Part shown: positions 1-64,000 of the stretch, piece by piece
How the letters are laid out: every line of letters starts with the position of its first letter
How positions within the stretch are numbered: position 1 is the stretch's first letter
DNA from: an uncultured Megasphaera sp.
GTDB lineage: Bacteria; Bacillota; Negativicutes; Veillonellales; Megasphaeraceae
Direction: 5' to 3'
Assembly: GCA_934202965.1 (NCBI GenBank)
Contig: CAKPYN010000006.1
Location: forward strand, 37,141-101,140
DNA length: 64,000 bases
The notes under the pieces: model-generated
The model's input: only the letters and a program-made list of their open reading frames with translations
Databases searched by the model: none
Told to the model about the DNA's origin: nothing
Program-made: the position numbers and the translations under genes

Positions 1-76
1 AGTTTGCTGTGGCAATATAGATGATAGAAATACTAGATATCTCCATTCTCTCCCATTTACCAGTCTGTATCTGATT

Positions 77-517
77 TTATTTATTTTTATCCCGTTCGAT
101 AGCTTCTTTCAGCGTATGCCATGCCAGTACGGCACATTTAACACGAGCCGGCATATTGGAAATATTTTTGAGTGCAATCGCATCTTCCAAATCTTCCAAT
201 TCATCGTCATCGGTGACTTCCCGCTTAATCATATCGAGAAATAAATTAACCAGACGCAGTGCCTCTTCTACGGTTTTACCTTTAATAAGATCAATCATGA
301 TATCGGCAGACGCCTGACTAATGGCACAGCCGCTTCCCGTATAGGCCGCGTCTTTGATAACGCCATCCTGAATATCCGCCTGCAAAGTAATATCATCACC
401 ACAGCTCGGATTATGGCCATGTTCCTGTAAGTTAGCATGTTCCAGGGGATGTTTATTTTCTTGACACTGATTGTGTTCCAAAATAATATCAGAATACAAT
501 TCGTTCATGTTTTCCAT
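77..517 (-). CDS. sufU: SUF-system Fe-S cluster scaffold/sulfur acceptor, SufU (NifU/IscU-like)
   Basis: 146-aa ORF with Cys in the SCGDDITL, GSGCAISQAS and ARVKCA contexts typical of SufU. It is the last gene after sufS. Confidence 0.85.
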   Translation of the reverse strand: MENMNELYSDIILEHNQCQENKHPLEHANLQEHGHNPSCGDDITLQADIQDGVIKDAAYTGSGCAISQASADIMIDLIKGKTVEEALRLVNLFLDMIKREVTDDDELEDLEDAIALKNISNMPARVKCAVLAWHTLKEAIERDKNK

Positions 518-534
518 GGTTTGATTACACTCCT

Positions 535-1755
535 TTAGTCTTTATAGCCCATCTGTTTGCGAACGAGCGGCAGTTTTTCGAGGAAGTAATCGACTTCTTC
601 CAAGGTATTGTAGATATAGAAGCTGGCACGGTTGGAAGCTTCTACATGAAGATGGGCACCTAAAGGCTGTGCACAGTGATGACCTGAACGAATGGCAATG
701 CCGTAGCTATCCAAAATCGTAGCTGCATCATGCGGATGTACGCCGTCAATGGTAAAGGTAATAACACCAGTCTTTTCTGCCGGATCCGTACTGCCAATAA
801 TATGGATGTGCGGAATTTTTTTCATACCTTCCAGACAGTGCCGCGTCAAAACTTCTTCATGCGCTTCGATGTTGTCCATGCCCAAATCTTCCAAGTAGTC
901 AATCGCAGCATGCAGGGCAACGGCACCTTCAACGTTTTGTGAACCAGCTTCAAATTTAAAAGGCAGTTCGTTGAATGTCGTCGATTGTTCCTGTACATAT
1001 TCGATCATATCGCCGCCTAAGAGGAACGGTTCCATGCCTTCCAAAATTGCTTCTTTACCGTACAATACACCCGTGCTGGCAGAACCACACATCTTGTGGC
1101 CGGAAAAAGCATAGAAATCACAATCCAAGTCCTGTACGTCTGTCTTCATATGTGGCGTAGATTGGGCACCATCGACAATCGCAATAGCACCAACAGCATG
1201 GGCTCTGGCAACGATATCTTTGACTGGACGTTTCATACCAAAAACATTGCTGACAGCTGCAAAGGCAACGATTTTCGTTTTATCATCAATTTTAGCTAAG
1301 TCTTCGTCTGTAAAATGCCCTTCTTCATCGAGATACATGTAGTCCAATACAGCGCCTGTTTTTTGGCATACACGCTGCCATGTCACCAAATCGGAATGAT
1401 GTTCAGAAATAGGAATAACAATTTTGTCGCCCTTTTTCAGACGCGGTTCGGCATAGCTGCGGGCAATTAAGTTTAATGCTTCTGTCGTGTTGCGTACAAA
1501 CACGATTTCTTTAGTTGAGTCTGCATTGATAAACTTGCGAACAGCTTCACGCGCTTCATCATAGAGTTCGCCGGCTTCAATACTCAATACATGGGCACCA
1601 CGATGTGGATTGCCGTTGTGATGTTCCAACAGGTCTACGATTGCATGAATAACCTGATACGGTTTTTGCGTCGTTGCAGCATTATCAAAGTAAACGATTT
1701 GATGTCCATTGTGGACTTTAGTCAAGATGGGGAAATCTTTTCGTACATTTAACAT
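535..1755 (-). CDS. sufS: Cysteine desulfurase SufS (class V PLP aminotransferase)
   Basis: PLP-Lys motif FSGHKMCG and catalytic-Cys loop RSGHHCAQP. I prefer the ATG at 1755 (MLNVRKDFP), which has SD AAGGTGA 5 nt upstream; the ORF-track start at 1794 would lie deep inside sufD. Confidence 0.9.
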   Translation of the reverse strand: MLNVRKDFPILTKVHNGHQIVYFDNAATTQKPYQVIHAIVDLLEHHNGNPHRGAHVLSIEAGELYDEAREAVRKFINADSTKEIVFVRNTTEALNLIARSYAEPRLKKGDKIVIPISEHHSDLVTWQRVCQKTGAVLDYMYLDEEGHFTDEDLAKIDDKTKIVAFAAVSNVFGMKRPVKDIVARAHAVGAIAIVDGAQSTPHMKTDVQDLDCDFYAFSGHKMCGSASTGVLYGKEAILEGMEPFLLGGDMIEYVQEQSTTFNELPFKFEAGSQNVEGAVALHAAIDYLEDLGMDNIEAHEEVLTRHCLEGMKKIPHIHIIGSTDPAEKTGVITFTIDGVHPHDAATILDSYGIAIRSGHHCAQPLGAHLHVEASNRASFYIYNTLEEVDYFLEKLPLVRKQMGYKD

Positions 1756-2857
1756 GGCAATCACCTTTCTGACGGCAGGACTGCATTTTTTCACGTACAG
1801 CCTGGAGCGCTTTATTTTCTAAATCTTTATCACCAATTGCATCAATAACAGGGCGAATATTGGATTCAACGATAATGAGTTGAGCACCGGCTTCACTAAA
1901 GCCACGGCTCATGAGATAAAAGAGTTTATCCTTATCAATCTGTCCGGCACTGGACGCATGATTTCCGACGACATCATCTTCCTTGCAAAGCAGAAGTGGT
2001 ACGGAAATAGAATGTACCTTAGGGCTGAGAAGAATACATGTATCCGATTCAGAACCTACAGCTTTTTTACCGCCGCGCAAGAAATCAATCGTGCCGCGGA
2101 AGAATTTTTTAGATGTATCCAATAAGGCACCGGTCGTTACGATATCCGTATTGGTTTTGATACCTTGTGTCGGTACCCAATAGGAAAAGTCAACAACTTG
2201 GTCGTCATTACCCAAATACATAGCCTGACTATTGAAATTGCTTTCGTCATGCATTAAATCCGTTTTATAATATACAGCTGTTGTCTTGGCACCAATTTCG
2301 GCACTGACGTAATCGACTGTACTTTCTTTACCAGCGTCGGCATAACGGTGTTCTATATGACGGACCGTTTTATCATGGAACTGTACTTTGCTGATTTTAA
2401 CATGGGCATGATCTTCGGTTTTGACATAGCTGAGAAAATTAACCAAGCCATCAGCCGCGCCGCCTTCAAACAGCAAATATACGGTCAAATCGCTATCTGC
2501 GGCGGCCGTAATTTTCAGCTGACCGCGAATCTGCGGCATTGTATCACTTACCGTATATACCAACCAAACAGCACCTTTTTGCCGTGCTCCTATATCAATA
2601 TGACAATATGAATCACTAGCTGTCAACACGGTGTGCAGTGCATCCGGATTGGCTCCCTGAAAATCGCCCAAATCTGGCATACCATTTTCTTTGTTAAAGG
2701 AAACAGTAACATTTCCTTCGTGGCGTTCCTGCGGTTCATATGCTTTTGTTGGCGCATCCTGCATAGAATCTAGTTCCAAGTAATTTACTTTCATCCAATG
2801 GAACGTCGGCCGCGGGAGTTGGTTATATTGTTCTTTTACTGTTTTCGTTGCCATCAT
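1718..2857 (-). CDS. sufD: Fe-S cluster assembly protein SufD
   Basis: 379-aa ORF between sufB and sufS. The C-terminal beta-helix region resembles SufB (LLLCKEDDVVGNHASSAGQIDKDKLFYLMSRG), and a GGAGGAGG SD precedes the start. Confidence 0.85.
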   Translation of the reverse strand: MMATKTVKEQYNQLPRPTFHWMKVNYLELDSMQDAPTKAYEPQERHEGNVTVSFNKENGMPDLGDFQGANPDALHTVLTASDSYCHIDIGARQKGAVWLVYTVSDTMPQIRGQLKITAAADSDLTVYLLFEGGAADGLVNFLSYVKTEDHAHVKISKVQFHDKTVRHIEHRYADAGKESTVDYVSAEIGAKTTAVYYKTDLMHDESNFNSQAMYLGNDDQVVDFSYWVPTQGIKTNTDIVTTGALLDTSKKFFRGTIDFLRGGKKAVGSESDTCILLSPKVHSISVPLLLCKEDDVVGNHASSAGQIDKDKLFYLMSRGFSEAGAQLIIVESNIRPVIDAIGDKDLENKALQAVREKMQSCRQKGDCHVKCTKRFPHLD

Positions 2858-2869
2858 ATTCCTCCTCCC

Positions 2870-4315
2870 TTATTTCAACGAACCTTTAAGTTCAAGGTTA
2901 ATTAAGTTATTCATTTCGACAGCATATTCAAGAGGCAAGGCTTTGGAAACCGGTTCTACGAACCCGCGTACCAACATAGCTCTTGCTTCATCTTCACTCA
3001 GGCCGCGGCTCATGAGGTAGAAAATAGCATCATCGGAAATACGGCCAATAGATGCTTCATGACCAAGGTCGATGTTATCATTCTTGACAACAATAGCCGG
3101 AATCGTATCGGACTGAGACTGTTCATCCAGCATCAGTGATTCACAACTGACGTTGGCTTTCGAGCCTTCGGCATTTTCATTAATGACAACACTGCCGCGG
3201 TAAATGCAGACACCACCGCTCTTGCTGATAGATTTTGAATTAATATTACTCGTCGTATGCGGTGCATTATGTACTACTTTGGACCCTGTATCCAAATATT
3301 GTCCTTTCCCAGCAAAGGTAACGCCTGTAAATTCACAGTGTGCCCCTTCGCCCTGGAGAATACTCATCGGGTACAAGCAAGATGTATGAGAGCCAAACGA
3401 ACCGGTTACCCAGTTAATCGTGCCATTTTTGCCGACAATAGCCCGTTTGGTATTTAAGTTGTACATATTTTTCGACCAGTTTTCAATGGTTGAATATGTC
3501 AGTGTGGCATCGTCACCAATAAACAATTCAACACAGCCGGCATGCAAGTTGGCTACGTTGTATTTTGGTGCCGAACATCCTTCGATAAAATGTACTTTAG
3601 CCCCTTTTTCAACAATAATCATCGTATGTTCAAACTGACCTGCTCCCGGTGCATTAAGGCGGAAATAACTTTGCAGAGGAATAGATACGTCTACACCGGC
3701 TGGTACATAGACATAAGAACCGCCGGACCAGACAGCACCATGAAGAGCCGCAAATTTATGATCTGTTGGCGGTACTAGTTTCATAAAATGCGCTTTAACA
3801 ATATCTTCATATTTCTTCAGCGCCGTATCAAAATCGGTATAAATAACCCCCTGCTGTACCAGTTCATCCTGAATGCTATGATATACAACTTCTGAGTCAT
3901 ACTGTGCACCAACGCCGGACAAGGACGTTTTTTCTGCTTCCGGAATCCCCAAGCGATCAAAGGTATCTTTGATGTCATCAGGTACATCATTCCAGTCTGC
4001 TTTCATCTGTGCATTCGGGCGGACATAGGTAACAATATTATCCATATCCAGCTCGCTGATGTCCGGACCCCAATCAGGGTATTCCATTTGATAGAACAAA
4101 TCTAAGGATTTAAGACGGAAATCCAACATCCACTGCGGTTCGTTCTTCTTGGCAGAAATTTCCCGTACAATATCTGGTGTCAATCCGGCATTTGTTTTAT
4201 ATGCATATTTAAAATCTTTTTTAAAGTTATACATGTTGCCGAAATCCGTAAAGGATTCGATCTTTTCTTTTTCTGCAGCCAGCTTTTCTTCGGCTATCTT
4301 TTTTTCATCAGCCAT
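2870..4315 (-). CDS. sufB: Fe-S cluster assembly protein SufB
   Basis: 481 aa with characteristic SufB blocks (GAVWSGGSYVYVP, HEASIGRISDDAIFYLMSRGL). Confidence 0.93.
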   Translation of the reverse strand: MADEKKIAEEKLAAEKEKIESFTDFGNMYNFKKDFKYAYKTNAGLTPDIVREISAKKNEPQWMLDFRLKSLDLFYQMEYPDWGPDISELDMDNIVTYVRPNAQMKADWNDVPDDIKDTFDRLGIPEAEKTSLSGVGAQYDSEVVYHSIQDELVQQGVIYTDFDTALKKYEDIVKAHFMKLVPPTDHKFAALHGAVWSGGSYVYVPAGVDVSIPLQSYFRLNAPGAGQFEHTMIIVEKGAKVHFIEGCSAPKYNVANLHAGCVELFIGDDATLTYSTIENWSKNMYNLNTKRAIVGKNGTINWVTGSFGSHTSCLYPMSILQGEGAHCEFTGVTFAGKGQYLDTGSKVVHNAPHTTSNINSKSISKSGGVCIYRGSVVINENAEGSKANVSCESLMLDEQSQSDTIPAIVVKNDNIDLGHEASIGRISDDAIFYLMSRGLSEDEARAMLVRGFVEPVSKALPLEYAVEMNNLINLELKGSLK

Positions 4316-4327
4316 GTTGCGTGCCTC

Positions 4328-5080
4328 CTATTTAGCCTGTTCTTTAAATGCATCATAGCCGTTGGCTTCGATTTCCTGAATCAGCGATGCATTGCCGGTT
4401 TTTACAATTTTGCCGTTAATGAGTACGTGAACAAAATCTGGCTTTAAGTCCTGTAAAATTTCACTGTGATGCGTAATAACCAAGATGGAATTGGTTTCGT
4501 TGTGATATTGGGATACTGTTTCAGAAACAATACGTACAGCATCTACGTCTAAGCCGGAATCAATTTCATCGAGCATGGTCAATTTTGGTTCGAGCATGCA
4601 CATCTGCAAAATTTCTGTCTTTTTGCGTTCGCCGCCGGAAAATCCATCATTGACATATCGTGTTGCATAAGACCGATCCATTTTCAGCTGATCCATCTGT
4701 TTATGGAGTTTTTTACGGAACGGCATAATACGCTGTGTCTGGCCGCTTACTGTACTTTTGGCATTACGAATGAAATTTTCAACAGAAATTCCCTGTACGG
4801 CAATAGGGGCCTGAAAGGCCATAAAAATCCCAGCTTTGGCACGTTCATTAACCGGTGCATGCGTAATATCTTTACCTTCAAAGAAAATCTTACCTGCTGT
4901 AACGACGTATTTGGGATTCCCCATAATCGCGTTAAACAACGTCGATTTTCCGGCACCATTGGATCCCATGATAACATGGGTTTCGCCAGTGTTAATGGTC
5001 AAGTCCAAGCCTTTCAGGATTTCTTTTCCTTCAACGGCGACTTTCAAGCCTTCTACTCTAATCAATTCACTCATCATCAT
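4328..5080 (-). CDS. sufC: Fe-S cluster assembly ATPase SufC
   Basis: Walker A GSNGAGKST, ABC signature FSGGERKK and Walker B LDEIDSGLD. It is the first gene of the operon. Confidence 0.93.
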   Translation of the reverse strand: MMMSELIRVEGLKVAVEGKEILKGLDLTINTGETHVIMGSNGAGKSTLFNAIMGNPKYVVTAGKIFFEGKDITHAPVNERAKAGIFMAFQAPIAVQGISVENFIRNAKSTVSGQTQRIMPFRKKLHKQMDQLKMDRSYATRYVNDGFSGGERKKTEILQMCMLEPKLTMLDEIDSGLDVDAVRIVSETVSQYHNETNSILVITHHSEILQDLKPDFVHVLINGKIVKTGNASLIQEIEANGYDAFKEQAK

Positions 5081-5097
5081 TCACTCCTATATATGTC

Positions 5098-5122
5098 TTT
5101 AATCTTGATTCTCAATATTAAA
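5098..5122. promoter_or_regulatory. 25-nt near-perfect palindrome in the suf leader (candidate operator)
   Basis: TTTAATCTTGA-TTC-TCAATATTAAA, with 10 of 11 positions per arm complementary. It lies between the predicted suf promoter and the sufC start. Confidence 0.4.
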
Positions 5123-5143
5123 GTGTACCTTTTGACTATACTA

Positions 5144-5172
5144 AGAATACTCCAACCGCTTCATAAAGTCAA
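5144..5172 (-). promoter_or_regulatory. Putative sigma-A promoter of sufCBDSU
   Basis: Minus strand reads TTGACT, 17 nt, TATTCT, about 65 nt upstream of sufC. Confidence 0.4.
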
Positions 5173-5393
5173 CCTTATTGGTGTTTTTTTATAGTTTTAT
5201 TTTCACTTCTTAGGTATATAGCTCTGTTTTACATGCAAGTCATTTTATACCGTTCTTTACCTGTTTCTTATTTTAGCTATTGTCGTATGCTAAAACAATA
5301 CATTGTCTTATTTCCTGCCAGTTTACCACACCGCATTTTTTTAGACTGCATTAGCTTGTTCATACGATATGATATGATAACAAACTATACACT

Positions 5394-5425
5394 AAAAGGG
5401 GCTTATCGCTTTCTGCGACAGCCCC
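5394..5425 (-). terminator. Rho-independent terminator ending the SCIFF operon
   Basis: Minus strand GGGGCT(16-nt loop)AGCCCC followed by TTTT, 34 nt after the stop of the small ORF. Confidence 0.7.
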
Positions 5426-5458
5426 AAAAACGTGCGCTTTCTGCCATAACGCAACAGT

Positions 5459-5692
5459 CTATCTTTTATTCATTCGTTGCTGTGCGTCTTTATACTTTTT
5501 ATAGGAAGCTGTGTGCATCCAAAGCTGCATCGCCCCTACCAGTATTGCTGCTGCCAAAATAATTAGTAACAGCGGAGTCACACCATCTTTAACCATGGCA
5601 TACAGCAGATATAGGACAACTACGGCAGATAAACATCCCTTTAACTTATTCACAGGAGCCGCATCCTTCACACTGTTCCGGTGCATCTCCAA
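5459..5692 (-). CDS. Small two-TM membrane protein (hypothetical), 3' of the SCIFF maturase
   Basis: Two hydrophobic stretches (LSAVVVLYLLYAMV, LLLIILAAAILVGAM) and a basic tail. The ORF-track start is TTG. The true start is uncertain: ATG at 5686, or GTG at 5653 overlapping the maturase stop (GTGAATAA) with AAGGA 10 nt upstream. Confidence 0.35.
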   Translation of the reverse strand: MEMHRNSVKDAAPVNKLKGCLSAVVVLYLLYAMVKDGVTPLLLIILAAAILVGAMQLWMHTASYKKYKDAQQRMNKR

Positions 5693-7082
5693 AGAGACGA
5701 GCTTTTTGACCGCGCATTGCTAAAACTGCCTGGATGTACATAGCACATTCAATACGTTTTTTCTGTATGCGGCAACTCAAGTCATAGGGTGTCTGAATAT
5801 TGCCACCGTATTTGATATTGTTGGCATGGCATCCGCCGCTACAGAAGAATTTAGCCCAGCAGTCGCAGCAAGTGGGTTTATTCAGCACATGCATGTCCCG
5901 GAACAATGCCGGTAATTTAGTATCCGTTACACCGTCATATACATTGCCGATAACATACTCATCTTGCCCTACAAACTGATGACAGGGGTAAATATCGCCA
6001 TTCGGGACAACACACATGTATTCATGGCCGGCACCACAGCCGCGAAGCCGTTTCGCAATGCACGGGCCACGATACAAATCCATTATAAAGTGATAGTAAA
6101 TAAATGGACGGCCTTCATCCATGCGCTGGAGATAAAAGTCTGCCAATGTATCATATTCTTTAAAAATACGCAGCAAATCGTCTTCGGTAATCGCATAGGA
6201 CAAATCATCGCCTACTACTGGTTCCATCGACAAACCTTCAAATCCCAAATCCGCCATATGTTCTACATCTTTGGTGAAATCCAAATTATATTTTGTATAG
6301 GTGCCGCGAACATAGTATTCTTCACCGTTACGGTGCTTAGCTGCATAGACTTGATTTTTGGCGCATGTATCGTAAGAATCCCGGCCGCCTGCATCTGGAC
6401 GCATACGGTTATGTATTTCCGGACGACCATCCAAGCTCAAAATCAGGCTGATGTGATTTTCTGTCAAATATTTAACTTTAGCCGGATCCAACAACATGCC
6501 GTTCGTTGTTAAAGACAATTTGAATACTTTGTCATGAATTATTTCCTGTTCTCGAATATAGGCAATTGTCTGTTTGACGACGCCAAAATTCATCAGCGGT
6601 TCGCCGCCAAAAAAGTCGATTTCGCAATGCTGCCGTTTGCCTTCGGTACTTTTGATAAGTAAATCAACGGCATGCTTAGCAACATCAAAACTCATGAGTT
6701 CTCGTTTATGCGTATCATAATCTCCTTGGGATGCAAAACAGTATTTGCATCGCAGATTGCAGTCATGGGCAATATTTAAACAAAGGGATTTGATAATCGG
6801 TTCTTCTTCTGCTACTACTTTGAAATTTTCTGCCATCGGCGCAAACAGCATTTCTTTGGCAATGAGTTCATCCAATTCCGCAAGCGTTTCTTTTAGCTCT
6901 TCTTTTGAATAGGTATCCGCAAATGCCTGATATACGGCATCTGCATTGGTACCATCGTAGATATCAAGTACATCATAGGTAATTTTATCAATCACGTTAA
7001 TAATACCGCTGTTAACGTCCAGCAGCATATACGTACCATTTTGACAGTATTTATGAATCATCGGTTTGATTGTATAAGCCAT
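5646..7082 (-). CDS. Radical SAM/SPASM thioether-forming SCIFF peptide maturase
   Basis: CNLRCKYC radical-SAM cluster motif and a C-terminal Cys-rich SPASM region (CxxCWAKFFCSGGC, CRIQKKRIEC). It lies directly downstream of a SCIFF peptide gene. The ATG at 7082 (MAYTIKP) follows a GGAGGA SD. Confidence 0.88.
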   Translation of the reverse strand: MAYTIKPMIHKYCQNGTYMLLDVNSGIINVIDKITYDVLDIYDGTNADAVYQAFADTYSKEELKETLAELDELIAKEMLFAPMAENFKVVAEEEPIIKSLCLNIAHDCNLRCKYCFASQGDYDTHKRELMSFDVAKHAVDLLIKSTEGKRQHCEIDFFGGEPLMNFGVVKQTIAYIREQEIIHDKVFKLSLTTNGMLLDPAKVKYLTENHISLILSLDGRPEIHNRMRPDAGGRDSYDTCAKNQVYAAKHRNGEEYYVRGTYTKYNLDFTKDVEHMADLGFEGLSMEPVVGDDLSYAITEDDLLRIFKEYDTLADFYLQRMDEGRPFIYYHFIMDLYRGPCIAKRLRGCGAGHEYMCVVPNGDIYPCHQFVGQDEYVIGNVYDGVTDTKLPALFRDMHVLNKPTCCDCWAKFFCSGGCHANNIKYGGNIQTPYDLSCRIQKKRIECAMYIQAVLAMRGQKARLFGDAPEQCEGCGSCE

Positions 7083-7146
7083 AGTTCCTCCATACAAAAA
7101 GAATACCCTTTACCTCGCGGTAAAGGGTGTCCCCTCAAATACGTAA

Positions 7147-7287
7147 TTATTTTGTGCAGACCTGGTTGCCAACAGTGCAAGATGTCTTGCAAGCGGACTG
7201 GCAGGATGTCTGGCATTCACTGCAACCAGCATGCTGTGTTGTTTTCTGAATCGATTCTGTATTAATCGTAATAATATGTTTTGCCAT
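7147..7287 (-). CDS. SCIFF (six cysteines in forty-five residues) ribosomal peptide precursor
   Basis: My hand translation gives MAKHIITINTESIQKTTQHAGCSECQTSCQSACKTSCTVGNQVCTK (46 aa, six Cys). The GCxECQTSCQSACKTSCTVxNQ core matches the SCIFF family signature. A GAGGTGA SD is upstream. Absent from the ORF track because it is under 60 aa. Confidence 0.9.
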   Translation of the reverse strand: MAKHIITINTESIQKTTQHAGCSECQTSCQSACKTSCTVGNQVCTK

Positions 7288-7351
7288 TCTCTTTCACCTC
7301 ACTGTCAAGATTAGTCTTATTTTACCACATAAGACGCGTTTCGACAATATA

Positions 7352-7747
7352 TCAAAGAAGCTTAAACCCTTCAAAGACAAAGTTTTTTCCCATACTGACA
7401 ACAATCGAACGTTCATGGAACACATCGTTTGTATCAAAAAAAATATCAAAGCCACCTTTATACGTAACATATACGGAATTAATGCGTTTTAAGTAGCTGC
7501 GTATTTCTTCTGCTGTTACTTCTCGTTCTCCATCAGCACGCCACTTTTTATTTTTAAAATTAGCAATCAATGGCGCATGCGCCATGACACGGGACCGATG
7601 GGCTAATACCCAGTTCCAGATTTCCTCACTATAGCGGCGAGCCTCTGCATCGTTGCCTTCAGCTAATCCTTCTAAGGTAAATAATACTGGTTGGCCTTCA
7701 AACATGATTTCATCCATATAGTTACCTTTTACATATTTTAAATCCAT
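7352..7747 (-). CDS. Hypothetical protein (131 aa from the preferred start)
   Basis: The ATG at 7747 (MDLKYVKG) has SD GGGGAGGG 9 nt upstream. The ORF-track start at 7798 has no SD and coincides with the predicted TSS. I recognised no diagnostic motif. Confidence 0.6.
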   Translation of the reverse strand: MDLKYVKGNYMDEIMFEGQPVLFTLEGLAEGNDAEARRYSEEIWNWVLAHRSRVMAHAPLIANFKNKKWRADGEREVTAEEIRSYLKRINSVYVTYKGGFDIFFDTNDVFHERSIVVSMGKNFVFEGFKLL

Positions 7748-7803
7748 ATAGAATGAACCCTCCCCACTAATGTTTTGGAATGTATACAGCTCATGCATTA
7801 TTT

Positions 7804-7832
7804 ATATTACTCATTTTTTATACATTTGTCAA
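7804..7832 (-). promoter_or_regulatory. Putative sigma-A promoter upstream of the 131-aa gene and SCIFF cassette
   Basis: Minus strand reads TTGACA, 17 nt, TAATAT, overlapping the nth stop codon. Confidence 0.45.
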
Positions 7833-8461
7833 TGTGACTGACTGGGACAAAGATCGGCTAAAAAGCATTGATCGCATAATGGTTTTCGTGCTTTGCATAC
7901 ACGGCGTCCATGCCAAATAAGCCAATGATGGGCTCGGCTCCACCATTTTTTAGGAATCGCATTTTGCAGTCCCTTTTCTACTTCCAACGGCGTCTTTCCT
8001 TCAGCCAGCTGCAGTCGATTAGATACACGAAATACATGCGTGTCTACAGCAATCGCCGGCGTATCAAATAAAATACTTACCAATACATTGGCCGTTTTGC
8101 GGCCTACACCGGGCAGCTTGACCAATTCATCAAACGTTGTCGGTACTTCGCCATGATACGTTTCACACAGCATCGCACAGTTTGCTAAAATATTCTTTGC
8201 TTTGCTGTGATACAATCCGCACGTGCGAATTTTTTCTTCTAATCCGCTGATTCCCAATTCCAGCATTTTTTCCGGCGTATTATACTGGGGGAACATGCCT
8301 GCCGTAACGATATTGACTCGTTCATCTGTGCATTGCGCCGATAAAATAACAGCTATCATCAATTCAAATGGCGTATGATAGTGAAGTGCCGGTTTCATAA
8401 TACCGTATTGATCTTGAAATCGCTGCAGCATTTCATCTTTTACTTTTTTAGAAACAGCCAT
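7829..8461 (-). CDS. nth: Endonuclease III (DNA-(apurinic/apyrimidinic site) lyase)
   Basis: HhH-GPD motif LPGVGRKTANVLV and the C-terminal 4Fe-4S loop CKARKPLCDQCFLADLC. Confidence 0.92.
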   Translation of the reverse strand: MAVSKKVKDEMLQRFQDQYGIMKPALHYHTPFELMIAVILSAQCTDERVNIVTAGMFPQYNTPEKMLELGISGLEEKIRTCGLYHSKAKNILANCAMLCETYHGEVPTTFDELVKLPGVGRKTANVLVSILFDTPAIAVDTHVFRVSNRLQLAEGKTPLEVEKGLQNAIPKKWWSRAHHWLIWHGRRVCKARKPLCDQCFLADLCPSQSH

Positions 8462-9313
8462 TTATTTCGCCTCACTTGTATCAATGACTTCATTTAAACT
8501 TCCCATTTCATATCCGCCCAAATCAAGTGTAACATACGTGAATCCACACTTCCTTACATACGATACAATTGCTTCTCGATGTGCGAGTATTGCCGGTATT
8601 TCGTCCACACCGACTTCAATCCGGGCTACATCACCATGGTACCGCACACGCAGTGAACCATGAATATAGGGGGCAATAAATTGTTCTGCGTTGTCAATAG
8701 CCTGCAGTCGCTGTGGCAGCAAGGTCGTTCCATAGGGAATGCGGCTCGCCAGACACGCTGCGCTTTGTTTATCCCACGTTTTTAGGCCAAACCGCCACGA
8801 TAACGCGCGAATATCTTCTTTATGGAGACCGGCTTCAATCATCGGGCTGCGTACAAATTGGGATAATTCCTTGATAGCTTTCATGCCTGGCCGATAATCG
8901 CCTAAGTCATCAACGTTGCCGCCATCGACAACCCATTGATACCCTTTTTGTTGAGCCAGTTCTACTAATGCGGAAAAACGAATCTTTTTGCAAATGTAGC
9001 AGCGATCCGGCGGATTCTGCACAAAGGTTTCATCGTCAAATTCCGTCGTCGGAACAATCAAATGGGATACGCCGATTTGCTTTGCCATAGATACGGCATC
9101 TTCTTTTTCACTCGCAGGCAGTGTCGGCGATACAGCCGTCACCGCCAACACGCGATCTTTTAGCACATCATGTGCGGCATACGTCAAAAACGTACTGTCT
9201 ACACCGCCGGAAAAGCCGATAACTACACTGCCCATCTCTTGAAGAATGGTACACAATGTTTCATATTTTTTATCTAATTCTTTTATATCTAGCTGCTCTT
9301 TATATTCTGACAC
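8462..9313 (-). CDS. larE: PP-loop ATP-dependent sacrificial sulfur transferase, LarE family
   Basis: PP-loop GFSGGVDS and the LarE-type Cys context SAACLASRIPYG. About 280 aa, typical for the family. Confidence 0.75.
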   Translation of the reverse strand: MSEYKEQLDIKELDKKYETLCTILQEMGSVVIGFSGGVDSTFLTYAAHDVLKDRVLAVTAVSPTLPASEKEDAVSMAKQIGVSHLIVPTTEFDDETFVQNPPDRCYICKKIRFSALVELAQQKGYQWVVDGGNVDDLGDYRPGMKAIKELSQFVRSPMIEAGLHKEDIRALSWRFGLKTWDKQSAACLASRIPYGTTLLPQRLQAIDNAEQFIAPYIHGSLRVRYHGDVARIEVGVDEIPAILAHREAIVSYVRKCGFTYVTLDLGGYEMGSLNEVIDTSEAK

Positions 9314-9318
9314 TACGA

Positions 9319-10143
9319 TTATCTCCCTTTATTGCTATTGGTTTCTGATGGTTTCATATATGCCGCTGCAAATGTCTGTAACACATGCTGCATCGGCTGT
9401 GGTATATATGTATTTGCCTGCCGCCACAGGGAATCCGGTACGCCATACCAAGCTTCCGCAACAGCCCCAGCCATTGCGGCCTGCGTATCCGTATCGCCGC
9501 CTAAAGATACGGCATTTTTAATGGCATCTTCAAAATCTGTGCTGTCTAAAAATGCTTCTAATGCCTGCGGCACACTATCTTTTGTACGGCACGTAAACGC
9601 ATAACCAGGACGAATATCTTGTAACGATTGCCGCAGCGGGTAAAAATAAGTCTGCAAGTATGTTCGTATTTCTTCTTTAGGCGTATGCATGCGAGCTAAA
9701 TATACGGCAGACGCAACAGCTACGGCTCCTTTGACCGCTTCTTCATTATCATGGCTTATAACAGCGGTAAGTTCAGCCAATGCCTGCACTTCATCTAAGG
9801 ACCGGCCTACCCATGCAGCTGGAGCCACACGCATGGCCGCCCCGTTAGCATAACTGCCATAAGGGGCAATTTCATCAGATAATGCCCACTGTTTAAACCG
9901 TGGGCCAAACCCAGCCTCAGGATACAAACGGAACCAGTGCTTAAACTGGCGGCGCAGCGGACCTATATACCCTTGCCGCGTTTCTTTTCCTTCCATCAAG
10001 GCTGCGGCAACGGCGATGGTCATAACGGTATCATCCGTCACATGGCATCCCGGTGCAAACCAATCAAAAATCTTGGTTTTAACAGGAGGCTCAGCAAATT
10101 CATAGGGTGATCCAATAATATCCCCAATAATCGTACCTTTCAT
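9319..10143 (-). CDS. ADP-ribosylglycohydrolase family protein
   Basis: N-terminal GDIIGSPYEF, a TDDT motif and C-terminal GGDTDTQAAMAGA, all typical of the ARH/DraG fold. Confidence 0.85.
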   Translation of the reverse strand: MKGTIIGDIIGSPYEFAEPPVKTKIFDWFAPGCHVTDDTVMTIAVAAALMEGKETRQGYIGPLRRQFKHWFRLYPEAGFGPRFKQWALSDEIAPYGSYANGAAMRVAPAAWVGRSLDEVQALAELTAVISHDNEEAVKGAVAVASAVYLARMHTPKEEIRTYLQTYFYPLRQSLQDIRPGYAFTCRTKDSVPQALEAFLDSTDFEDAIKNAVSLGGDTDTQAAMAGAVAEAWYGVPDSLWRQANTYIPQPMQHVLQTFAAAYMKPSETNSNKGR

Positions 10144-10222
10144 ATACTCACCTTCTTTATGCTTTCTGACAAAAGCTTATGGTTATTATACCATAGCCGA
10201 TTCTGTTCGCCTACAGGCTGCT

Positions 10223-10254
10223 AAAAAAGAGGCTGCCGTACAGGCAAGCCTCTT
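10223..10254 (-). terminator. Rho-independent terminator after pncB
   Basis: Minus strand GAAGAGGCT(loop)AGCCTCTT followed by TTTT. Confidence 0.7.
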
Positions 10255-10294
10255 CAAATTCTACAGTATAATATATCGGTTGCAACATAATGAT

Positions 10295-11746
10295 TTAAAA
10301 GAAATGTGCCGATTCTTCTTTTAAGATTTTTTCACGCAAAGCCGACAATTTAGCACTTCGCTGTACCCACATTTCTTCAGGATTAACGAGGCGCAAATAT
10401 TCCGGCCATAACGTCTGCATTTGTTCATCGGCATACCGCATGATTTCTTTTAACGATGGTTTTTGATATACTAATTTTCCCTTTAAAAAAATCGGTTCCA
10501 ACATTTTGCGGACCACAAAGGTACCTCCCGGAATCACACGGGAACGCCATGGTGCGTTATCACTCACCAAATGCAAGTCTTTGGATGTATCAATCGTTTC
10601 GCCTTCCAAGACAATGATATCCGCTTTCATCTTGCCATGGTCTTTGTCATAAATACGAAGAACGTTTTTCATGCCGGGATTCGAAATTTTTTCGGCATTA
10701 TCGCTCATCTTAATTTTCGGTACAAACGTATCGCCATCGTACTGACCAACCAATTTAAATACGCCTCCCAGAGACGGGCTGTCTTTTGCCGTAATCAAAT
10801 TGGTGCCTACCCCCCAGGAATTAATGCAGCATCCTTGGGATTTCAGTTCGGAAATTAGATTTTCATCTAAGTCATTGGAGGCGGCAATAACGGCATCGCC
10901 AAAACCGGCTGCTTCAAACATTTTGTGAGCTTCTTTGGAAAGGTATGCCAAATCACCACTGTCTAAACGAATACCATAGGTCTTAGGCAATGTACCTGCT
11001 TCTTTCATTTCCTTAAAAATCGTAATAGCATCGGGTACACCTTGTTTTAAAGTATTGTACGTATCAGCCAACAGAATCATATTATTTGGATACTGACGAG
11101 CATATGCACGAAAGGCTTCTATTTCTGTCGGAAAACTCATAACCCAGCTGTGTGCCATCGTTCCTAAGATAGGCATGCCAAATTTTGCACCGGACAACAC
11201 ATTACTCGTACCATTAAAACCGCCAATCATAGCAGACCGAGCCCCATATACACCGGCAGACATGCCTTGGGCACGACGAAGGCCAAATTCCATCAGATTA
11301 TCATTGCCTGCGACCGTACGAACACGGCGAGCTTTAGTCGCAATCAGGCTTTCATGATTCATAATCATGGACATGCAGGTTTCTAACAGCAATGCTTCCG
11401 CTTTTTTAGTATGAACGCGCAGCAATACTTCCTGCGGGAATGCAATTGTCCCTTCCGGCATGGCATAAATATCGCCCGTAAACGTAATTGTTCTTAAGTA
11501 ATCCAGGAACTCATCCTGGAATATACCTGTCCGTTTCAAATACGCTATATCATCATCACTGAAATGAATATTATGCACATAGTCAATTAAATGTTCCAGC
11601 CCTGCAACAATCGTATAGCCCCCATTAAAGGGGTTCGTTCGATAGTATCGGTCAAACACGCAGGATTGTTCGTGTTTCCCTTCAAAATACAGCCCTTGTA
11701 TCATGGTCAATTGATACAAGTCTGTCAACAACGCTTTCGTATACAA
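10295..11746 (-). CDS. pncB: Nicotinate phosphoribosyltransferase
   Basis: ALLTDLYQLTM N-terminal block and a length near 480 aa. The ORF extends to 11806 (TTG). I prefer the TTG at 11746 with a GGAGG SD 8 nt upstream; the ATG at 11785 lacks an SD. Confidence 0.88.
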   Translation of the reverse strand: MYTKALLTDLYQLTMIQGLYFEGKHEQSCVFDRYYRTNPFNGGYTIVAGLEHLIDYVHNIHFSDDDIAYLKRTGIFQDEFLDYLRTITFTGDIYAMPEGTIAFPQEVLLRVHTKKAEALLLETCMSMIMNHESLIATKARRVRTVAGNDNLMEFGLRRAQGMSAGVYGARSAMIGGFNGTSNVLSGAKFGMPILGTMAHSWVMSFPTEIEAFRAYARQYPNNMILLADTYNTLKQGVPDAITIFKEMKEAGTLPKTYGIRLDSGDLAYLSKEAHKMFEAAGFGDAVIAASNDLDENLISELKSQGCCINSWGVGTNLITAKDSPSLGGVFKLVGQYDGDTFVPKIKMSDNAEKISNPGMKNVLRIYDKDHGKMKADIIVLEGETIDTSKDLHLVSDNAPWRSRVIPGGTFVVRKMLEPIFLKGKLVYQKPSLKEIMRYADEQMQTLWPEYLRLVNPEEMWVQRSAKLSALREKILKEESAHFF

Positions 11747-12010
11747 TATACTCGCCTCCAAATAAATATTATCTCTATTATACATCAAATAAACAATGGT
11801 GAGCAATGAAATTTTACATTTTGCTTACGTTGCAGAGATATCCTATTTACCATTTCTTTACGAAATTCCTATTACCATCAAGACAACCTATCCATAGGAC
11901 GTTAAATGATACGCCGCACCCCAGTGATTTTATGCGGAACAACTTATCTTTTCGTCTATATATGGTATAATAAAAATCACTGTATTCGTATCATAGAAAG
12001 GAGTTTGGGT

Positions 12011-12907
12011 ATGAAATATCGCTTTATGCTTTTGTTAACTGCGTTAATATGGGGATGCGCTTTTGTCGCACAACGCACCATTGCGAACATTATGGGGCCT
12101 TTTTCATTCAATGCCCTGCGTTTTTTTGTCAGTTCCATTGCGTTAATTCCTTTAGTATTTCTGTTAAACCATGACACGTCTACTGCGCAGAAACAACACA
12201 TGAAAAAACCTTCTTTTTTTCTTATTTGCACAGCCATTGGCTTTTTCTTATTTGCCGGCTCTGCCTTTCAGCAAATCGGTCTGATATACACAACGGCCGG
12301 TAAGGCCAGCTTTATTACGTCCTTATATATTATTGCCGTGCCACTGCTTGGATTATTCTTAAAAAACGCACTACGTATGTCTCACCTAATCGGCTGCCTG
12401 ATTGCCGTTATTGGCCTGTATCTGCTAACGTTCCACGATACAGGCACAGCCGTCAATATGGGTGATATATTTGAACTTATCGGCGTTTTTTTCTGGAGCT
12501 GTCACATATTATGTATTGGCCGTTTTGCTTCTGATTTTCCTGGTGTCATCTTATCCTTTGGGCAATTTATAGCTTGTACGTTTTTCAATGGCATGGCTAT
12601 GCTGATCTGCGGCGAAACGCTGACTTGGCCGATGATAACAGCTTCTGCCATTGCGATTTTGTACTGCGGCATTTTTTCCAGTAGTGTGGGCTATACGCTG
12701 CAGATTATCGCACAAAAACATGTTCCGCCAACAGAAACCTCTTTACTTTGCAGTTTCGAAATGATTTTTGGGGCCTTAGCCGGCATTCTCTTATTAGGGG
12801 AATGGATGTCTTTGCGGGAAGGCATTGGCTGCGTATTTATGGCTGTCGGTATTTTTGCTGCCCAGCTGCCTAGCCGAGAGCTGATTCATTTTTCAAAATC
12901 CTGCTAA
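12011..12907 (+). CDS. DMT-superfamily (EamA-type) transporter
   Basis: About 10 TM segments in two EamA-like halves. The ATG at 12011 (MKYRFMLL) follows a GAAAGGAG SD; the upstream ORF extension is not hydrophobic-consistent. Confidence 0.8.
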   Translation: MKYRFMLLLTALIWGCAFVAQRTIANIMGPFSFNALRFFVSSIALIPLVFLLNHDTSTAQKQHMKKPSFFLICTAIGFFLFAGSAFQQIGLIYTTAGKASFITSLYIIAVPLLGLFLKNALRMSHLIGCLIAVIGLYLLTFHDTGTAVNMGDIFELIGVFFWSCHILCIGRFASDFPGVILSFGQFIACTFFNGMAMLICGETLTWPMITASAIAILYCGIFSSSVGYTLQIIAQKHVPPTETSLLCSFEMIFGALAGILLLGEWMSLREGIGCVFMAVGIFAAQLPSRELIHFSKSC

Positions 12908-12926
12908 TTTTCTATCGTATGGCATC

Positions 12927-12963
12927 AAAAAAACTGTCTTTCCATAGAAAAGACAGTTTTTTT
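12927..12963. terminator. Bidirectional terminator between the convergent EamA and transketolase genes
   Basis: AAAAAAACTGTCTTT(loop)AAAGACAGTTTTTTT. Confidence 0.8.
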
Positions 12964-12967
12964 GATA

Positions 12968-13903
12968 TTACTTTCTTTTTAAGACATTTCGTACAGCTTG
13001 TACAATAGAAGATTCCCCTAATCCATAGGCCTCCATCAAATCATCCGGTAGTCCAGATTCACCAAATGTATCTTGAATGCCTACGAGTTCTACTGGGACA
13101 CAGCAATGCTGTGACAAAACTTCACAAACTGCGCTGCCCAGGCCGCCAATACACTGATGTTCTTCACAAACCACAACGGCCTTTGTCTTGGCAGCACTAT
13201 GTATGATTGTTTCTGTATCCAGCGGTTTGACAGTATGTACGTTGATAACTTCAGCACGAATATTTTCCTGCTGCAGCGTTTGCGCCGCCTGTAATGCTTG
13301 ATATACCATCATGCCGTTGGCAAAGATGGTAACATCCTGCCCAGCTTTAAATACGGCAGCTTTTCCTAAGATAAACGGCGTATCTTCTGTCGTTACGACA
13401 GGCGCCGGATTGCGGCCAAACCGAACATACGATGGTCCAGTTTTTTCATATACTGCCATCGTCGCTTTATATGTTTCATGCCAATCGCAGGGAACGATAA
13501 CTGTCATATTGGGAATGACGCGCATAAGAGCTACATCTTCCAATGCCTGATGCGTTGCGCCATCGGGTCCTACAGAAATACCGGCATGAGCACCCCCCAA
13601 TTTAACATTAAGGTTATTATAACAGACCGTATTGCGAATCTGTCCCCATGCCCGTCCTGTCAAAAAGACGCCATATGTCGAAATAAAAGGAACAAATCCA
13701 GTCAGTGACATACCTGCTGCCGTACCTACTAAATCCTGTTCAGAAATCCCTACATTGACATATCTGTCTGGATATTTTTGCCGCACCCAATCGGTACGCG
13801 TTGATTTAGCTACGTCCGCATCTAAAACGACAACATCGTCATGAAGACGACACAATTCCAACAAGGCTTTGCCGTAACCGTTACGCATCGGTACTCGACT
13901 CAT
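12968..13903 (-). CDS. Transketolase, C-terminal (pyrimidine-binding) subunit
   Basis: Split-transketolase B subunit. The ATG at 13903 (MSRVPMRNGYG) overlaps the stop of the upstream subunit as ATGA. Confidence 0.88.
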   Translation of the reverse strand: MSRVPMRNGYGKALLELCRLHDDVVVLDADVAKSTRTDWVRQKYPDRYVNVGISEQDLVGTAAGMSLTGFVPFISTYGVFLTGRAWGQIRNTVCYNNLNVKLGGAHAGISVGPDGATHQALEDVALMRVIPNMTVIVPCDWHETYKATMAVYEKTGPSYVRFGRNPAPVVTTEDTPFILGKAAVFKAGQDVTIFANGMMVYQALQAAQTLQQENIRAEVINVHTVKPLDTETIIHSAAKTKAVVVCEEHQCIGGLGSAVCEVLSQHCCVPVELVGIQDTFGESGLPDDLMEAYGLGESSIVQAVRNVLKRK

Positions 13904-14727
13904 TGGGGCACCTCCTGAGATAATTCTTTCATAGCCGTCTGATATTGTTCTGTATTGGGAGCAGTACCATGCCATTCTGCTTGATTTTCCATATACGATA
14001 CGCCCTTGCCTTTTATCGTATGCGCCAATACAACGGTCGGTTTGCTGCGATATTGCTTAGCTTCTTTCAATGTATGATACAACTTGTCTATATCATGACC
14101 ATCTGTTTCCAAGACATGCCAACCAAAACTTTGCCACTTCGCTGCCATAGGCTGCATCTTTTTGATGCCATTCAACGCATCTACTAATTGCATGCCATTG
14201 CAGTCTACAATAAGACAAACGTGGTCTAAATGGTGTTGAGCCGCAAACGCTGCTGCTTCCCAAATCTGCCCTTCTTGCTGTTCCCCGTCGCCAATCAAGC
14301 AAAATACATGCGGCATTTCCTGTCGTCGCTGCAATGCAAAAGCAATCCCATTAGCAATGGATAACCCTTGTCCCAATGAGCCTACAGCACAGTCCAAACA
14401 AGGTAATTTTTCCATATTTGGATGTCCCTGCAGCGGGCTTCCCAGCTTCCGCAGCGTATCCAGCAAGGATACCGGGAAAAAACCTTTATGTGCCAACACA
14501 CTATAATATGCCGGGGCTGCATGCCCTTTGGATAAAATAAACCGATCTCGCCGTGGATTTTTAGGATCTTTGGGAAAACAGTGCAACAAATCGGTAAAAT
14601 ATAACGTTACCAGTATTTCGACAACTGACAAAGAACTGCCAGGATGTCCGGAACCTGCTAAATAAATAGCCTGTACAGTTTCTCTGCGTATTTGCCTGCA
14701 TAACTGTTGAAGCTGATTTGTCATCAA
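13900..14727 (-). CDS. Transketolase, N-terminal (TPP-binding) subunit
   Basis: SGHPGSSLS and the TPP motif GDGEQQEG. 275 aa, typical of the split form. Confidence 0.9.
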   Translation of the reverse strand: MMTNQLQQLCRQIRRETVQAIYLAGSGHPGSSLSVVEILVTLYFTDLLHCFPKDPKNPRRDRFILSKGHAAPAYYSVLAHKGFFPVSLLDTLRKLGSPLQGHPNMEKLPCLDCAVGSLGQGLSIANGIAFALQRRQEMPHVFCLIGDGEQQEGQIWEAAAFAAQHHLDHVCLIVDCNGMQLVDALNGIKKMQPMAAKWQSFGWHVLETDGHDIDKLYHTLKEAKQYRSKPTVVLAHTIKGKGVSYMENQAEWHGTAPNTEQYQTAMKELSQEVPQ

Positions 14728-14782
14728 TACGCGCCTCCTATAGCGAAGATTGGTCTATACTCGCTATTTATAGGTATCACAT

Positions 14783-14830
14783 AAAAAACGCACCGTATCA
14801 ATCATAGCCCGCCCCTGATACGAATGCGTT
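14783..14830 (-). terminator. Terminator-like hairpin inside the transketolase 5' leader (candidate attenuator)
   Basis: Minus strand AACGCA-TT-CGTATCA(15-nt loop)TGATACG-G-TGCGTT followed by TTTTTT, about 55 nt upstream of the tkt start. No upstream minus-strand gene ends here, since the previous gene has its own terminator at 14967-15012. Confidence 0.5.
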
Positions 14831-14884
14831 TTTTGCGAACACTGCGAAGACATTATCTTTATAAAAAATGTCTTTGTTATTATT

Positions 14885-14913
14885 ATAATACAATGATTAT
14901 ACACGTAAGTCAA
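14885..14913 (-). promoter_or_regulatory. Putative sigma-A promoter of the transketolase operon
   Basis: Minus strand TTGACT, 17 nt, TATTAT with a TG extended -10. It gives a leader of about 150 nt. Confidence 0.45.
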
Positions 14914-14966
14914 TCAGCATATGCCAATGCCGTATATTTACATACCTATAACTCATAAAAGAACAT

Positions 14967-15012
14967 ATAAAAAACATGATGCGACACGCCATCGTATCGT
15001 ATCATGTTTTTT
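14967..15012 (-). terminator. Terminator after the aminotransferase gene
   Basis: AACATGAT(loop)ATCATGTT flanked by A and T runs, 20 nt past the stop. Confidence 0.6.
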
Positions 15013-15031
15013 ATCATGCAATCTATCTGCA

Positions 15032-16228
15032 TTATTGTTTATATGCTGCCATTTCTTCTTTTAAAACATCTGCCAGTCGTTTAATGCCTTCAACAATTCG
15101 TTCTTCTGGCATATTGGAATAATTGAGCCGGAAATGGTTCGCATTGCCGCCATTCGGATAAAATGGACCGCCTGGAACGTATGCCACATCTTTGGCTAAT
15201 ACTTTTGGCATAATTTCTTTGGCATCCATGCCTTCCGGCAGCGTAACCCATGTAAATAGGCCGCCTTCTGGATAGGTAAATGTAATTTCTTTAGGAAATT
15301 CTTCTTTCATCGTCTGGCACATTAAATCCCGCCGCGTTTTATACAAGGCTTTAATTTTTTCTACATGTTTATCCAAATCATACATATCAATATAATATGA
15401 CGTCTGGCGTTGTGCAAATGATGAAGACTGTAAGTCCACAGCTTGTTTTAATTTTACAATTTTATCGATAATTTCCGGGTTTGCAACCATCCAAGCGATG
15501 CGAAGACCGGGCATAAAAATTTTAGAGAATGAGCCTAAAAATACAATATTGCCTTTGGTATCCATGGATTTTAAAGACGGTACTTTTTCACCATCATAGC
15601 GCAGTTCACCATAGGGATCGTCTTCTAGTACAGGGAAATCATACTGATTAATAATGTCCATAAATTGTTTGCGCCGTTCTAAGGGCCAGGTAATCCCTGT
15701 CGGATTTTGGAATTCTGGAATTACATACATCATGCGTACACGCGGGCCATATTGATCCAACAATTTTTCCAGTTCTTCCGGAATAATCCCTTTTTCATCT
15801 GTCGGTACTTCAACAAATTGTGGTCCACACAATTTAAATGCATTAATAGCTCCCAAATACGTCGGACTTTCTACTAATACAACATCATCTTTATTCAAAA
15901 AAATCTGCGCCAATAATGACAATCCCTGCTGCGAACCAGAGGTAATCATTACTTCATCAGCTGAGCAATCTACCATAAACGCTTGTTTCATTCGCTTAGT
16001 AATTTTTTCGCGAAGCGGCAGATAGCCTTCCGTCGTACCATACTGTACAGCCTGTTTTCCTTCTTTCGTTAAGACTTCGTCGTCTACTTTTTTCAATTCT
16101 TCCGTAGGAAATAGTTCCGGTGCCGGTAATCCGCCAGCAAAGGAAATAACTTGCGGCATGGTTGTTAATTTCAATAATTCACGGATTTCAGAAGCTTTAA
16201 GGTCCATCGCAAGGTCTGAAAATTTCAT
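15032..16228 (-). CDS. PLP-dependent aminotransferase, class I/II (paralog A)
   Basis: FAGGLPAPELFP and the PLP-Lys context GSFSKIFMPGLR. The ATG at 16228 follows an AGGAGTG SD; the track start at 16234 is TTG. Confidence 0.85.
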   Translation of the reverse strand: MKFSDLAMDLKASEIRELLKLTTMPQVISFAGGLPAPELFPTEELKKVDDEVLTKEGKQAVQYGTTEGYLPLREKITKRMKQAFMVDCSADEVMITSGSQQGLSLLAQIFLNKDDVVLVESPTYLGAINAFKLCGPQFVEVPTDEKGIIPEELEKLLDQYGPRVRMMYVIPEFQNPTGITWPLERRKQFMDIINQYDFPVLEDDPYGELRYDGEKVPSLKSMDTKGNIVFLGSFSKIFMPGLRIAWMVANPEIIDKIVKLKQAVDLQSSSFAQRQTSYYIDMYDLDKHVEKIKALYKTRRDLMCQTMKEEFPKEITFTYPEGGLFTWVTLPEGMDAKEIMPKVLAKDVAYVPGGPFYPNGGNANHFRLNYSNMPEERIVEGIKRLADVLKEEMAAYKQ

Positions 16229-16344
16229 TACCAATCACTCCTTTGGTTTTTCTAAAAAAACGTTTTACGTTACTGTTATAGTTATTATAGCATTTTAATG
16301 AATTTTTATCAATTGTATTTTTACTTTTTATCATAATACTAATT

Positions 16345-16380
16345 AAAAAAAATTCAGACATGCAATATAACATGTCTGAA
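16345..16380 (-). terminator. Terminator after aminotransferase paralog B
   Basis: Minus strand TTCAGACATG(loop)CATGTCTGAA followed by TTTTTTTT. Confidence 0.8.
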
Positions 16381-16394
16381 CTCTAAAAACGTTA

Positions 16395-17591
16395 TTATTT
16401 TAATTTAGCCATTTCTTCTTTCAATACATCAGCCAAACGTTTAATACCTTCTACGATACGTTCTTCCGGCATATTGGAATAGTTAAGACGGAAATGGTTC
16501 GCATGACCGCCATTCGGATAAAATGCGCTGCCCGGTACATATGCAACTTTCTTCGCAATAACCTTTGGCATCATTTCTTTGGCATCCATACCTTCCGGCA
16601 ACGTTACCCATGTAAATAAACCGCCTTCCGGATAGGTGAATGTAACTCCTTCAGGGAAATATTTTTTCATGGAATCATACATCAATGTACGGCGTTTACC
16701 GTATAAATTGCGGATTTCCTGCACATGCGCATCCAAATCGAACATATCGATATAATAGGAAACCTGACGCTGTGCAAACGAAGAAGACTGTAAGTCAACA
16801 GTTTGTTTCAGCATAACAGCTTTTTCCAAAACTTCCGGTGCTGCAACCATCCAGCCAAGACGAAGGCCAGGCATCAAAATCTTGGAGAAGGAACCGAAGA
16901 AAATAACATTGCCTTTTTTGTCTAACGATTTCAATGTCGGTAACGATTTGCCTTCATAACGAAGTTCACCGTATGGATCGTCTTCAATAACTGGAATGTC
17001 ATGCTGATTAACAATATCCATGAATGCTTCACGGCGTTCCATCGGCCATGTAATACCGGATGGATTCTGGAAATCAGGAATAACATACATTAAGCGAATA
17101 CGATTACCGTATTTTGCAATAATTTTATCTAATTCTTCTGGGATCATACCTTTGTCATCGGTCGGAACTTCGACAAACTGTGGGAATTTTACATTAAATG
17201 CTGTCGTAGCACCCATGTATGTCGGGCTTTCTACCAACACAATATCATCTTTATTTAAAAAGATATTGCCGAGCAGCGATAAACCTTGCTGAGAACCAGC
17301 CGTAATAATGATATCTTCATAGCTACAGTCCGTTTGGAATGCAGATTTCATACGTTCAGCAATATGTTTACGAAGCGGCACATATCCTTCTGTTGTGCTG
17401 TACTGAAGAGCTTGCCGACCTTCTTTTTCCAAAATTGCCACATCGACTTTTTTCATATCTTCCACCGGGAACAGTTCCGGAGCAGGCAAACCGCCGGCAA
17501 ACGAAATAATTTCCGGGTTTTCTGTAACTTTTAAAATTTCACGAATGTCAGATGCGTGTAAACTATTTGCTACTTCTGAAAACTTTACCAT
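16395..17591 (-). CDS. PLP-dependent aminotransferase, class I/II (paralog B)
   Basis: Roughly 70 percent identical by eye to paralog A, with the same GSFSKILMPGLR motif. The ATG at 17591 (MVKFSEV) follows an AGGAGTG SD. Confidence 0.85.
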   Translation of the reverse strand: MVKFSEVANSLHASDIREILKVTENPEIISFAGGLPAPELFPVEDMKKVDVAILEKEGRQALQYSTTEGYVPLRKHIAERMKSAFQTDCSYEDIIITAGSQQGLSLLGNIFLNKDDIVLVESPTYMGATTAFNVKFPQFVEVPTDDKGMIPEELDKIIAKYGNRIRLMYVIPDFQNPSGITWPMERREAFMDIVNQHDIPVIEDDPYGELRYEGKSLPTLKSLDKKGNVIFFGSFSKILMPGLRLGWMVAAPEVLEKAVMLKQTVDLQSSSFAQRQVSYYIDMFDLDAHVQEIRNLYGKRRTLMYDSMKKYFPEGVTFTYPEGGLFTWVTLPEGMDAKEMMPKVIAKKVAYVPGSAFYPNGGHANHFRLNYSNMPEERIVEGIKRLADVLKEEMAKLK

Positions 17592-17713
17592 AAAAATATC
17601 ACTCCTATTCTTTTTCTCTTCTTTTATGGCTCTATCCAATATAACTCATGCAACATGTATTGGAGTGCTTTTAAGTATACCACATTTTTTATATATGTGC
17701 TACAAATTTTACC

Positions 17714-17760
17714 AAAAAAAATAAAAAAACATTGCAGATATATTATTTTTTCTGCAATGT
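17714..17760 (-). terminator. Terminator after ribF
   Basis: Minus strand ACATTGCAGA(loop)TCTGCAATGT followed by a long T run. Confidence 0.75.
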
Positions 17761-17766
17761 TTTAAG

Positions 17767-18702
17767 TTAATCGTTTACGTTTATAAAAAATTTCTGTGCT
17801 GCTTCTTTATCCTGCTGCATTTGGCAGACTAATTCTTCTGCCGATGCAAATACCATTTCACCGCGAAGACGTTTCCTAAAACGTAAGTTGACCGTTTTTC
17901 CATATAAATTTTCCTGACAGTTTAATACATGCGTTTCAATTCGTCTGTACTGATGGGTAAAGGTCGGATTACTGCCAATATTGGTGATACTGGGATGACA
18001 TATGCCATTCCAAGCCAGTTCCGTAATATATACTCCATCAGCCGGTACAGCCATTTTTACGGGAATCAGCATATTCGCCGTAGGAAATCCAATCGTGCGC
18101 CCGCGATGATCTCCCTGCACAACTTCTCCGGTTAAGGTAAACGGCCTGCCCAATAAACTTTCAGCCGTCTCCATATGCCCCATATGAACCAGTCTTCGAA
18201 TGACCGTACTGCTAATTGGCGTACTCCTTCCCGGCCGTTCTAATAATGTCAAGGCCAAAACAGGTATATTATACGCTGCCATAAATTGTTTTAGCGTATC
18301 CGTATTACCAGCTGCTTTTGCGCCATACGTAAAATTAGAACCGACAACAATTGCCGACGGATGGATATACGTTAACAACTGCTGACAAAATGATTCTGGC
18401 GATTCTTTGAGTAAATGCTGCGTCATGGGCAGCAGTACGAGCCCATCAATTCCTACTGCCGCAATGTATTGTTCTTTTTGTTTCACTGTAGCCAGTCGTG
18501 CCGGTTCTTTATCCGGACAAAGAACGGACAAGGGATGGGCGCCAAATGTAATCACCATGGCTTTTACGCCTTTTTTAGCAGCCTTTTCTATTGCCGTTTT
18601 CATGACCATTTGATGTCCCAAGTGTACCCCGTCAAAGGTTCCCAAGGCAACAACCGCGCCGCAGCAATCTGTAATTTCCTGAAATGAATGGAATACTTGC
18701 AT
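17767..18702 (-). CDS. ribF: Bifunctional riboflavin kinase / FAD synthetase
   Basis: N-terminal GTFDGVHLGH nucleotidyltransferase motif and C-terminal GFPTAN kinase motif. Confidence 0.92.
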   Translation of the reverse strand: MQVFHSFQEITDCCGAVVALGTFDGVHLGHQMVMKTAIEKAAKKGVKAMVITFGAHPLSVLCPDKEPARLATVKQKEQYIAAVGIDGLVLLPMTQHLLKESPESFCQQLLTYIHPSAIVVGSNFTYGAKAAGNTDTLKQFMAAYNIPVLALTLLERPGRSTPISSTVIRRLVHMGHMETAESLLGRPFTLTGEVVQGDHRGRTIGFPTANMLIPVKMAVPADGVYITELAWNGICHPSITNIGSNPTFTHQYRRIETHVLNCQENLYGKTVNLRFRKRLRGEMVFASAEELVCQMQQDKEAAQKFFINVND

Positions 18703-18713
18703 GATTTATTACC

Positions 18714-19595
18714 TCACCCTATGTCGGCAAACATTTTATGCGGACGAATCACATGATGTTCTTTATCGAAACGAGCAATACCTGCCAACTTTTTCTCTAG
18801 TGTATAGACACGCAATACAGCCTTATCTGCCAATCCCTTTCCAGCAAAGGGAACAGGACGTCCCTGCAATAAAAAAGTGCATTGTTTATGATTGCATACG
18901 GTTTTGGGTAATTCTTGAATAGCCATGTCAGCGGGTTGTACATAGGCGACCGGATTAGCCTCAATTTCTTCCAGCGTAGCCGCCTCAGCAATATCAAATA
19001 ACCCCGCCCGTACACGCACCAAATAAGTCATACAGGCGTACGTGCCAAGTGCTTCTCCTATATCGCGAATTAACGAACGAATATATGTCCCTTTCGAACA
19101 TGTTACAGCTATCACACCTCGACCGTGATTGTACGACAGTAACTGAATGTCATGAATTGTAACATGCCGTACAGGTAACGTAAACTCCGTATGCTGCCGA
19201 GCTAATTTATATGCTTTCACGCCATTGACATTAATGGCAGAATACCGTGACGGCGTTTGGCCTATTTCCCCATGAAACGATTGCACAGCCTGTTGTATTT
19301 CATCAAACCGAAACGCACGTACCGGTGCCTGCGCCACGACTTCTCCGGTACTATCTTCTGTATCCGTAGCCAATCCCAGTACAAATTCAGCATGATACGT
19401 TTTAACGCTGCTGTCGCCATATTCAATCAGTCTGGTTGCCTGTCCTAAGTAAACAGGCAATACACCGGCTGCCAACGGATCCAGAGTACCCGCATGGCCT
19501 ATTTTTTTCATATTGTATATACGGCGCAGCTGTCCAATCACATCATGGCTTGACATGCCCGTTGGTTTTATTACATTGACAACTCCATGTATCAT
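18714..19595 (-). CDS. truB: tRNA pseudouridine(55) synthase
   Basis: Catalytic GHAGTLDPLAAG. The ATG at 19595 (MIHGVVNVIKP) overlaps the nrnA stop as ATGA; the track start at 19661 is inside nrnA. Confidence 0.9.
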   Translation of the reverse strand: MIHGVVNVIKPTGMSSHDVIGQLRRIYNMKKIGHAGTLDPLAAGVLPVYLGQATRLIEYGDSSVKTYHAEFVLGLATDTEDSTGEVVAQAPVRAFRFDEIQQAVQSFHGEIGQTPSRYSAINVNGVKAYKLARQHTEFTLPVRHVTIHDIQLLSYNHGRGVIAVTCSKGTYIRSLIRDIGEALGTYACMTYLVRVRAGLFDIAEAATLEEIEANPVAYVQPADMAIQELPKTVCNHKQCTFLLQGRPVPFAGKGLADKAVLRVYTLEKKLAGIARFDKEHHVIRPHKMFADIG

Positions 19596-20536
19596 ATCGC
19601 TTTTAAAATTTCCTTCACTACCATTTTCTTTGCATCTTCTAACGAAGCGGCTATCGTACATCCCGCAGCCCGGACATGTCCGCCACCGTCAAAACTAGCT
19701 GCAATCGCATTGACATCTACTGTTTTAGAACGCAGGCTAACTCTTGTTTCTGTATCATTCACAAATTTTACAGTAAACGCAACGTCTACGCCTTTAATAT
19801 TGCGCACATAGTCCATGTAACTGCCTGTATGCTCACCTGTATACTGCATCAATTCCGGTGTAAAAGCCAATCCTGCGACAGTATTGCCGCCAAACAGTTC
19901 AATATGCTGCAATACTTCTGCCAAGGCCTGCATTTTAGCCAAAGAACGCGCTTCTAGATGTTCAGAAATGCGATTGGGGTGTGCACCGGCATCAACCAAC
20001 GCACCTGCCATTTGCAGCGTATGGCCTGTTGTGTTGCTGAACTTAAAGAAACCACAATCTGTAGCAACGGCCAAATACAAGGCATCAGCCCAAGAAGCTT
20101 CGATGGGTACATTCCATGTTAAAAACAGGAATGTCAAGATTTCACCGGCTGCTGCAAAATCAGGGCGAATATATTCCCAATCAGCAAAATGCTGATTGGA
20201 AATATGGTGATCAATATTCAAGATCTTCCCTTTCGCCAAAGTGGCTGCATTTCCCAACCGGTTCATGTCCGTTGCATCCAATACGACCGTTAGCCAAGAT
20301 TCGTCTGTCTGAACAGTTTCTGGTTTTTGAATGACATCATAGTCCTGTAAAAAGTTAAATTTTTCGTCCACGTCGTCGTCCAATACGACAACTACGTCTT
20401 TGTTCAGGGAATGAAGCCATCCATATAATGCCAGCGTACTGCCAATTGCATCGCCATCGGGACTGACATGCGCAGTAATCATAATATGATCATACTGTTC
20501 CAATACGTGACGTATTTCCTGTATTGAAGAATTCAT
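19592..20536 (-). CDS. nrnA: DHH-family oligoribonuclease / pAp phosphatase NrnA
   Basis: DHH motifs (HVSPDGDAIGS, NIDHHISN) and DHHA1 GGGH (FDGGGHVRAAG). Confidence 0.88.
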   Translation of the reverse strand: MNSSIQEIRHVLEQYDHIMITAHVSPDGDAIGSTLALYGWLHSLNKDVVVVLDDDVDEKFNFLQDYDVIQKPETVQTDESWLTVVLDATDMNRLGNAATLAKGKILNIDHHISNQHFADWEYIRPDFAAAGEILTFLFLTWNVPIEASWADALYLAVATDCGFFKFSNTTGHTLQMAGALVDAGAHPNRISEHLEARSLAKMQALAEVLQHIELFGGNTVAGLAFTPELMQYTGEHTGSYMDYVRNIKGVDVAFTVKFVNDTETRVSLRSKTVDVNAIAASFDGGGHVRAAGCTIAASLEDAKKMVVKEILKAI

Positions 20537-20541
20537 ACGTT

Positions 20542-20889
20542 TTAACCCTTCTTTTCAATGTCACGAAGAATTTTATCAATTTTCATGCCATAATCCAATG
20601 ACGTATCTTCCTTAAATTCAATGGTCGGTGAATAGCGAATCCCCAATCGCCGGCCTACTTCTGTGCGAATATAGCCTGTTGCATTTTTTAACGCCTTCAT
20701 CGTATTTTGCTTTTCTTCCGTTTTTCCGAAAAGGCTTACATATACAGTCGCTTCCCGCAAATCACCGGTAATCCGCGCATCTGTAACTGTCACAAAACCA
20801 AGGCGGGGATCTTTCAATTCACGAAGCAGGATATTGGATACTTCCTGCTTAATGAATTCTTGTATTTTACGAACTCGTAATTCTCCCAT
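20542..20889 (-). CDS. rbfA: Ribosome-binding factor A
   Basis: 115 aa in the conserved position after infB. KH-like RbfA blocks (VTVTDARITGDLREATVYVS, SPTIEFKED). Confidence 0.92.
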   Translation of the reverse strand: MGELRVRKIQEFIKQEVSNILLRELKDPRLGFVTVTDARITGDLREATVYVSLFGKTEEKQNTMKALKNATGYIRTEVGRRLGIRYSPTIEFKEDTSLDYGMKIDKILRDIEKKG

Positions 20890-20905
20890 AATGTTTTATC
20901 CTCAC

Positions 20906-23356
20906 TTATTCCGGAGCTACTTCGACCATTTCATACGCTTCGATTTCGTCACCTTCCTTGATGTCACGATATTTATCAAGCGTAATACCGCATTCGTAGC
21001 CAGAAGCAACTTCCTTTACATCATCTTTAAAACGACGGAGACCGTCAATTTCTCCTTCATGAACAACAATACCATTACGAATCAAGCGGATTTTAGACGT
21101 GCTGGTAATTTTACCTTCTTTGACATAGGAACCGCCAACAATAACTTTCGGTGTCGTAATGACTTTGCGGACTTCTGCACGGCCAACAATTTTTTCTTCG
21201 TATTTCTTTTCCATCATGCCTTTAATCGCTGCTTCGACATCATTAATGGCATCATAAATGACACGATACATACGCATATCGACATTTTCATGTTCCGCTG
21301 ATTTACGAGCTGCTGCATCAGGACGAACATTAAAGCCAATAATAATCGCATTGGATGCAGACGCCAGCATAATATCCGATTCTGTAATGGCTCCGACACC
21401 GGCATGTACGATGGAAATACGAACTTCATCGCTCTTAATAGACAGCAAGGACTGACTTAATGCTTCAACAGAACCCTGTACGTCCCCTTTGACAATCAAT
21501 GGCAATTCTTTCAATTCACCCTGCTGAATCTGGCTGAATAAATCGTCCAACGTAACTTTAGCATTGACATGAAGTTCAGAGGAACGTTTCTTTTCCATTC
21601 GCTTTTCAGCTACACTGCGCGCCGTTTTTTCATCGGTTACATCCAAAATGTCGCCAGCTTCCGGCACATCATTCAAGCCTAAGATTTCGACTGGGAATGA
21701 AGGTTCTGCTTTTTTAACTCGTTCGCCCCGTTCGTTGGTCATGGCACGAACTTTACCAAAGCACGGTCCAACAATAATCGTATCGCCTACATGAAGCGTG
21801 CCTTTTTGAATCAGTACCGAGGCAACCGGGCCGCGTCCTTTATCCAACTTCGCTTCAATAACAACCCCTTGAGCCGGACGATTCGGATTGGCTTTCAGTT
21901 CTGATACTTCGGCTAATACTAAAATGTTTTCCAGCAAGTCTTCCAAGCCGATTTTCTTATGAGCAGAAACGGGAACCATAATGGTATCGCCGCCCCAATC
22001 TTCACTGATCAAGCCATATTCTGTCAGCTGCTGCATAACATGTTCAGGATTAGCACTTTCTTTATCTATCTTATTAATAGCAACGATAATCGGTACGCCT
22101 GCAGATTTCGCATGGTTGATAGATTCAATCGTCTGCGGCATAACGCCGTCATCGGCAGCAACAACGAGGACAGCAATATCCGTTACCTGCGCACCACGGG
22201 CACGCATTGCCGTAAATGCTTCATGGCCTGGTGTATCCATAAAGGTGATTTTTTTACCTTCATAACGAACCTGATAGGCCCCAATATGCTGTGTAATACC
22301 ACCGGCTTCATGACTGGTTACATTGGTCTGACGAATCGCATCGAGCAAGCTGGTTTTGCCATGGTCGACGTGACCCATAATCGTAACAACAGGCGGACGA
22401 ACTTTCAATGATTCTGGCGGATCAATAATTTCTTCTAATTCAGTGGGATCTTCCGGTGGTGCTTCTTTCGTTACAGTCACACCAAATTCATCAGCGATTA
22501 ACGATGCCGTTTCATAGTCAATTTCTTGGTTAATCGTCGCCATAATACCGCCCATCAGCAGTTTTTTGATTACTTCGCCAACTTCACGTCCCAAGCGTTC
22601 CGCAAAATCCTTGACAATAATCGTTTCCGGCAATTCAATGCTGGTTGGATAATTTTTCTTTTTAGCCGTTTCATGATTTTGCATTTGCTGCGGCTGATTT
22701 TTATGATTTTTATTTTTATGTTTTCCTTTGTTCAATACGTTGGACAACAGGGTATGCGGTCTGTTTTTACCGCCTTGATTATTGCGAGAATCCCGGTTGC
22801 CATTCTGTCCCCGTTTATTGCGTTTGTTATCGGAACGGTTGCCGCTGTCTGTGTTATTTTGCTGCGTACGACCAAAGAATTTCGTACGTTTACCATCATT
22901 GGAACTGCCTTGTTTGCTGTCTGTCTGATGATTCGTACGGTTTTGACGATTCGATTGACCGCCTGCATTTTGCGGTTTATCTTTACGCATATTGGACATG
23001 TTTTTTCCATTGCGGTTTGTCGGCTGTCCCTGATGTTTTCCGCTGTTGGTGCGTTCGTTATGTCCTTGTTTTGCGTTATTTTCCTGATTATGTTGACGTT
23101 CTTGTTGTTTTCCTTGATTTGCGCGGCTGTTATCGTTCACTTTTCGGCTATTTCCTTCCATTCCTTTTTTGGCTTCTGCCACTTTTTTATCAGTACCCTG
23201 TTTCGATTTCTTAAAAGACGTATCCAAAATGGATTTCATTTTATCATCAATACCAGTAAAATTACCAGCTTTAATATGATGGTCTCCTAATACCTTGATA
23301 ACCGCTTTAGCTGACACACCATATTCTTTGGCTGCTTCATATACTCGTTTTGTCAT
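20906..23356 (-). CDS. infB: Translation initiation factor IF-2
   Basis: G domain [17 protein letters not shown] and NKID. The N-terminal region is low-complexity and rich in N, Q, R, K and G. Confidence 0.97.
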
Positions 23357-23683
23357 CTAGTTACCCCCTTTATCCATCGCTTGCATCACCTTGGCAATCG
23401 CTTTGGCAAATCCCGTATCTGTCAGCAAGACGACAACATTTTGCATCTTGCCAACAGCCTGCCCAAGCTCTTGTTTGGTAAATATATCTACTACGGCAAT
23501 CCCCTTTCGTTTTGCCAGGCGGCGGTATTTTTCTACATTGTCACTACCGCCGTCGCATGCTAAAAACAGCATGGGAACTGTATGTTTTTTCAAATGATTC
23601 TCGGCTGCAAAATCACCGCATATCGTCTTACGAGCCCGATATGCCAATCCTAACAAGCCGCTTATCCGTTCGTGCGCTGTCAT
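23357..23683 (-). CDS. ylxQ: L7Ae-family RNA-binding protein YlxQ
   Basis: 108 aa between ylxR and infB, with an L7Ae-like core. Confidence 0.8.
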   Translation of the reverse strand: MTAHERISGLLGLAYRARKTICGDFAAENHLKKHTVPMLFLACDGGSDNVEKYRRLAKRKGIAVVDIFTKQELGQAVGKMQNVVVLLTDTGFAKAIAKVMQAMDKGGN

Positions 23684-23940
23684 GATAATTCCTGCCGCAG
23701 GCTTTCATAAATATCGTCTGATACCTTTGTTTTCAGCGAACGTTCCAAACGGTGTTCTTTATATGCCTTTTCCAGACAGTCCGGATTTTGGCAAATATAT
23801 ACGCCGCGGCCTGATTTTTTGCCGGTCTTGTCAATTTCAACGATTCCTTCCGGCGTACGGACAACACGAATCATTTCTTTTTTACTTTTTTGTTCCTGAC
23901 AACCGGCACAAACACGGAGCGGTACTTTTTTCTTTTTCAT
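23680..23940 (-). CDS. ylxR: YlxR/RnpM family (DUF448) RNA-binding protein
   Basis: 86 aa with CAGCQE...GRGVYIC blocks. Conserved position after nusA, with a 4-nt overlap onto ylxQ. Confidence 0.85.
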   Translation of the reverse strand: MKKKKVPLRVCAGCQEQKSKKEMIRVVRTPEGIVEIDKTGKKSGRGVYICQNPDCLEKAYKEHRLERSLKTKVSDDIYESLRQELS

Positions 23941-23949
23941 AGGCTCCTC

Positions 23950-25101
23950 CTATTCAGCGCTTGTGTCATCAGACGGCAAGGCTAAATCACTCAAAATATC
24001 CATATCCTCATCAGCAGATTCTGATAGTGCTTCCGGCTGAGCAGCTTTTGCTTCCTGTGCCTGGCTTTCACTCTTTATATCAATTTTCCAATTTGTCAGT
24101 TTCGCAGCCAGCCGTGCATTTTGACCCGCTTTACCAATTGCCAGTGACAATTGATAATCCGGTACAACTACGCTGGAAGATTTTTCAGATTCATCTACAG
24201 TAACGGACAAAACCTGTGCCGGGCTCAATGCGTTGGCAATATATACTGCCGGATCTTCATCCCATTTGACAATATCAATTTTTTCATTCTGCAGTTCCGT
24301 TACGATATTTTGCACGCGTGTGCCTTTCGGTCCTACACAAGCTCCTACAGAATCTACATTTTCATCGCGGGAGTAGACTGCAATCTTCGAACGGCGGCCT
24401 GGTTCTCTAGCAACAGATTTTAATTCTACAACGCCTTCATAGATTTCAGGAACTTCTAATTCAAACAATCGTTTCAACAGGCCCGGATGAGTACGGGATA
24501 CCAAAATTTGTGCGCCTTTTGTTGTTTTTCTTACTTCGACAACATAACATTTAATACGCTGTCCTACCGTATATGTTTCTGTCGGAATTTGTTCTGATAC
24601 AGGAAGTACCGCTTCTGCTTTGCCTAAATCAACGTAGACATTGCGATTTTCAACACGCTGAATTAATCCGGTAATGATATCATCCGTTCGATTATAAAAT
24701 TCATCATATACAATATTGCGTTCTGCTTCACGAAGGCGCTGAATCATGACTTGTTTCGCTGCCTGTGCAGCAATGCGGCCAAAATTATCTGGTGTTACAT
24801 CGACATTAACCACATCGCCGACTTCATATTCTGGATTTAATTTTCTGGCATCTTCCAAGGAAATTTCACCATGAGGATTTTCCACTTCTTCCACAACCGT
24901 CTGGGCTGCAACAATACGATAATCCCCTGTTTCACGATTTAATTCTACATCTGCAATCGGATTGGCTTCCGGTTCTTTTTTATATGCCGTAATTAATACA
25001 GCCTCCAAGGAATCACAGATAACATCTGTAGACACACCTTTCTCTTTGGATAAAAAAGCGATAGCATTGAGCAGTTCTTTGTTCACGTTTACACCCTCCA
25101 T
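23950..25101 (-). CDS. nusA: Transcription termination/antitermination factor NusA
   Basis: N-terminal domain, S1 and two KH regions (GACVGPKGTRVQ, AIGKAGQNARLA) and an acidic tail. Confidence 0.95.
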   Translation of the reverse strand: MEGVNVNKELLNAIAFLSKEKGVSTDVICDSLEAVLITAYKKEPEANPIADVELNRETGDYRIVAAQTVVEEVENPHGEISLEDARKLNPEYEVGDVVNVDVTPDNFGRIAAQAAKQVMIQRLREAERNIVYDEFYNRTDDIITGLIQRVENRNVYVDLGKAEAVLPVSEQIPTETYTVGQRIKCYVVEVRKTTKGAQILVSRTHPGLLKRLFELEVPEIYEGVVELKSVAREPGRRSKIAVYSRDENVDSVGACVGPKGTRVQNIVTELQNEKIDIVKWDEDPAVYIANALSPAQVLSVTVDESEKSSSVVVPDYQLSLAIGKAGQNARLAAKLTNWKIDIKSESQAQEAKAAQPEALSESADEDMDILSDLALPSDDTSAE

Positions 25102-25571
25102 TAAAAATCTATATGCAAGCGAATTTGTGATATATCTTTCATTGGTAATCGTTCTTCATGATCATCTATGCGCACGGTGACGGTGCCATCTTCATTTTTT
25201 TGCACCAAATCAGCAACAATATCTTTTGCTCCTTGATAGGGTTTGAAAAAATGAATATCTACGGCACGGCCAGCATAGCGGATAAAATCCTTATCTTTTT
25301 TAAGAATACGGTCCAATCCCGGCGAGGATACTTCCAGTAAATAATTATCCTGTATGGGGTCTTTTTCATCCAGCACTTTGCTTAATTTTTCACTGACTCG
25401 TTGACAGTCTTCCAAATCCACGCCGCCATCTTTATCAATAAAAACGCGCAAATACCAGTTTTTTTCCCGCACGTACTCTACATCCACCAATTCCAGGGAT
25501 GTACCAGCAATAATTTGTTCTACTTCGTTAGCAATTACTTCTTCAATATGTTCACGTCTCATCGTATTCAC
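25101..25571 (-). CDS. rimP: Ribosome maturation factor RimP
   Basis: 156 aa with LEVSSPGLDR. It is the first gene of the nusA-infB operon. Confidence 0.92.
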   Translation of the reverse strand: MNTMRREHIEEVIANEVEQIIAGTSLELVDVEYVREKNWYLRVFIDKDGGVDLEDCQRVSEKLSKVLDEKDPIQDNYLLEVSSPGLDRILKKDKDFIRYAGRAVDIHFFKPYQGAKDIVADLVQKNEDGTVTVRIDDHEERLPMKDISQIRLHIDF

Positions 25572-25655
25572 CAGCTATCCTTCTTAAAATAGTGTAGGTA
25601 AAAGTTAAGAGTGGGCTTACACCCACTCTTTATCAATCCAACCTAAATTACTTTT

Positions 25656-25684
25656 AGTATACCACTTGACCTTTATTCTGACAA
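25656..25684 (-). promoter_or_regulatory. Putative sigma-A promoter of the rimP-nusA-infB operon
   Basis: Minus strand TTGTCA, 17 nt, TATACT with TG at the extended -10 position. Confidence 0.5.
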
Positions 25685-25700
25685 CGCCGTCAAGCGGAAA

Positions 25701-26381
25701 TCACGCCATATCAGCGCGTATAGCATCTAAAACAGGCAACAGCCTCTTTTCCAATGCCTTTTCCAGCTCCTGTAAGGATGAAGTATCAAAATCATGTACC
25801 AAATTCGGAAAATTATGGATACGCCGTTCAGCAAAAAAGTCATCACGCAGCACATTATACATCAAGGATAAACCGCTTTGTGTTTCCCGATGATAATACG
25901 CCAGTATCATATACGATCCATTGATGATACGCACGGCTTCATTCGGACGAATAAAACGTGTAAACCCATTATATTCTTCCGGCAGAAATGCATCCCATTG
26001 TACAGCAGGAATCCCTTTGTTTTTTAAAATGACACTGAAATTACAAGACGGTTCCACATAATAATCATGAATCAAGCGGCTAAGCCGCTGTTCTACCATG
26101 GTACGGAACAGTGAAAAATCACTCGTAATAAATTCAATCAGCGCAAATTCCAGCATACCAATATCCGTGCGCACCGAAAATTCTTCCGAATCCGGATTAA
26201 ACACGGCCCGTACGGACCACTGATTCACAGGATTACGATACGTAAACAGTACGTATTCTTTATCCGCACCCTGCTCCTGTATCATGCGGGATTCTGTCGA
26301 TAACTTAAAATCTCCCACCTGAAGTGGGAGAATAGAAGCAATATTCCATTGTTTGAGCGTTTCAATCAATGTATCATCCAT
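25701..26381 (-). CDS. Hypothetical protein (226 aa)
   Basis: Long ORF with coding-like composition between tRNA-Leu and the rimP promoter. I recognised no motif and saw no TM segments. A weak hairpin (25607-25630) follows it. Confidence 0.6.
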   Translation of the reverse strand: MDDTLIETLKQWNIASILPLQVGDFKLSTESRMIQEQGADKEYVLFTYRNPVNQWSVRAVFNPDSEEFSVRTDIGMLEFALIEFITSDFSLFRTMVEQRLSRLIHDYYVEPSCNFSVILKNKGIPAVQWDAFLPEEYNGFTRFIRPNEAVRIINGSYMILAYYHRETQSGLSLMYNVLRDDFFAERRIHNFPNLVHDFDTSSLQELEKALEKRLLPVLDAIRADMA

Positions 26382-26391
26382 GCTAAAAAAA

Positions 26392-26478
26392 TGGTGCGGT
26401 TGGCGGGAGTTGAACCCGCACGATCAGAGATCACTGCCGCCTGAAGACAGCGCGTCTGCCATTCCGCCACAACCGCAC
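26392..26478 (-). tRNA. tRNA-Leu (anticodon CAG)
   Basis: Minus strand GTGCGGT...CTGTC-TTCAGGC-GGCAG...GGGTTCAACTCCCGCCAACCGCACCA. It shows a 7-bp acceptor stem, anticodon loop with CAG, a long variable arm, a T-arm GTTCAAC and an encoded CCA. Confidence 0.93.
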
Positions 26479-26482
26479 ATAA

Positions 26483-27058
26483 CTAAAAACTATAAAGACT
26501 TTTATATTGCTGTTCATTCAGCAAAACTATCTTAACATATTCTCTAGTCTCTGTAAAGGGAATTTTTTCTATTTCAGAAAAATCTTTTTTCCAGTCATAT
26601 TTTTCTATCCAAGAGTCGACATACCCACGGCCTGCATTATAGGCTGCCAGTGCCAGCACTTTATTACCATCATATTCTTTTAATAAATATGCCAGATACC
26701 ACGTACCTAGTCGAATATTAATTCGTACATTGTTCAGCTTATCCGGTGTATATTCGGTCAGTTGCATTTGCTGCGCTATCCATGCTGCCGTATCCGGCAT
26801 AATCTGCATTAACCCTACAGCTCCGCGATGGGAAGACGCACTTTCGTCAAATTTGCTTTCCACTAAAATAACAGCAGCTACCAACGCCGGATCTACACCG
26901 TCTTCATAGGAGTACTGACGTACCATATAGTCGTACTGAAGGGGATATACAAATTTTCGCATCACCGTATCTTTCCAGTGATAAAAATAGCTGACAGAAA
27001 AACAAAGCAATGCGACTGCTATTAGAATTTTCCCTCTCGTATTCGATCTTCGTCTCAA
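26483..27058 (-). CDS. Lytic transglycosylase (SLT domain), membrane-anchored
   Basis: N-terminal TM segment, catalytic VESKFDESA context, then GLMQIMP and AAYNAG blocks. Confidence 0.85.
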   Translation of the reverse strand: MRRRSNTRGKILIAVALLCFSVSYFYHWKDTVMRKFVYPLQYDYMVRQYSYEDGVDPALVAAVILVESKFDESASSHRGAVGLMQIMPDTAAWIAQQMQLTEYTPDKLNNVRINIRLGTWYLAYLLKEYDGNKVLALAAYNAGRGYVDSWIEKYDWKKDFSEIEKIPFTETREYVKIVLLNEQQYKSLYSF

Positions 27059-27067
27059 TGCCCATCC

Positions 27068-27676
27068 CTACCGTTTATCTATACGCAGCAAAAGCTGGTT
27101 CCATGCTGCTTTTACTTGTTCTTCCGTTTTTTCCAGTGATGCCGTATTATCCACAATGACTTGGGACAATGCCCGCTTTTTATCAATTGGAAATTGTGAA
27201 CGGATACGCGCTAAGGCTTCTTCCTTCGTATACCCGTTGCGAGCCATGAGTCTCGTAAGCTGTGTCGCTGCATCTACATAGACAAGCCACACTTCATCAA
27301 CATACGAATGATATTTTACCTCAAATAATAAAGGCATGTCAAGAAAAGCGACCGCTTCCCCTGCTTTTTCCAACTGAGTTATTTTTGTTCGTATTTCTTG
27401 GCGAATTAAAGGAAATAAAATTTCTTCTAATTCTTGTTTTTTAGCTGGATTTGTAAAAACAACACTGCCAATATACGCCCTGTTCATCGTACCGTCAGAC
27501 AAAAGCGCCTGCGGCCCAAATGCGCGTACTACAGCCTGTAGCCCTTTTGATCCTGGCAAAACGACGTCTCGGGCAATAATATCACAATCAATAATAGCAG
27601 CGCCATACTGACGCAGCATGGAAACTACCGTGCTTTTGCCGGATGCAATACCGCCGGTCAAACCAATTTTATACAT
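27068..27676 (-). CDS. coaE: Dephospho-CoA kinase
   Basis: P-loop GLTGGIASGKST, about 200 aa, in the conserved position after mutM. Confidence 0.92.
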   Translation of the reverse strand: MYKIGLTGGIASGKSTVVSMLRQYGAAIIDCDIIARDVVLPGSKGLQAVVRAFGPQALLSDGTMNRAYIGSVVFTNPAKKQELEEILFPLIRQEIRTKITQLEKAGEAVAFLDMPLLFEVKYHSYVDEVWLVYVDAATQLTRLMARNGYTKEEALARIRSQFPIDKKRALSQVIVDNTASLEKTEEQVKAAWNQLLLRIDKR

Positions 27677-27688
27677 ATGTATGCCTCC

Positions 27689-28510
27689 CTAATGCTGACA
27701 ATGGGGGCAATAATGTGTACCCCGGCCAGCTAATTTTTTATACTGAATAGTCCCGCCACAAAAAACGCAAGGCTTTCCTTCTCGGCCATATACAAGTAAA
27801 TGGTTTTGATTTTGTCCTTCTCTGCCGCTTCCATTGACGAAATTTTGAATGGTCGTACCGCCATATTTTAATCCTTCATGCAGTACATGAACAATAGCAT
27901 CATGAAGATGTTCGATGTCTTCCTGCGTAAGCGTATGACATCGTCTAAACGGAGAAATATGTGCCAAAAATAATGCTTCATCTACATAAATATTGCCAAG
28001 GCCGGCAATTTTCGTTTGATCTAGTAAAAAACTTTTTATATACCGTTGGGTACCTGCCAATGCCTGGCGTAAATACGCGGTAGTACATGCCGGACTATTT
28101 CCATCCGGCCCCAGCGTATCATAGCCTTGAATGCCTGTCGGTCCCTGCGGCGGCACCAGCCACAGACAGCCCAAGGTACGAATATCTCGATATACCAGCG
28201 TTCCTTCTTGCAGCGAAAAAATAATATGCGCCGCTTTTATATTTTCTTGCCAATGCGGCACATAAATCAGACTGCCGGTCATCCGCAGATGTACCAGCAG
28301 AGAATGAGAACCGCTGCATTGCAGCAATAAATACTTTCCCCGCCGTTTCACTTCCTCAATCGTTTGTCCTGTTAAGGCATGGATAAATGTGTCAGCATCA
28401 GCATTTTTTATAAGCCTTGCCAAGCGAACATCAATATGCATTATTTTTTTGCCCGCTGTATATTGATGAATATATGCGCGAACTGTTTCTACTTCTGGTA
28501 ATTCAGGCAT
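27689..28510 (-). CDS. mutM: Formamidopyrimidine-DNA glycosylase
   Basis: N-terminal MPELPEVE and a C-terminal zinc finger CVFCGG...CPHCQ. Confidence 0.93.
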   Translation of the reverse strand: MPELPEVETVRAYIHQYTAGKKIMHIDVRLARLIKNADADTFIHALTGQTIEEVKRRGKYLLLQCSGSHSLLVHLRMTGSLIYVPHWQENIKAAHIIFSLQEGTLVYRDIRTLGCLWLVPPQGPTGIQGYDTLGPDGNSPACTTAYLRQALAGTQRYIKSFLLDQTKIAGLGNIYVDEALFLAHISPFRRCHTLTQEDIEHLHDAIVHVLHEGLKYGGTTIQNFVNGSGREGQNQNHLLVYGREGKPCVFCGGTIQYKKLAGRGTHYCPHCQH

Positions 28511-28518
28511 ACATCCTC

Positions 28519-31098
28519 CTATTTAGCTTCTTCCCAATTTTTTCCATAATGAATATCGACAACAAGCGGAACCGACAAAGAAACAATATGTTCCATCGTA
28601 TCTTTGAGCATTGCTTGCACTTCTTCTCGTTCATCTGCCGGTACTTCCAAGACCAACTCATCGTGTACTTGTACAAGCAGCCGACTTTTTAACTGCCGTG
28701 TTTCTAATTGCTGCTGCACGGCATTCATAGCCATTTTGATAATATCAGCTGCACTGCCTTGTATCGGCGTATTCATGGCTGTCCGTTCGGCAAAAGAACG
28801 GCGTGTAAAATTTTTACTGTTAATTTCCGGTAATGCCCGGATGCGGCCAAACATCGTCTTGGCAATACCCGTTTGATGTGCTTGGGCAATTAAACCGTCC
28901 ATATAGGCATAAATGGTACTATATCGTGCAAAGTATGATTCAATATATTGTTTTGCCTGCTGCCGTGAAATCGAAATATTACGAGCCAATCCAAAATCGC
29001 TAATACCATAAATAATACCAAAATTGACGGCTTTGGCATGAGAACGCTGTTCCGGCGTAACGTCTTCCCAGGGAATACCAAAGACTTCCGAGGCCGTTCG
29101 GCGATGAATATCCTGATTTTTCAAAAAGCCATCTACCATAGTCGGATCTTGGGATAAATGGGCTAACAACCGTAACTCAATTTGTGAATAGTCACCAGAC
29201 AAAATATAGTCATATCCTTCACCTGGTACAAATAAGGAGCGAATCTTTCGGCCCTGTTCGGTACGAATAGGAATATTCTGCAAATTCGGATCCGAGCTGC
29301 TCAGACGCCCCGTTGCAGTAACCATCTGATTAAAGGACGTATAAATTCGTCCGGTTTCAGGAGAAACCAGCGGTTCCATCCCATCCAAATAGGTGGAAAT
29401 CAGTTTTTTCAACGCTCGGAACTGCAAGATCTTCGAAATCATCGGATGCTTATCCAGCAACGCGTCCAACACAGCTGAATCGGTTGAATAGCCAGTTTTT
29501 GTTTTTTTGATCACAGGCAGCTGCAGTTTTTCAAATAAAATAACGCCCAATTGTTTGGGAGAGTTAATATTGAATGTTTCACCAGCATCTTCATAAATAG
29601 CTTCTTCCAACGCATCGGCTTGTAATGATAACTCTTGTTTCATTGCCATCAGCCGCTGCATATCGACGGTAAATCCGTTCATTTCCATCACTGCCAGCGT
29701 GTGAATCAGCGGAATTTCAATTTGGTTATAGAGATCTAATAAGCCTGCTTTTTCCAACGCTTCTTTTTCTTTCGGCCAAATTTGATAAGAAGCCAAGGCA
29801 TCGCCTGCCATCCGCATGGCATCATCTTCCGTATCTTCTTGCAGCGGGACATCAAATGTTTCTGCTAAATACATCTTGCCATAAGCTGTTCGGGTCGGAT
29901 CGAGCAAATAGGCACCTAATACAATATCCTGCACCTCCATGGTCTGTTTGGTATAATGCGACAATGCTTTAGACAACCGTTTTCCATCAGTTGTAATGAC
30001 TTCTTTGGCTGTCGTAAGAGCTGTCATATAGGTATGATATTGTTCCGACGGAATGATACATACGCCTTGTTCAGATGCAATTGCCAATAACTGTATATCC
30101 GGTACGGGCACATCCTGCGTATATATCGCTTCGACAGCAACGCACTGACCGGCTAAGCTGGATGCAGGTATGGTACTAATAGATTGTATCGTTAATTGGG
30201 GCTTTGACGTTTTAACGGCCAAAGAGGAAAATCTATCAAATGCTGCAAATCGTTCTAATAAGTTTCGAAAGCCCAAACTACGGAACAGTACAGTCACATC
30301 TTCTTTGCGCGGCTGTGGTAAAAACATCTCAACGGTATACGAGATAGGTACATCACAGCGAATCGTCGCCAATTCTTTAGACAACATGGCCTTGTCCTTA
30401 TTAGCCGCTAATTTTTCCTGCAGTTTCTTTCCTTTTACATCGGCTAAATGGTCATATACGCCTTCAACACTTTGAAATTGGGTAATCAATTTTAAGGCTG
30501 TTTTTTCGCCTACACCAGGAACGCCGGGAATATTATCTGCCGTATCGCCCATCAAAGCTTTCATATCGATCACTTGTTTGGGCGTATACCCATATTCTGC
30601 CTGCATGACATCCGGCGTAACAGCCAACATGTTGGTTATGCCTTTTTTAGTTAGATGAACTGTAACCGAATCATCTACCAACTGCAAGGCATCTCTATCC
30701 CCCGTTACGACAGACACATCCAGTTTCTGTTCCATATGACGGGCAATGGTACCAATAATGTCATCCCCTTCATATCCTTCCAATTCCAAGACATGAATCC
30801 CCAAGCACGCCAAGACTTCCCGAATTAAGGCAAACTGAGGCCGCAGCTCATCCGGAGCCGGCTTGCGGGTTGCTTTATAGCCATCAAACAAATCATTGCG
30901 AAATGTATGCTTTCCCTTATCAAACGCAACAGCGACATACTGCGGTTCTAGTTGTTCATACAGCTTTAACAGCATATTTAAAAAACCATAGACGGCATTT
31001 GTCGGCTGTCCTTGACTATTTGTTAAGTGCGGAATCGCATAAAATGCACGATATAACAGACTGCTTCCATCAATAACAACTAATTTTTCTTTCATCAC
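28519..31098 (-). CDS. polA: DNA polymerase I
   Basis: 5'-nuclease N-terminus, motif A DYSQIELR, motif B RSHAKAVNFGIIYG and motif C QVHDELV. Confidence 0.97.
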   Translation of the reverse strand: MMKEKLVVIDGSSLLYRAFYAIPHLTNSQGQPTNAVYGFLNMLLKLYEQLEPQYVAVAFDKGKHTFRNDLFDGYKATRKPAPDELRPQFALIREVLACLGIHVLELEGYEGDDIIGTIARHMEQKLDVSVVTGDRDALQLVDDSVTVHLTKKGITNMLAVTPDVMQAEYGYTPKQVIDMKALMGDTADNIPGVPGVGEKTALKLITQFQSVEGVYDHLADVKGKKLQEKLAANKDKAMLSKELATIRCDVPISYTVEMFLPQPRKEDVTVLFRSLGFRNLLERFAAFDRFSSLAVKTSKPQLTIQSISTIPASSLAGQCVAVEAIYTQDVPVPDIQLLAIASEQGVCIIPSEQYHTYMTALTTAKEVITTDGKRLSKALSHYTKQTMEVQDIVLGAYLLDPTRTAYGKMYLAETFDVPLQEDTEDDAMRMAGDALASYQIWPKEKEALEKAGLLDLYNQIEIPLIHTLAVMEMNGFTVDMQRLMAMKQELSLQADALEEAIYEDAGETFNINSPKQLGVILFEKLQLPVIKKTKTGYSTDSAVLDALLDKHPMISKILQFRALKKLISTYLDGMEPLVSPETGRIYTSFNQMVTATGRLSSSDPNLQNIPIRTEQGRKIRSLFVPGEGYDYILSGDYSQIELRLLAHLSQDPTMVDGFLKNQDIHRRTASEVFGIPWEDVTPEQRSHAKAVNFGIIYGISDFGLARNISISRQQAKQYIESYFARYSTIYAYMDGLIAQAHQTGIAKTMFGRIRALPEINSKNFTRRSFAERTAMNTPIQGSAADIIKMAMNAVQQQLETRQLKSRLLVQVHDELVLEVPADEREEVQAMLKDTMEHIVSLSVPLVVDIHYGKNWEEAK

Positions 31099-31107
31099 AG
31101 CCTCCCG

Positions 31108-31512
31108 CTACCGCCGCAAAAACGATTTGACAATATTATATACGCAATACACAAGAAAAATACCTATCAAATACGGCATCGCCATAATTAAAAAGCCAAG
31201 GGCACTAACAATAATCGCCAACACGCAGAATACAATCACACCTAATGCCAATTTGACACGCCAAGATAATCCCGATGTGATAATACGGTGCATCGTACCA
31301 AGACCTTGCTGTTCCTGTTGTTGTTTATACGATTCGTTGTATACATGCTTTTGTTCTTGTACCGTCCCATCTTCTTCTATGGTCTGTCCTTGGAAACTAT
31401 CCCGTTCATGACTAGACATGACCTTTGCTTCTTCCTGCTGGGCAATACGATGGCACACTTCACATAATCCATCTGCATATACCGCTTCTCTATCACAAAA
31501 CCGACACTTCAT
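31108..31512 (-). CDS. Zinc-ribbon membrane protein (hypothetical)
   Basis: The ATG at 31512 (MKCRFCD) follows an AGGAGGA SD. CRFC...CEVC zinc ribbon, a Q/E-rich linker and two C-terminal TM segments. Confidence 0.6.
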   Translation of the reverse strand: MKCRFCDREAVYADGLCEVCHRIAQQEEAKVMSSHERDSFQGQTIEEDGTVQEQKHVYNESYKQQQEQQGLGTMHRIITSGLSWRVKLALGVIVFCVLAIIVSALGFLIMAMPYLIGIFLVYCVYNIVKSFLRR

Positions 31513-31590
31513 ATCGTTCCTCCTGTATATATCGCAGTTGTACACTGCTGTTTACTAATAGCTGTAAATTCGTATCTATTATATCATAAG

Positions 31591-31637
31591 AAAAAAACTG
31601 TGTCTTCCAATGATATCTTTGGAAAGACACAGTTTTA
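31591..31637. terminator. Terminator after htpG
   Basis: AAACTGTGTCTTCC(loop)GGAAAGACACAGTTT with flanking A and T runs. Confidence 0.8.
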
Positions 31638-31661
31638 TACTGCATAGTTACAACTCGTATA

Positions 31662-33614
31662 TTATTTTGCCATCATTTCAGCTACTTTATTGGCAAAGGC
31701 TGCCGGATCATCAGGCATAATACCTTCTAACAACAATGCCTGATCATAGAGCATCTTGCAGTAATCCTTAAATTCCGGCGTATCTTTTCCTGCTTCATGA
31801 ACAGTCTGTAATTTAGCAAACAACGGATGCTGCGGATTAATTTCCAAAATCCGGCGTGCTTTCATCATCGGGTTATCAGCTGCCGCAAAAGCCTGTTCCA
31901 TAGCCAGTGATGGACCGGCTGCATCTGCCACGAGGCATACAGCACCTGTTTTCAAACGATTGGATACACGTACATCGACAACTTGTCCATTTAGAAAATC
32001 TTTCATATCTTTTAAGAGGCCTTCATTATCTTTAGCCACATCTTCATTTTTCTTCTTTTCTTCCTTAAAAGCGTCATCTTCTAAATCCAAATCGCCGCGG
32101 CTAATTGAATGGAACTGTTTGCCATCATATTCACGAATAGCTTCTACAGCAAATTCATCTACCGGATCGGTCATGCAAAGGACTTCAATATCCCGGTCAC
32201 GAAGCATTTCCATTTGCGGCAACGCTTCAATCGCTTCTTTATCTTTGCCCGTTGCATAATAAATTTTTTTCTGACCATCTTTCATGCGGCTGACATATTC
32301 TTTTAAGGTGCAAAGTTTGCCATCTTTCGAAGACATAAAGAGCAGCAGGTCTTTCAGTTTATCGACATTATTTTCCCCTGTCATCATGCCGCTGTATACA
32401 CCGATTTTCAACGATTTGCCATATTCAGCCCAGAATTTTTCATATTTTTCACGATTTTTTTCCAAATTACGAGCTAAGGTTTTTAAAATATTCTTTTCCA
32501 GATTACGGCCAATCAGCTGTAATTCTCGGCTCTTCTGCAGCAATTCACGGGAAATATTCAGCGATAAATCCGGAGAATCGACGAGCCCTTTAACAAACCG
32601 CAAGTAATCCGGTAATAAATCTTTGCATTTATCCATAATAAAGACATGGCGTGAAAACAGCTGAATACCCGGTTCATAATCTGAATAATATAAGTTAAAC
32701 GGTGCGCTGCCTGGAATAAACAAGAGAGCTGTATAATCGACAGCCCCTTCTACGCGGGTATGGAAAATTTCCATCGGTTCATCCCATTCATAGAATTGAT
32801 GCTGGAAAAATTCTTTATATTCTTCTGGTTTAATATCGGATTTATTGCGCGTCCATAAAGGCTGCATGGAATTGAGCGTCCGTGTTTCCGTATGTTCTTC
32901 TTCCGGTGCATCTTCGATGACTTTGCCATCTTTATCTTTTGGTTTTTCTTTAGTCGTAAATTCCATCGTAATCGGATAACGGATATAATCGGAATATTTT
33001 TTCACCAAACTCTGCAGCGTCATTTTATCCGTATAATTTTCTTCCGAATCACTGCCGTAAAAATCCTTACCTAAATGCAGGATAATAGACGTGCCATGTT
33101 TAGGTTTTTCGCATTCTTCCAAGCTATACTGGCCATCACCAGCTGATTCCCATTTATACGCTTGTTTTTCGCCGGCTTTACGCGTAACAACCGTAACTGT
33201 GTCTGCTACCATGAACGCAGAATAAAAACCAACGCCGAATTGACCGATAAGGTCTTTATCCGTACTGCTGTCTGAATCTTGAGCTTCTTTTAATTTTTCC
33301 AAGAAGGCTTTTGTACCGGATTTCGCAATCGTCCCCAAGTTCTGCATCAGTTCTTCTTTATTCATGCCTAAGCCATTATCAGAAATGGTCAGCGTATGGG
33401 CTGTTTCATCCGGTGTCAAATGAATTTCAAATCCCGTATCCCCTTCGAGTAAATCACTGTTTGTTAATGACTGGTAATGTAATTTATCAATTGCATCGGA
33501 TGCGTTGGAAATTAATTCACGTAAGAAAATTTCATGATTCGTATAAATAGAATGGACCATCAAGTCCAGTAATTGTTTCGTTTCTGCTTGAAATTCAAAT
33601 GTTTCTTTTGCCAT
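31662..33614 (-). CDS. htpG: Molecular chaperone HtpG (Hsp90)
   Basis: ELISNASDAIDK and GQFGVGFYS ATPase motifs. The ATG at 33614 (MAKETFEFQ) follows an AAGGAGA SD. Confidence 0.95.
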   Translation of the reverse strand: MAKETFEFQAETKQLLDLMVHSIYTNHEIFLRELISNASDAIDKLHYQSLTNSDLLEGDTGFEIHLTPDETAHTLTISDNGLGMNKEELMQNLGTIAKSGTKAFLEKLKEAQDSDSSTDKDLIGQFGVGFYSAFMVADTVTVVTRKAGEKQAYKWESAGDGQYSLEECEKPKHGTSIILHLGKDFYGSDSEENYTDKMTLQSLVKKYSDYIRYPITMEFTTKEKPKDKDGKVIEDAPEEEHTETRTLNSMQPLWTRNKSDIKPEEYKEFFQHQFYEWDEPMEIFHTRVEGAVDYTALLFIPGSAPFNLYYSDYEPGIQLFSRHVFIMDKCKDLLPDYLRFVKGLVDSPDLSLNISRELLQKSRELQLIGRNLEKNILKTLARNLEKNREKYEKFWAEYGKSLKIGVYSGMMTGENNVDKLKDLLLFMSSKDGKLCTLKEYVSRMKDGQKKIYYATGKDKEAIEALPQMEMLRDRDIEVLCMTDPVDEFAVEAIREYDGKQFHSISRGDLDLEDDAFKEEKKKNEDVAKDNEGLLKDMKDFLNGQVVDVRVSNRLKTGAVCLVADAAGPSLAMEQAFAAADNPMMKARRILEINPQHPLFAKLQTVHEAGKDTPEFKDYCKMLYDQALLLEGIMPDDPAAFANKVAEMMAK

Positions 33615-33640
33615 AATCAGCAGTCTCCTTCTTTCCTGTA

Positions 33641-33667
33641 TTAGCACTCTCTTGGTTTGAGTGCCAG
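33641..33667. promoter_or_regulatory. CIRCE-like inverted repeat (HrcA operator) in the htpG leader
   Basis: TTAGCACTC-N9-GAGTGCCAG against the consensus TTAGCACTC-N9-GAGTGCTAA (16 of 18). It lies between the predicted -10 and the htpG start. Confidence 0.6.
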
Positions 33668-33678
33668 TCTCTGTTTAT

Positions 33679-33706
33679 ATAATACAATAAAAAGTCAAAT
33701 AGTCAA
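33679..33706 (-). promoter_or_regulatory. Putative sigma-A promoter of htpG
   Basis: Minus strand TTGACT, 16 nt, TATTAT preceded by TG. Confidence 0.45.
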
Positions 33707-33783
33707 TAGTAAAATAAAAATTAAGCGGTTTTTCATCAGTATACTGCTTTATATAGATAAAAAACCGCTCATGCTACACTATA

Positions 33784-35298
33784 TTATTTTTTGAAAACAC
33801 TCATATCCAGGCAGCTAAATCCTTGGAGCAACGTTTGTACTTGTGCTGCAATTTGCTGACAACCGCCTTGTTCTTTACTTTCTACATTCAGCGGCATATT
33901 GGGATCATGCAGAGACATACGCAATAACGCCCATCCATTAGCAAAAACAAGACGAACCCCTTCATACGATGGCTTAGCAATGGCAATGCCCGCCTTGACT
34001 GCCCGTTCTTCGAACTGCTGCAATACGGCAGCACCATATGCTTTGACATCATCGGTTCCTTGAATTTTCAGTCTGTACTCCTTACTTTCTGCCGGCTGCT
34101 TTAACTTGGCAATCAAATCGCCAATGGCTTTGCCTTCTTTCTTAGCTTTTGCTGCAGCAATCAACAATTTGACCGCCAAATACGCACCGTCATCTAAATA
34201 GTAATTTTCACGTAACGCGCCATGTCCCGATGTTTCTATGGCCAAGGGAGACACGATCCCCTGCTGATTCAACCGAATGCATTCATCAATAACATTTTTA
34301 TATCCACGCATATAGCGATGATGTACTAAATGAAGTTCATCCTGTAAAAAAGCTGTTAACTCATCAGATGTAACCGAATCCGTCACAATCGTGCTTCCCG
34401 GATACTCGGGAGCCAAAATAGCCGCCATCATAGCAATTAACGCATTGCGGTTGATTTCTTCAGCATTGGGAAGTACAGCACTCATGCGGTCTACATCGGT
34501 GTCAAAGATAAGGCCTAAATCAGCATGATGCTGCAACACGGCTTGTCGAATCGATTCCATCGCCTCTTTATTTTCCGGATTCGGTATATGATTCGGGAAC
34601 ATGCCGTCCGGTTCCAAGAACTGACTGCCCGTCGTATCAGCCCCCAACACAGCCAACACTTTATCTGCAAAGAAACCGCCGCCACCGTTACCGGCATCGA
34701 CGACAATATGCATGCCTGCCAACGGCTTACTGTTTGCATCCGCGCTAAGACCTTCTCTGATTTTCTGACACAAATGAGCTGTATATATATCTATAATATT
34801 TAAATAAGATACCGTTGATACAGGCGTACTATCTTCTGCAATCTGCGTGGCATAGGTCAATACGTCCTGCACTTCACTTTTTTCTAAGCCGCCATCTTTT
34901 GTAAAAAATTTAAGGCCATTACGATTATACGGCAAATGACTGGCTGTAATCATAATCGCTCCATCCATCTGCGTTTGCGGGAATACAATGGACATAAACA
35001 TGGCCGGTGTAGATGCTAGGCCGCAGTCGGCTATCGTAACGCCCTGTCCCTGTAAGCCTTGAAATACCGCTTGTTTCATCGTATCAGCCGAAATTCGCGA
35101 ATCATGTCCAACAGCAATACGGAGATTCTTTTGTTTTTTTCCTAATTTTTTCGCCAAAAATGCAGCAAAGCCGGCAGCAATACGATTGGCTGCTTCTGGA
35201 AATAATGTCACCGGTTCATCGGCTTTTCCAGCCACAGCCACACCGCGGACGTCACTTCCATTTTGCAATTTCATGATATCTTCATTACTAATCATCAT
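33784..35298 (-). CDS. Alpha-D-phosphohexomutase (phosphoglucomutase/phosphomannomutase family)
   Basis: Active-site TASHLPYNRNG, metal-binding FDTDVDR and sugar-binding ETSGH. Confidence 0.88.
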   Translation of the reverse strand: MMISNEDIMKLQNGSDVRGVAVAGKADEPVTLFPEAANRIAAGFAAFLAKKLGKKQKNLRIAVGHDSRISADTMKQAVFQGLQGQGVTIADCGLASTPAMFMSIVFPQTQMDGAIMITASHLPYNRNGLKFFTKDGGLEKSEVQDVLTYATQIAEDSTPVSTVSYLNIIDIYTAHLCQKIREGLSADANSKPLAGMHIVVDAGNGGGGFFADKVLAVLGADTTGSQFLEPDGMFPNHIPNPENKEAMESIRQAVLQHHADLGLIFDTDVDRMSAVLPNAEEINRNALIAMMAAILAPEYPGSTIVTDSVTSDELTAFLQDELHLVHHRYMRGYKNVIDECIRLNQQGIVSPLAIETSGHGALRENYYLDDGAYLAVKLLIAAAKAKKEGKAIGDLIAKLKQPAESKEYRLKIQGTDDVKAYGAAVLQQFEERAVKAGIAIAKPSYEGVRLVFANGWALLRMSLHDPNMPLNVESKEQGGCQQIAAQVQTLLQGFSCLDMSVFKK

Positions 35299-35438
35299 AC
35301 ATCCTCCTCATGATAAGCTATACATCTTCATTATGTATTATGGTACTGGAAAATGCACAGAATTACAAGCAGAATGTATGACCGCAGTACGCAATTATGA
35401 TATACTTAAACCAATCTTTGTGATTGAGGTGATAAAGT

Positions 35439-36317
35439 ATGCTGCATTCCTTCGCTTCCAAGGAGCACCACGCGAAACTTTCCTTGGTATCGGCTATGCT
35501 TATTTTTGGTACTATCGGTCTTTTCGTCCGTTATATACCCCTGCCTTCTTCGTGCATCGCCTTTGCTCGCGGTTTTATTGGCACGTTGTTTATTATTGGA
35601 TTTCTTCTGATTAAAAAGACACCTATTTCTTGGACAGCTATTCGCCAAAACATAGGCCGTTTGATTCTCAGCGGCATTTTTATTGGCTTTAACTGGATTT
35701 TTTTATTCGAAGCTTATCGCTATACGTCCGTTGCTGTGGCCACACTTTGCTACTACATGGCTCCGGTTATTGTTATCATAGCTTCACCGATGGTTTTAAA
35801 AGAACGACTAACGGTATATAAGCTGTTTTGCGTTATAGTAGCACTGATTGGCATGGTACTTGTATCTGGTGCCGGACAAGAAACAGAAATGAACAATCTG
35901 ACTGGTGTGTATTTTGGCTTAGGAGCCGCCGTGCTCTATGCATCCATTATTATACTGAATAAAAAATTTTCTTCCATTGCTGCCTATGATAAGACCATCA
36001 TGCAATTAGGCATTGCTTCAATCGTTCTTCTCCCGTATGTTTGGGCAACAGAAGATATATCGACAATGACCCTTTCTCCCTTGGGTATCGGATTACTCTT
36101 ATTTCTCGGTATCATTCATACAGGCTTTGCCTATACATTATATTTTGGCTCATTACCCTGCTTACGCGGACAAACGATTGCTTTGCTTAGTTACTTAGAT
36201 CCTATTTTTGCTGTTTTTCTTTCCGCTTTTGTACTTCATGAGCCATTATCTTTTTTCGGTATACTAGGTGCTATTTTAGTCCTAGGTTCTACATGTCTAA
36301 GCGAATTAAAAAAATAA
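35439..36317 (+). CDS. DMT-superfamily (EamA-type) transporter
   Basis: About 10 TM segments. A GAGGTGA SD precedes the ATG. Confidence 0.8.
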   Translation: MLHSFASKEHHAKLSLVSAMLIFGTIGLFVRYIPLPSSCIAFARGFIGTLFIIGFLLIKKTPISWTAIRQNIGRLILSGIFIGFNWIFLFEAYRYTSVAVATLCYYMAPVIVIIASPMVLKERLTVYKLFCVIVALIGMVLVSGAGQETEMNNLTGVYFGLGAAVLYASIIILNKKFSSIAAYDKTIMQLGIASIVLLPYVWATEDISTMTLSPLGIGLLLFLGIIHTGFAYTLYFGSLPCLRGQTIALLSYLDPIFAVFLSAFVLHEPLSFFGILGAILVLGSTCLSELKK

Positions 36318-36350
36318 ACAAATTTTTACATAAACAGGAGGAAACATACG

Positions 36351-37172
36351 ATGTCTACCTATAAAATTATTGCCTGCGATATGGATGAAACATTGCTCAG
36401 CAGCGATGCTTCCATTTGTCAGCGCAATATTGACGTCATTCAACAAGCTATACGTCAAGGTGTTAAATTTGTGCCTTGCACAGGCAGAGGATTTCGCTCT
36501 GTGGAAGGAGTACTAAAAATACTGGGCTTATGTAACAAAAAAAAACAGTATGTCATCGGGTTTAACGGTGCCAGCATTACAGAAAACAAAGGATATCGCT
36601 CTTTATTTTGGGATCCTATTCCTTTTGACTTAGCCAATCGGATTTATCAAAAAGGTGTAACTTACGGCATGTGCATGCATATCTACACGCGTGACAACGT
36701 ATATATTCGCGCCATAACGCCAGATGAAAAAGCCTTTTTATATGGCCGTATGGCATATATCCCTACAGAAGAAACAACGCTTGATTTCATCCGTAATAAA
36801 GAAGAAGTGTGCAAGTTGATTATTATGAATACAGACGATGAGGTCCTGCAAAAAATTCATCGAGAAATGCAGCCTTTACTAAGCGATATTACGGTCAGTT
36901 TCTCCAGTAATCGATATATCGAATTTATGCATCGAGGCGTCACGAAGGGCGTAGGTCTATTGACATTAGCCCAACTTCTCCACGTCAAACCAGAAGAAAC
37001 GATGGCTATTGGCGACAATATCAACGATATCGAAATGCTCAAAGCTGCTGGATTGAGCGTTGGCGTTCACAACTTAAGCCCCATCATTCGTCCCTATTGC
37101 GATGTCATCACCAATGCCACCAATAATGAAGGTGCCGTAGCTGAAGCGATTGAACGATTTGTATTAGTCTGA
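36351..37172 (+). CDS. Cof-type HAD-IIB phosphatase
   Basis: Motif I IACDMDETLL and motif IV GDNINDIEMLKAAG. Confidence 0.88.
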   Translation: MSTYKIIACDMDETLLSSDASICQRNIDVIQQAIRQGVKFVPCTGRGFRSVEGVLKILGLCNKKKQYVIGFNGASITENKGYRSLFWDPIPFDLANRIYQKGVTYGMCMHIYTRDNVYIRAITPDEKAFLYGRMAYIPTEETTLDFIRNKEEVCKLIIMNTDDEVLQKIHREMQPLLSDITVSFSSNRYIEFMHRGVTKGVGLLTLAQLLHVKPEETMAIGDNINDIEMLKAAGLSVGVHNLSPIIRPYCDVITNATNNEGAVAEAIERFVLV

Positions 37173-37204
37173 GTATTCGCTGTACTCCTCACTCTCAACT
37201 ACAT

Positions 37205-37252
37205 ATAAAAAAAGATGTTTGCTCTCCACCTAGAGAACAAACATCTTTTTTT
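37205..37252. terminator. Bidirectional terminator between the convergent Cof and P-type ATPase genes
   Basis: AAAGATGTTTGCTCT(loop)AGAGAACAAACATCTTT flanked by A7 and T7 runs. Confidence 0.85.
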
Positions 37253-37260
37253 ATATTGCA

Positions 37261-39345
37261 TTATCGAATGACACGCCGCGACGGGCCAAGAATGCGAACA
37301 CTATTCAATACAACTGCTAAGGTAGCTGTATTATGGATGACAGCTGCCCATAACGGACTAATTCTGCCCAATGCTCCTAAAAGCATTGCTGCTGAGTTGA
37401 CAACAATCGTCGCTGTAAAGTTTTGGTTAATCGCTTTCATCGTACGACGGCCAATCTGCAAGGCATCACAAAGCTTGCTAGGATCTTCGGATCGAATTGT
37501 AATGGCTGCTGATTCGGCAGCAATATCTGTTTTATTACCACCTAGGCTGACACCAATATCAGCAAATGCTAATGCTGGGGCATCATTAATACCATCGCCA
37601 ACCATCATAACATTGCCGCGTTTTTGAAGTTTCATGACATAATTTGCCTTATCTTCCGGCAAAATTTCTGCATGATAGGAATCAATATCCATGTCATGGG
37701 CTACTTCTGCAGCCATGTCTTTCGAGTCGCCCGTAAGCATAACTACTTCATCAATGCCGATACGTCGCATTTGATTCAGTGTTTTTTTCATAGCCGGGCG
37801 AACTGGATCTTCAATCGTCAAGCAGCCGAGATATTGTTTGTCTCTGGCAACATAGAGCAAGTTTCTACCCCATGATTTATCGCTGACTTCCGGAACACCT
37901 TGTACGTTTTCTTCCTGCATGAACCGCCGGCTGCCGACAAGAACATCGCCGCCCTGATAGGTTTCAAAATCAGGAACCATCGCCTTCATACCGCGTGCTA
38001 CTATCGTTTCTGATGTTTCATGCGGCGGCGTTTCCCATTCCTGTCCTTTTACATATTTTTGAATAGCTACGGCTAATGGGTGAACAGAGTGCATTTCTGC
38101 TGAAGCGGCCAACAAAATCATTTCTTTTTCTTCCACACCTTTGGCTGTTTCAATATGCGCAATCTGCGGTACACCCATGGTAATTGTACCCGTTTTATCC
38201 AGCACAACCGTATCAATATCTGCTAAATTTTCGATATAGTTGCCGCCTTTAATCAGAATCCCCTTACGAGCAGCAACGCCAATAGCAGCTGAAATTGCTG
38301 TTGCCGTAGACAATTTTAAGCCGCAAGAGAAATCAATAAACAACAGATTCAAAACACGCTGCCAATCTTTTGTAGCACCGTATACAATGGCTGCACCAAT
38401 AAAGGAAATCGGAACCAGCATATTGGCCATCTTATCAGCAAAATTTTGAACAGGTGCACGCCGTGTTTGGGCTTCTTCTACTAGATGAATGATTTGCGCC
38501 AAGGATGTATCTGCACCGACTTTTTCTACTTCAATTACTAAATCGCCGGCTTCAATAATACTGCCTGCATACACAGAGGAACCAGCTTGTTTGATAGCCG
38601 GATTGGATTCACCAGTAATAGAAGCCTGATTGACTGCTGCATTGCCGGATAAGACACGGCCATCTACACAAATTTTTTCACCCAGATGAACGGCAATATG
38701 ATCGCCGACTTTCAGTGATTCAACCGGTACTTTCCGTTCTCGGCCATTTTCAATAATCCAAACATCGCGCTGATCTAATTTGAGCAAGCCGGAAATTTGC
38801 CGGCGCGCACGTTCAGCAGCATATTCAGTCAACATTTCTGCCCCATTAGACAATGCCAGCAAGGTCAGACTGGATTCCGGTTTACCAGCCAATACCGAAG
38901 CCGCTACAGCCGTTGCCGTCAAGGTATCCGCATTTGCCTGATGATCTTTTAAGACTCCCATGACACCGCTGTAAATAAATCGACGAGCAATATACAACGT
39001 AAACAGACGACGGAATAATAAAATACCTGCATAAAATTTCGGATTGGTCTTACGCAGAATGTTCATCGCAATAAAACCGCCTACGGAAATAATCGCTTCG
39101 CGACGATATGCAGCTACGTCCCATTCCTTTTTTTCTTCTTTTTTCTTACCATATTTGTTTTCAAAAGAACGGACAAACATACGAACCGATCGTAAGTCCA
39201 CACGTCCCGTATAATAAAATGTTAATTTTCTTTCATTGGTAGATGCCGCCACAATTCCCGGAATCTGTCGTAATTTGACACTTAGAATAGGACGCATTCT
39301 CACTGGAAGAAGACTATGAAGCTCCATTGTACAACATGTATACAT
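37261..39345 (-). CDS. P1B-type (heavy-metal) P-type ATPase, atypical; FezB-like candidate
   Basis: TGES (SITGESNP), DKTGTIT, HP motif (HSVHPLA), MLTGD and GDGINDAPAL are all present. The TM4 position reads FSCGLKLSTATA (S-C-G instead of CPC). There is no CxxC metal-binding domain; the N-terminus is a Cys-less HMA-like segment. Confidence 0.85.
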   Translation of the reverse strand: MYTCCTMELHSLLPVRMRPILSVKLRQIPGIVAASTNERKLTFYYTGRVDLRSVRMFVRSFENKYGKKKEEKKEWDVAAYRREAIISVGGFIAMNILRKTNPKFYAGILLFRRLFTLYIARRFIYSGVMGVLKDHQANADTLTATAVAASVLAGKPESSLTLLALSNGAEMLTEYAAERARRQISGLLKLDQRDVWIIENGRERKVPVESLKVGDHIAVHLGEKICVDGRVLSGNAAVNQASITGESNPAIKQAGSSVYAGSIIEAGDLVIEVEKVGADTSLAQIIHLVEEAQTRRAPVQNFADKMANMLVPISFIGAAIVYGATKDWQRVLNLLFIDFSCGLKLSTATAISAAIGVAARKGILIKGGNYIENLADIDTVVLDKTGTITMGVPQIAHIETAKGVEEKEMILLAASAEMHSVHPLAVAIQKYVKGQEWETPPHETSETIVARGMKAMVPDFETYQGGDVLVGSRRFMQEENVQGVPEVSDKSWGRNLLYVARDKQYLGCLTIEDPVRPAMKKTLNQMRRIGIDEVVMLTGDSKDMAAEVAHDMDIDSYHAEILPEDKANYVMKLQKRGNVMMVGDGINDAPALAFADIGVSLGGNKTDIAAESAAITIRSEDPSKLCDALQIGRRTMKAINQNFTATIVVNSAAMLLGALGRISPLWAAVIHNTATLAVVLNSVRILGPSRRVIR

Positions 39346-39348
39346 TAC

Positions 39349-39996
39349 TTATCGTCCACCTCTCATTAGAGCCGCAGCCCACCATAACATCTGCGGGCCT
39401 GACGGCCGTTGATTGAGCATAATCATTTTGCGCATGCCCCGAATGATAAAGATAAAGGATACAAGCGAGCGCAAATCCAATACATTGGCTGTTTTTTTAG
39501 AAATAATGCCATTAAACAAATCCAATGTTTCATACAGTGCATCCCGATACGCAGCTCGATTACTATTTTGCTGTATCATCAGTGCTTCACGCTGTTGATT
39601 TTCATTTTCTGTAAATACACGGCTGCGTAAGAAAATTTCTAATTGATCCAATATTCCTTCATCGTTGGCGCATAGAAGAATACTTCCTGTTACAGAACTG
39701 ATTTGTACAGTTTGTATCGCTTTGAGGCTTGCAATTTTGTTTTGCAGCATATCTGCCAATGCCTGATTTCCTACCAAAGCAGCCACCCGATAGCGACGAC
39801 GTCCTTTTATGGCAGACACGCAAGTAAATGCTGGTATAGTTGCTTCACCCATCGAAAGCGGTGCTGTTATCTGGGGCTGTACCTTAGGTACGTTAGCACC
39901 CTGATACGCACCAACTGGTGTATCATTCTTACAAAACATGCCATGAATCGCCTTACCAATCGACGCTCCCAACATGAATCCAGAAGCATAAGACAT
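39349..39996 (-). CDS. Hypothetical protein with an N-terminal GxxxG segment and a Cys-less HMA-like domain
   Basis: N-terminus SGFMLGASIGKAIHG. The central segment IKGRRRYRVAALVGNQALADMLQNKIASLKAIQTVQISSVTGSILL resembles the upstream 114-aa protein. The ATG at 39996 is 6 nt after a GGAGAGG SD; the track start is 40002. Confidence 0.7.
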   Translation of the reverse strand: MSYASGFMLGASIGKAIHGMFCKNDTPVGAYQGANVPKVQPQITAPLSMGEATIPAFTCVSAIKGRRRYRVAALVGNQALADMLQNKIASLKAIQTVQISSVTGSILLCANDEGILDQLEIFLRSRVFTENENQQREALMIQQNSNRAAYRDALYETLDLFNGIISKKTANVLDLRSLVSFIFIIRGMRKMIMLNQRPSGPQMLWWAAALMRGGR

Positions 39997-39998
39997 GG

Positions 39999-40343
39999 TC
40001 ATCCTCTCCTTTCTACGTGGCTCATAATATATTGTTCCACTCTTGCTAATTCCGTATTCATCCGCAAAACATCTGGACGATACACAATCAGAATCGATCC
40101 CGTAACGACATTTATATCGACTTTGTCAATTTCTTTATAACTTGCAATATATGCATATACTTTACGACCCAATTCTGCATTACCAATCAATTTTCGGCTG
40201 TGAAGACGAATCCGTCCGGGTATATAAGAAGAAATTTGTACAGCACGAATAATAATATCCCACTTTGATACAGGTAGAAACACGATGTTGCGCAACCCTT
40301 TCTTTTGCCAGATTGTAAAAAAGACCATTACCATCAGTGGCAA
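39999..40343 (-). CDS. Small protein with a Cys-less HMA-like domain
   Basis: IPGRIRLHSRKLIGNAELGRKVYAYIASYKEIDKVDINVVTGSILIVY after a hydrophobic N-terminus. The start is uncertain (TTG 40343 or ATG 40334, neither with a strong SD). Its stop overlaps the SD of the next gene. Confidence 0.65.
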   Translation of the reverse strand: MPLMVMVFFTIWQKKGLRNIVFLPVSKWDIIIRAVQISSYIPGRIRLHSRKLIGNAELGRKVYAYIASYKEIDKVDINVVTGSILIVYRPDVLRMNTELARVEQYIMSHVERRG

Positions 40344-40369
40344 CAGTCTTTTGTTTGTGTTATGTACAA

Positions 40370-40582
40370 TTATTTTGCTGCTTCCTGGGCTGCAATTAAA
40401 TCTTCTAATTCTTCTTTTTGACGCTGTAATTCAGCTAAAGGCACGTTAGCAGATACTGCACCTGCAGCTGGCTGCTGCAATGCGAGAAGCTGTTGTTCTC
40501 TTTCGCTAAGCAGTTTGTAACCAAATACACCTGCAACAACACCAATTCCTAAACCAATCCAAAAATCACTATTTTGAAACAT
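40370..40582 (-). CDS. Small membrane-anchored protein with a glycine zipper and coiled coil (YtxH-like)
   Basis: 70 aa: FWIGLGIGVVAGVFGYKLL followed by a helical E/Q/A-rich tail. A strong AGGAGAGG SD is upstream. It is the first gene of the ATPase cluster. Confidence 0.7.
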   Translation of the reverse strand: MFQNSDFWIGLGIGVVAGVFGYKLLSEREQQLLALQQPAAGAVSANVPLAELQRQKEELEDLIAAQEAAK

Positions 40583-40633
40583 AAGGCACCTCTCCTTTTT
40601 TCAAATCTATATTACTACTTATTTACGTCCCTT

Positions 40634-40662
40634 ATTATACAGGAAAAAAAAATAATTGTAAA
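40634..40662 (-). promoter_or_regulatory. Putative sigma-A promoter of the ATPase cluster
   Basis: Minus strand TTTACA, 17 nt, TATAAT, about 50 nt upstream of the first gene. Confidence 0.5.
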
Positions 40663-40669
40663 CAGTTAT

Positions 40670-40684
40670 TTATAATTATTATCA
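40670..40684. promoter_or_regulatory. Fur-box-like 7-1-7 inverted repeat
   Basis: Minus strand TGATAATAATTATAA against the Firmicute Fur 7-1-7 consensus TGATAATNATTATCA (14 of 15), 8 nt upstream of the -35. The region is AT-rich, so a chance match is possible. Confidence 0.45.
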
Positions 40685-40870
40685 TATTTATTTTCATATA
40701 CTATCGCATTTTTTCAAAACAGTGTAAAAAAAAATGCGTTTCTCTTTTTTATCACATACAGACTTCATAATAAAAAAACATTATAACACATATTAATGTA
40801 AAAAATAAACGCATATATTCCAATAATATCTTTATTTTTACAAATATTTCCTAATATTTACAAATACAAC

Positions 40871-40909
40871 AAATTGCCCATACGGAATATATCTTCCCAT
40901 GGGCAATTT
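40871..40909 (-). terminator. Hairpin after the 750-aa gene (probable terminator)
   Basis: AAATTGCCCAT(17-nt loop)ATGGGCAATTT. The U tract is poor on the minus strand and better on the plus strand. Confidence 0.45.
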
Positions 40910-40963
40910 GCTTTTTATATAGTGCTTCTCATTATCTCTTTTTAATTATGAAAAGCATTTTCC

Positions 40964-43216
40964 TTATTCAAACCAGCGTGACAAATCAAATTCTTCGCCA
41001 ATTCGTTCTTTTATATATCCTTGCGCTAAATACAACCCTAACAGTGATAATGTAGAAACACGAAGCATTGTACTATCCCAAATATCGCCTAAGTCAGCTA
41101 AAACCGGTGATATATCTTCCATAATATCCAATGCTTCTTCACCCATGAAGCCTGCAGGCCGTTTCTTAGCCAGCCGCATAATCTGTTCCTGCATCATACG
41201 GTCTTGAATACCGGTCATGCGGAAAAATCGTGTCGTCATGCTTTCATCTACCATTGCTAATTTAATCAAAGGCGAATTGAAGGACTGCACAATAAATTCA
41301 GCCGGTATCCGTTTTCCGCGCAATGCCTTACGCAATTCTTCTTCCGTAAAACCACGATACCGGAACAATAATGGATACGAATCCGACAAAATTTCTGCAA
41401 AATGCGTTTCTTTACTTTCAAATGCCGTACAACGCAAATAGTCAAGCTGCTGATAATATGGGCGTTCTGTTGGGAATCCATCCAAAAATGGCGCAACATA
41501 TTTATCAATATATTCACTAAACGTTTCTTTATCAACATTATGTGAATTACGAGAGTATAAAAACAGCAGCAAAATAGCTAAAATTTTGTAATGTTCATTT
41601 GACAAATACGGCATAACTTTTAATGCATCAATAGCAACCAAATGCCGCGTCGATACCGGTGAACCCAGTACAATATCATCAAATGCCTGCAGAGCCAATG
41701 ATTCTACATGGCTTTCTGGATGGGCCGCATATGCTTTTTGCAAATTCAGCAATGCTTCCTGTGCCAACAACGTGGACATAGCTTGTTGCCGCTGTTCATC
41801 ATCGGTACAGCCAATCCGATCAAACGCAGCTGTTGTAATATGTTCCGCCTGTTGTTTCAAAGCCGGCGTTACCATGCCAAACTGATTGAGGAAATGTTCA
41901 GCGCACTGCTGAATCAGCGGGGATACGGTTTGTTTCTTTTGTGTTTCTTCTTCGTTCCAAATAGATTGCCGTTTACCAGCGCCAGTCAATGGCGTTGCCT
42001 TCGTAGCCGACAAATCATTGCCCCATGGACTCTTTTGCGTAAGCGGAATTTCCATGTCTGCTTGTTGTGTCGATGCCTGTGGGCGTCTTGTTGTTTGGCG
42101 CGAATGAATAGGCGGCATAACTGCCGTTTCTTCTAAATCAGCTTGCTCTTTAGGAATAGCTGTATCGATATGGATAGGTTCCATACGCTGTGTTTGTTCT
42201 AATGAAGCTGCTACAGCTTCCATCTGTGCTTGTTTTTGTGCCGCTGCTTCACGTTCTTTCTGTCGCAGCATAGCCGGATCAATAATTTGCGTTTCATCAT
42301 TTAAACCGTCATTCGATGTATGCGAAACCGTTTCAGTATGTTCCGGCAGTGGTTGTCCTGCCGCCTTGGCATTTTCTGCCATTACTTCTTGTAAAATGTG
42401 TTTGCGGTGCGGGACTTTTTTCTGAGATTCATCAACAGCTGTCTGTTCATGCGCTGACGATGATACCTGCGGCTGCTTCAATCCTGCATTATCATCATGG
42501 CGCGAAGCCAAATCAGCTGCTACGACAGCTGCCATATCTGCCAGCTGCGGTTCTTCAGACTCTGTCTTGGCTACTTCATCAGCCCACTGTGCCTGCTGCT
42601 GTCGTTGCACTTCTTCTTGCTGCCGTCTTGCCTGTTCTTGACGGCTGCGAGTACGCAGCGCCTGATCTTCAGCAATATGACGATCTTCTGCCGCTTTTTC
42701 TTCAGCAGCCCGCCGTTCTCGTTCTTTTTTAGCTTCTTCGGATTTTGCTTTATACGCAGCAGCTTCTTCTTTATCTACTTTGTCCATTGCCGCTAAAATT
42801 TCATCACGCGACAATACACGCGTAATATCTAAATTTTCCTGTTCATCCGACGGTGTCTGCCGGTTAGCTGCCTGATATACAATACGTCCATTACGCCGAA
42901 CAGCTTCCCCTTTCGTAGTCACAAACGCCGTTTCTTCCGGATGTTCCTGCCGTTCCCTCACTGTAACCGTAGATATTTTGGGAAGGGGCGATGTATCTTC
43001 TTTGACATAGCGCTGCTGATGAGCTTTTCGCTGTACCGGTTTCTGATGATGTACAGGCATTCTTCGGCGCGGTGCCATACTTTCTTTTTTTTCATGCACC
43101 CGTTTTTCTTTTTTTATTTCTTCATCATGACTGCCGCCAGAATACAGCACATAACATACCACAAAAAAGACAATCACAATACCCGCTATGATAGCATATG
43201 GCAAAAAGTTGGTCAT
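40964..43216 (-). CDS. Membrane-anchored protein with a long charged low-complexity region and a conserved C-terminal domain (hypothetical)
   Basis: N-terminal TM (FLPYAIIAGIVIVFFVVCYVLY), then about 400 aa rich in E, Q, A, R and K, then a C-terminal region of about 330 aa with globular composition. No enzymatic motif recognised. Confidence 0.7.
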   Translation of the reverse strand: MTNFLPYAIIAGIVIVFFVVCYVLYSGGSHDEEIKKEKRVHEKKESMAPRRRMPVHHQKPVQRKAHQQRYVKEDTSPLPKISTVTVRERQEHPEETAFVTTKGEAVRRNGRIVYQAANRQTPSDEQENLDITRVLSRDEILAAMDKVDKEEAAAYKAKSEEAKKERERRAAEEKAAEDRHIAEDQALRTRSRQEQARRQQEEVQRQQQAQWADEVAKTESEEPQLADMAAVVAADLASRHDDNAGLKQPQVSSSAHEQTAVDESQKKVPHRKHILQEVMAENAKAAGQPLPEHTETVSHTSNDGLNDETQIIDPAMLRQKEREAAAQKQAQMEAVAASLEQTQRMEPIHIDTAIPKEQADLEETAVMPPIHSRQTTRRPQASTQQADMEIPLTQKSPWGNDLSATKATPLTGAGKRQSIWNEEETQKKQTVSPLIQQCAEHFLNQFGMVTPALKQQAEHITTAAFDRIGCTDDEQRQQAMSTLLAQEALLNLQKAYAAHPESHVESLALQAFDDIVLGSPVSTRHLVAIDALKVMPYLSNEHYKILAILLLFLYSRNSHNVDKETFSEYIDKYVAPFLDGFPTERPYYQQLDYLRCTAFESKETHFAEILSDSYPLLFRYRGFTEEELRKALRGKRIPAEFIVQSFNSPLIKLAMVDESMTTRFFRMTGIQDRMMQEQIMRLAKKRPAGFMGEEALDIMEDISPVLADLGDIWDSTMLRVSTLSLLGLYLAQGYIKERIGEEFDLSRWFE

Positions 43217-43394
43217 TTCATCCTCTCTCCTATTCGTACTCTCTCAAAATTCTTTTATTATTGTATCATACATCATTCTGTTTGACACTAACTTATCAGC
43301 ATCAGTCCAATATTTTCTTGGCAATACTGCATTTATTTTCTATAATAGAATCATAGTCTTAAAAAGGAGGCCGAGGGCTTCAGCCCACAATACT

Positions 43395-44051
43395 ATGATA
43401 CTATGTAAAGCAATCATTTTTGATATGGACGGAACCGTCCTTGATACACTGGATGAATTAACTACCAGTCTCAATCATATTTTCCAGCTTCATCATATGA
43501 CTCCCAAAACAGCACAAGAAATACGCCGTTGTTTGGGATATGGATATGAAGGGCTTATTGAACGAGCCGCATCTGCTGCATCGGCAGCACAAAAATCGAT
43601 TCTCACGGAAGAATTCAAATCCTACTACAGCAGTCACTGTCAGGGAAATACCCATCCCTATACCGGCATCTTAGAGGTATTATCTGCTCTTCGCAAATCC
43701 GGATATCGCACAGCCATCGTTTCTAATAAGGGACAAGCAGCTGTTTCGTCTCTGCACGAAGAATTTTTTAAAGGTCTTGTTGATTTTTCTATGGGGGAAT
43801 CTCCGGCATATAAGAAAAAACCTGCTCCCGATATGGTTTGGGAAGCACTAAAGCGATTAGGCTGCGCCAAGGAAAACGCTGTATACGTAGGAGATTCTGA
43901 AGTAGATAAACAAACTGCTGACAATGCCGGTTTGACATCGGTTCTTGTATCATGGGGCTTCCGCGATCGGGATTTTTTGGAACGTCTCCATCCGGACTAT
44001 CTGGTAGATTCCCGAAACGAATTAGCTGACTTATTCTGCAGCAATCATTAA
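43395..44051 (+). CDS. HAD-superfamily hydrolase (phosphoglycolate phosphatase-like)
   Basis: Motif I IFDMDGTVLDT, motif II VSNK and motif IV GDSEVDKQTADNAG. The ATG at 43395 places motif I at the N-terminus; the ORF-track extension to 43188 overlaps the divergent gene and promoter region. Confidence 0.85.
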   Translation: MILCKAIIFDMDGTVLDTLDELTTSLNHIFQLHHMTPKTAQEIRRCLGYGYEGLIERAASAASAAQKSILTEEFKSYYSSHCQGNTHPYTGILEVLSALRKSGYRTAIVSNKGQAAVSSLHEEFFKGLVDFSMGESPAYKKKPAPDMVWEALKRLGCAKENAVYVGDSEVDKQTADNAGLTSVLVSWGFRDRDFLERLHPDYLVDSRNELADLFCSNH

Positions 44052-44065
44052 ATTACATATAACGT

Positions 44066-44107
44066 CAAAAACAAGGCAGTGATTCCCAAGCGGTATCGCT
44101 GCCTTGT
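44066..44107 (-). terminator. Terminator after the SLH gene pair
   Basis: Minus strand ACAAGGCAG(loop)CTGCCTTGT followed by TTTTT. Confidence 0.7.
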
Positions 44108-44121
44108 CTGCTATCCAGTTA

Positions 44122-45333
44122 TCAGTGAATGACATCTTGCTGCACAGACGTAATCATATCCGATGCAGCCTGGTCAATTAACGGAGAATATCTGACTTTT
44201 CCCTCATCTGTAATACCATGATCTGCTGCTTTAACAGTTGTCGATGCGTTTTTCGGCGGATTTTCTCTCTGACTGCCAATCTGACCAGATGTTTCTGCCG
44301 TTTCAAAACGAACAATACCTTCACCCACTCGTTTTGCGACTTCTTCCCGTGCCGCTTCGCTAAGCGGATGCCGTACGGTGACGACAATCTGTTCATGCGC
44401 ATAGTCAGGTATCGCTCCTATATAATTCTGCACGCCATCGGTTCCTACAATAGCATTAACAGCCCGCATCATCAGTTGCGCATAATCCATGCGGCTGAAA
44501 TGAACCCGCCGCAGCGATACAGCATCAGGACGTGATACTTCTTCTTGTAGTCGTTTTTTCATAGACTTGCTCGGATTTCCCTTGAATCCCAAGACCAGCG
44601 TATCGCCATCCCAATAGATGGTTCCTTGCTGCATAAAGGCTGCTGTAGAACCATATTCGGCATTAATAATTTTAATGACCTGTGTTTCAATCTGGACATG
44701 CGAAACATACGCTGCATCAGAATGAAGTATATGGTACATAACGTCTGTCGCATCTGCCCTTGTTATGCCTTCTTGCGGACGGAATCGGTTATCTGCAGGC
44801 ACCATAATCCGTTTCGCATACAATGCATCTACGGCTTTCTTATATGCTGCAGAAATACGATTTGCATCTACATATGGCGATGGGGTCGCGTTAAGCTGCG
44901 CAATATCTACCGTATGGCAATACTGCAAATAGCGGTAGATAACATCCGCAAATTCTTCGCGACTGACTATTTGATCCGGTTGAAAGGAACCATCGGCATA
45001 TCCAGACAAAATTCCCTCTGCCGATACAGCAGCTATGGCATCCGCAGCCGGCCCGGCTTTTACATCGGTAAAAGACTGAGAAACGGGGGGCATGCTGGCT
45101 GCTGCCTGATATACGAGCTGTGCCAAATCACTGCGTGTCATCAGCTGATTGGGCAGAAATTGGCTGCCCGTTACAAAGGACAAACAATGTATATCATACA
45201 GATAGTCAATAGCATCACGGCTTGGCAGCGTATTCAAATCTGTATAAGGTGCTTCTGCCAGTGTCGTAAACGAAGCACCTAAAATCGCAGCTGCTGTCAT
45301 CAAAGCAGCCCATGTTTTATGTTTCATTGCCAA
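44122..45333 (-). CDS. Secreted protein with three SLH domains plus a C-terminal domain of unknown function
   Basis: Signal peptide, three SLH repeats (for example FTDVKAGPAADAIAAVSAEGILSGYADGSFQPDQIVSREEFADVIY) and a C-terminal module shared with the upstream paralog. Confidence 0.85.
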   Translation of the reverse strand: MAMKHKTWAALMTAAAILGASFTTLAEAPYTDLNTLPSRDAIDYLYDIHCLSFVTGSQFLPNQLMTRSDLAQLVYQAAASMPPVSQSFTDVKAGPAADAIAAVSAEGILSGYADGSFQPDQIVSREEFADVIYRYLQYCHTVDIAQLNATPSPYVDANRISAAYKKAVDALYAKRIMVPADNRFRPQEGITRADATDVMYHILHSDAAYVSHVQIETQVIKIINAEYGSTAAFMQQGTIYWDGDTLVLGFKGNPSKSMKKRLQEEVSRPDAVSLRRVHFSRMDYAQLMMRAVNAIVGTDGVQNYIGAIPDYAHEQIVVTVRHPLSEAAREEVAKRVGEGIVRFETAETSGQIGSQRENPPKNASTTVKAADHGITDEGKVRYSPLIDQAASDMITSVQQDVIH

Positions 45334-45351
45334 ACTCCTTTACACAGGACA

Positions 45352-46395
45352 TTACTGAATTACAATTCGCAGTGCGCTTCCCAAGGCTTTATTCAAATTC
45401 GATTGCGTTGTTTTTGAAATAGAGCTTACGGTTAATACGACTTTTTCATTTAAATAATCAACATCTGTATTTACAGACGCATTGGTTGATTCTGTAGCGC
45501 GATAAATTTTTTCAGCCTGGGCCATTAAATTTTTATAGTCATCATAGCTGTATGTAGCAGATTGTACATAAACAGATTCTGCTGGAATATCTTTATCACC
45601 AGCAATGGCCTGTTCCAATTTTTCTTTGTTTTTCTGTGTCTTGACACCGATGCGCAGTTTATCCCCCTGCCAGTACATAATACCGTCTTTCGCAAATTCT
45701 TTTACAGAACCATACGTATCTTTTATATCTTTAAATACTTGCGATTCCAAAGAGCCCTGCACTGCCGCCGCTTCTTTGCTGGCAGCCGTATTACTGGTTA
45801 CAACCCGATACAATACATTGACAGCTTCACCGCGGGTAACATATTTTTTCGGATTAAATCGATTATACGCACCTGTCATGTACCCTGCTGCACCCAACGT
45901 ACTAACTGCATCTTTGGCCCATGGCGAAATGGTTGCACCATCGGCATAGGAAACAGGCTGGCCGCCTACATTGATGCCTTTATAACTCATATAATTATAT
46001 ACAATTACAGCAAATTCTTCCCGCGTAATTTTTTGTTGCGGCTTAAATGTATTATTGCTGTATCCTTTCATAATCTGTTTATCAACGAGAGAAGAAATGG
46101 CACGTTCTGACCAGCGGCCTTTCACATCAGAAAAACCTGCCGTTTTGACAACTGCATTGTCTCCTAACATGTTATTGATAATCGCTGCAATGCCTTCACG
46201 CGTAATATCGTCGTTAGGGCGGAACTGACCGTTCGTACCGCTGACATAATGATTATCATAAAAATATTCAATCGCCGTTTTGCCCCAATAGGTATCAATA
46301 TCTTTCATGGGACTTGCAGCAGAGGCTGCAAAAATGCCGGTACTCATACTGGCAGCTAATGCTGCTACTGCAAAAATTTTGGTATATTTTTTCAT
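45352..46395 (-). CDS. Secreted protein with three SLH domains plus a C-terminal domain of unknown function (paralog)
   Basis: Signal peptide MKKYTKIFAVAALAASMSTGIFAASA and three SLH repeats (FSDVKGRWSERAISSLVDKQIMKGYSNNTFKPQQKITREEFAVIVY). Confidence 0.85.
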   Translation of the reverse strand: MKKYTKIFAVAALAASMSTGIFAASAASPMKDIDTYWGKTAIEYFYDNHYVSGTNGQFRPNDDITREGIAAIINNMLGDNAVVKTAGFSDVKGRWSERAISSLVDKQIMKGYSNNTFKPQQKITREEFAVIVYNYMSYKGINVGGQPVSYADGATISPWAKDAVSTLGAAGYMTGAYNRFNPKKYVTRGEAVNVLYRVVTSNTAASKEAAAVQGSLESQVFKDIKDTYGSVKEFAKDGIMYWQGDKLRIGVKTQKNKEKLEQAIAGDKDIPAESVYVQSATYSYDDYKNLMAQAEKIYRATESTNASVNTDVDYLNEKVVLTVSSISKTTQSNLNKALGSALRIVIQ

Positions 46396-46485
46396 ATATA
46401 TCGCTCCTATCTATTTGTAACATATGTTTATGTACTTAACGGATTTATGCATATTACATATCTTTATTATTTTATCACACCCGCT

Positions 46486-46508
46486 AAAAATAGGGAATAG
46501 TCCCCTAT
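46486..46508 (-). terminator. Terminator after the asparaginase gene
   Basis: Minus strand ATAGGG(loop)CCCTAT followed by TTTTTA. Confidence 0.5.
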
Positions 46509-46526
46509 CGTGATTCACATATCTCC

Positions 46527-47507
46527 TTAATATTCTTGAAACAAACGCCGTATTTTTTCTACATCATGCGTTTGCAAAAGAGCTAACTGCAGTAAAATTT
46601 TTGCTTTTTGCGGCGTCAGCGTATCCGCACAAAGAAGAGACGCGTATTTAGGCACTACACTGACTATACCTCCCAACGTTCTCGATGCCCGTACCACGAT
46701 GCATCCTTGGCGTTCTACTTGCTGTACAGCTTCCCATACATCATCAGGCATTTGTCCATGTCCTAATCCTGCTAAAACAAGTCCCTCTGCATGAGCTGCT
46801 GCCGCTTGTATTAACGAAGTTGTCATACCAACATACGCATATACAATAGCAACTGCCGGCAGCTTTTCTTTGCCAGTGCAAGCAAGCTGGGATGAATCGG
46901 TATGGCGGCGAAGCGGTGCTTGGTAAATATGTGGCTGCCCATCCTGCATAAATCCCAAACATCCCATTTGCCGACTCTTAAATGTATCTACGTGAGTTGT
47001 ATCTGTTTTTTCAACAAATCGTGCGCTATGAATGACGCCATTCATTACTACAACAACGCCGACCGTTCCCAATACCGGATCCACAGCAGCTTGTACTGCT
47101 TCTAATAAATTCAGCGGCCCGTCCGCACTAACAGCAGTCGAAGGGCGCATTGAGCCAACAAGAACAATGGGTTTATCTGTATGTACTGTCAAATGCAAAA
47201 AGTAAGCCGTCTCTTCTAATGAATCCGTTCCATGCGTAATGACGATACCGTCTATTCCCTTATCATCGGCTGCATTCTGCACCCGTTCAGCCAATGCAAT
47301 CCAAAGGGATTCGCTCATATTGGAGCTATCTATATTACAAAATTGTTCACCCGTTACGTCTGCATACTGCGTAATTTCGGGTACAGCAGTCAATAATTCT
47401 TCTATCGTTGCTTCACCTGCTTTATACCCCGTCAAATCTTCAGGCGAAGCTGCTTTTCCAGCAATAGTACCGCCACAGGCAATCATATATATATGTTTTT
47501 TTTTCAT
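46527..47507 (-). CDS. L-asparaginase
   Basis: IACGGTIAGK and ITHGTDSLEETAYFL catalytic Thr motifs. No signal peptide. Confidence 0.88.
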   Translation of the reverse strand: MKKKHIYMIACGGTIAGKAASPEDLTGYKAGEATIEELLTAVPEITQYADVTGEQFCNIDSSNMSESLWIALAERVQNAADDKGIDGIVITHGTDSLEETAYFLHLTVHTDKPIVLVGSMRPSTAVSADGPLNLLEAVQAAVDPVLGTVGVVVVMNGVIHSARFVEKTDTTHVDTFKSRQMGCLGFMQDGQPHIYQAPLRRHTDSSQLACTGKEKLPAVAIVYAYVGMTTSLIQAAAAHAEGLVLAGLGHGQMPDDVWEAVQQVERQGCIVVRASRTLGGIVSVVPKYASLLCADTLTPQKAKILLQLALLQTHDVEKIRRLFQEY

Positions 47508-47538
47508 GGTATATACTCCTATCTATCATACTATAGTT

Positions 47539-47567
47539 ATTATACTGAATCTTTTTTCATTTGACAA
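47539..47567 (-). promoter_or_regulatory. Putative sigma-A promoter of the asparaginase gene
   Basis: Minus strand TTGTCA, 17 nt, TATAAT, immediately after the permease terminator. Confidence 0.5.
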
Positions 47568-47601
47568 AAAAAAGACAGCCCCAATCATTCAGAGCTGTCT
47601 T
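47565..47601 (-). terminator. Terminator after the amino acid permease gene
   Basis: Minus strand AAGACAGC(loop)GCTGTCTT followed by TTTTTTTT. Confidence 0.75.
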
Positions 47602-47616
47602 GTCTTACGTATGTGA

Positions 47617-49101
47617 TTAATGAGCATGTGTAGAAGAAAGGGAAGATTCGCCGTTTTCCGTATGAGATTCAGTCGATACCGGCATGTCATGATGCAGTAT
47701 CCCCATTTTTGCTTTCGTAATAATGCTATGTTTATATCCATAACCAAAATATACACCTAATCCAATGATTAGCCATACTAAGAAACGAATCTGTGTAATC
47801 GTTGGCAGCATAATAATCAAAATGCCGCAGAAGATCATGGCTAAAATAGGAAGTACCGGTACGAAGGGGCATTTAAACGGACGAACTCGATTCGGCTGTC
47901 TTTTACGAAGAACCAAAACAGCGCCAGCAACAATAATAAATGCACCCAGTGTCCCAATGTTAACCATTTCAGCAACAATACCAATTGGTGTAACCCCTGC
48001 CAAAATGGATGTAATCGTCGCTACTAATAAAGAACTGCGAACAGGAACTTTCGTTTTATGACTAATCCTGCCAAAAAACTTAGGTAATAAGCCATCACGA
48101 GACATGACAAATAAAATACGGCTCTGACCAAAGAATAATACCAGTAATACCGATGTTAAACCACAAATTGCACCAACTGATACGACGGCAGCGCCCCAGT
48201 GATAGCCGATTGTCTGTAAGGCAAATGCTACCGGCGCAGCGACGCTCTTAAACTGCAGATACGGTACGATACCTGTTAAAATACCAGAAACTAAGATGTA
48301 TAATACAGTGCAGATAACAAGTGATAAAATAATACCACGCGGCATAGATTTTTGCGGATTCTTTACTTCTTCAGCTGCTGTGGATACGGCATCAAATCCA
48401 ATATACGCAAAAAATACAACAGATGCGCCGGTTAATACGCCTGACCAGCCATACGGCATGAACGGCTGCCAGTTTGAAGCATCGACATGTCCCATGCCTA
48501 GAATAATAAATAAAGCAACAACAGCTAATTTAATGACAACAATTAAATTATTAACAAAACTGCTTTGTGTAACACCACGCATATTAATTAAGCAAATTAC
48601 CCAAATAATTGCCATCGCCGGCAAATTGACAATACCGCCTTCTAAAGGACTTGCCATCAGAAAAGACGGAATGGCAATTCCTAAATTCAAGAAAATATTG
48701 GACAAATACGCAGCCCAGCCAATGGATACAGCGCTCAGGCCTAAACTATATTCCAGTAGTAAATCCCAACCAATAATCCAGGCCCAAAATTCGCCTAATA
48801 CAGCATATCCATACGTATATGCACTGCCGGCCACGGGAATCATGGCAGCAAATTCAGAATAACATAACGCAGCACAGCCGCATGCCAACGCTGCTATAAT
48901 AAACGAAATAACCAAGGCCGGTCCTGAAAAGTTAGCCGCTGCAATACCGGTTAATACAAAAATACCGGTGCCTACAATACAACCAATTCCCAGCATCGTC
49001 AGGCCAAATGTCCCCAACGTCCGTTTCATTCCGCCATCTTGCTTGGTCTCTTCCATAAAATCAGCTATGCTTTTGGTTCTAAAAATCCCCGTATTTTTCA
49101 T
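47617..49101 (-). CDS. APC-superfamily amino acid permease (cationic amino acid transporter-like)
   Basis: 494 aa with 12 or more TM segments and an N-terminal GTGIFVLTG block typical of the family. An AGGAGGGG SD is upstream. Confidence 0.88.
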   Translation of the reverse strand: MKNTGIFRTKSIADFMEETKQDGGMKRTLGTFGLTMLGIGCIVGTGIFVLTGIAAANFSGPALVISFIIAALACGCAALCYSEFAAMIPVAGSAYTYGYAVLGEFWAWIIGWDLLLEYSLGLSAVSIGWAAYLSNIFLNLGIAIPSFLMASPLEGGIVNLPAMAIIWVICLINMRGVTQSSFVNNLIVVIKLAVVALFIILGMGHVDASNWQPFMPYGWSGVLTGASVVFFAYIGFDAVSTAAEEVKNPQKSMPRGIILSLVICTVLYILVSGILTGIVPYLQFKSVAAPVAFALQTIGYHWGAAVVSVGAICGLTSVLLVLFFGQSRILFVMSRDGLLPKFFGRISHKTKVPVRSSLLVATITSILAGVTPIGIVAEMVNIGTLGAFIIVAGAVLVLRKRQPNRVRPFKCPFVPVLPILAMIFCGILIIMLPTITQIRFLVWLIIGLGVYFGYGYKHSIITKAKMGILHHDMPVSTESHTENGESSLSSTHAH

Positions 49102-49125
49102 ACCAATCCCCTCCTACTATCCCGA

Positions 49126-49176
49126 CAAAAAATAAAAAAACACAAGAACACGCTTATCGTAAGCGCACCCTTGCGT
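49126..49176 (-). terminator. Terminator-like hairpin in the permease 5' leader (candidate attenuator)
   Basis: Minus strand ACGCAAG-GGT-GCGCTTA-CGA-TAAGCGT-GTT-CTTGTGT followed by TTTTTTTATTTTTT, ending about 25 nt before the permease SD. The upstream neighbour is divergent, so there is no gene for it to terminate. Confidence 0.55.
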
Positions 49177-49228
49177 TTTTCATATTTTATTCGTCAAGCA
49201 TAAGTCATTTCTTACATTTGATAATTAT

Positions 49229-49256
49229 ATTATAGCGCTTTTATTTATTTTGTAAA
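49229..49256 (-). promoter_or_regulatory. Putative sigma-A promoter of the permease gene
   Basis: Minus strand TTTACA, 16 nt, TATAAT. It gives a leader of about 120 nt. Confidence 0.45.
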
Positions 49257-49365
49257 GTGTATTTCGTATTTTTTCTTTATTTATTTAAAATACGCATGTT
49301 TTTAACGAATATTTTTCTCGTTTCATCCATTCTTTGCTTCTTTCATTCATCATGTCTGCTGCTAT

Positions 49366-49395
49366 TTGCAAAAGGTTAAATTTCTTTGCTATAAT
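49366..49395 (+). promoter_or_regulatory. Putative sigma-A promoter of rarD
   Basis: TTGCAA, 18 nt, TATAAT with an extended TGc. Confidence 0.4.
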
Positions 49396-49428
49396 CATAT
49401 CATATTTTTAACACGGAGGGACATGGGA

Positions 49429-50331
49429 ATGAATGTATACATAGGCTATACGCTGCTAGGACAGATTATTTGGGGACTGCTTCCGTTATTTTGGATGCTG
49501 CTGCAAGATATTTCAGCATTTTATATTTTGGCAACCCGTATCGTTTGGTCGGCTCTTTTTTGTTACGCATTAATTATACAAAAAGGGCTGCTTCCCAAAT
49601 TAAAAGCCGTCACACAATGCCGACACGAATGGCCGTATATAGCCGGCGCCTGCATTATGATTACCCTGAATTGGGGGACTTTTATTTATGCCATGACACA
49701 TCAGCATATTTTACAGTCTAGTCTGGCCTACTTTATCAATCCGATTGTTGTCATTTTATTAGGCTCCTTGCTTTTTCACGAAAAGTTGGGAAAACTACAA
49801 CTATTATCCATTGTATTTGCCATGACCGGTCTGGGAATCGCTATCTTTTTGTTTGGACAAATTCCATATATTTCTCTCATCATCTGCGGCTCTTGGGCCT
49901 CATACAGTTTATTAAAAAAGAAAATACAATTGGACAGCCAAGTATCTGTATTTATTGAGTCCTTTTCTATGGTTCCCCTTTCACTGCTCTTTATTGGCTG
50001 GAGTGAATGGAGCGGTTGTGGCGCCGCCCAAGTATTTCATGGATGGCAATACTTGCTTTTGCCGGCAACAGGTATTGTAACAGCCGTTCCTATGCTGCTG
50101 TTTACAGCCGGCCTCAAAGGCACACCCGTTACGGTATCCGGCATCTGCATGTATTTAGCCCCCAGTATTTCCTTAATTATCGGTCTTCTCAGCGGAGAAC
50201 CGCTGACGCAGCCGCTTTTAGTAACCTTTATATTTACATGGATTGCTGTCGCATTATATATTGCCGGTATTTTTAATATGATAAAAAAAATGAAATCAAA
50301 TGCCCAAGACACGACTATTTCCAGATCGTAA
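49429..50331 (+). CDS. rarD: EamA-family transporter RarD
   Basis: About 10 TM segments with a RarD-like N-terminus (GLLPLFW). The ATG at 49429 is 8 nt after a GGAGGG SD; the ATG at 49423 is also possible. The track start at 49366 lies in the promoter. Confidence 0.8.
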   Translation: MNVYIGYTLLGQIIWGLLPLFWMLLQDISAFYILATRIVWSALFCYALIIQKGLLPKLKAVTQCRHEWPYIAGACIMITLNWGTFIYAMTHQHILQSSLAYFINPIVVILLGSLLFHEKLGKLQLLSIVFAMTGLGIAIFLFGQIPYISLIICGSWASYSLLKKKIQLDSQVSVFIESFSMVPLSLLFIGWSEWSGCGAAQVFHGWQYLLLPATGIVTAVPMLLFTAGLKGTPVTVSGICMYLAPSISLIIGLLSGEPLTQPLLVTFIFTWIAVALYIAGIFNMIKKMKSNAQDTTISRS

Positions 50332-50379
50332 TAAAGATGAAGAACTGCTAAAAAAGAAATATAGCAATATATATACCAT

Positions 50380-50430
50380 AAAAAAGACTCTCTGTGTTAG
50401 AATTAAACTTCACAACAGAAAGTCTTTTTT
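50380..50430. terminator. Bidirectional terminator between the convergent rarD and hydrolase genes
   Basis: AAAAAGACTCTCTGTG(loop)CACAACAGAAAGTCTTTTTT. Confidence 0.7.
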
Positions 50431-50464
50431 ATATAACGCTGATTGATTGGAAAATATATGCGTA

Positions 50465-51199
50465 TTATCGATGCATGTTGTTATCAAGCCATTCGATGGC
50501 ATCTCCCATCATATTGGTCGTAACAAAATGTCCCAATCCATCATAGGTTAAAAATGTACTGCTAATTTTTTCATTCGCCTGCAATTTTGCCATATATAGG
50601 TCTTGTGCATGATTATCGACAACATCATCAGCACCGCCATTCAAGGCCAATACAGAACGCCCTTCCAACCGATGCGTATACAAATACGGATCCATTGCTG
50701 CCAATTCTCTTATCAAGAAGCGATAACTGCGCGGTTTTGCAATATGAAGAGCTGCTCTGAAACGGCGTTCCGATTCATCCCACCATCCGGAACCATTCAA
50801 GGCAATAGCTGTACAAAATTCTTGATAATGTGTCATCACGCCAAGTGATGTGAATCCTCCCATTGAATGCCCCATGACCGCCAGCGGCACGCCGGGACGC
50901 CAGGAAGCGATGTATTTGAGATGCATCGGCACTTCGCGAATGTTTTGAAAAATAGTTTGCCAAAATGCACTATACGATGAGGTTGCATTATAATCAATCG
51001 TTCCCCGTTCTCCATGATTCACAGCATCCGGAATCAACACATCATAACCATAGGATGCTAATATACGGCCTCGTACAGCTTGATATTCTTTTTGCGACGA
51101 CCAGCCATGATAAAACAGTACGACACCCTTAGGCATATCACCACTGCTAATTTGTAAACACGGTATTCCTTCTATATATACGTTCTTTTCTTGAATCAT
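50465..51199 (-). CDS. Alpha/beta hydrolase (serine hydrolase)
   Basis: Nucleophile elbow GHSMGG. A C-terminal D...GHF arrangement is consistent with a Ser-Asp-His triad. Confidence 0.8.
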   Translation of the reverse strand: MIQEKNVYIEGIPCLQISSGDMPKGVVLFYHGWSSQKEYQAVRGRILASYGYDVLIPDAVNHGERGTIDYNATSSYSAFWQTIFQNIREVPMHLKYIASWRPGVPLAVMGHSMGGFTSLGVMTHYQEFCTAIALNGSGWWDESERRFRAALHIAKPRSYRFLIRELAAMDPYLYTHRLEGRSVLALNGGADDVVDNHAQDLYMAKLQANEKISSTFLTYDGLGHFVTTNMMGDAIEWLDNNMHR

Positions 51200-51217
51200 T
51201 CTATATCCTCACCATCA

Positions 51218-51646
51218 TTATCTATTTTTGCTGCGCAGCGCCAATGGTTTATCCAATATCTCTGCCCATACCAGTCCAGCATATATATCTCTGGCTTCCG
51301 GTTCCATCATGCTCCAAGGTTCCGGTTGTACCATATGAGGCACGGTTGAGGCCGTTATGGCTGGTTTTGATTGCACTGTTTCCGGTATCTGTACATTGGA
51401 CGCCAGTGCCGGTTCCGCTGCATTTTCTTTTCCTGCTGTCGGTGCCGTCGGATTTTCTTTTTTATCTTGCACAGTCTCTGTTGCTTTTACAGGCTGCTGC
51501 AGCGACTGACGCTTTCGTTTTACTTCCTCTTTCCGAGGCGGAATCGGTATCGGGCCATTTCGCTTGGGATACTTTCGTTTGCGCCGTAGTACGTCCGGCA
51601 AAATAGCCGCAGCTGCCATGATGACAATAAGCCAAACATAATCCAT
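51218..51646 (-). CDS. Hypothetical membrane-anchored, Pro/Lys-rich protein
   Basis: N-terminal TM (WLIVIMAAAAIL), then a low-complexity P/K/E/T region. It immediately follows floA. Confidence 0.55.
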   Translation of the reverse strand: MDYVWLIVIMAAAAILPDVLRRKRKYPKRNGPIPIPPRKEEVKRKRQSLQQPVKATETVQDKKENPTAPTAGKENAAEPALASNVQIPETVQSKPAITASTVPHMVQPEPWSMMEPEARDIYAGLVWAEILDKPLALRSKNR

Positions 51647-51654
51647 ACCTTCAC

Positions 51655-52701
51655 CTACTTCGTTTTTGTATCTTCATTCGGCCGGTTTGGATGCGTTTCT
51701 TCGGCCGGGGCAGCCGGTTTTGCCTTAGGTACGCCTGCTTGGGCTACAGCTGTCCGCATTTGTGTATCTGCCATAATATTTTTCATATTATAGTAGTCCA
51801 TGACGCCTAATGTGCCATCTCGCAGGGCCTGCGCCAACGCTAAAGGTACTTCCGCTTGGGCTTCTACTACTTTTGCCTGCATTTCCTGCGTATATGCCTG
51901 CATTTCCTGTTCTTTTGCAACCGCCATGGCCCGTCGTTCTTCTGCTTTTGCCTGGGCAATTTGCTTATCTGCCTCGGCTTGATCAGTTTGAAGACGCGCG
52001 CCAATATTACGACCCACATCGACATCAGCAATATCAATAGAAAGGATTTCAAACGCAGTGCCCGCATCCAATCCTTTACTTAATACAGTTTTAGAAATTT
52101 CATCTGGATTTTCCAATACCTGCGAATGATCTGCCGCCGAGCCAACACTGGTAACAATTCCTTCCCCAACGCGGGCAATAACCGTCGCTTCGCCGGCACC
52201 GCCGACCAGGCGATCAATATTAGCACGAACCGTGACACGCGCACGGACTTTCAGTTCAATACCGTTTTGCGCTACTGCAGAAATAAAGGGCGTTTCAATC
52301 ACTTTTGGATTGACACTCATCTGTACCGCTTCCAGTACATCTCGGCCGGCCAAATCAATAGCGCACGCGCGTTCAAATGTCAGGGACATCGTAGCCCGAT
52401 GAGCTGCAATTAATGCATCTACCACGCGATCGACATCGCCGCCAGCTAGATAATGTGCTTCCAGCTGATTAACATTGACATCTAATCCGGCTTTATTCGC
52501 TTTGACAAGGGGCAGAATAATCTTGGACGGAACAACACGCCGCAAACGCATGCCAATTAGATTCACAATGCCGACAGATACACCGGCTGCCATGGCAGAA
52601 ATCCATAAGCCAATCGGTACAAAATGTAAAAACAGTGAAACCACTACAATAGCGGCAACAATGATACTTAAAGGTACGGCAAGTATCGTTAAAATAGACA
52701 T
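51655..52701 (-). CDS. floA: Flotillin-like protein FloA
   Basis: [30 protein letters not shown] and [25 protein letters not shown] closely match the YqfA/FloA family. Confidence 0.92.
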
Positions 52702-52719
52702 AAAAACCTCCTTTGTATC

Positions 52720-54027
52720 TTACACATCTCGTTTCGGAATGGGCTCTACCGTAATGCAGTATCCCGTAACGCTAATAACACGAATATCGGTATCTCTGCA
52801 AATATACTCACTGCCGGCTGCTTTGGCTTCTACGCGTTTACCGTCAATTCGCACAAAACCGCCAGGTTTTAAATCCGTAATGGTTCGTCCGCGTTTATAT
52901 AAATATTGACTTTTATCTTCATGCGACGTATACCCTTTTTCTTGGGTAGAACGCGTTCGCAAGGTAACTTTTGACAATAAGCGGCTCTTTGGCAATCGTT
53001 TGCCAATACAATAAAAAAGCAGCACTGCCAATACGGTACCACCGGCTAATATATAAACCGCATCAATGGTCGCGCCCAGCATAAAAAACAAACTGCCGAA
53101 CAGCAGCAGTACACCGAGGACACCAAAAACACCGACCCCCGGCGACACGAGTTCCAATGCAATACAAGCAAAACTGCCGATAAACGCAACTAATACTTTG
53201 ATATCATCCGTCAGCGATTCATCACCGGATACCCATAAAATACCACCCAAGACGATTGCTGTCACTAATCCTACACCGATACCGGCTGTCTTAATTTCCA
53301 AAAATACAGCTGCTAGAATGCATGCAATAAAAATCATGCGGACATATTCATTTTGCAGGATACCTACAATCATATCCTTCCAGTTTCGTTCTTCATATTG
53401 TGTTTTAGCATCGCCCATACTAAAAAAACGCAACGCATCTTCTGGCGTATCCGCCGTTCCTTCCGATACATTTAACTCTTTGGCCTGTTTATCTGTCAGT
53501 GATAAAATCGTTCCCGGCTCTGCATAATCCGGAAATCCTGCTGCCTTATCTACCATCGCTTCGGCCACGCTGGGATTATGGCCCATTGCACCTGCCGTAG
53601 CACTGAATTCTGATTTGAGTACAGCAATATTTTTCTCTGTATTGGGAATCGGCTCGGCCGCGCCAATACTGCTACCCGGTGCCATGATAATATGCCGACA
53701 CGACAAGGCAATCAATGCTCCTGCAGACCAGGCACGGGACATCACATACGCAATCGTTGGCAACGATGTCTGTTGCAGCATGTCACGTATTTTCAACGCA
53801 CTGGCAACGTTTCCCCCTTGTGTATTAATCAGCACCATAACCGCCTTGTCCTGCTGTTCTTCCGCTTGTGTAATACCCCGCTGTACTAACGCAGCCTGAC
53901 TGCCGTCAATGTCTCCGGTAATCATGATAGCCCGTACAGTATCGGCTGCCAGCGTTTGTGGTACAACAGCGACAGCCAGGCAGCACACACTCACAAGGCA
54001 TATACACACACGTATAATGAATGTCAT
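52720..54027 (-). CDS. NfeD-family membrane protease (ClpP-class) partner of FloA
   Basis: Signal peptide, ClpP-like domain (INTQGG, SAGALIA), 4 to 5 TM segments and a C-terminal OB-fold NfeD tail. Confidence 0.88.
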   Translation of the reverse strand: MTFIIRVCICLVSVCCLAVAVVPQTLAADTVRAIMITGDIDGSQAALVQRGITQAEEQQDKAVMVLINTQGGNVASALKIRDMLQQTSLPTIAYVMSRAWSAGALIALSCRHIIMAPGSSIGAAEPIPNTEKNIAVLKSEFSATAGAMGHNPSVAEAMVDKAAGFPDYAEPGTILSLTDKQAKELNVSEGTADTPEDALRFFSMGDAKTQYEERNWKDMIVGILQNEYVRMIFIACILAAVFLEIKTAGIGVGLVTAIVLGGILWVSGDESLTDDIKVLVAFIGSFACIALELVSPGVGVFGVLGVLLLFGSLFFMLGATIDAVYILAGGTVLAVLLFYCIGKRLPKSRLLSKVTLRTRSTQEKGYTSHEDKSQYLYKRGRTITDLKPGGFVRIDGKRVEAKAAGSEYICRDTDIRVISVTGYCITVEPIPKRDV

Positions 54028-54045
54028 AAGACCTCCTTTACTGCA

Positions 54046-54441
54046 TTACGGTTCTTGTTTTTTTAGCCATTGAAAATATCCTGCCTGCTGCAAACGCTGC
54101 AGTTCTTCTGGTGACAGCGAATGGGCTGCCTGTTTTTCCAAATCTTCCAAGGGCTTATTTTCCATGCTGTGAATTCGTTCTACTACGGCTTCATATACCG
54201 TTGGCGGCTTATTTTCTTTAATCCATTCTAACATATGATCCAACCACTTGCGGCAGGTCCAAGCTTCTGCGCCCAAATTATGACCACGCAATATGCGAAC
54301 TTGTTCCTGTTCAGGAATTTTAGCCAAGAACCAATTCCATTTTTCCCGTGCAATAAGATACTGATACATCTCATCTATAGCGCGAATGTGACGATCATGC
54401 AGTTCGAGCGTGTATCGCGACCAAAATAGACTGAGTGTCAT
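54046..54441 (-). CDS. Hypothetical protein (131 aa)
   Basis: The ATG at 54441 (MTLSLFW) follows a GGAGG SD at 9 nt. The ORF-track extension to 54579 lacks support. No motif recognised. Confidence 0.55.
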   Translation of the reverse strand: MTLSLFWSRYTLELHDRHIRAIDEMYQYLIAREKWNWFLAKIPEQEQVRILRGHNLGAEAWTCRKWLDHMLEWIKENKPPTVYEAVVERIHSMENKPLEDLEKQAAHSLSPEELQRLQQAGYFQWLKKQEP

Positions 54442-54585
54442 ATTGACTACCTCCAATATGCAAATATTTAACACACTATTCTTATACAATTCGATATTAT
54501 AGCAAAAAATCCTTTTTATTTCAGCAAAAAAAGTCCCGATTCTATACATTCCGTATAAAATCGGGATCGTGCACTTCATTTCTGA

Positions 54586-57192
54586 TTATATAGATACGGT
54601 CTGCACAGGCATGGTTGTGTCCATACTATCAGTCATCGCATCTTCCACATATGCCAAGTACGCTTTGGCCATTCGGGCAATATCTTCTTCTGTCAATCCT
54701 AAATCAGCGGTGCGAACATCCAGCTGCAGCTGCCGTTCCATTTCAAACAGCCGCGGCGTGCAGTCATTCGCCGTAAATCCCCCAATGGTACGAGCAATTT
54801 TGCCATACCGGAACATGTTATTTTTGCGAGCCAATTCCAAGACCAGCGGATACACAGCCGGCAGAATATCTTCATACGCCATATCTACTAATGCCGCCGC
54901 TTTTTTCATACCACGCAGTAGTACATTTCCAGTTCCATAGCCAACCATGCAACTGATAATACTGCCTAATACGACTTTTTCCCATTCCGTTTCCCGCGCT
55001 GAATCTGTGTATACCGGAATTAAATGCTTCTGCAGCAGCGATAATCCATACAAGGCCATCGCGTCCGCTAACGGCTGCGCCGTGCTGGCTGTGTAGGCAT
55101 TAATCGTACGGCATATAGAAGCAAATCCTGCCAAGGCAATTTCTTTCTTGCGCATTCCTTTCATACAATCCGGATCCACTATAATAACTGCGGCATTCGC
55201 ACTGGGACTATAGATATTTCGTTCACTGCCGTCATCATTCTGCCACGTAACAACACCATGAAACGCTTCTTCTACATCATATGTCGTAGGAATAATAATC
55301 AGTGAAATATGTTGTTTCCCTTCTTTTTCTGCAGCATAAATAATCTTCTTCGCACTCATAATGGCATCATTCCCGCCTACAGCTACCATGACGCGTCCTT
55401 GAATCTGCTGCAGCTGTGCCATTCCATTTTGGATCATGACGTTCTGTGTCTTATTGTCGCCATGTGCAAACAGAGAATACGTTATATTTGTAGTGTCTAA
55501 GCTTTCTTTCATCTGTGTCAACATCGTATCTACACGGTTTGCCGTAGAATCGGTTACAATCAAAGCTCGTTCGCCATACGATTTGATAATCGTTCCGACC
55601 TGACAACATTTATGGGCACCAAATATCATATTGGACGGCATAAAGAATGAGAAATTAAGCGGCCGTTCTGCATAGGTTACGGCACTGGTTGACTGTACTT
55701 CTTGCAGTGCATTAGCCATAGCCTGTCCGAATGCCAAATCACGTGCTGTTTCAGCCTGCGGTTCCAGGGCAACATCCACATGGGTCGCAAATTTTTCACC
55801 ATATCGTACTTTACAAAATGCACCAAAGACCAAGCCCAAAACAGCCCAACCTAAGACCATCGCCCATTCCTGCGGGACTAATGCGGCCCCGGAACCCGGA
55901 ATCATATACATAGCAACCATGAAGCCAGACATCAGTACCGCCATGGCCCCTACAATTTTATAATGTCCTACGCGATAGGGACGTGCCATATCGGGTTCTT
56001 TGGAACGAAGGATAATAAACGAAATAGCTACCATACAATAGGCAACGCAGCATCCAAAGTTTCCGGCATCTACAACCCAAACAAGCATTTTTTTACCAAA
56101 AAACGGAGCAATAATAGAAAGCAAACCAATTAACAGCAACGCATTGACAGGGCTTTTATATTTTTTATGCAATTTTGAAAATGTATGGGGAATCATATAC
56201 GATTCTGCCATCGAATACATAGCCCGGCTACCACCGATTAGGAACGAGTTCCAACTAGTAATAATCCCGCAAAGTCCGCCAATAATAAGAACCTTAGCCA
56301 TGATCGAACTGCCAAAAGCAATCGACATCGCATCAGCTGTTACCAAGCCGCCAACACCCTTCATTGCATGAGCAATAGCCGCATTATTCATAACATATCC
56401 GACGCCAAAAATAATCAAGGCATAAAATGTAACGGCTAATACAATAGATAAAATCAAAATACGTCCAATTTTCTTTAAAGATACGGAAATTTCTTCTGCT
56501 GCCTGTGGAATAACATCAAAACCAATAAAGAAGAACGGTGTCATTACAGCAACGGCTAACGTTCCTTTTAACATATCCACCGTAGTAGCTCCCATAAATA
56601 ATTGATTATCCAAATTATCTGCTTGTCCAGAAAATACAGACGCAACGATTAATAAAATACCTACGCCGCCAATGATTACTGTTAAAATCGTTTGTAAAAT
56701 AGCTGCTGTTTTCGTACCGATAATATTAATATACGTAATAAAGGCAGCTACAAGTACAGCCACAGCCAGCCACGATGCATAAATGTCAAACCCTTCAATC
56801 GTATACAAGTATCCTTGTAAAAAGTCCGGATAAATATAGGTTACAATCGTCGGCAATGCGCATGCTTCAAAACATACGACGCTAACATACCCCAATACAA
56901 TAGCCCACGTGCAAATAAAAGAACCTATGGGCCCCATGGCTTTAAAACTAAAGACATGTTCACCACCGCACTGCGGCATAGCTGACGTTAGTTCAGCATA
57001 CGTAAGACCTACAAAAAATACCATAATGCCGCCAATCACAAAGCCAAGCATTGCCCCTATAACGCCGCCTTGCATGATCCAGTCACCTGTGGAAACAACC
57101 CAGCCCCAGCCAATCATGGCACCAAAGGCAATAACGAGTACGTCCCAGGCGCTCAAAACCTTATCAAAATCAGATGCTTTTGTCGCAGCCAT
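54586..57192 (-). CDS. Fusion protein: APC-superfamily permease (N) plus degenerate iron-containing alcohol dehydrogenase-fold domain (C)
   Basis: Residues 1 to about 470 form a 12-TM APC permease (AELTSAMPQCGGEHVF). From FSFFMPSNMIFG onward the sequence follows the Fe-ADH fold (ALIVTDS, AVGGNDAIMSAKK, IIIPTT). The metal-ligand positions read GFASICRTINAY and SCMVGYGTG, with no Asp or His ligands. Confidence 0.8.
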   Translation of the reverse strand: MAATKASDFDKVLSAWDVLVIAFGAMIGWGWVVSTGDWIMQGGVIGAMLGFVIGGIMVFFVGLTYAELTSAMPQCGGEHVFSFKAMGPIGSFICTWAIVLGYVSVVCFEACALPTIVTYIYPDFLQGYLYTIEGFDIYASWLAVAVLVAAFITYINIIGTKTAAILQTILTVIIGGVGILLIVASVFSGQADNLDNQLFMGATTVDMLKGTLAVAVMTPFFFIGFDVIPQAAEEISVSLKKIGRILILSIVLAVTFYALIIFGVGYVMNNAAIAHAMKGVGGLVTADAMSIAFGSSIMAKVLIIGGLCGIITSWNSFLIGGSRAMYSMAESYMIPHTFSKLHKKYKSPVNALLLIGLLSIIAPFFGKKMLVWVVDAGNFGCCVAYCMVAISFIILRSKEPDMARPYRVGHYKIVGAMAVLMSGFMVAMYMIPGSGAALVPQEWAMVLGWAVLGLVFGAFCKVRYGEKFATHVDVALEPQAETARDLAFGQAMANALQEVQSTSAVTYAERPLNFSFFMPSNMIFGAHKCCQVGTIIKSYGERALIVTDSTANRVDTMLTQMKESLDTTNITYSLFAHGDNKTQNVMIQNGMAQLQQIQGRVMVAVGGNDAIMSAKKIIYAAEKEGKQHISLIIIPTTYDVEEAFHGVVTWQNDDGSERNIYSPSANAAVIIVDPDCMKGMRKKEIALAGFASICRTINAYTASTAQPLADAMALYGLSLLQKHLIPVYTDSARETEWEKVVLGSIISCMVGYGTGNVLLRGMKKAAALVDMAYEDILPAVYPLVLELARKNNMFRYGKIARTIGGFTANDCTPRLFEMERQLQLDVRTADLGLTEEDIARMAKAYLAYVEDAMTDSMDTTMPVQTVSI

Positions 57193-57216
57193 AGAAAATC
57201 CCCCTCTCAGTCCCTA

Positions 57217-57810
57217 TCAAACCTCTTCAAACCGCATTTCTACAAATGCCTGAATAAACTTTGCCGTTCGTTCCCAGCCCAGTACGCTACTGTCAACCAA
57301 CAGATGCCGGTTGTGACGATCGCCACGATAGGTTCCGGTAATATACTTATACCGGCGATGCAACATACTGTCATATTCATGAATTAATTCTGCAGCCCGT
57401 TGTTTTGTTACATGCATTTTATCTACGATAGCCTGTATCCGTTTTTCTTCCGGTGCATAAATAAATACATTTACCACATTCGGTTCATCCTTTAAAATAT
57501 AATCACTGCATCGGCCAATAATAATGCAAGAATGACGGGCCATTTTATGAATAACTTCAAACTGTGTATAAATAACTTTATTCGATAAATTGGCATAACG
57601 CGTTCCTAATGACGTATTGATCCCAAAGGGAACAAAATTTTTATTATCTGCTTTTTCTACCAACGCCTTATCGACGCCAATTTTTTCGACAACTTTATCG
57701 ACCAAATCACGGTCATAATATTCAATGCCCATAGACGATGCCAGCATCTTGCCGATCTCCGGCCCGCCACTGCCAAATTCACAGCCCACGGTTACCACAA
57801 AATGTTTCAT
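57217..57810 (-). CDS. Cytidylate kinase-like family protein (P-loop NMP kinase fold)
   Basis: N-terminal VGCEFGSGGPEIG glycine-rich loop and a length near 197 aa, typical of the family of unknown function. Confidence 0.7.
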   Translation of the reverse strand: MKHFVVTVGCEFGSGGPEIGKMLASSMGIEYYDRDLVDKVVEKIGVDKALVEKADNKNFVPFGINTSLGTRYANLSNKVIYTQFEVIHKMARHSCIIIGRCSDYILKDEPNVVNVFIYAPEEKRIQAIVDKMHVTKQRAAELIHEYDSMLHRRYKYITGTYRGDRHNRHLLVDSSVLGWERTAKFIQAFVEMRFEEV

Positions 57811-57874
57811 TTTTGTTCCCCCTTATAACGAACAGATGCCTTCTATCCCCTTCATAGAAGGCATCCTCTGTATT

Positions 57875-59092
57875 TTATTTTGTTAATTCTTCTACAGCTT
57901 CCTTTAAAATGGCAATCCCTTTATCGACATGTTCCTTCTGCAAAATTAGCGGTGGAACCAACCGAATAATATTGGCGCCAATTGCCGTCGTCAGCATATG
58001 CTTTTCCAAACATTTATGTTTAATATCTACGCTGTTGACACCATCAAATTCAAGGCCAATCATCAAGCCTTGGCCACGCACTTCTTTCAAATGAGGAATT
58101 TCTTTACGAGCCTGTTCTAAGAAATACGCTCCCATTTTCTTGGCATTACCAGCTAGATCTTTATCCAGTAGTTCTGTTACTTCTGCTAAGGCAGCCGCAC
58201 AAGATACGGGATGTCCGCCAAACGTACTGCCATGCGACCCCATTGTAAATGCTTTAGCTACTTTATCAGTAGCACAAATGGCAGCAATCGGCATGCCGCC
58301 GCCCATGGCTTTCGCCATGGAAACAATATCCGGCTTGATGCCATAATTCATATACGACATAACAGCACCCGTACGGCACCAGCCCGTCTGTACTTCATCT
58401 AGTAATAGAAGCAATCCCTTTTCATCACATAATTTACGAAGACCCGTCATAAATTCTTGTGTTGCTGGATGAATACCGCCTTCCCCTTGTACTGGTTCAA
58501 CCATAATCGCAATGGTATTTTCCGTTACAGCGGCTCTAAAGGCATCCAAATTATTAAATTCTGCATACGTAAAGCCTGGCGTCATATCACCAAATCCAAT
58601 CTGGCAGGCATTATCCGGCTGTCCTGTCGCACTCATGGAACCAAACGTACGACCATGGAACGACATCTTTGCCGTCACAATATTATATTTATGATGGCCA
58701 TACGTTTCCACACCATATTTACGAGCCATTTTAATCATCGCTTCATTGGCTTCTGTACCAGAGTTTTGGTAAAAAATTTTATCCATGCCAATGGTCGTGC
58801 AAACCTTTTCAGCCAACAACGCCTGCGGAATCGTATATGGATAGTTAAACGTCTGCATAATGTCCATGGCCTGATCAATCACCGCCATAACTACTTTATC
58901 ATTACAGCTGCCAGCACTATTAACAGCGATACCGGCATAGAAATCTAAATACGGTGTTCCCGTTTCATCATATACATACATGCCTTTTGCTCGTTCTGCC
59001 AAGAAATCATACCGTTCGTACGTTTCAATCATGTACTTTTTTACTTTTGCCTTAATGTCTGCTGCTGTCAATCCTGTTTCTGTCAATCGCAT
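57875..59092 (-). CDS. Class-III (omega) PLP aminotransferase, acetylornithine/GABA aminotransferase family
   Basis: SGTEANE, DEVQTGWCRTG and the PLP-Lys context DIVSMAKAMGGG. I prefer the ATG at 59092; the track start at 59098 is TTG. Confidence 0.88.
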   Translation of the reverse strand: MRLTETGLTAADIKAKVKKYMIETYERYDFLAERAKGMYVYDETGTPYLDFYAGIAVNSAGSCNDKVVMAVIDQAMDIMQTFNYPYTIPQALLAEKVCTTIGMDKIFYQNSGTEANEAMIKMARKYGVETYGHHKYNIVTAKMSFHGRTFGSMSATGQPDNACQIGFGDMTPGFTYAEFNNLDAFRAAVTENTIAIMVEPVQGEGGIHPATQEFMTGLRKLCDEKGLLLLLDEVQTGWCRTGAVMSYMNYGIKPDIVSMAKAMGGGMPIAAICATDKVAKAFTMGSHGSTFGGHPVSCAAALAEVTELLDKDLAGNAKKMGAYFLEQARKEIPHLKEVRGQGLMIGLEFDGVNSVDIKHKCLEKHMLTTAIGANIIRLVPPLILQKEHVDKGIAILKEAVEELTK

Positions 59093-59129
59093 ACCCAATT
59101 CCCCCTATACTGACCAATTATGCTAATTT

Positions 59130-59188
59130 CCAAAAAACAAAACAGAGGCAATGATACGTAAGAATCATCTCAGCACCATTGCCTCTGT
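59130..59188 (-). terminator. Terminator-like hairpin in the aminotransferase 5' leader (candidate attenuator)
   Basis: Minus strand ACAGAGGCAATG(23-nt loop)CATTGCCTCTGT followed by TTTTGTTTTTT, about 40 nt before the start codon and about 25 nt after the predicted TSS. Confidence 0.55.
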
Positions 59189-59219
59189 TTATGTTGTTTT
59201 ATGTTTATTAACTGTAATC

Positions 59220-59248
59220 ATAGTATCACTTTATTTTTAGTTTGTCAA
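59220..59248 (-). promoter_or_regulatory. Putative sigma-A promoter of the aminotransferase operon
   Basis: Minus strand TTGACA, 17 nt, TACTAT preceded by TGa (extended -10). Confidence 0.45.
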
Positions 59249-59433
59249 TGCAATATGTTTATTATTTTTTTATGTTTATATAGTTGTTTTATAAATAAAA
59301 AATATGTTATCTTTTTTTATATTTCAAGTATCATGAAACAATATACGACTTTATCCTTGTATAACTTGACTTAAAGCATGCTCTAAGTGATATGCTACTA
59401 ATACAATATCACACTCTAGGAGGAATGTTATAA

Positions 59434-60738
59434 ATGGATACCAAAAAGATTCTCAAATGGCTGTGTCCTATACTATTGATTGTTTGTGCTACTGCATATA
59501 TGGGGGTTCCTGGTACCAAAACAGTTACTCAGCAAAGCGTAAAAGCTGCCAAAGCCGCCGCCATACATTATGCGCCAATCAATTCAGTTGATGCATCGAA
59601 TATACGTCAAGTCATCACCAAAGACAGTACTACATCCCGCACCATTATGTGGCAGTCCCAATTTTCTGAAGACAACGCAGTCGTCGAATACCGCCGCAAA
59701 GACAGCGAAGATATATGGGCCGTGCCGGCAGGCAACGAAGCATTTACCGATGACGATACGACGACATACATTCATACAGCTGTACTGACAGACTTAACAC
59801 CGGGAACCGCTTACGAATATCGCGTGGGCTATGAAAAAAAACGCAGTGACTGGATGCCGCTGCAGACAGCGCAGGGAAATACGTTTAAAGCGTTAATTTT
59901 CCCCGATTCCCAATCCAGCGACTACAGTGCCTGGGCCGCTACCAAAGACCCAGCCTGGCAGGCCAATCCGGATGCTCAGTTTTTTATCAACATGGGTGAT
60001 TTAGTCGATAATGGGCAGGACCATTACCAATGGAATGCCTGGTTTGATGTCGTAGCAGATATGGCAAGTCAAATTCCAATCGCACCGGTCATGGGCAACC
60101 ATGAAACGTATAACAGAGATTGGAAAGTCCGTATGCCTGTTGCGTATCTCCATGTATTTTCACTGCCTAAACTAGAAAATCCAGACTACCAAAATCAATT
60201 CTATTCGTTTGACTACGGTGACGTCCATTTTGTTGTTTTAAACACACAAATGACAGAAATGGCACAGTTCCAGCCACATCTGCTGGCAGATGAAATGGAT
60301 TGGTTCCGCCAAGACATGAGCCGTACCCATAAAAAGTGGAAAGTCGTCTTGATGCATAAGGATCCCTTGCAATACGGATTCGCGAATCGACCGGAACCCA
60401 GAGAAGAAGGATTCTCTCCGGAAGGGAAAGACTGGATGCCTTTGTTTGATGAATACGGCGTCGATGTCGTCCTTTCTGCCCATCTGCACACCTACCGCGA
60501 CCGCGGGCACATTGCCGATTTTAAACGCAATCCCCAAGGTCCCCTGTATATCATCACCGGTGTTGCCGGCAACGTACAGTACCCCGGTCTTTGGAAACAA
60601 CACGCCTTAGATGAATATGTAGCTCCTCAACCGGAAAGTGATAACTATCTAGTCATGGAGGCGACAGACGATACGTTATCCTTCAGCAGTTATCTTCCTT
60701 CTGGTGAATTGCTCCACACAAGCATCGTGCAAAAATAG
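59434..60738 (+). CDS. Secreted or membrane-anchored metallophosphoesterase (purple acid phosphatase-like)
   Basis: Signal anchor, an Fn3-like N-domain (TPGTAYEYRVG) and the metallophosphatase motifs GDLVDNG, GNHE and SAHLHTY. An AGGAGG SD is upstream. Confidence 0.85.
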   Translation: MDTKKILKWLCPILLIVCATAYMGVPGTKTVTQQSVKAAKAAAIHYAPINSVDASNIRQVITKDSTTSRTIMWQSQFSEDNAVVEYRRKDSEDIWAVPAGNEAFTDDDTTTYIHTAVLTDLTPGTAYEYRVGYEKKRSDWMPLQTAQGNTFKALIFPDSQSSDYSAWAATKDPAWQANPDAQFFINMGDLVDNGQDHYQWNAWFDVVADMASQIPIAPVMGNHETYNRDWKVRMPVAYLHVFSLPKLENPDYQNQFYSFDYGDVHFVVLNTQMTEMAQFQPHLLADEMDWFRQDMSRTHKKWKVVLMHKDPLQYGFANRPEPREEGFSPEGKDWMPLFDEYGVDVVLSAHLHTYRDRGHIADFKRNPQGPLYIITGVAGNVQYPGLWKQHALDEYVAPQPESDNYLVMEATDDTLSFSSYLPSGELLHTSIVQK

Positions 60739-60748
60739 ACCATCTCTA

Positions 60749-60797
60749 AGAGAAAGGCGCATGAAATTATTTACCATCATGCATCCTTCTCTTTTTT
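60749..60797 (+). terminator. Terminator after the metallophosphoesterase gene
   Basis: AGAGAAAGGCGCATGA(loop)TCATGCATCCTTCTCT followed by TTTTT. Confidence 0.75.
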
Positions 60798-61030
60798 ATT
60801 TATTACGTCCGATATGAAAAATCTAAACCAATAAAACTACTTAATACATAACATAGCATTTCTGTATGCATGGATACAAAACACATATTTTGCCGTATCT
60901 ATGTATATTATACATAAATTTAGCTAGTTTATATATAAATATGAATTATAGTTACGAGACAATCTTAGGATTCGCAGCTTTCGTGTTTTTAACATAAAAA
61001 GAACAAGTAGGTACGTATTCAGAATATACC

Positions 61031-61071
61031 AAACAAAAAAGAGACTGCTGTATACGATACAACAATCTCTT
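61031..61071 (-). terminator. Terminator after mutS2
   Basis: Minus strand AAGAGA(loop)TCTCTT followed by TTTTTGTTT, 22 nt after the stop. Confidence 0.55.
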
Positions 61072-61092
61072 GATTTGATTCGTAATAAACAT

Positions 61093-63456
61093 TTAGAAAT
61101 AGATCAGCGTAACACCGGCACCGCCGCCTTCGACATCATCCAGTTGGTAGGATTTGACAAAGGATTGTCTAGCCAAAAATTCATGAATTTGTCGCCGCAA
61201 GGCACCGCTTCCTTTGCCGTGAATGATTTTGACCGGACTGAAACCAGCAGCTAATGCCTGATCCAAAAAGCGTTCTACATCCGGCAGTGCTTCATTAAAT
61301 GTCTTGCCGATAATATTAAGTTCCGTCGCTACGCTGTTTGTTCGAATCGGTCGATACGATGATTTAGCGTTGGCTTTCTTCTCTTCCTGCTTTTCTTTTT
61401 TGATTTCGTCTAAATAGGGCGCACTGACATCTTGAAGTTTAACCCGTACAGTCATGCCGCGTACGGATACGGTCAGTTTTTTCCCATTGATTTCTGTAAC
61501 TGTTCCTAATCCTTCCAAGGAATTGACAAATACGCTTTGGCCGACTTTGAGTTGACTGGCATCAACAGGATCGCGATGGGGCTTTTCTGTATCCGGCAGG
61601 GAAATCTGTTGAATGGCACGCCGTGCTTTATCAATGGCCTTCGCTTTTTCTCTATCGGAGCTGTCCTTAGACTGCTGCTTGAGTTCACGGATAATTCGTT
61701 CTGCTTCCATACGAAGATTGCGTTTTAAATCCACCGCTTCCCGCCGGCTAGAATCAATAATATCCTGCCGCTTGGACGATACTTTTTCTTTTTCTTTACG
61801 CAGCTCATCTTCGGTATGACGAATCGATGTTAGGCGTTTTTCCAACTCTGCTTCTTCTTCATCCATTCGTTTTGACTGCGTATTGAGCTTGGTCAAAATA
61901 GCTTCCATATCAACATCTTGGGCTTTACTGCGCAGTTCTTTCGCCTTGGTCAAAATATCGGCAGGCATTCCCAGTCGTTCACTAATGCTAAAAGCATGGC
62001 TGCTGCCGGCGGCACCAATACGTAATTTATATGTCGGTTTCAGCGTATTTACGTCAAATTCGACATGACCATTTTCAATGCCCGACGTATTATAGGCGTA
62101 ATTTTTCAAATCGTTATAGTGCGTCGTAACCATGACATAAACGCCTTTTTGATACAGCGCGTCTAAAATGGCAATGGCAATGGCACTGCCTTCGGCCGGA
62201 TCGGTACCGGAACCTAATTCATCAGCCAAAATTAAATCGTCAGCCGTACAATGTTTTAAGATATAAATGAGCTGTTTCATATGACTGGAAAAGGTACTCA
62301 AGTTTTGAGAAATATCTTGTTCGTCCCCAATATCAGCAAAGACATCTCGAAAAACAGGCAGTTCCGATTCTTCACCAACCGGTAAAAACAAGCCCGATTG
62401 ATGCATTAATACCAATAATCCCAACGTTTTCATCGAAACGGTTTTACCGCCTGTATTGGAACCGGTAATCAGCAAAATCCGATAATCACCGCCAATCACA
62501 ATTGTATTGGGTACGACATGCTTGGCATCAATCAGCGGATGTCGTGCTTGTACGAGTTTTACGAGTCGTTTTTTAGATACTAATGGCCGGCAGGCTTTCA
62601 TTTGCAATGCCAGTTGTGCTTTGGCAAAAATAAATTCTAAATTGCCGACACAGACCGTACTCTCTGTCAATACGTCGTATTGTCCTTGCACAATGCTCGT
62701 CAGCCGTCGAAAAATCCGTTCAATTTCTTTGGTTTCACCAATACGGGCTGCCTGCAAATCATTATTGGCATTCACGATAGCCAAGGGTTCTACATATAAC
62801 GTAGAACCGCTGGCTGACGTATCATGCACAATACCGGGGAATGCATGGCGATATTCTTGCTTTATCGGTACCACATACCGATTGTTACGTACTGTGACCA
62901 ATACATCTTGGAAATATTTTTGGTAGTCTTTATTTTGCAGTACACTTTGAATGTATCGCTTGGTCTGTCGTTCTAATTCAACAATCCGGCTACGCAAACG
63001 CATCAATTCCGGCGATGCATTATCACGAATCTGATGATTATTGTCAAAGACTGTGGCCATTTTATGAATGAGCTGAGAAAAATCACCAATCGTCTGTGAT
63101 TTTTCTTCCAACTGTGGATACAGTTCTTTTTTATCTGCAAAATACGCACGAATTTCGCCGTATCGCTGCGCATTGTTCCAAATATCAATACATTCCTGCC
63201 CGTCTAGTGTTACTTCACGGCTTGCTTTTTCCAATGCCGGCCGAATATCGACAATCCCCCCAAAGGGCGTGGACGCTTCACATTGTAAACAATGTACGGC
63301 CTCTTCTGTATCATTGAGCCAAGAAGCAACAACGGTACTGTCACTGCTGGGACGCAGCCGCCGGGCAATTTCTTTCGAAAGGCGGGACGGTGCCAGCCGT
63401 ACCAGCATTTGCTGTACTTGATAAAATCCTAATATACGCAAACTTCGTTTATTCAT
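61093..63456 (-). CDS. mutS2: Endonuclease MutS2 (MutS domain V ATPase plus Smr)
   Basis: Walker A GSNTGGKT, DELGSGTD, a long coiled-coil linker and a C-terminal Smr domain (LNIIGKT...IIHGKGSGALR). Confidence 0.95.
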   Translation of the reverse strand: MNKRSLRILGFYQVQQMLVRLAPSRLSKEIARRLRPSSDSTVVASWLNDTEEAVHCLQCEASTPFGGIVDIRPALEKASREVTLDGQECIDIWNNAQRYGEIRAYFADKKELYPQLEEKSQTIGDFSQLIHKMATVFDNNHQIRDNASPELMRLRSRIVELERQTKRYIQSVLQNKDYQKYFQDVLVTVRNNRYVVPIKQEYRHAFPGIVHDTSASGSTLYVEPLAIVNANNDLQAARIGETKEIERIFRRLTSIVQGQYDVLTESTVCVGNLEFIFAKAQLALQMKACRPLVSKKRLVKLVQARHPLIDAKHVVPNTIVIGGDYRILLITGSNTGGKTVSMKTLGLLVLMHQSGLFLPVGEESELPVFRDVFADIGDEQDISQNLSTFSSHMKQLIYILKHCTADDLILADELGSGTDPAEGSAIAIAILDALYQKGVYVMVTTHYNDLKNYAYNTSGIENGHVEFDVNTLKPTYKLRIGAAGSSHAFSISERLGMPADILTKAKELRSKAQDVDMEAILTKLNTQSKRMDEEEAELEKRLTSIRHTEDELRKEKEKVSSKRQDIIDSSRREAVDLKRNLRMEAERIIRELKQQSKDSSDREKAKAIDKARRAIQQISLPDTEKPHRDPVDASQLKVGQSVFVNSLEGLGTVTEINGKKLTVSVRGMTVRVKLQDVSAPYLDEIKKEKQEEKKANAKSSYRPIRTNSVATELNIIGKTFNEALPDVERFLDQALAAGFSPVKIIHGKGSGALRRQIHEFLARQSFVKSYQLDDVEGGGAGVTLIYF

Positions 63457-63474
63457 TCCATATATACTCCTGCT

Positions 63475-64000
63475 TTATAAAATTCCTCGCAAAAAATGAC
63501 CTCGCGTTACAGCCTGATTTTCTTTACTAAATAGCATCGTTTCCAAGCCGTCGCATAACCGTCTGTATTGCGTTGTCATCTGTTCAATCCAGGCTGCTGA
63601 ACGGCCTCGCCCTTCAATTCGCAGCCATTGGATACCTGCTCGCTGCAGCTCATGAAAATACGGTACCATATCCAAATCTTTACTATTTAGAATATGATTC
63701 CGGCAATACTGATCCGTTACAATAGGAAATTGTTCATCTCGGCGGTCCTGCAGGGCAAATGTATGATGCACACACGGTGCCGGACACATTTTTTTGCATC
63801 CCTTACCATCAAATGCTGCCATCGAGCAATATTCCGTAATCATCATTTCCAGTTTACCCTGTACGACAGCTTCCAGCGGTACCGTACTGTTTGCTGCGAT
63901 TTTCTGAATCTGCCGCAGCGACGCTTCCGTCGATACCGTAATGCCCTGACAGCCTAAGCGTACATATTCCTGCGCTGCTAAGCTATTAAATATATTCAAG
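63475..64000 (-). CDS. U32-family peptidase (C-terminal part; truncated by the window edge)
   Basis: The ORF runs into the window end with no true start (the first track codon is TTG at 63999). U32-like blocks GITVSTEASLRQI and Cys-rich CSMAAFDGKGCKKMCPAPC. Confidence 0.75.
   Translation of the reverse strand, partial: LNIFNSLAAQEYVRLGCQGITVSTEASLRQIQKIAANSTVPLEAVVQGKLEMMITEYCSMAAFDGKGCKKMCPAPCVHHTFALQDRRDEQFPIVTDQYCRNHILNSKDLDMVPYFHELQRAGIQWLRIEGRGRSAAWIEQMTTQYRRLCDGLETMLFSKENQAVTRGHFLRGIL

Follow-up and report, generated by a model that had tools for sequence, protein, structure and literature searches.

The closest described counterparts of the locus analysed here are the fez clusters of Desulfovibrio magneticus, Shewanella putrefaciens, Rhodopseudomonas palustris and Clostridioides difficile, in which the P1B-6 ATPase FezB is accompanied by FezA/E/G, which are GxxxG proteins, and by the arginine-rich HMA proteins FezC/D. 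The defining features of FezB are D[Y/F]SCA in TM4, HNxxT and an arginine-rich N-terminus. A small glycine-zipper protein is a component of nearly all fez clusters; among the FezA-like Pfam families, DUF6110 adjoins FezB in Firmicutes and YtxH adjoins it in proteobacteria. The C. difficile cluster is repressed by Fur. A second related system is CtpC-PacL1 of Mycobacterium tuberculosis and relatives, which exports Zn (or Mn) across the plasma membrane and for which the literature describes efflux platforms ("effluxosomes"). A third is the calcyanin (ccyA) neighbourhood of cyanobacteria with intracellular amorphous calcium carbonate, where a CoBaHMA domain with a C-terminal helical hairpin and glycine-zipper proteins have been described.

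In the window, i.e., the whole 64-kb stretch of Megasphaera DNA that was analysed, four ORFs of 70, 109-114, 215-217 and 694 aa lie on the minus strand (Table 1), here referred to as G70, H114, H217 and the ATPase. They are spaced by 26 nt (70 to 114 aa), a 4-nt overlap and 3 nt (217 to 694 aa), with a near-consensus promoter at one end and a strong bidirectional terminator at the other. The terminator hairpin, not picked up by a simple terminator scan and detected via folding, has energies of -32.9 (minus strand) and -25.4 kcal/mol (plus strand), with z-scores of -9.3 and -10.2. The locus is a self-contained operon. An earlier note on this DNA had described four packed minus-strand genes with their own promoter and a bidirectional terminator in a Negativicute-like genome, all of which was found; the host is a Negativicute, and the motifs that the note had read in G70, H217 and the ATPase (including S-C-G) are present. 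The same four genes occur in the same order in 72 of 80 Negativicutes loci, which excludes a chance arrangement, and 7 of the remaining loci end at contig edges. An equivalent gene kit surrounds xCG ATPases on Priestia megaterium pBM400, on a Bacillus thuringiensis plasmid and in Fusobacterium. The leading, tentative reading is that the operon encodes a ferrosome-like Fe(II) sequestration system.

Table 1. Features of the operon and its boundaries, with positions in the window
Feature	Position	Strand	Basis or remark
P1B-type ATPase, 694 aa, xCG subclade	37261..39345	-	Pfam E1-E2_ATPase + Hydrolase; NCBIfam ATPase-IB_hvy 535 bits
H217, CoBaHMA + hairpin, 217 aa	39349..40002	-	Pfam PF19991, E 4.8e-28, model positions 8-153 of 154
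H114, short CoBaHMA/HMA_2, 109-114 aa	39999..40343	-	Pfam PF19991, E 2.2e-12
G70, 70 aa	40370..40582	-	ORF + hydropathy; glycine zipper GLGIGVVAGVFG
Conserved element CGTAAATAAGTAGTA	40613..40627	-	Immediately downstream of -10 hexamer; recurs at same position in Megasphaera loci
Sigma-70-type promoter TTTACA-17-TATAAT	40634..40662	-	11/12 consensus matches, top in scanned region
Fur-family operator-like box TGATAATAATTATAA	40670..40684	-	8 nt upstream of -35 hexamer
Bidirectional intrinsic terminator	37200..37260 (about)	both	U-runs on either side; common to convergent HAD-hydrolase gene

The ATPase carries the catalytic motifs TGES (244), DKTGT (383), MLTGD and GDGINDAP (583), together with DFSCGLK in TM4 (aa 338-344, nt 38314-38334), HNTAT in TM6 (aa 671-675, nt 37321-37335) and a degenerate, arginine-rich N-terminal domain (HSLLPVRMR, aa 10-18). 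Since its score exceeds the cut-off of the NCBIfam model ATPase-IB2_Cd (406 vs 313.5 bits) and Cd, Cu and Zn pumps are its nearest solved structures, the protein was also weighed as an ordinary Cd/Zn/Co/Cu resistance ATPase accompanied by two metallochaperones; this is very improbable. TM4 has none of CPC, SPC or CPH, a motif and Pfam search found neither CxxC nor a Pfam HMA domain (PF00403), the supposed chaperones are members of the basic-patch CoBaHMA family and have no Cys pairs for metal binding, and CopA/CadA-like outgroups stand apart from the ATPase in the tree.

By its motifs, the ATPase belongs to a P1B-6-like superclade whose members have D[Y/F]xC in TM4 and HNxxT in TM6 in common. 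In a search of 1.8 billion representative proteins, the best ~20 matches all carried D[YF]xCG and were followed by CtpC-like and FezB proteins, the representatives of which scored equally. In a neighbour-joining tree, a distance method applied here to saturated sequences, the xCG clade was monophyletic in 70/100 bootstraps and had FezB (with a Cys-less offshoot) as its sister in 78/100, compared with 7/100 beside the group containing CtpC-like pumps. The phylogeny proposed as a check in the earlier note thus places the ATPase beside FezB and away from Cu, Zn or Co exporters, and the FezB (P1B-6) identity implied by the note does not hold in the strict sense, with TM4 reading DFSCG rather than D[Y/F]SCA and with a separate xCG sister clade. 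Grant & Komeili already gave the xCG clade, including Megasphaera cerevisiae, as FezB-related; in the published FezB analysis, the M. cerevisiae orthologue lies in a differently coloured, non-FezB clade, and Megasphaera is not named among the FezB-bearing organisms.

The main rival explanation, which is possible but on the unlikely side, is a plasma-membrane efflux platform: the ATPase would export excess Fe(II), Mn, Zn or Co without forming any organelle, G70 would be a PacL1-like membrane-anchored scaffold that stabilises and clusters the pump, and the CoBaHMA proteins would regulate it. CtpC itself is P1B-6-like, with HNxS/T in TM6 and an HMA_2-type N-terminus (E 1.7e-5), and in Rhodococcus its gene adjoins a DUF1490/PacL gene. 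That CtpC, with an arginine-rich N-terminus and a membrane/coiled-coil PacL/DUF1490 partner, works in plasma-membrane efflux counts against the ferrosome-like reading, and the described efflux platforms, the equal similarity scores and the Cd-family score of the ATPase favour the rival too. The tree, with 78 against 7 bootstraps, speaks for FezB.

H114 and H217 provide further evidence on this point. H114, of soluble type, contains no Cys and has the arginine-rich strand PGRIRLHSR (aa 42-50, nt 40194-40220); its length is given as a range because the ORF starts with TTG, no ribosome-binding site is clearly recognisable and ATGs lie in frame at 40334 and 40328. The ORF of H217 has 217 codons; homologues begin at a conserved MSY codon, counted from which the protein has the 215 aa of the first reading. 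Its N-terminal glycine zipper (GFMLGASIG, aa 8-16) leads via a disordered linker into a CoBaHMA domain (aa 59-129, with GRRRYR), after which come a long helix (134-170) and a helical hairpin (177-213, ...QRPSGPQMLWWAAALMRG). Invariant residues in alignment A1 are G67, R68, R69 and R70 in the domain, and Q204, M205, W207, W208 and A209 in the hairpin. AlphaFold models the CoBaHMA core with pLDDT >90 and the hairpin with ~75, and HMA domains are the closest, albeit weak, fold matches. The earlier note had called both proteins Cys-less, which is correct for H114; the three Cys of H217 do not form a CxxC, so that the lack of this motif holds for both. Their proposed relation to fez accessory proteins is supported. 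The arginine-rich accessory proteins of the Azospirillum, Arcobacter and Cereibacter plasmid fez clusters match PF19991 as well (E 2e-9 to 6e-6), profiles built solely from Negativicutes members recover arginine-rich fez accessory proteins at up to 32.8 bits, and the H114 profile scores 22-32 bits against the HMA2 proteins of these three clusters. The hallmark of fez clusters is the combination of GxxxG proteins with separate arginine-rich HMA2 genes, and separate CoBaHMA genes are missing at the Rhodococcus CtpC locus, both of which weigh against an efflux platform.

G70, a single-pass protein, starts with a hydrophobic glycine-zipper helix (aa 7-25, G10/G14/G18/G21-Y22), which a variable linker connects to the conserved acidic helix (ELQRQKEELEDLIA, aa 51-64), and contains neither Cys nor His. 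Family searches assigned it to no Pfam or NCBIfam family. In the alignment of its family (A2), DF..G...G...G..GY and EL..QKE.LED.IA are invariant; with 1038 database relatives, G70 founds, as judged from this alignment, an unannotated glycine-zipper plus acidic-helix family. Homologues occur in the xCG clusters of Priestia and Bacillus (E 4e-24) and in Fusobacterium (25 bits). When the G70 profile was compared with 18 fez-cluster proteins, the four GxxxG proteins ranked top (10-13 bits); G70 resembles the small GxxxG Fez proteins in layout and, weakly, in sequence. A profile comparison with FezA-like families gave no detectable membership of DUF6110 or YtxH, contrary to what the earlier note's proposal would imply, and similarity to DUF1490 is likewise not significant (0.8 bits). 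The latter value and the missing His/Cys metal-binding tail count against a PacL1-like scaffold, since the CtpC partner is a DUF1490 protein with a His-rich metal-binding tail. As the earlier note had anticipated, the small proteins of the cluster carry uninformative public labels, namely "hypothetical" or "HMA2 domain-containing", and some G70 homologues are annotated as "50S ribosomal protein L9".

A Fur-family repressor probably regulates the operon. The box TGATAATAATTATAA has one mismatch to TGATAATNATTATCA, is the best match within the 64 kb, and is a hybrid that fits the Fur consensus on its left and the PerR consensus on its right side. Upstream of orthologous operons, a box with at most three mismatches was found in 26% of 76 loci vs ~3% of control upstream regions, and feo promoters of the same genomes carry related boxes. 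A possible second operator is CGTAAATAAGTAGTA: the pattern (C/T)GTAAATNA(A/G/T)TATCA is found at this site in many Megasphaera loci, and the corresponding site of the M. elsdenii-group feo promoter reads TAATGAAATGTATTATCA. Sixteen loci have DUF2325-feoA-feoB close to the operon: it follows directly downstream on the same strand in 14 (among them M. elsdenii, M. massiliensis and S. sputigena) and lies upstream of the operon in the two Megamonas loci. A link to iron is plausible because of the Fur-type box on the promoter and the feoAB adjacency in related genomes. Neighbourhood analyses of orthologous loci found no metal-excess sensor genes (ArsR/SmtB, MerR or CsoR type), which argues against an efflux platform, as do the Fur-type box and the iron-uptake genes found instead. 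Several observations count against the ferrosome-like reading: the box, a Fur/PerR hybrid, sits ahead of the -35 hexamer instead of overlapping it, and its conservation is not strict, no iron genes adjoin the window's own operon, and the Bacillus and Priestia copies are plasmid-borne beside IS elements, a setting typical for resistance genes that also favours efflux. Further counterpoints are the Gly in place of Ala in TM4, the position of the ATPase outside the FezB clade and the lack of significant similarity between G70 and DUF6110, YtxH or DUF1490 proteins. PfeT (Bacillus subtilis) and FrvA (Listeria) are Fe(II) efflux P1B-4 ATPases under Fur/PerR control, so a Fur-type box alone does not imply storage.

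Under the ferrosome-like reading, the ATPase would move Fe(II), or a close divalent metal, from the cytosol into a membrane-bounded compartment, in the membrane of which the glycine-zipper and hairpin proteins would be anchored, organising and possibly bending it. Because Cys ligands are absent and a conserved basic patch is present, the CoBaHMA domains would not serve as metal chaperones but would bind anionic lipids or phosphate, or else have a regulatory effect on the pump. The end product would be a ferrosome-like iron-phosphate store, formed once Fur loses iron, as in C. difficile. For other subfamilies (FixI/CopA2, and proposals for CtpC), low-rate P1B pumps that load secreted enzymes with metal are established, and with this precedent the pump might instead supply Fe or Mn to periplasmic or envelope metalloproteins, with the CoBaHMA proteins as targeting or regulatory partners. 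The diderm envelope of Negativicutes and Fusobacteria and metal-demand control via the Fur-type box would fit such delivery, which is nevertheless improbable: the cluster is also present in monoderm Priestia and Bacillus, the neighbourhood analysis found no conserved client-enzyme candidate beside the operon, and three membrane-associated glycine-zipper/hairpin proteins would be left unexplained.

Compared with known systems, the operon shares with PfeT and FrvA a P1B ATPase beneath a Fur-family operator in a Firmicute host; those pumps differ in having SPC in TM4, in their clade and in the absence of accessory genes for CoBaHMA or glycine-zipper proteins. With CtpC-PacL1, it shares the ATPase traits given above and a co-transcribed small protein whose N-terminal membrane helix is followed by a charged helical tail, whereas TM4 of CtpC reads CPC. 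H114 and H217 are CoBaHMA members with the conserved arginine-rich strand, and the extra N-terminal strand of the family is visible in the H217 model; the calcyanin system, unlike the Megasphaera locus, mineralises Ca carbonate, and its described neighbourhood is without a P1B ATPase. Relative to fez clusters, the Megasphaera system has SCG instead of SCA and a sister-clade ATPase, G70 forms its own family rather than belonging to DUF6110 or being YtxH/DUF5132-like, DUF4405, DUF2202, a FeoA-domain protein and a second ATPase (FezH) are absent, and the longer HMA_2 protein has an N-terminal glycine zipper and a C-terminal hairpin. The operon and the fez clusters have in common the ATPase superclade with D[Y/F]xC in TM4, HNxxT in TM6 and no CxxC domain, the arginine-rich ATPase N-terminus (degenerate in Megasphaera), separate arginine-rich PF19991 proteins, a small protein in which a charged helix comes after a hydrophobic glycine-zipper helix, an anaerobic host, and a Fur-type box and, at related loci, neighbouring iron-uptake genes. 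The fez-type locus of the earlier note is thus retained as to HMA_2 kinship, the small glycine-zipper protein and the superclade, and given up as to strict FezB identity and G70 family membership. With ferrosome formation as the predicted outcome, the operon is a good candidate for encoding a variant of this bacterial iron-storage organelle that has gone unrecognised.

All four genes of the minus-strand operon described in the earlier note are present as open reading frames, and every one of its sequence motifs was found. They encode a 70-aa glycine-zipper protein (G70), two HMA-like proteins (H114 and H217) and a P1B-type ATPase, with a spacing in operon order of 26 nt, a 4-nt overlap and 3 nt. 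H114 lacks a convincing ribosome-binding site, and starts at the in-frame ATGs at 40334 or 40328 would yield 111 or 109 aa. The third codon of H217 (MSY...) is the start in its homologues, giving the length of 215 aa reported before. The operon is followed by a terminator with a long hairpin and U-runs on both strands (-32.9 and -25.4 kcal/mol; z-scores of -9.3 and -10.2 on folding). Its neighbours in the window are unrelated to it, i.e., an EamA transporter, HAD hydrolases, an SLH-domain protein and a 750-aa protein without a Pfam family. This 750-aa protein, with zero Pfam matches, has a membrane helix at its N-terminus, a long stretch rich in Glu, Ala, Gln and Lys, and a C-terminal domain that is conserved; its position directly upstream of the operon is conserved in 13 Megasphaera loci. 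An inverted repeat with a T-rich run, recognized by eye, suggests that its gene has its own terminator.

Features of the operon and its surroundings (window positions)
Feature	Position	Strand	Description
G70	40582..40370	minus	ORF, 70 aa
H114	40343..39999	minus	ORF, TTG start at 40343, 114 aa
H217	40002..39349	minus	ORF, 217 aa
ATPase	39345..37261	minus	ORF, 694 aa
Promoter, sigma-70-type	40662..40634	minus	TTTACA-17-TATAAT, best of the region
Fur-type box	40670-40684		one mismatch, 8 nt upstream of the -35
Gene of the 750-aa protein	40964-43216	minus	without Pfam family
Putative terminator of the 750-aa gene	near 40870-40910		inverted repeat and T-rich run
Fur-box-like match	46244-46258		two mismatches, inside a long ORF
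Fur-box-like match	63032-63046		two mismatches, inside a long ORF

Both HMA-like proteins belong to PF19991 (HMA_2; cut-off 30 bits), H217 with an E-value of 4.8e-28 (98.5 bits) and H114 with 2.2e-12 (47.6 bits). PF19991 corresponds to the CoBaHMA family, whose domain belongs to the HMA superfamily and has an additional strand at the N-terminus as well as a basic patch that is conserved. CoBaHMA proteins have been reported beside the calcyanin gene of carbonate-forming cyanobacteria, where the domain is sometimes fused to a C-terminal helical hairpin and glycine-zipper proteins occur alongside. PF00403 and the CxxC motif (GMxCxxC loop) were absent from all four operon proteins, H114 and H217 included. 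The earlier description of the two HMA-like proteins as Cys-less holds for H114, which is free of Cys, and has to be amended for H217, which contains three Cys, none of them in a CxxC. In the H217 alignment, G67, R68, R69 and R70 are invariant, the C-terminus (...QRPSGPQMLWWA...) is conserved, and the zipper is spaced as G8-x3-G12-x3-G16. The AlphaFold model of H217 has a confident CoBaHMA core (residues 59-129, pLDDT > 90), whose strands include b0 (59-65) and b1 (68-73), and a helical hairpin at 177-213; outside the core it comprises an N-terminal helix of low confidence, which covers the glycine zipper, as well as a disordered linker and a long helix. A Foldseek search of the PDB with this model gave no match at E < 0.01, the best being weak, short matches to HMA domains.

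G70 belongs to an unannotated small glycine-zipper family, as neither Pfam nor NCBIfam families matched it. The family has 1038 database relatives (among the 120 listed, all named sources are Negativicutes) and is marked by the invariant patterns DF..G...G...G..GY and EL..QKE.LED.IA, the zipper reading G10-x3-G14-x3-G18-x2-G21. Some members (P0187, P0242, P0272, P0285), from Colibacter massiliensis and Selenomonas spp., carry the NCBI name '50S ribosomal protein L9' and have no Pfam or NCBIfam match, which looks like a propagated annotation error. Like H217, G70 is a small protein with a hydrophobic GxxxG region, of the kind found in fez (ferrosome gene) clusters. Its layout, in which a charged helix comes after a glycine-zipper membrane helix, is shared with FezA-like DUF6110 proteins, YtxH-like Fez proteins and PacL/DUF1490 proteins, with weak or absent sequence similarity. 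In hhalign, the G70 family and the DUF6110-type proteins upstream of Firmicutes FezB were not significantly related (probability of 3-6% over 21-22 columns). The G70 profile gave 10-13 bits with GxxxG proteins of proteobacterial fez clusters, these four being the top of 18 tested, so that homology to the fez GxxxG proteins is not demonstrable at the sequence level. Membership in DUF6110 or in a YtxH/DUF5132-like family was rejected in view of the missing Pfam match and the hhalign result. The assignment to DUF1490/PacL was dropped as well, since G70 had no DUF1490 match at E up to 10 and its profile scored 0.8 bits with Rhodococcus DUF1490; moreover, G70 contains neither His nor Cys and lacks a PacL-type C-terminal metal-binding motif.

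The ATPase is related to FezB, the P1B-6 pump of ferrosomes, but is not FezB, as follows from its TM4 motif, the HMMER ranking, a published table and the tree. It matches Pfam E1-E2_ATPase and Hydrolase and NCBIfam ATPase-IB_hvy (535 bits). Grant & Komeili define FezB by D[Y/F]SCA in TM4, HNxxT and an arginine-rich N-terminus. The TM6 motif of the window ATPase, HNTAT (aa 671-675), agrees with this signature, whereas TM4 reads DFSCGLK, as in all nine Negativicutes orthologues taken into the ATPase alignment, with SCG instead of SCA. The N-terminus, HSLLPVRMR, has one RxR and resembles HSLPGRTRL of the Bacillus relatives; in Selenomonas orthologues the arginine-rich motif has decayed. Pfam HMA_2 did not match this N-terminus, whereas it matches those of FezB and of the Bacillus, Fusobacterium and CtpC-like ATPases. 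In Supplementary Table 1 of Grant & Komeili, where colours denote motif plus phylogenetic placement, a Megasphaera cerevisiae protein (DFSCGLK/HNTAT) stands in a differently coloured, non-FezB clade, together with proteins of Selenomonas, Megamonas, Centipeda, Pelosinus, Sporomusa, Clostridium, Bacillus, Fusobacteria, Spirochaetes and Succinivibrionaceae. Megasphaera, Selenomonas, Megamonas, Centipeda, Anaerovibrio and Fusobacterium appear there only in non-FezB-coloured rows and not in the FezB-bearing tables.

By score, a HMMER search of 1.84 billion representative proteins with the window ATPase ranked about 20 D[YF]xCG proteins at the top, followed by CtpC-like ATPases (ACPCA[AV]G/HNxST) and FezB (SCA). 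In a neighbour-joining tree (121 sequences, 540 columns, 100 bootstraps, rooted on CopA/CadA-like pumps), the ATPases with D[Y/F]xCG in TM4, here referred to as the xCG clade and including the window ATPase, were monophyletic in 70/100 and the SCA (FezB) clade in 79/100 bootstraps. The sister of the xCG clade was SCA plus a Cys-less DxG[TS]G offshoot (78/100). That the pump is FezB (P1B-6) in the strict sense, as the fez-type locus of the earlier note would imply, is thus not borne out, its place being in the sister clade. Clustering with Cu, Zn or Co exporters, which that note had named as counting against a fez-like locus, was not seen in the tree. The reading as a Cd/Zn/Co resistance pump with metallochaperones was rejected because of the TM4 motif and the tree and because CxxC is missing, and that the operon encodes an ordinary resistance pump is considered highly improbable. 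A Pelobacter plasmid match (H24) proved to be an ordinary CxxC/CPC ATPase and therefore served as an outgroup. On the FezB side of the tree, five database proteins (P0392, P0398, P0401, P0414, P0434) form a subclade with D[YF]G[TS]G[IV]R in TM4 and, instead of HNxxT in TM6, SNG.. in four and NDGAT in P0398; they are P1B-like pumps without the usual Cys and His ligands.

The operon is conserved across Negativicutes. The ATPases closest to that of the window (83-96% identity) come from Megasphaera and Caecibacter. Two peptide patterns of the H217 family, run against a single genome for each prokaryotic species, gave 102 matching stretches and 86 confirmed relatives, the best 80 of which were kept as loci. 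All 80 are from Negativicutes (Megasphaera, Anaeroglobus, Colibacter, Selenomonas, Centipeda and Megamonas), a few record titles being evidently mislabelled bins. By tblastn, 72 of the 80 have the order G70, H114, H217, ATPase; seven others are cut by contig ends, and in one H114 was undetectable. Across the loci, conservation is high for G70 (59-100% identity) and for the ATPase (63-97%), and H114 (39-94%) and H217 (31-90%) evolve faster; a word-indexed protein search with H217 returned Megasphaera-like relatives only. In a Selenomonas sp. MAG (locus L045, 7656-8528), the H217 orthologue has 290 aa, with a Gly/Met-rich insert of about 100 aa (GMGGGMGMGGGMGRSAGMSG...) between glycine zipper and CoBaHMA domain, and a separate H114 gene was not detected.

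The same kit recurs in two further lineages, i.e., on Bacillaceae plasmids and in Fusobacterium. The nearest ATPases outside Negativicutes (about 40% identity) are encoded on pBM400 of Priestia megaterium and on a Bacillus thuringiensis plasmid, in the order HMA2, HMA2, ATPase (DFICGIK), HMA2 with TM helices and a protein of 74 or 77 aa that is clearly homologous to G70. Fusobacterium vincentii has the same five genes, with a 165-aa protein spanning the whole HMA_2 model (E 3.8e-52) and a 90-aa glycine-zipper protein that scores 25 bits with the G70 profile. When plasmids were searched by tblastn with the Fusobacterium HMA_2 protein, only the self-match came back, since these small proteins diverge too quickly. 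Unlike these clusters, the CtpC-like ATPase of Rhodococcus has a DUF1490 partner only.

A link to iron is plausible from the promoter region and from the gene neighbourhood of related loci. The best match to the Fur consensus TGATAATNATTATCA in the whole 64-kb window is the box in front of the operon promoter, whose right half resembles the PerR consensus. Two further matches, inside long ORFs, are probably due to chance. A Fur-type box with at most three mismatches occurs in 26% of 76 orthologous promoters, compared with ~3% of control upstream regions and ~4% of shuffled sequences, figures that, given the phylogenetic relatedness of the loci, do not represent a probability. The idea that the classical Fur consensus forms a strictly conserved footprint was discarded: at most two mismatches were found in only 5/76 orthologous promoters, and therefore enrichment rather than conservation is claimed. 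Many Megasphaera loci have a second element, (C/T)GTAAATNA.TATCA, directly after the -10. FeoB is encoded near the operon in 16 of ~70 loci, the window not being among them. In 14 of these 16 (including M. elsdenii, M. massiliensis, M. hominis and S. sputigena), a set of feo genes follows the operon on its own strand, e.g., as DUF2325-FeoA-FeoB (Pfam) in locus L022, and in two Megamonas loci FeoB lies upstream. Feo operons with their own promoters were observed in L015-L031 (M. elsdenii group, intergenic after the ATPase), L043 and L045. Boxes similar to those of the operon occur on feo promoters, one after the -10 (TAATGAAAT(G/A)TATTATCA) and one covering the -35 of Selenomonas feo promoters (TTGACAAT(C/T)ATTCTCA); the latter recurs on the operon's -35 in other Negativicutes. 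These boxes are candidate Fur operators for Negativicutes. The fez cluster of C. difficile has been reported to be Fur-repressed. With the fez operon of S. putrefaciens, a dark pellet and granules of about 20 nm have been seen.

Genuine fez clusters were compared in two groups. Scanning metagenomes for DFSCALK brought up about 110 FezB genes of gut Firmicutes, and in 58 loci a GxxxG protein of about 90 aa, assigned to Pfam DUF6110 with a weak echo of DUF1490, is encoded upstream. The N-terminus of Firmicutes FezB matches HMA_2, and these loci contain no separate HMA_2 genes. In 11 of the loci within L084-L203, a gene for a Fur-family or DtxR/MntR-type regulator lies ~500 nt upstream of the DUF6110-FezB pair. 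On plasmids of Azospirillum brasilense, Arcobacter and Cereibacter, FezB is part of multi-gene fez clusters beside iron-uptake genes, and their arginine-rich accessory proteins match PF19991 (E 1.9e-9 to 5.7e-6). Profiles built from Negativicutes only matched these accessory proteins with 22-32 bits for H114 and up to 32.8 bits for H217, and CoBaHMA accessory proteins are thus common to the operon and true fez clusters. H114 and H217, arginine-rich HMA accessory proteins of the FezC/FezD type, share their family with the arginine-rich HMA proteins of fez clusters.

A ferrosome-like role of the operon is the reading favoured here, held tentatively and at a little below an even chance. The pump would transport Fe(II), a Fur-family regulator would repress the operon, and its products would build or charge an intracellular membrane compartment. 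Its strongest competitor is a plasma-membrane efflux platform, since the CtpC/PacL system is built from similar ingredients; we regard it as unlikely, yet a serious contender. The separate CoBaHMA genes together with GxxxG proteins, the sisterhood with FezB and the feoAB/Fur context tilt the balance away from such a platform and towards the ferrosome-like role. That the pump instead metallates envelope proteins appears improbable.

The xCG clade, including the M. cerevisiae gene, was already contained in the supplementary table of Grant & Komeili, who suggested that related ATPases might act similarly, and a 2026 review explicitly asks whether other ferrosome-like structures exist. No published description was found of the xCG gene kit, the G70 family, the homology between CoBaHMA and Fez accessory proteins or the feoAB/Fur context in Negativicutes, and nothing relevant linking ferrosomes with Megasphaera, Fusobacterium, Selenomonas or Veillonella. 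Ferrosomes have so far been tied to FezB with SCA in TM4; the present locus defines a conserved sister system whose helper proteins have the families or layouts of Fez proteins. Its hosts, abundant gut, rumen and oral anaerobes (Megasphaera, Selenomonas, Megamonas, Fusobacterium), were not FezB-bearing in the published survey. If the system stores iron, models of iron economy and nutritional immunity for these taxa would need revising, and the unannotated G70 family and part of the CoBaHMA family would gain a function. Tractable test beds are Priestia megaterium QM B1551, with the cluster on plasmid pBM400, and Megasphaera elsdenii, with feoAB after the operon.

Just upstream of proteobacterial FezB lies a gene with weak matches to YtxH/DUF5132-like proteins; small proteins are encoded at this position at L207 4618-4968 and L209 4568-4972. 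DUF5132, CoBaHMA and glycine-zipper proteins have also been described beside the calcyanin gene (ccyA) of Microcystis, and on account of these two sets of neighbours a set of small membrane proteins may be common to ferrosome systems and to those for intracellular carbonate. The xCG clusters occur in Negativicutes, Fusobacteria, many Clostridia and Bacilli, Spirochaetes and Succinivibrionaceae. A broader and rather doubtful proposal is that they represent a second, hitherto unseen class of ferrosome-like, lipid-bounded metal-phosphate organelles, maybe with another metal preference than FezB, and that the kit would be a general toolkit for intracellular biomineral compartments. Its elements, i.e., CoBaHMA, a glycine-zipper or YtxH/DUF5132-like protein and a helical hairpin, are common to ferrosome clusters and the calcyanin neighbourhood.
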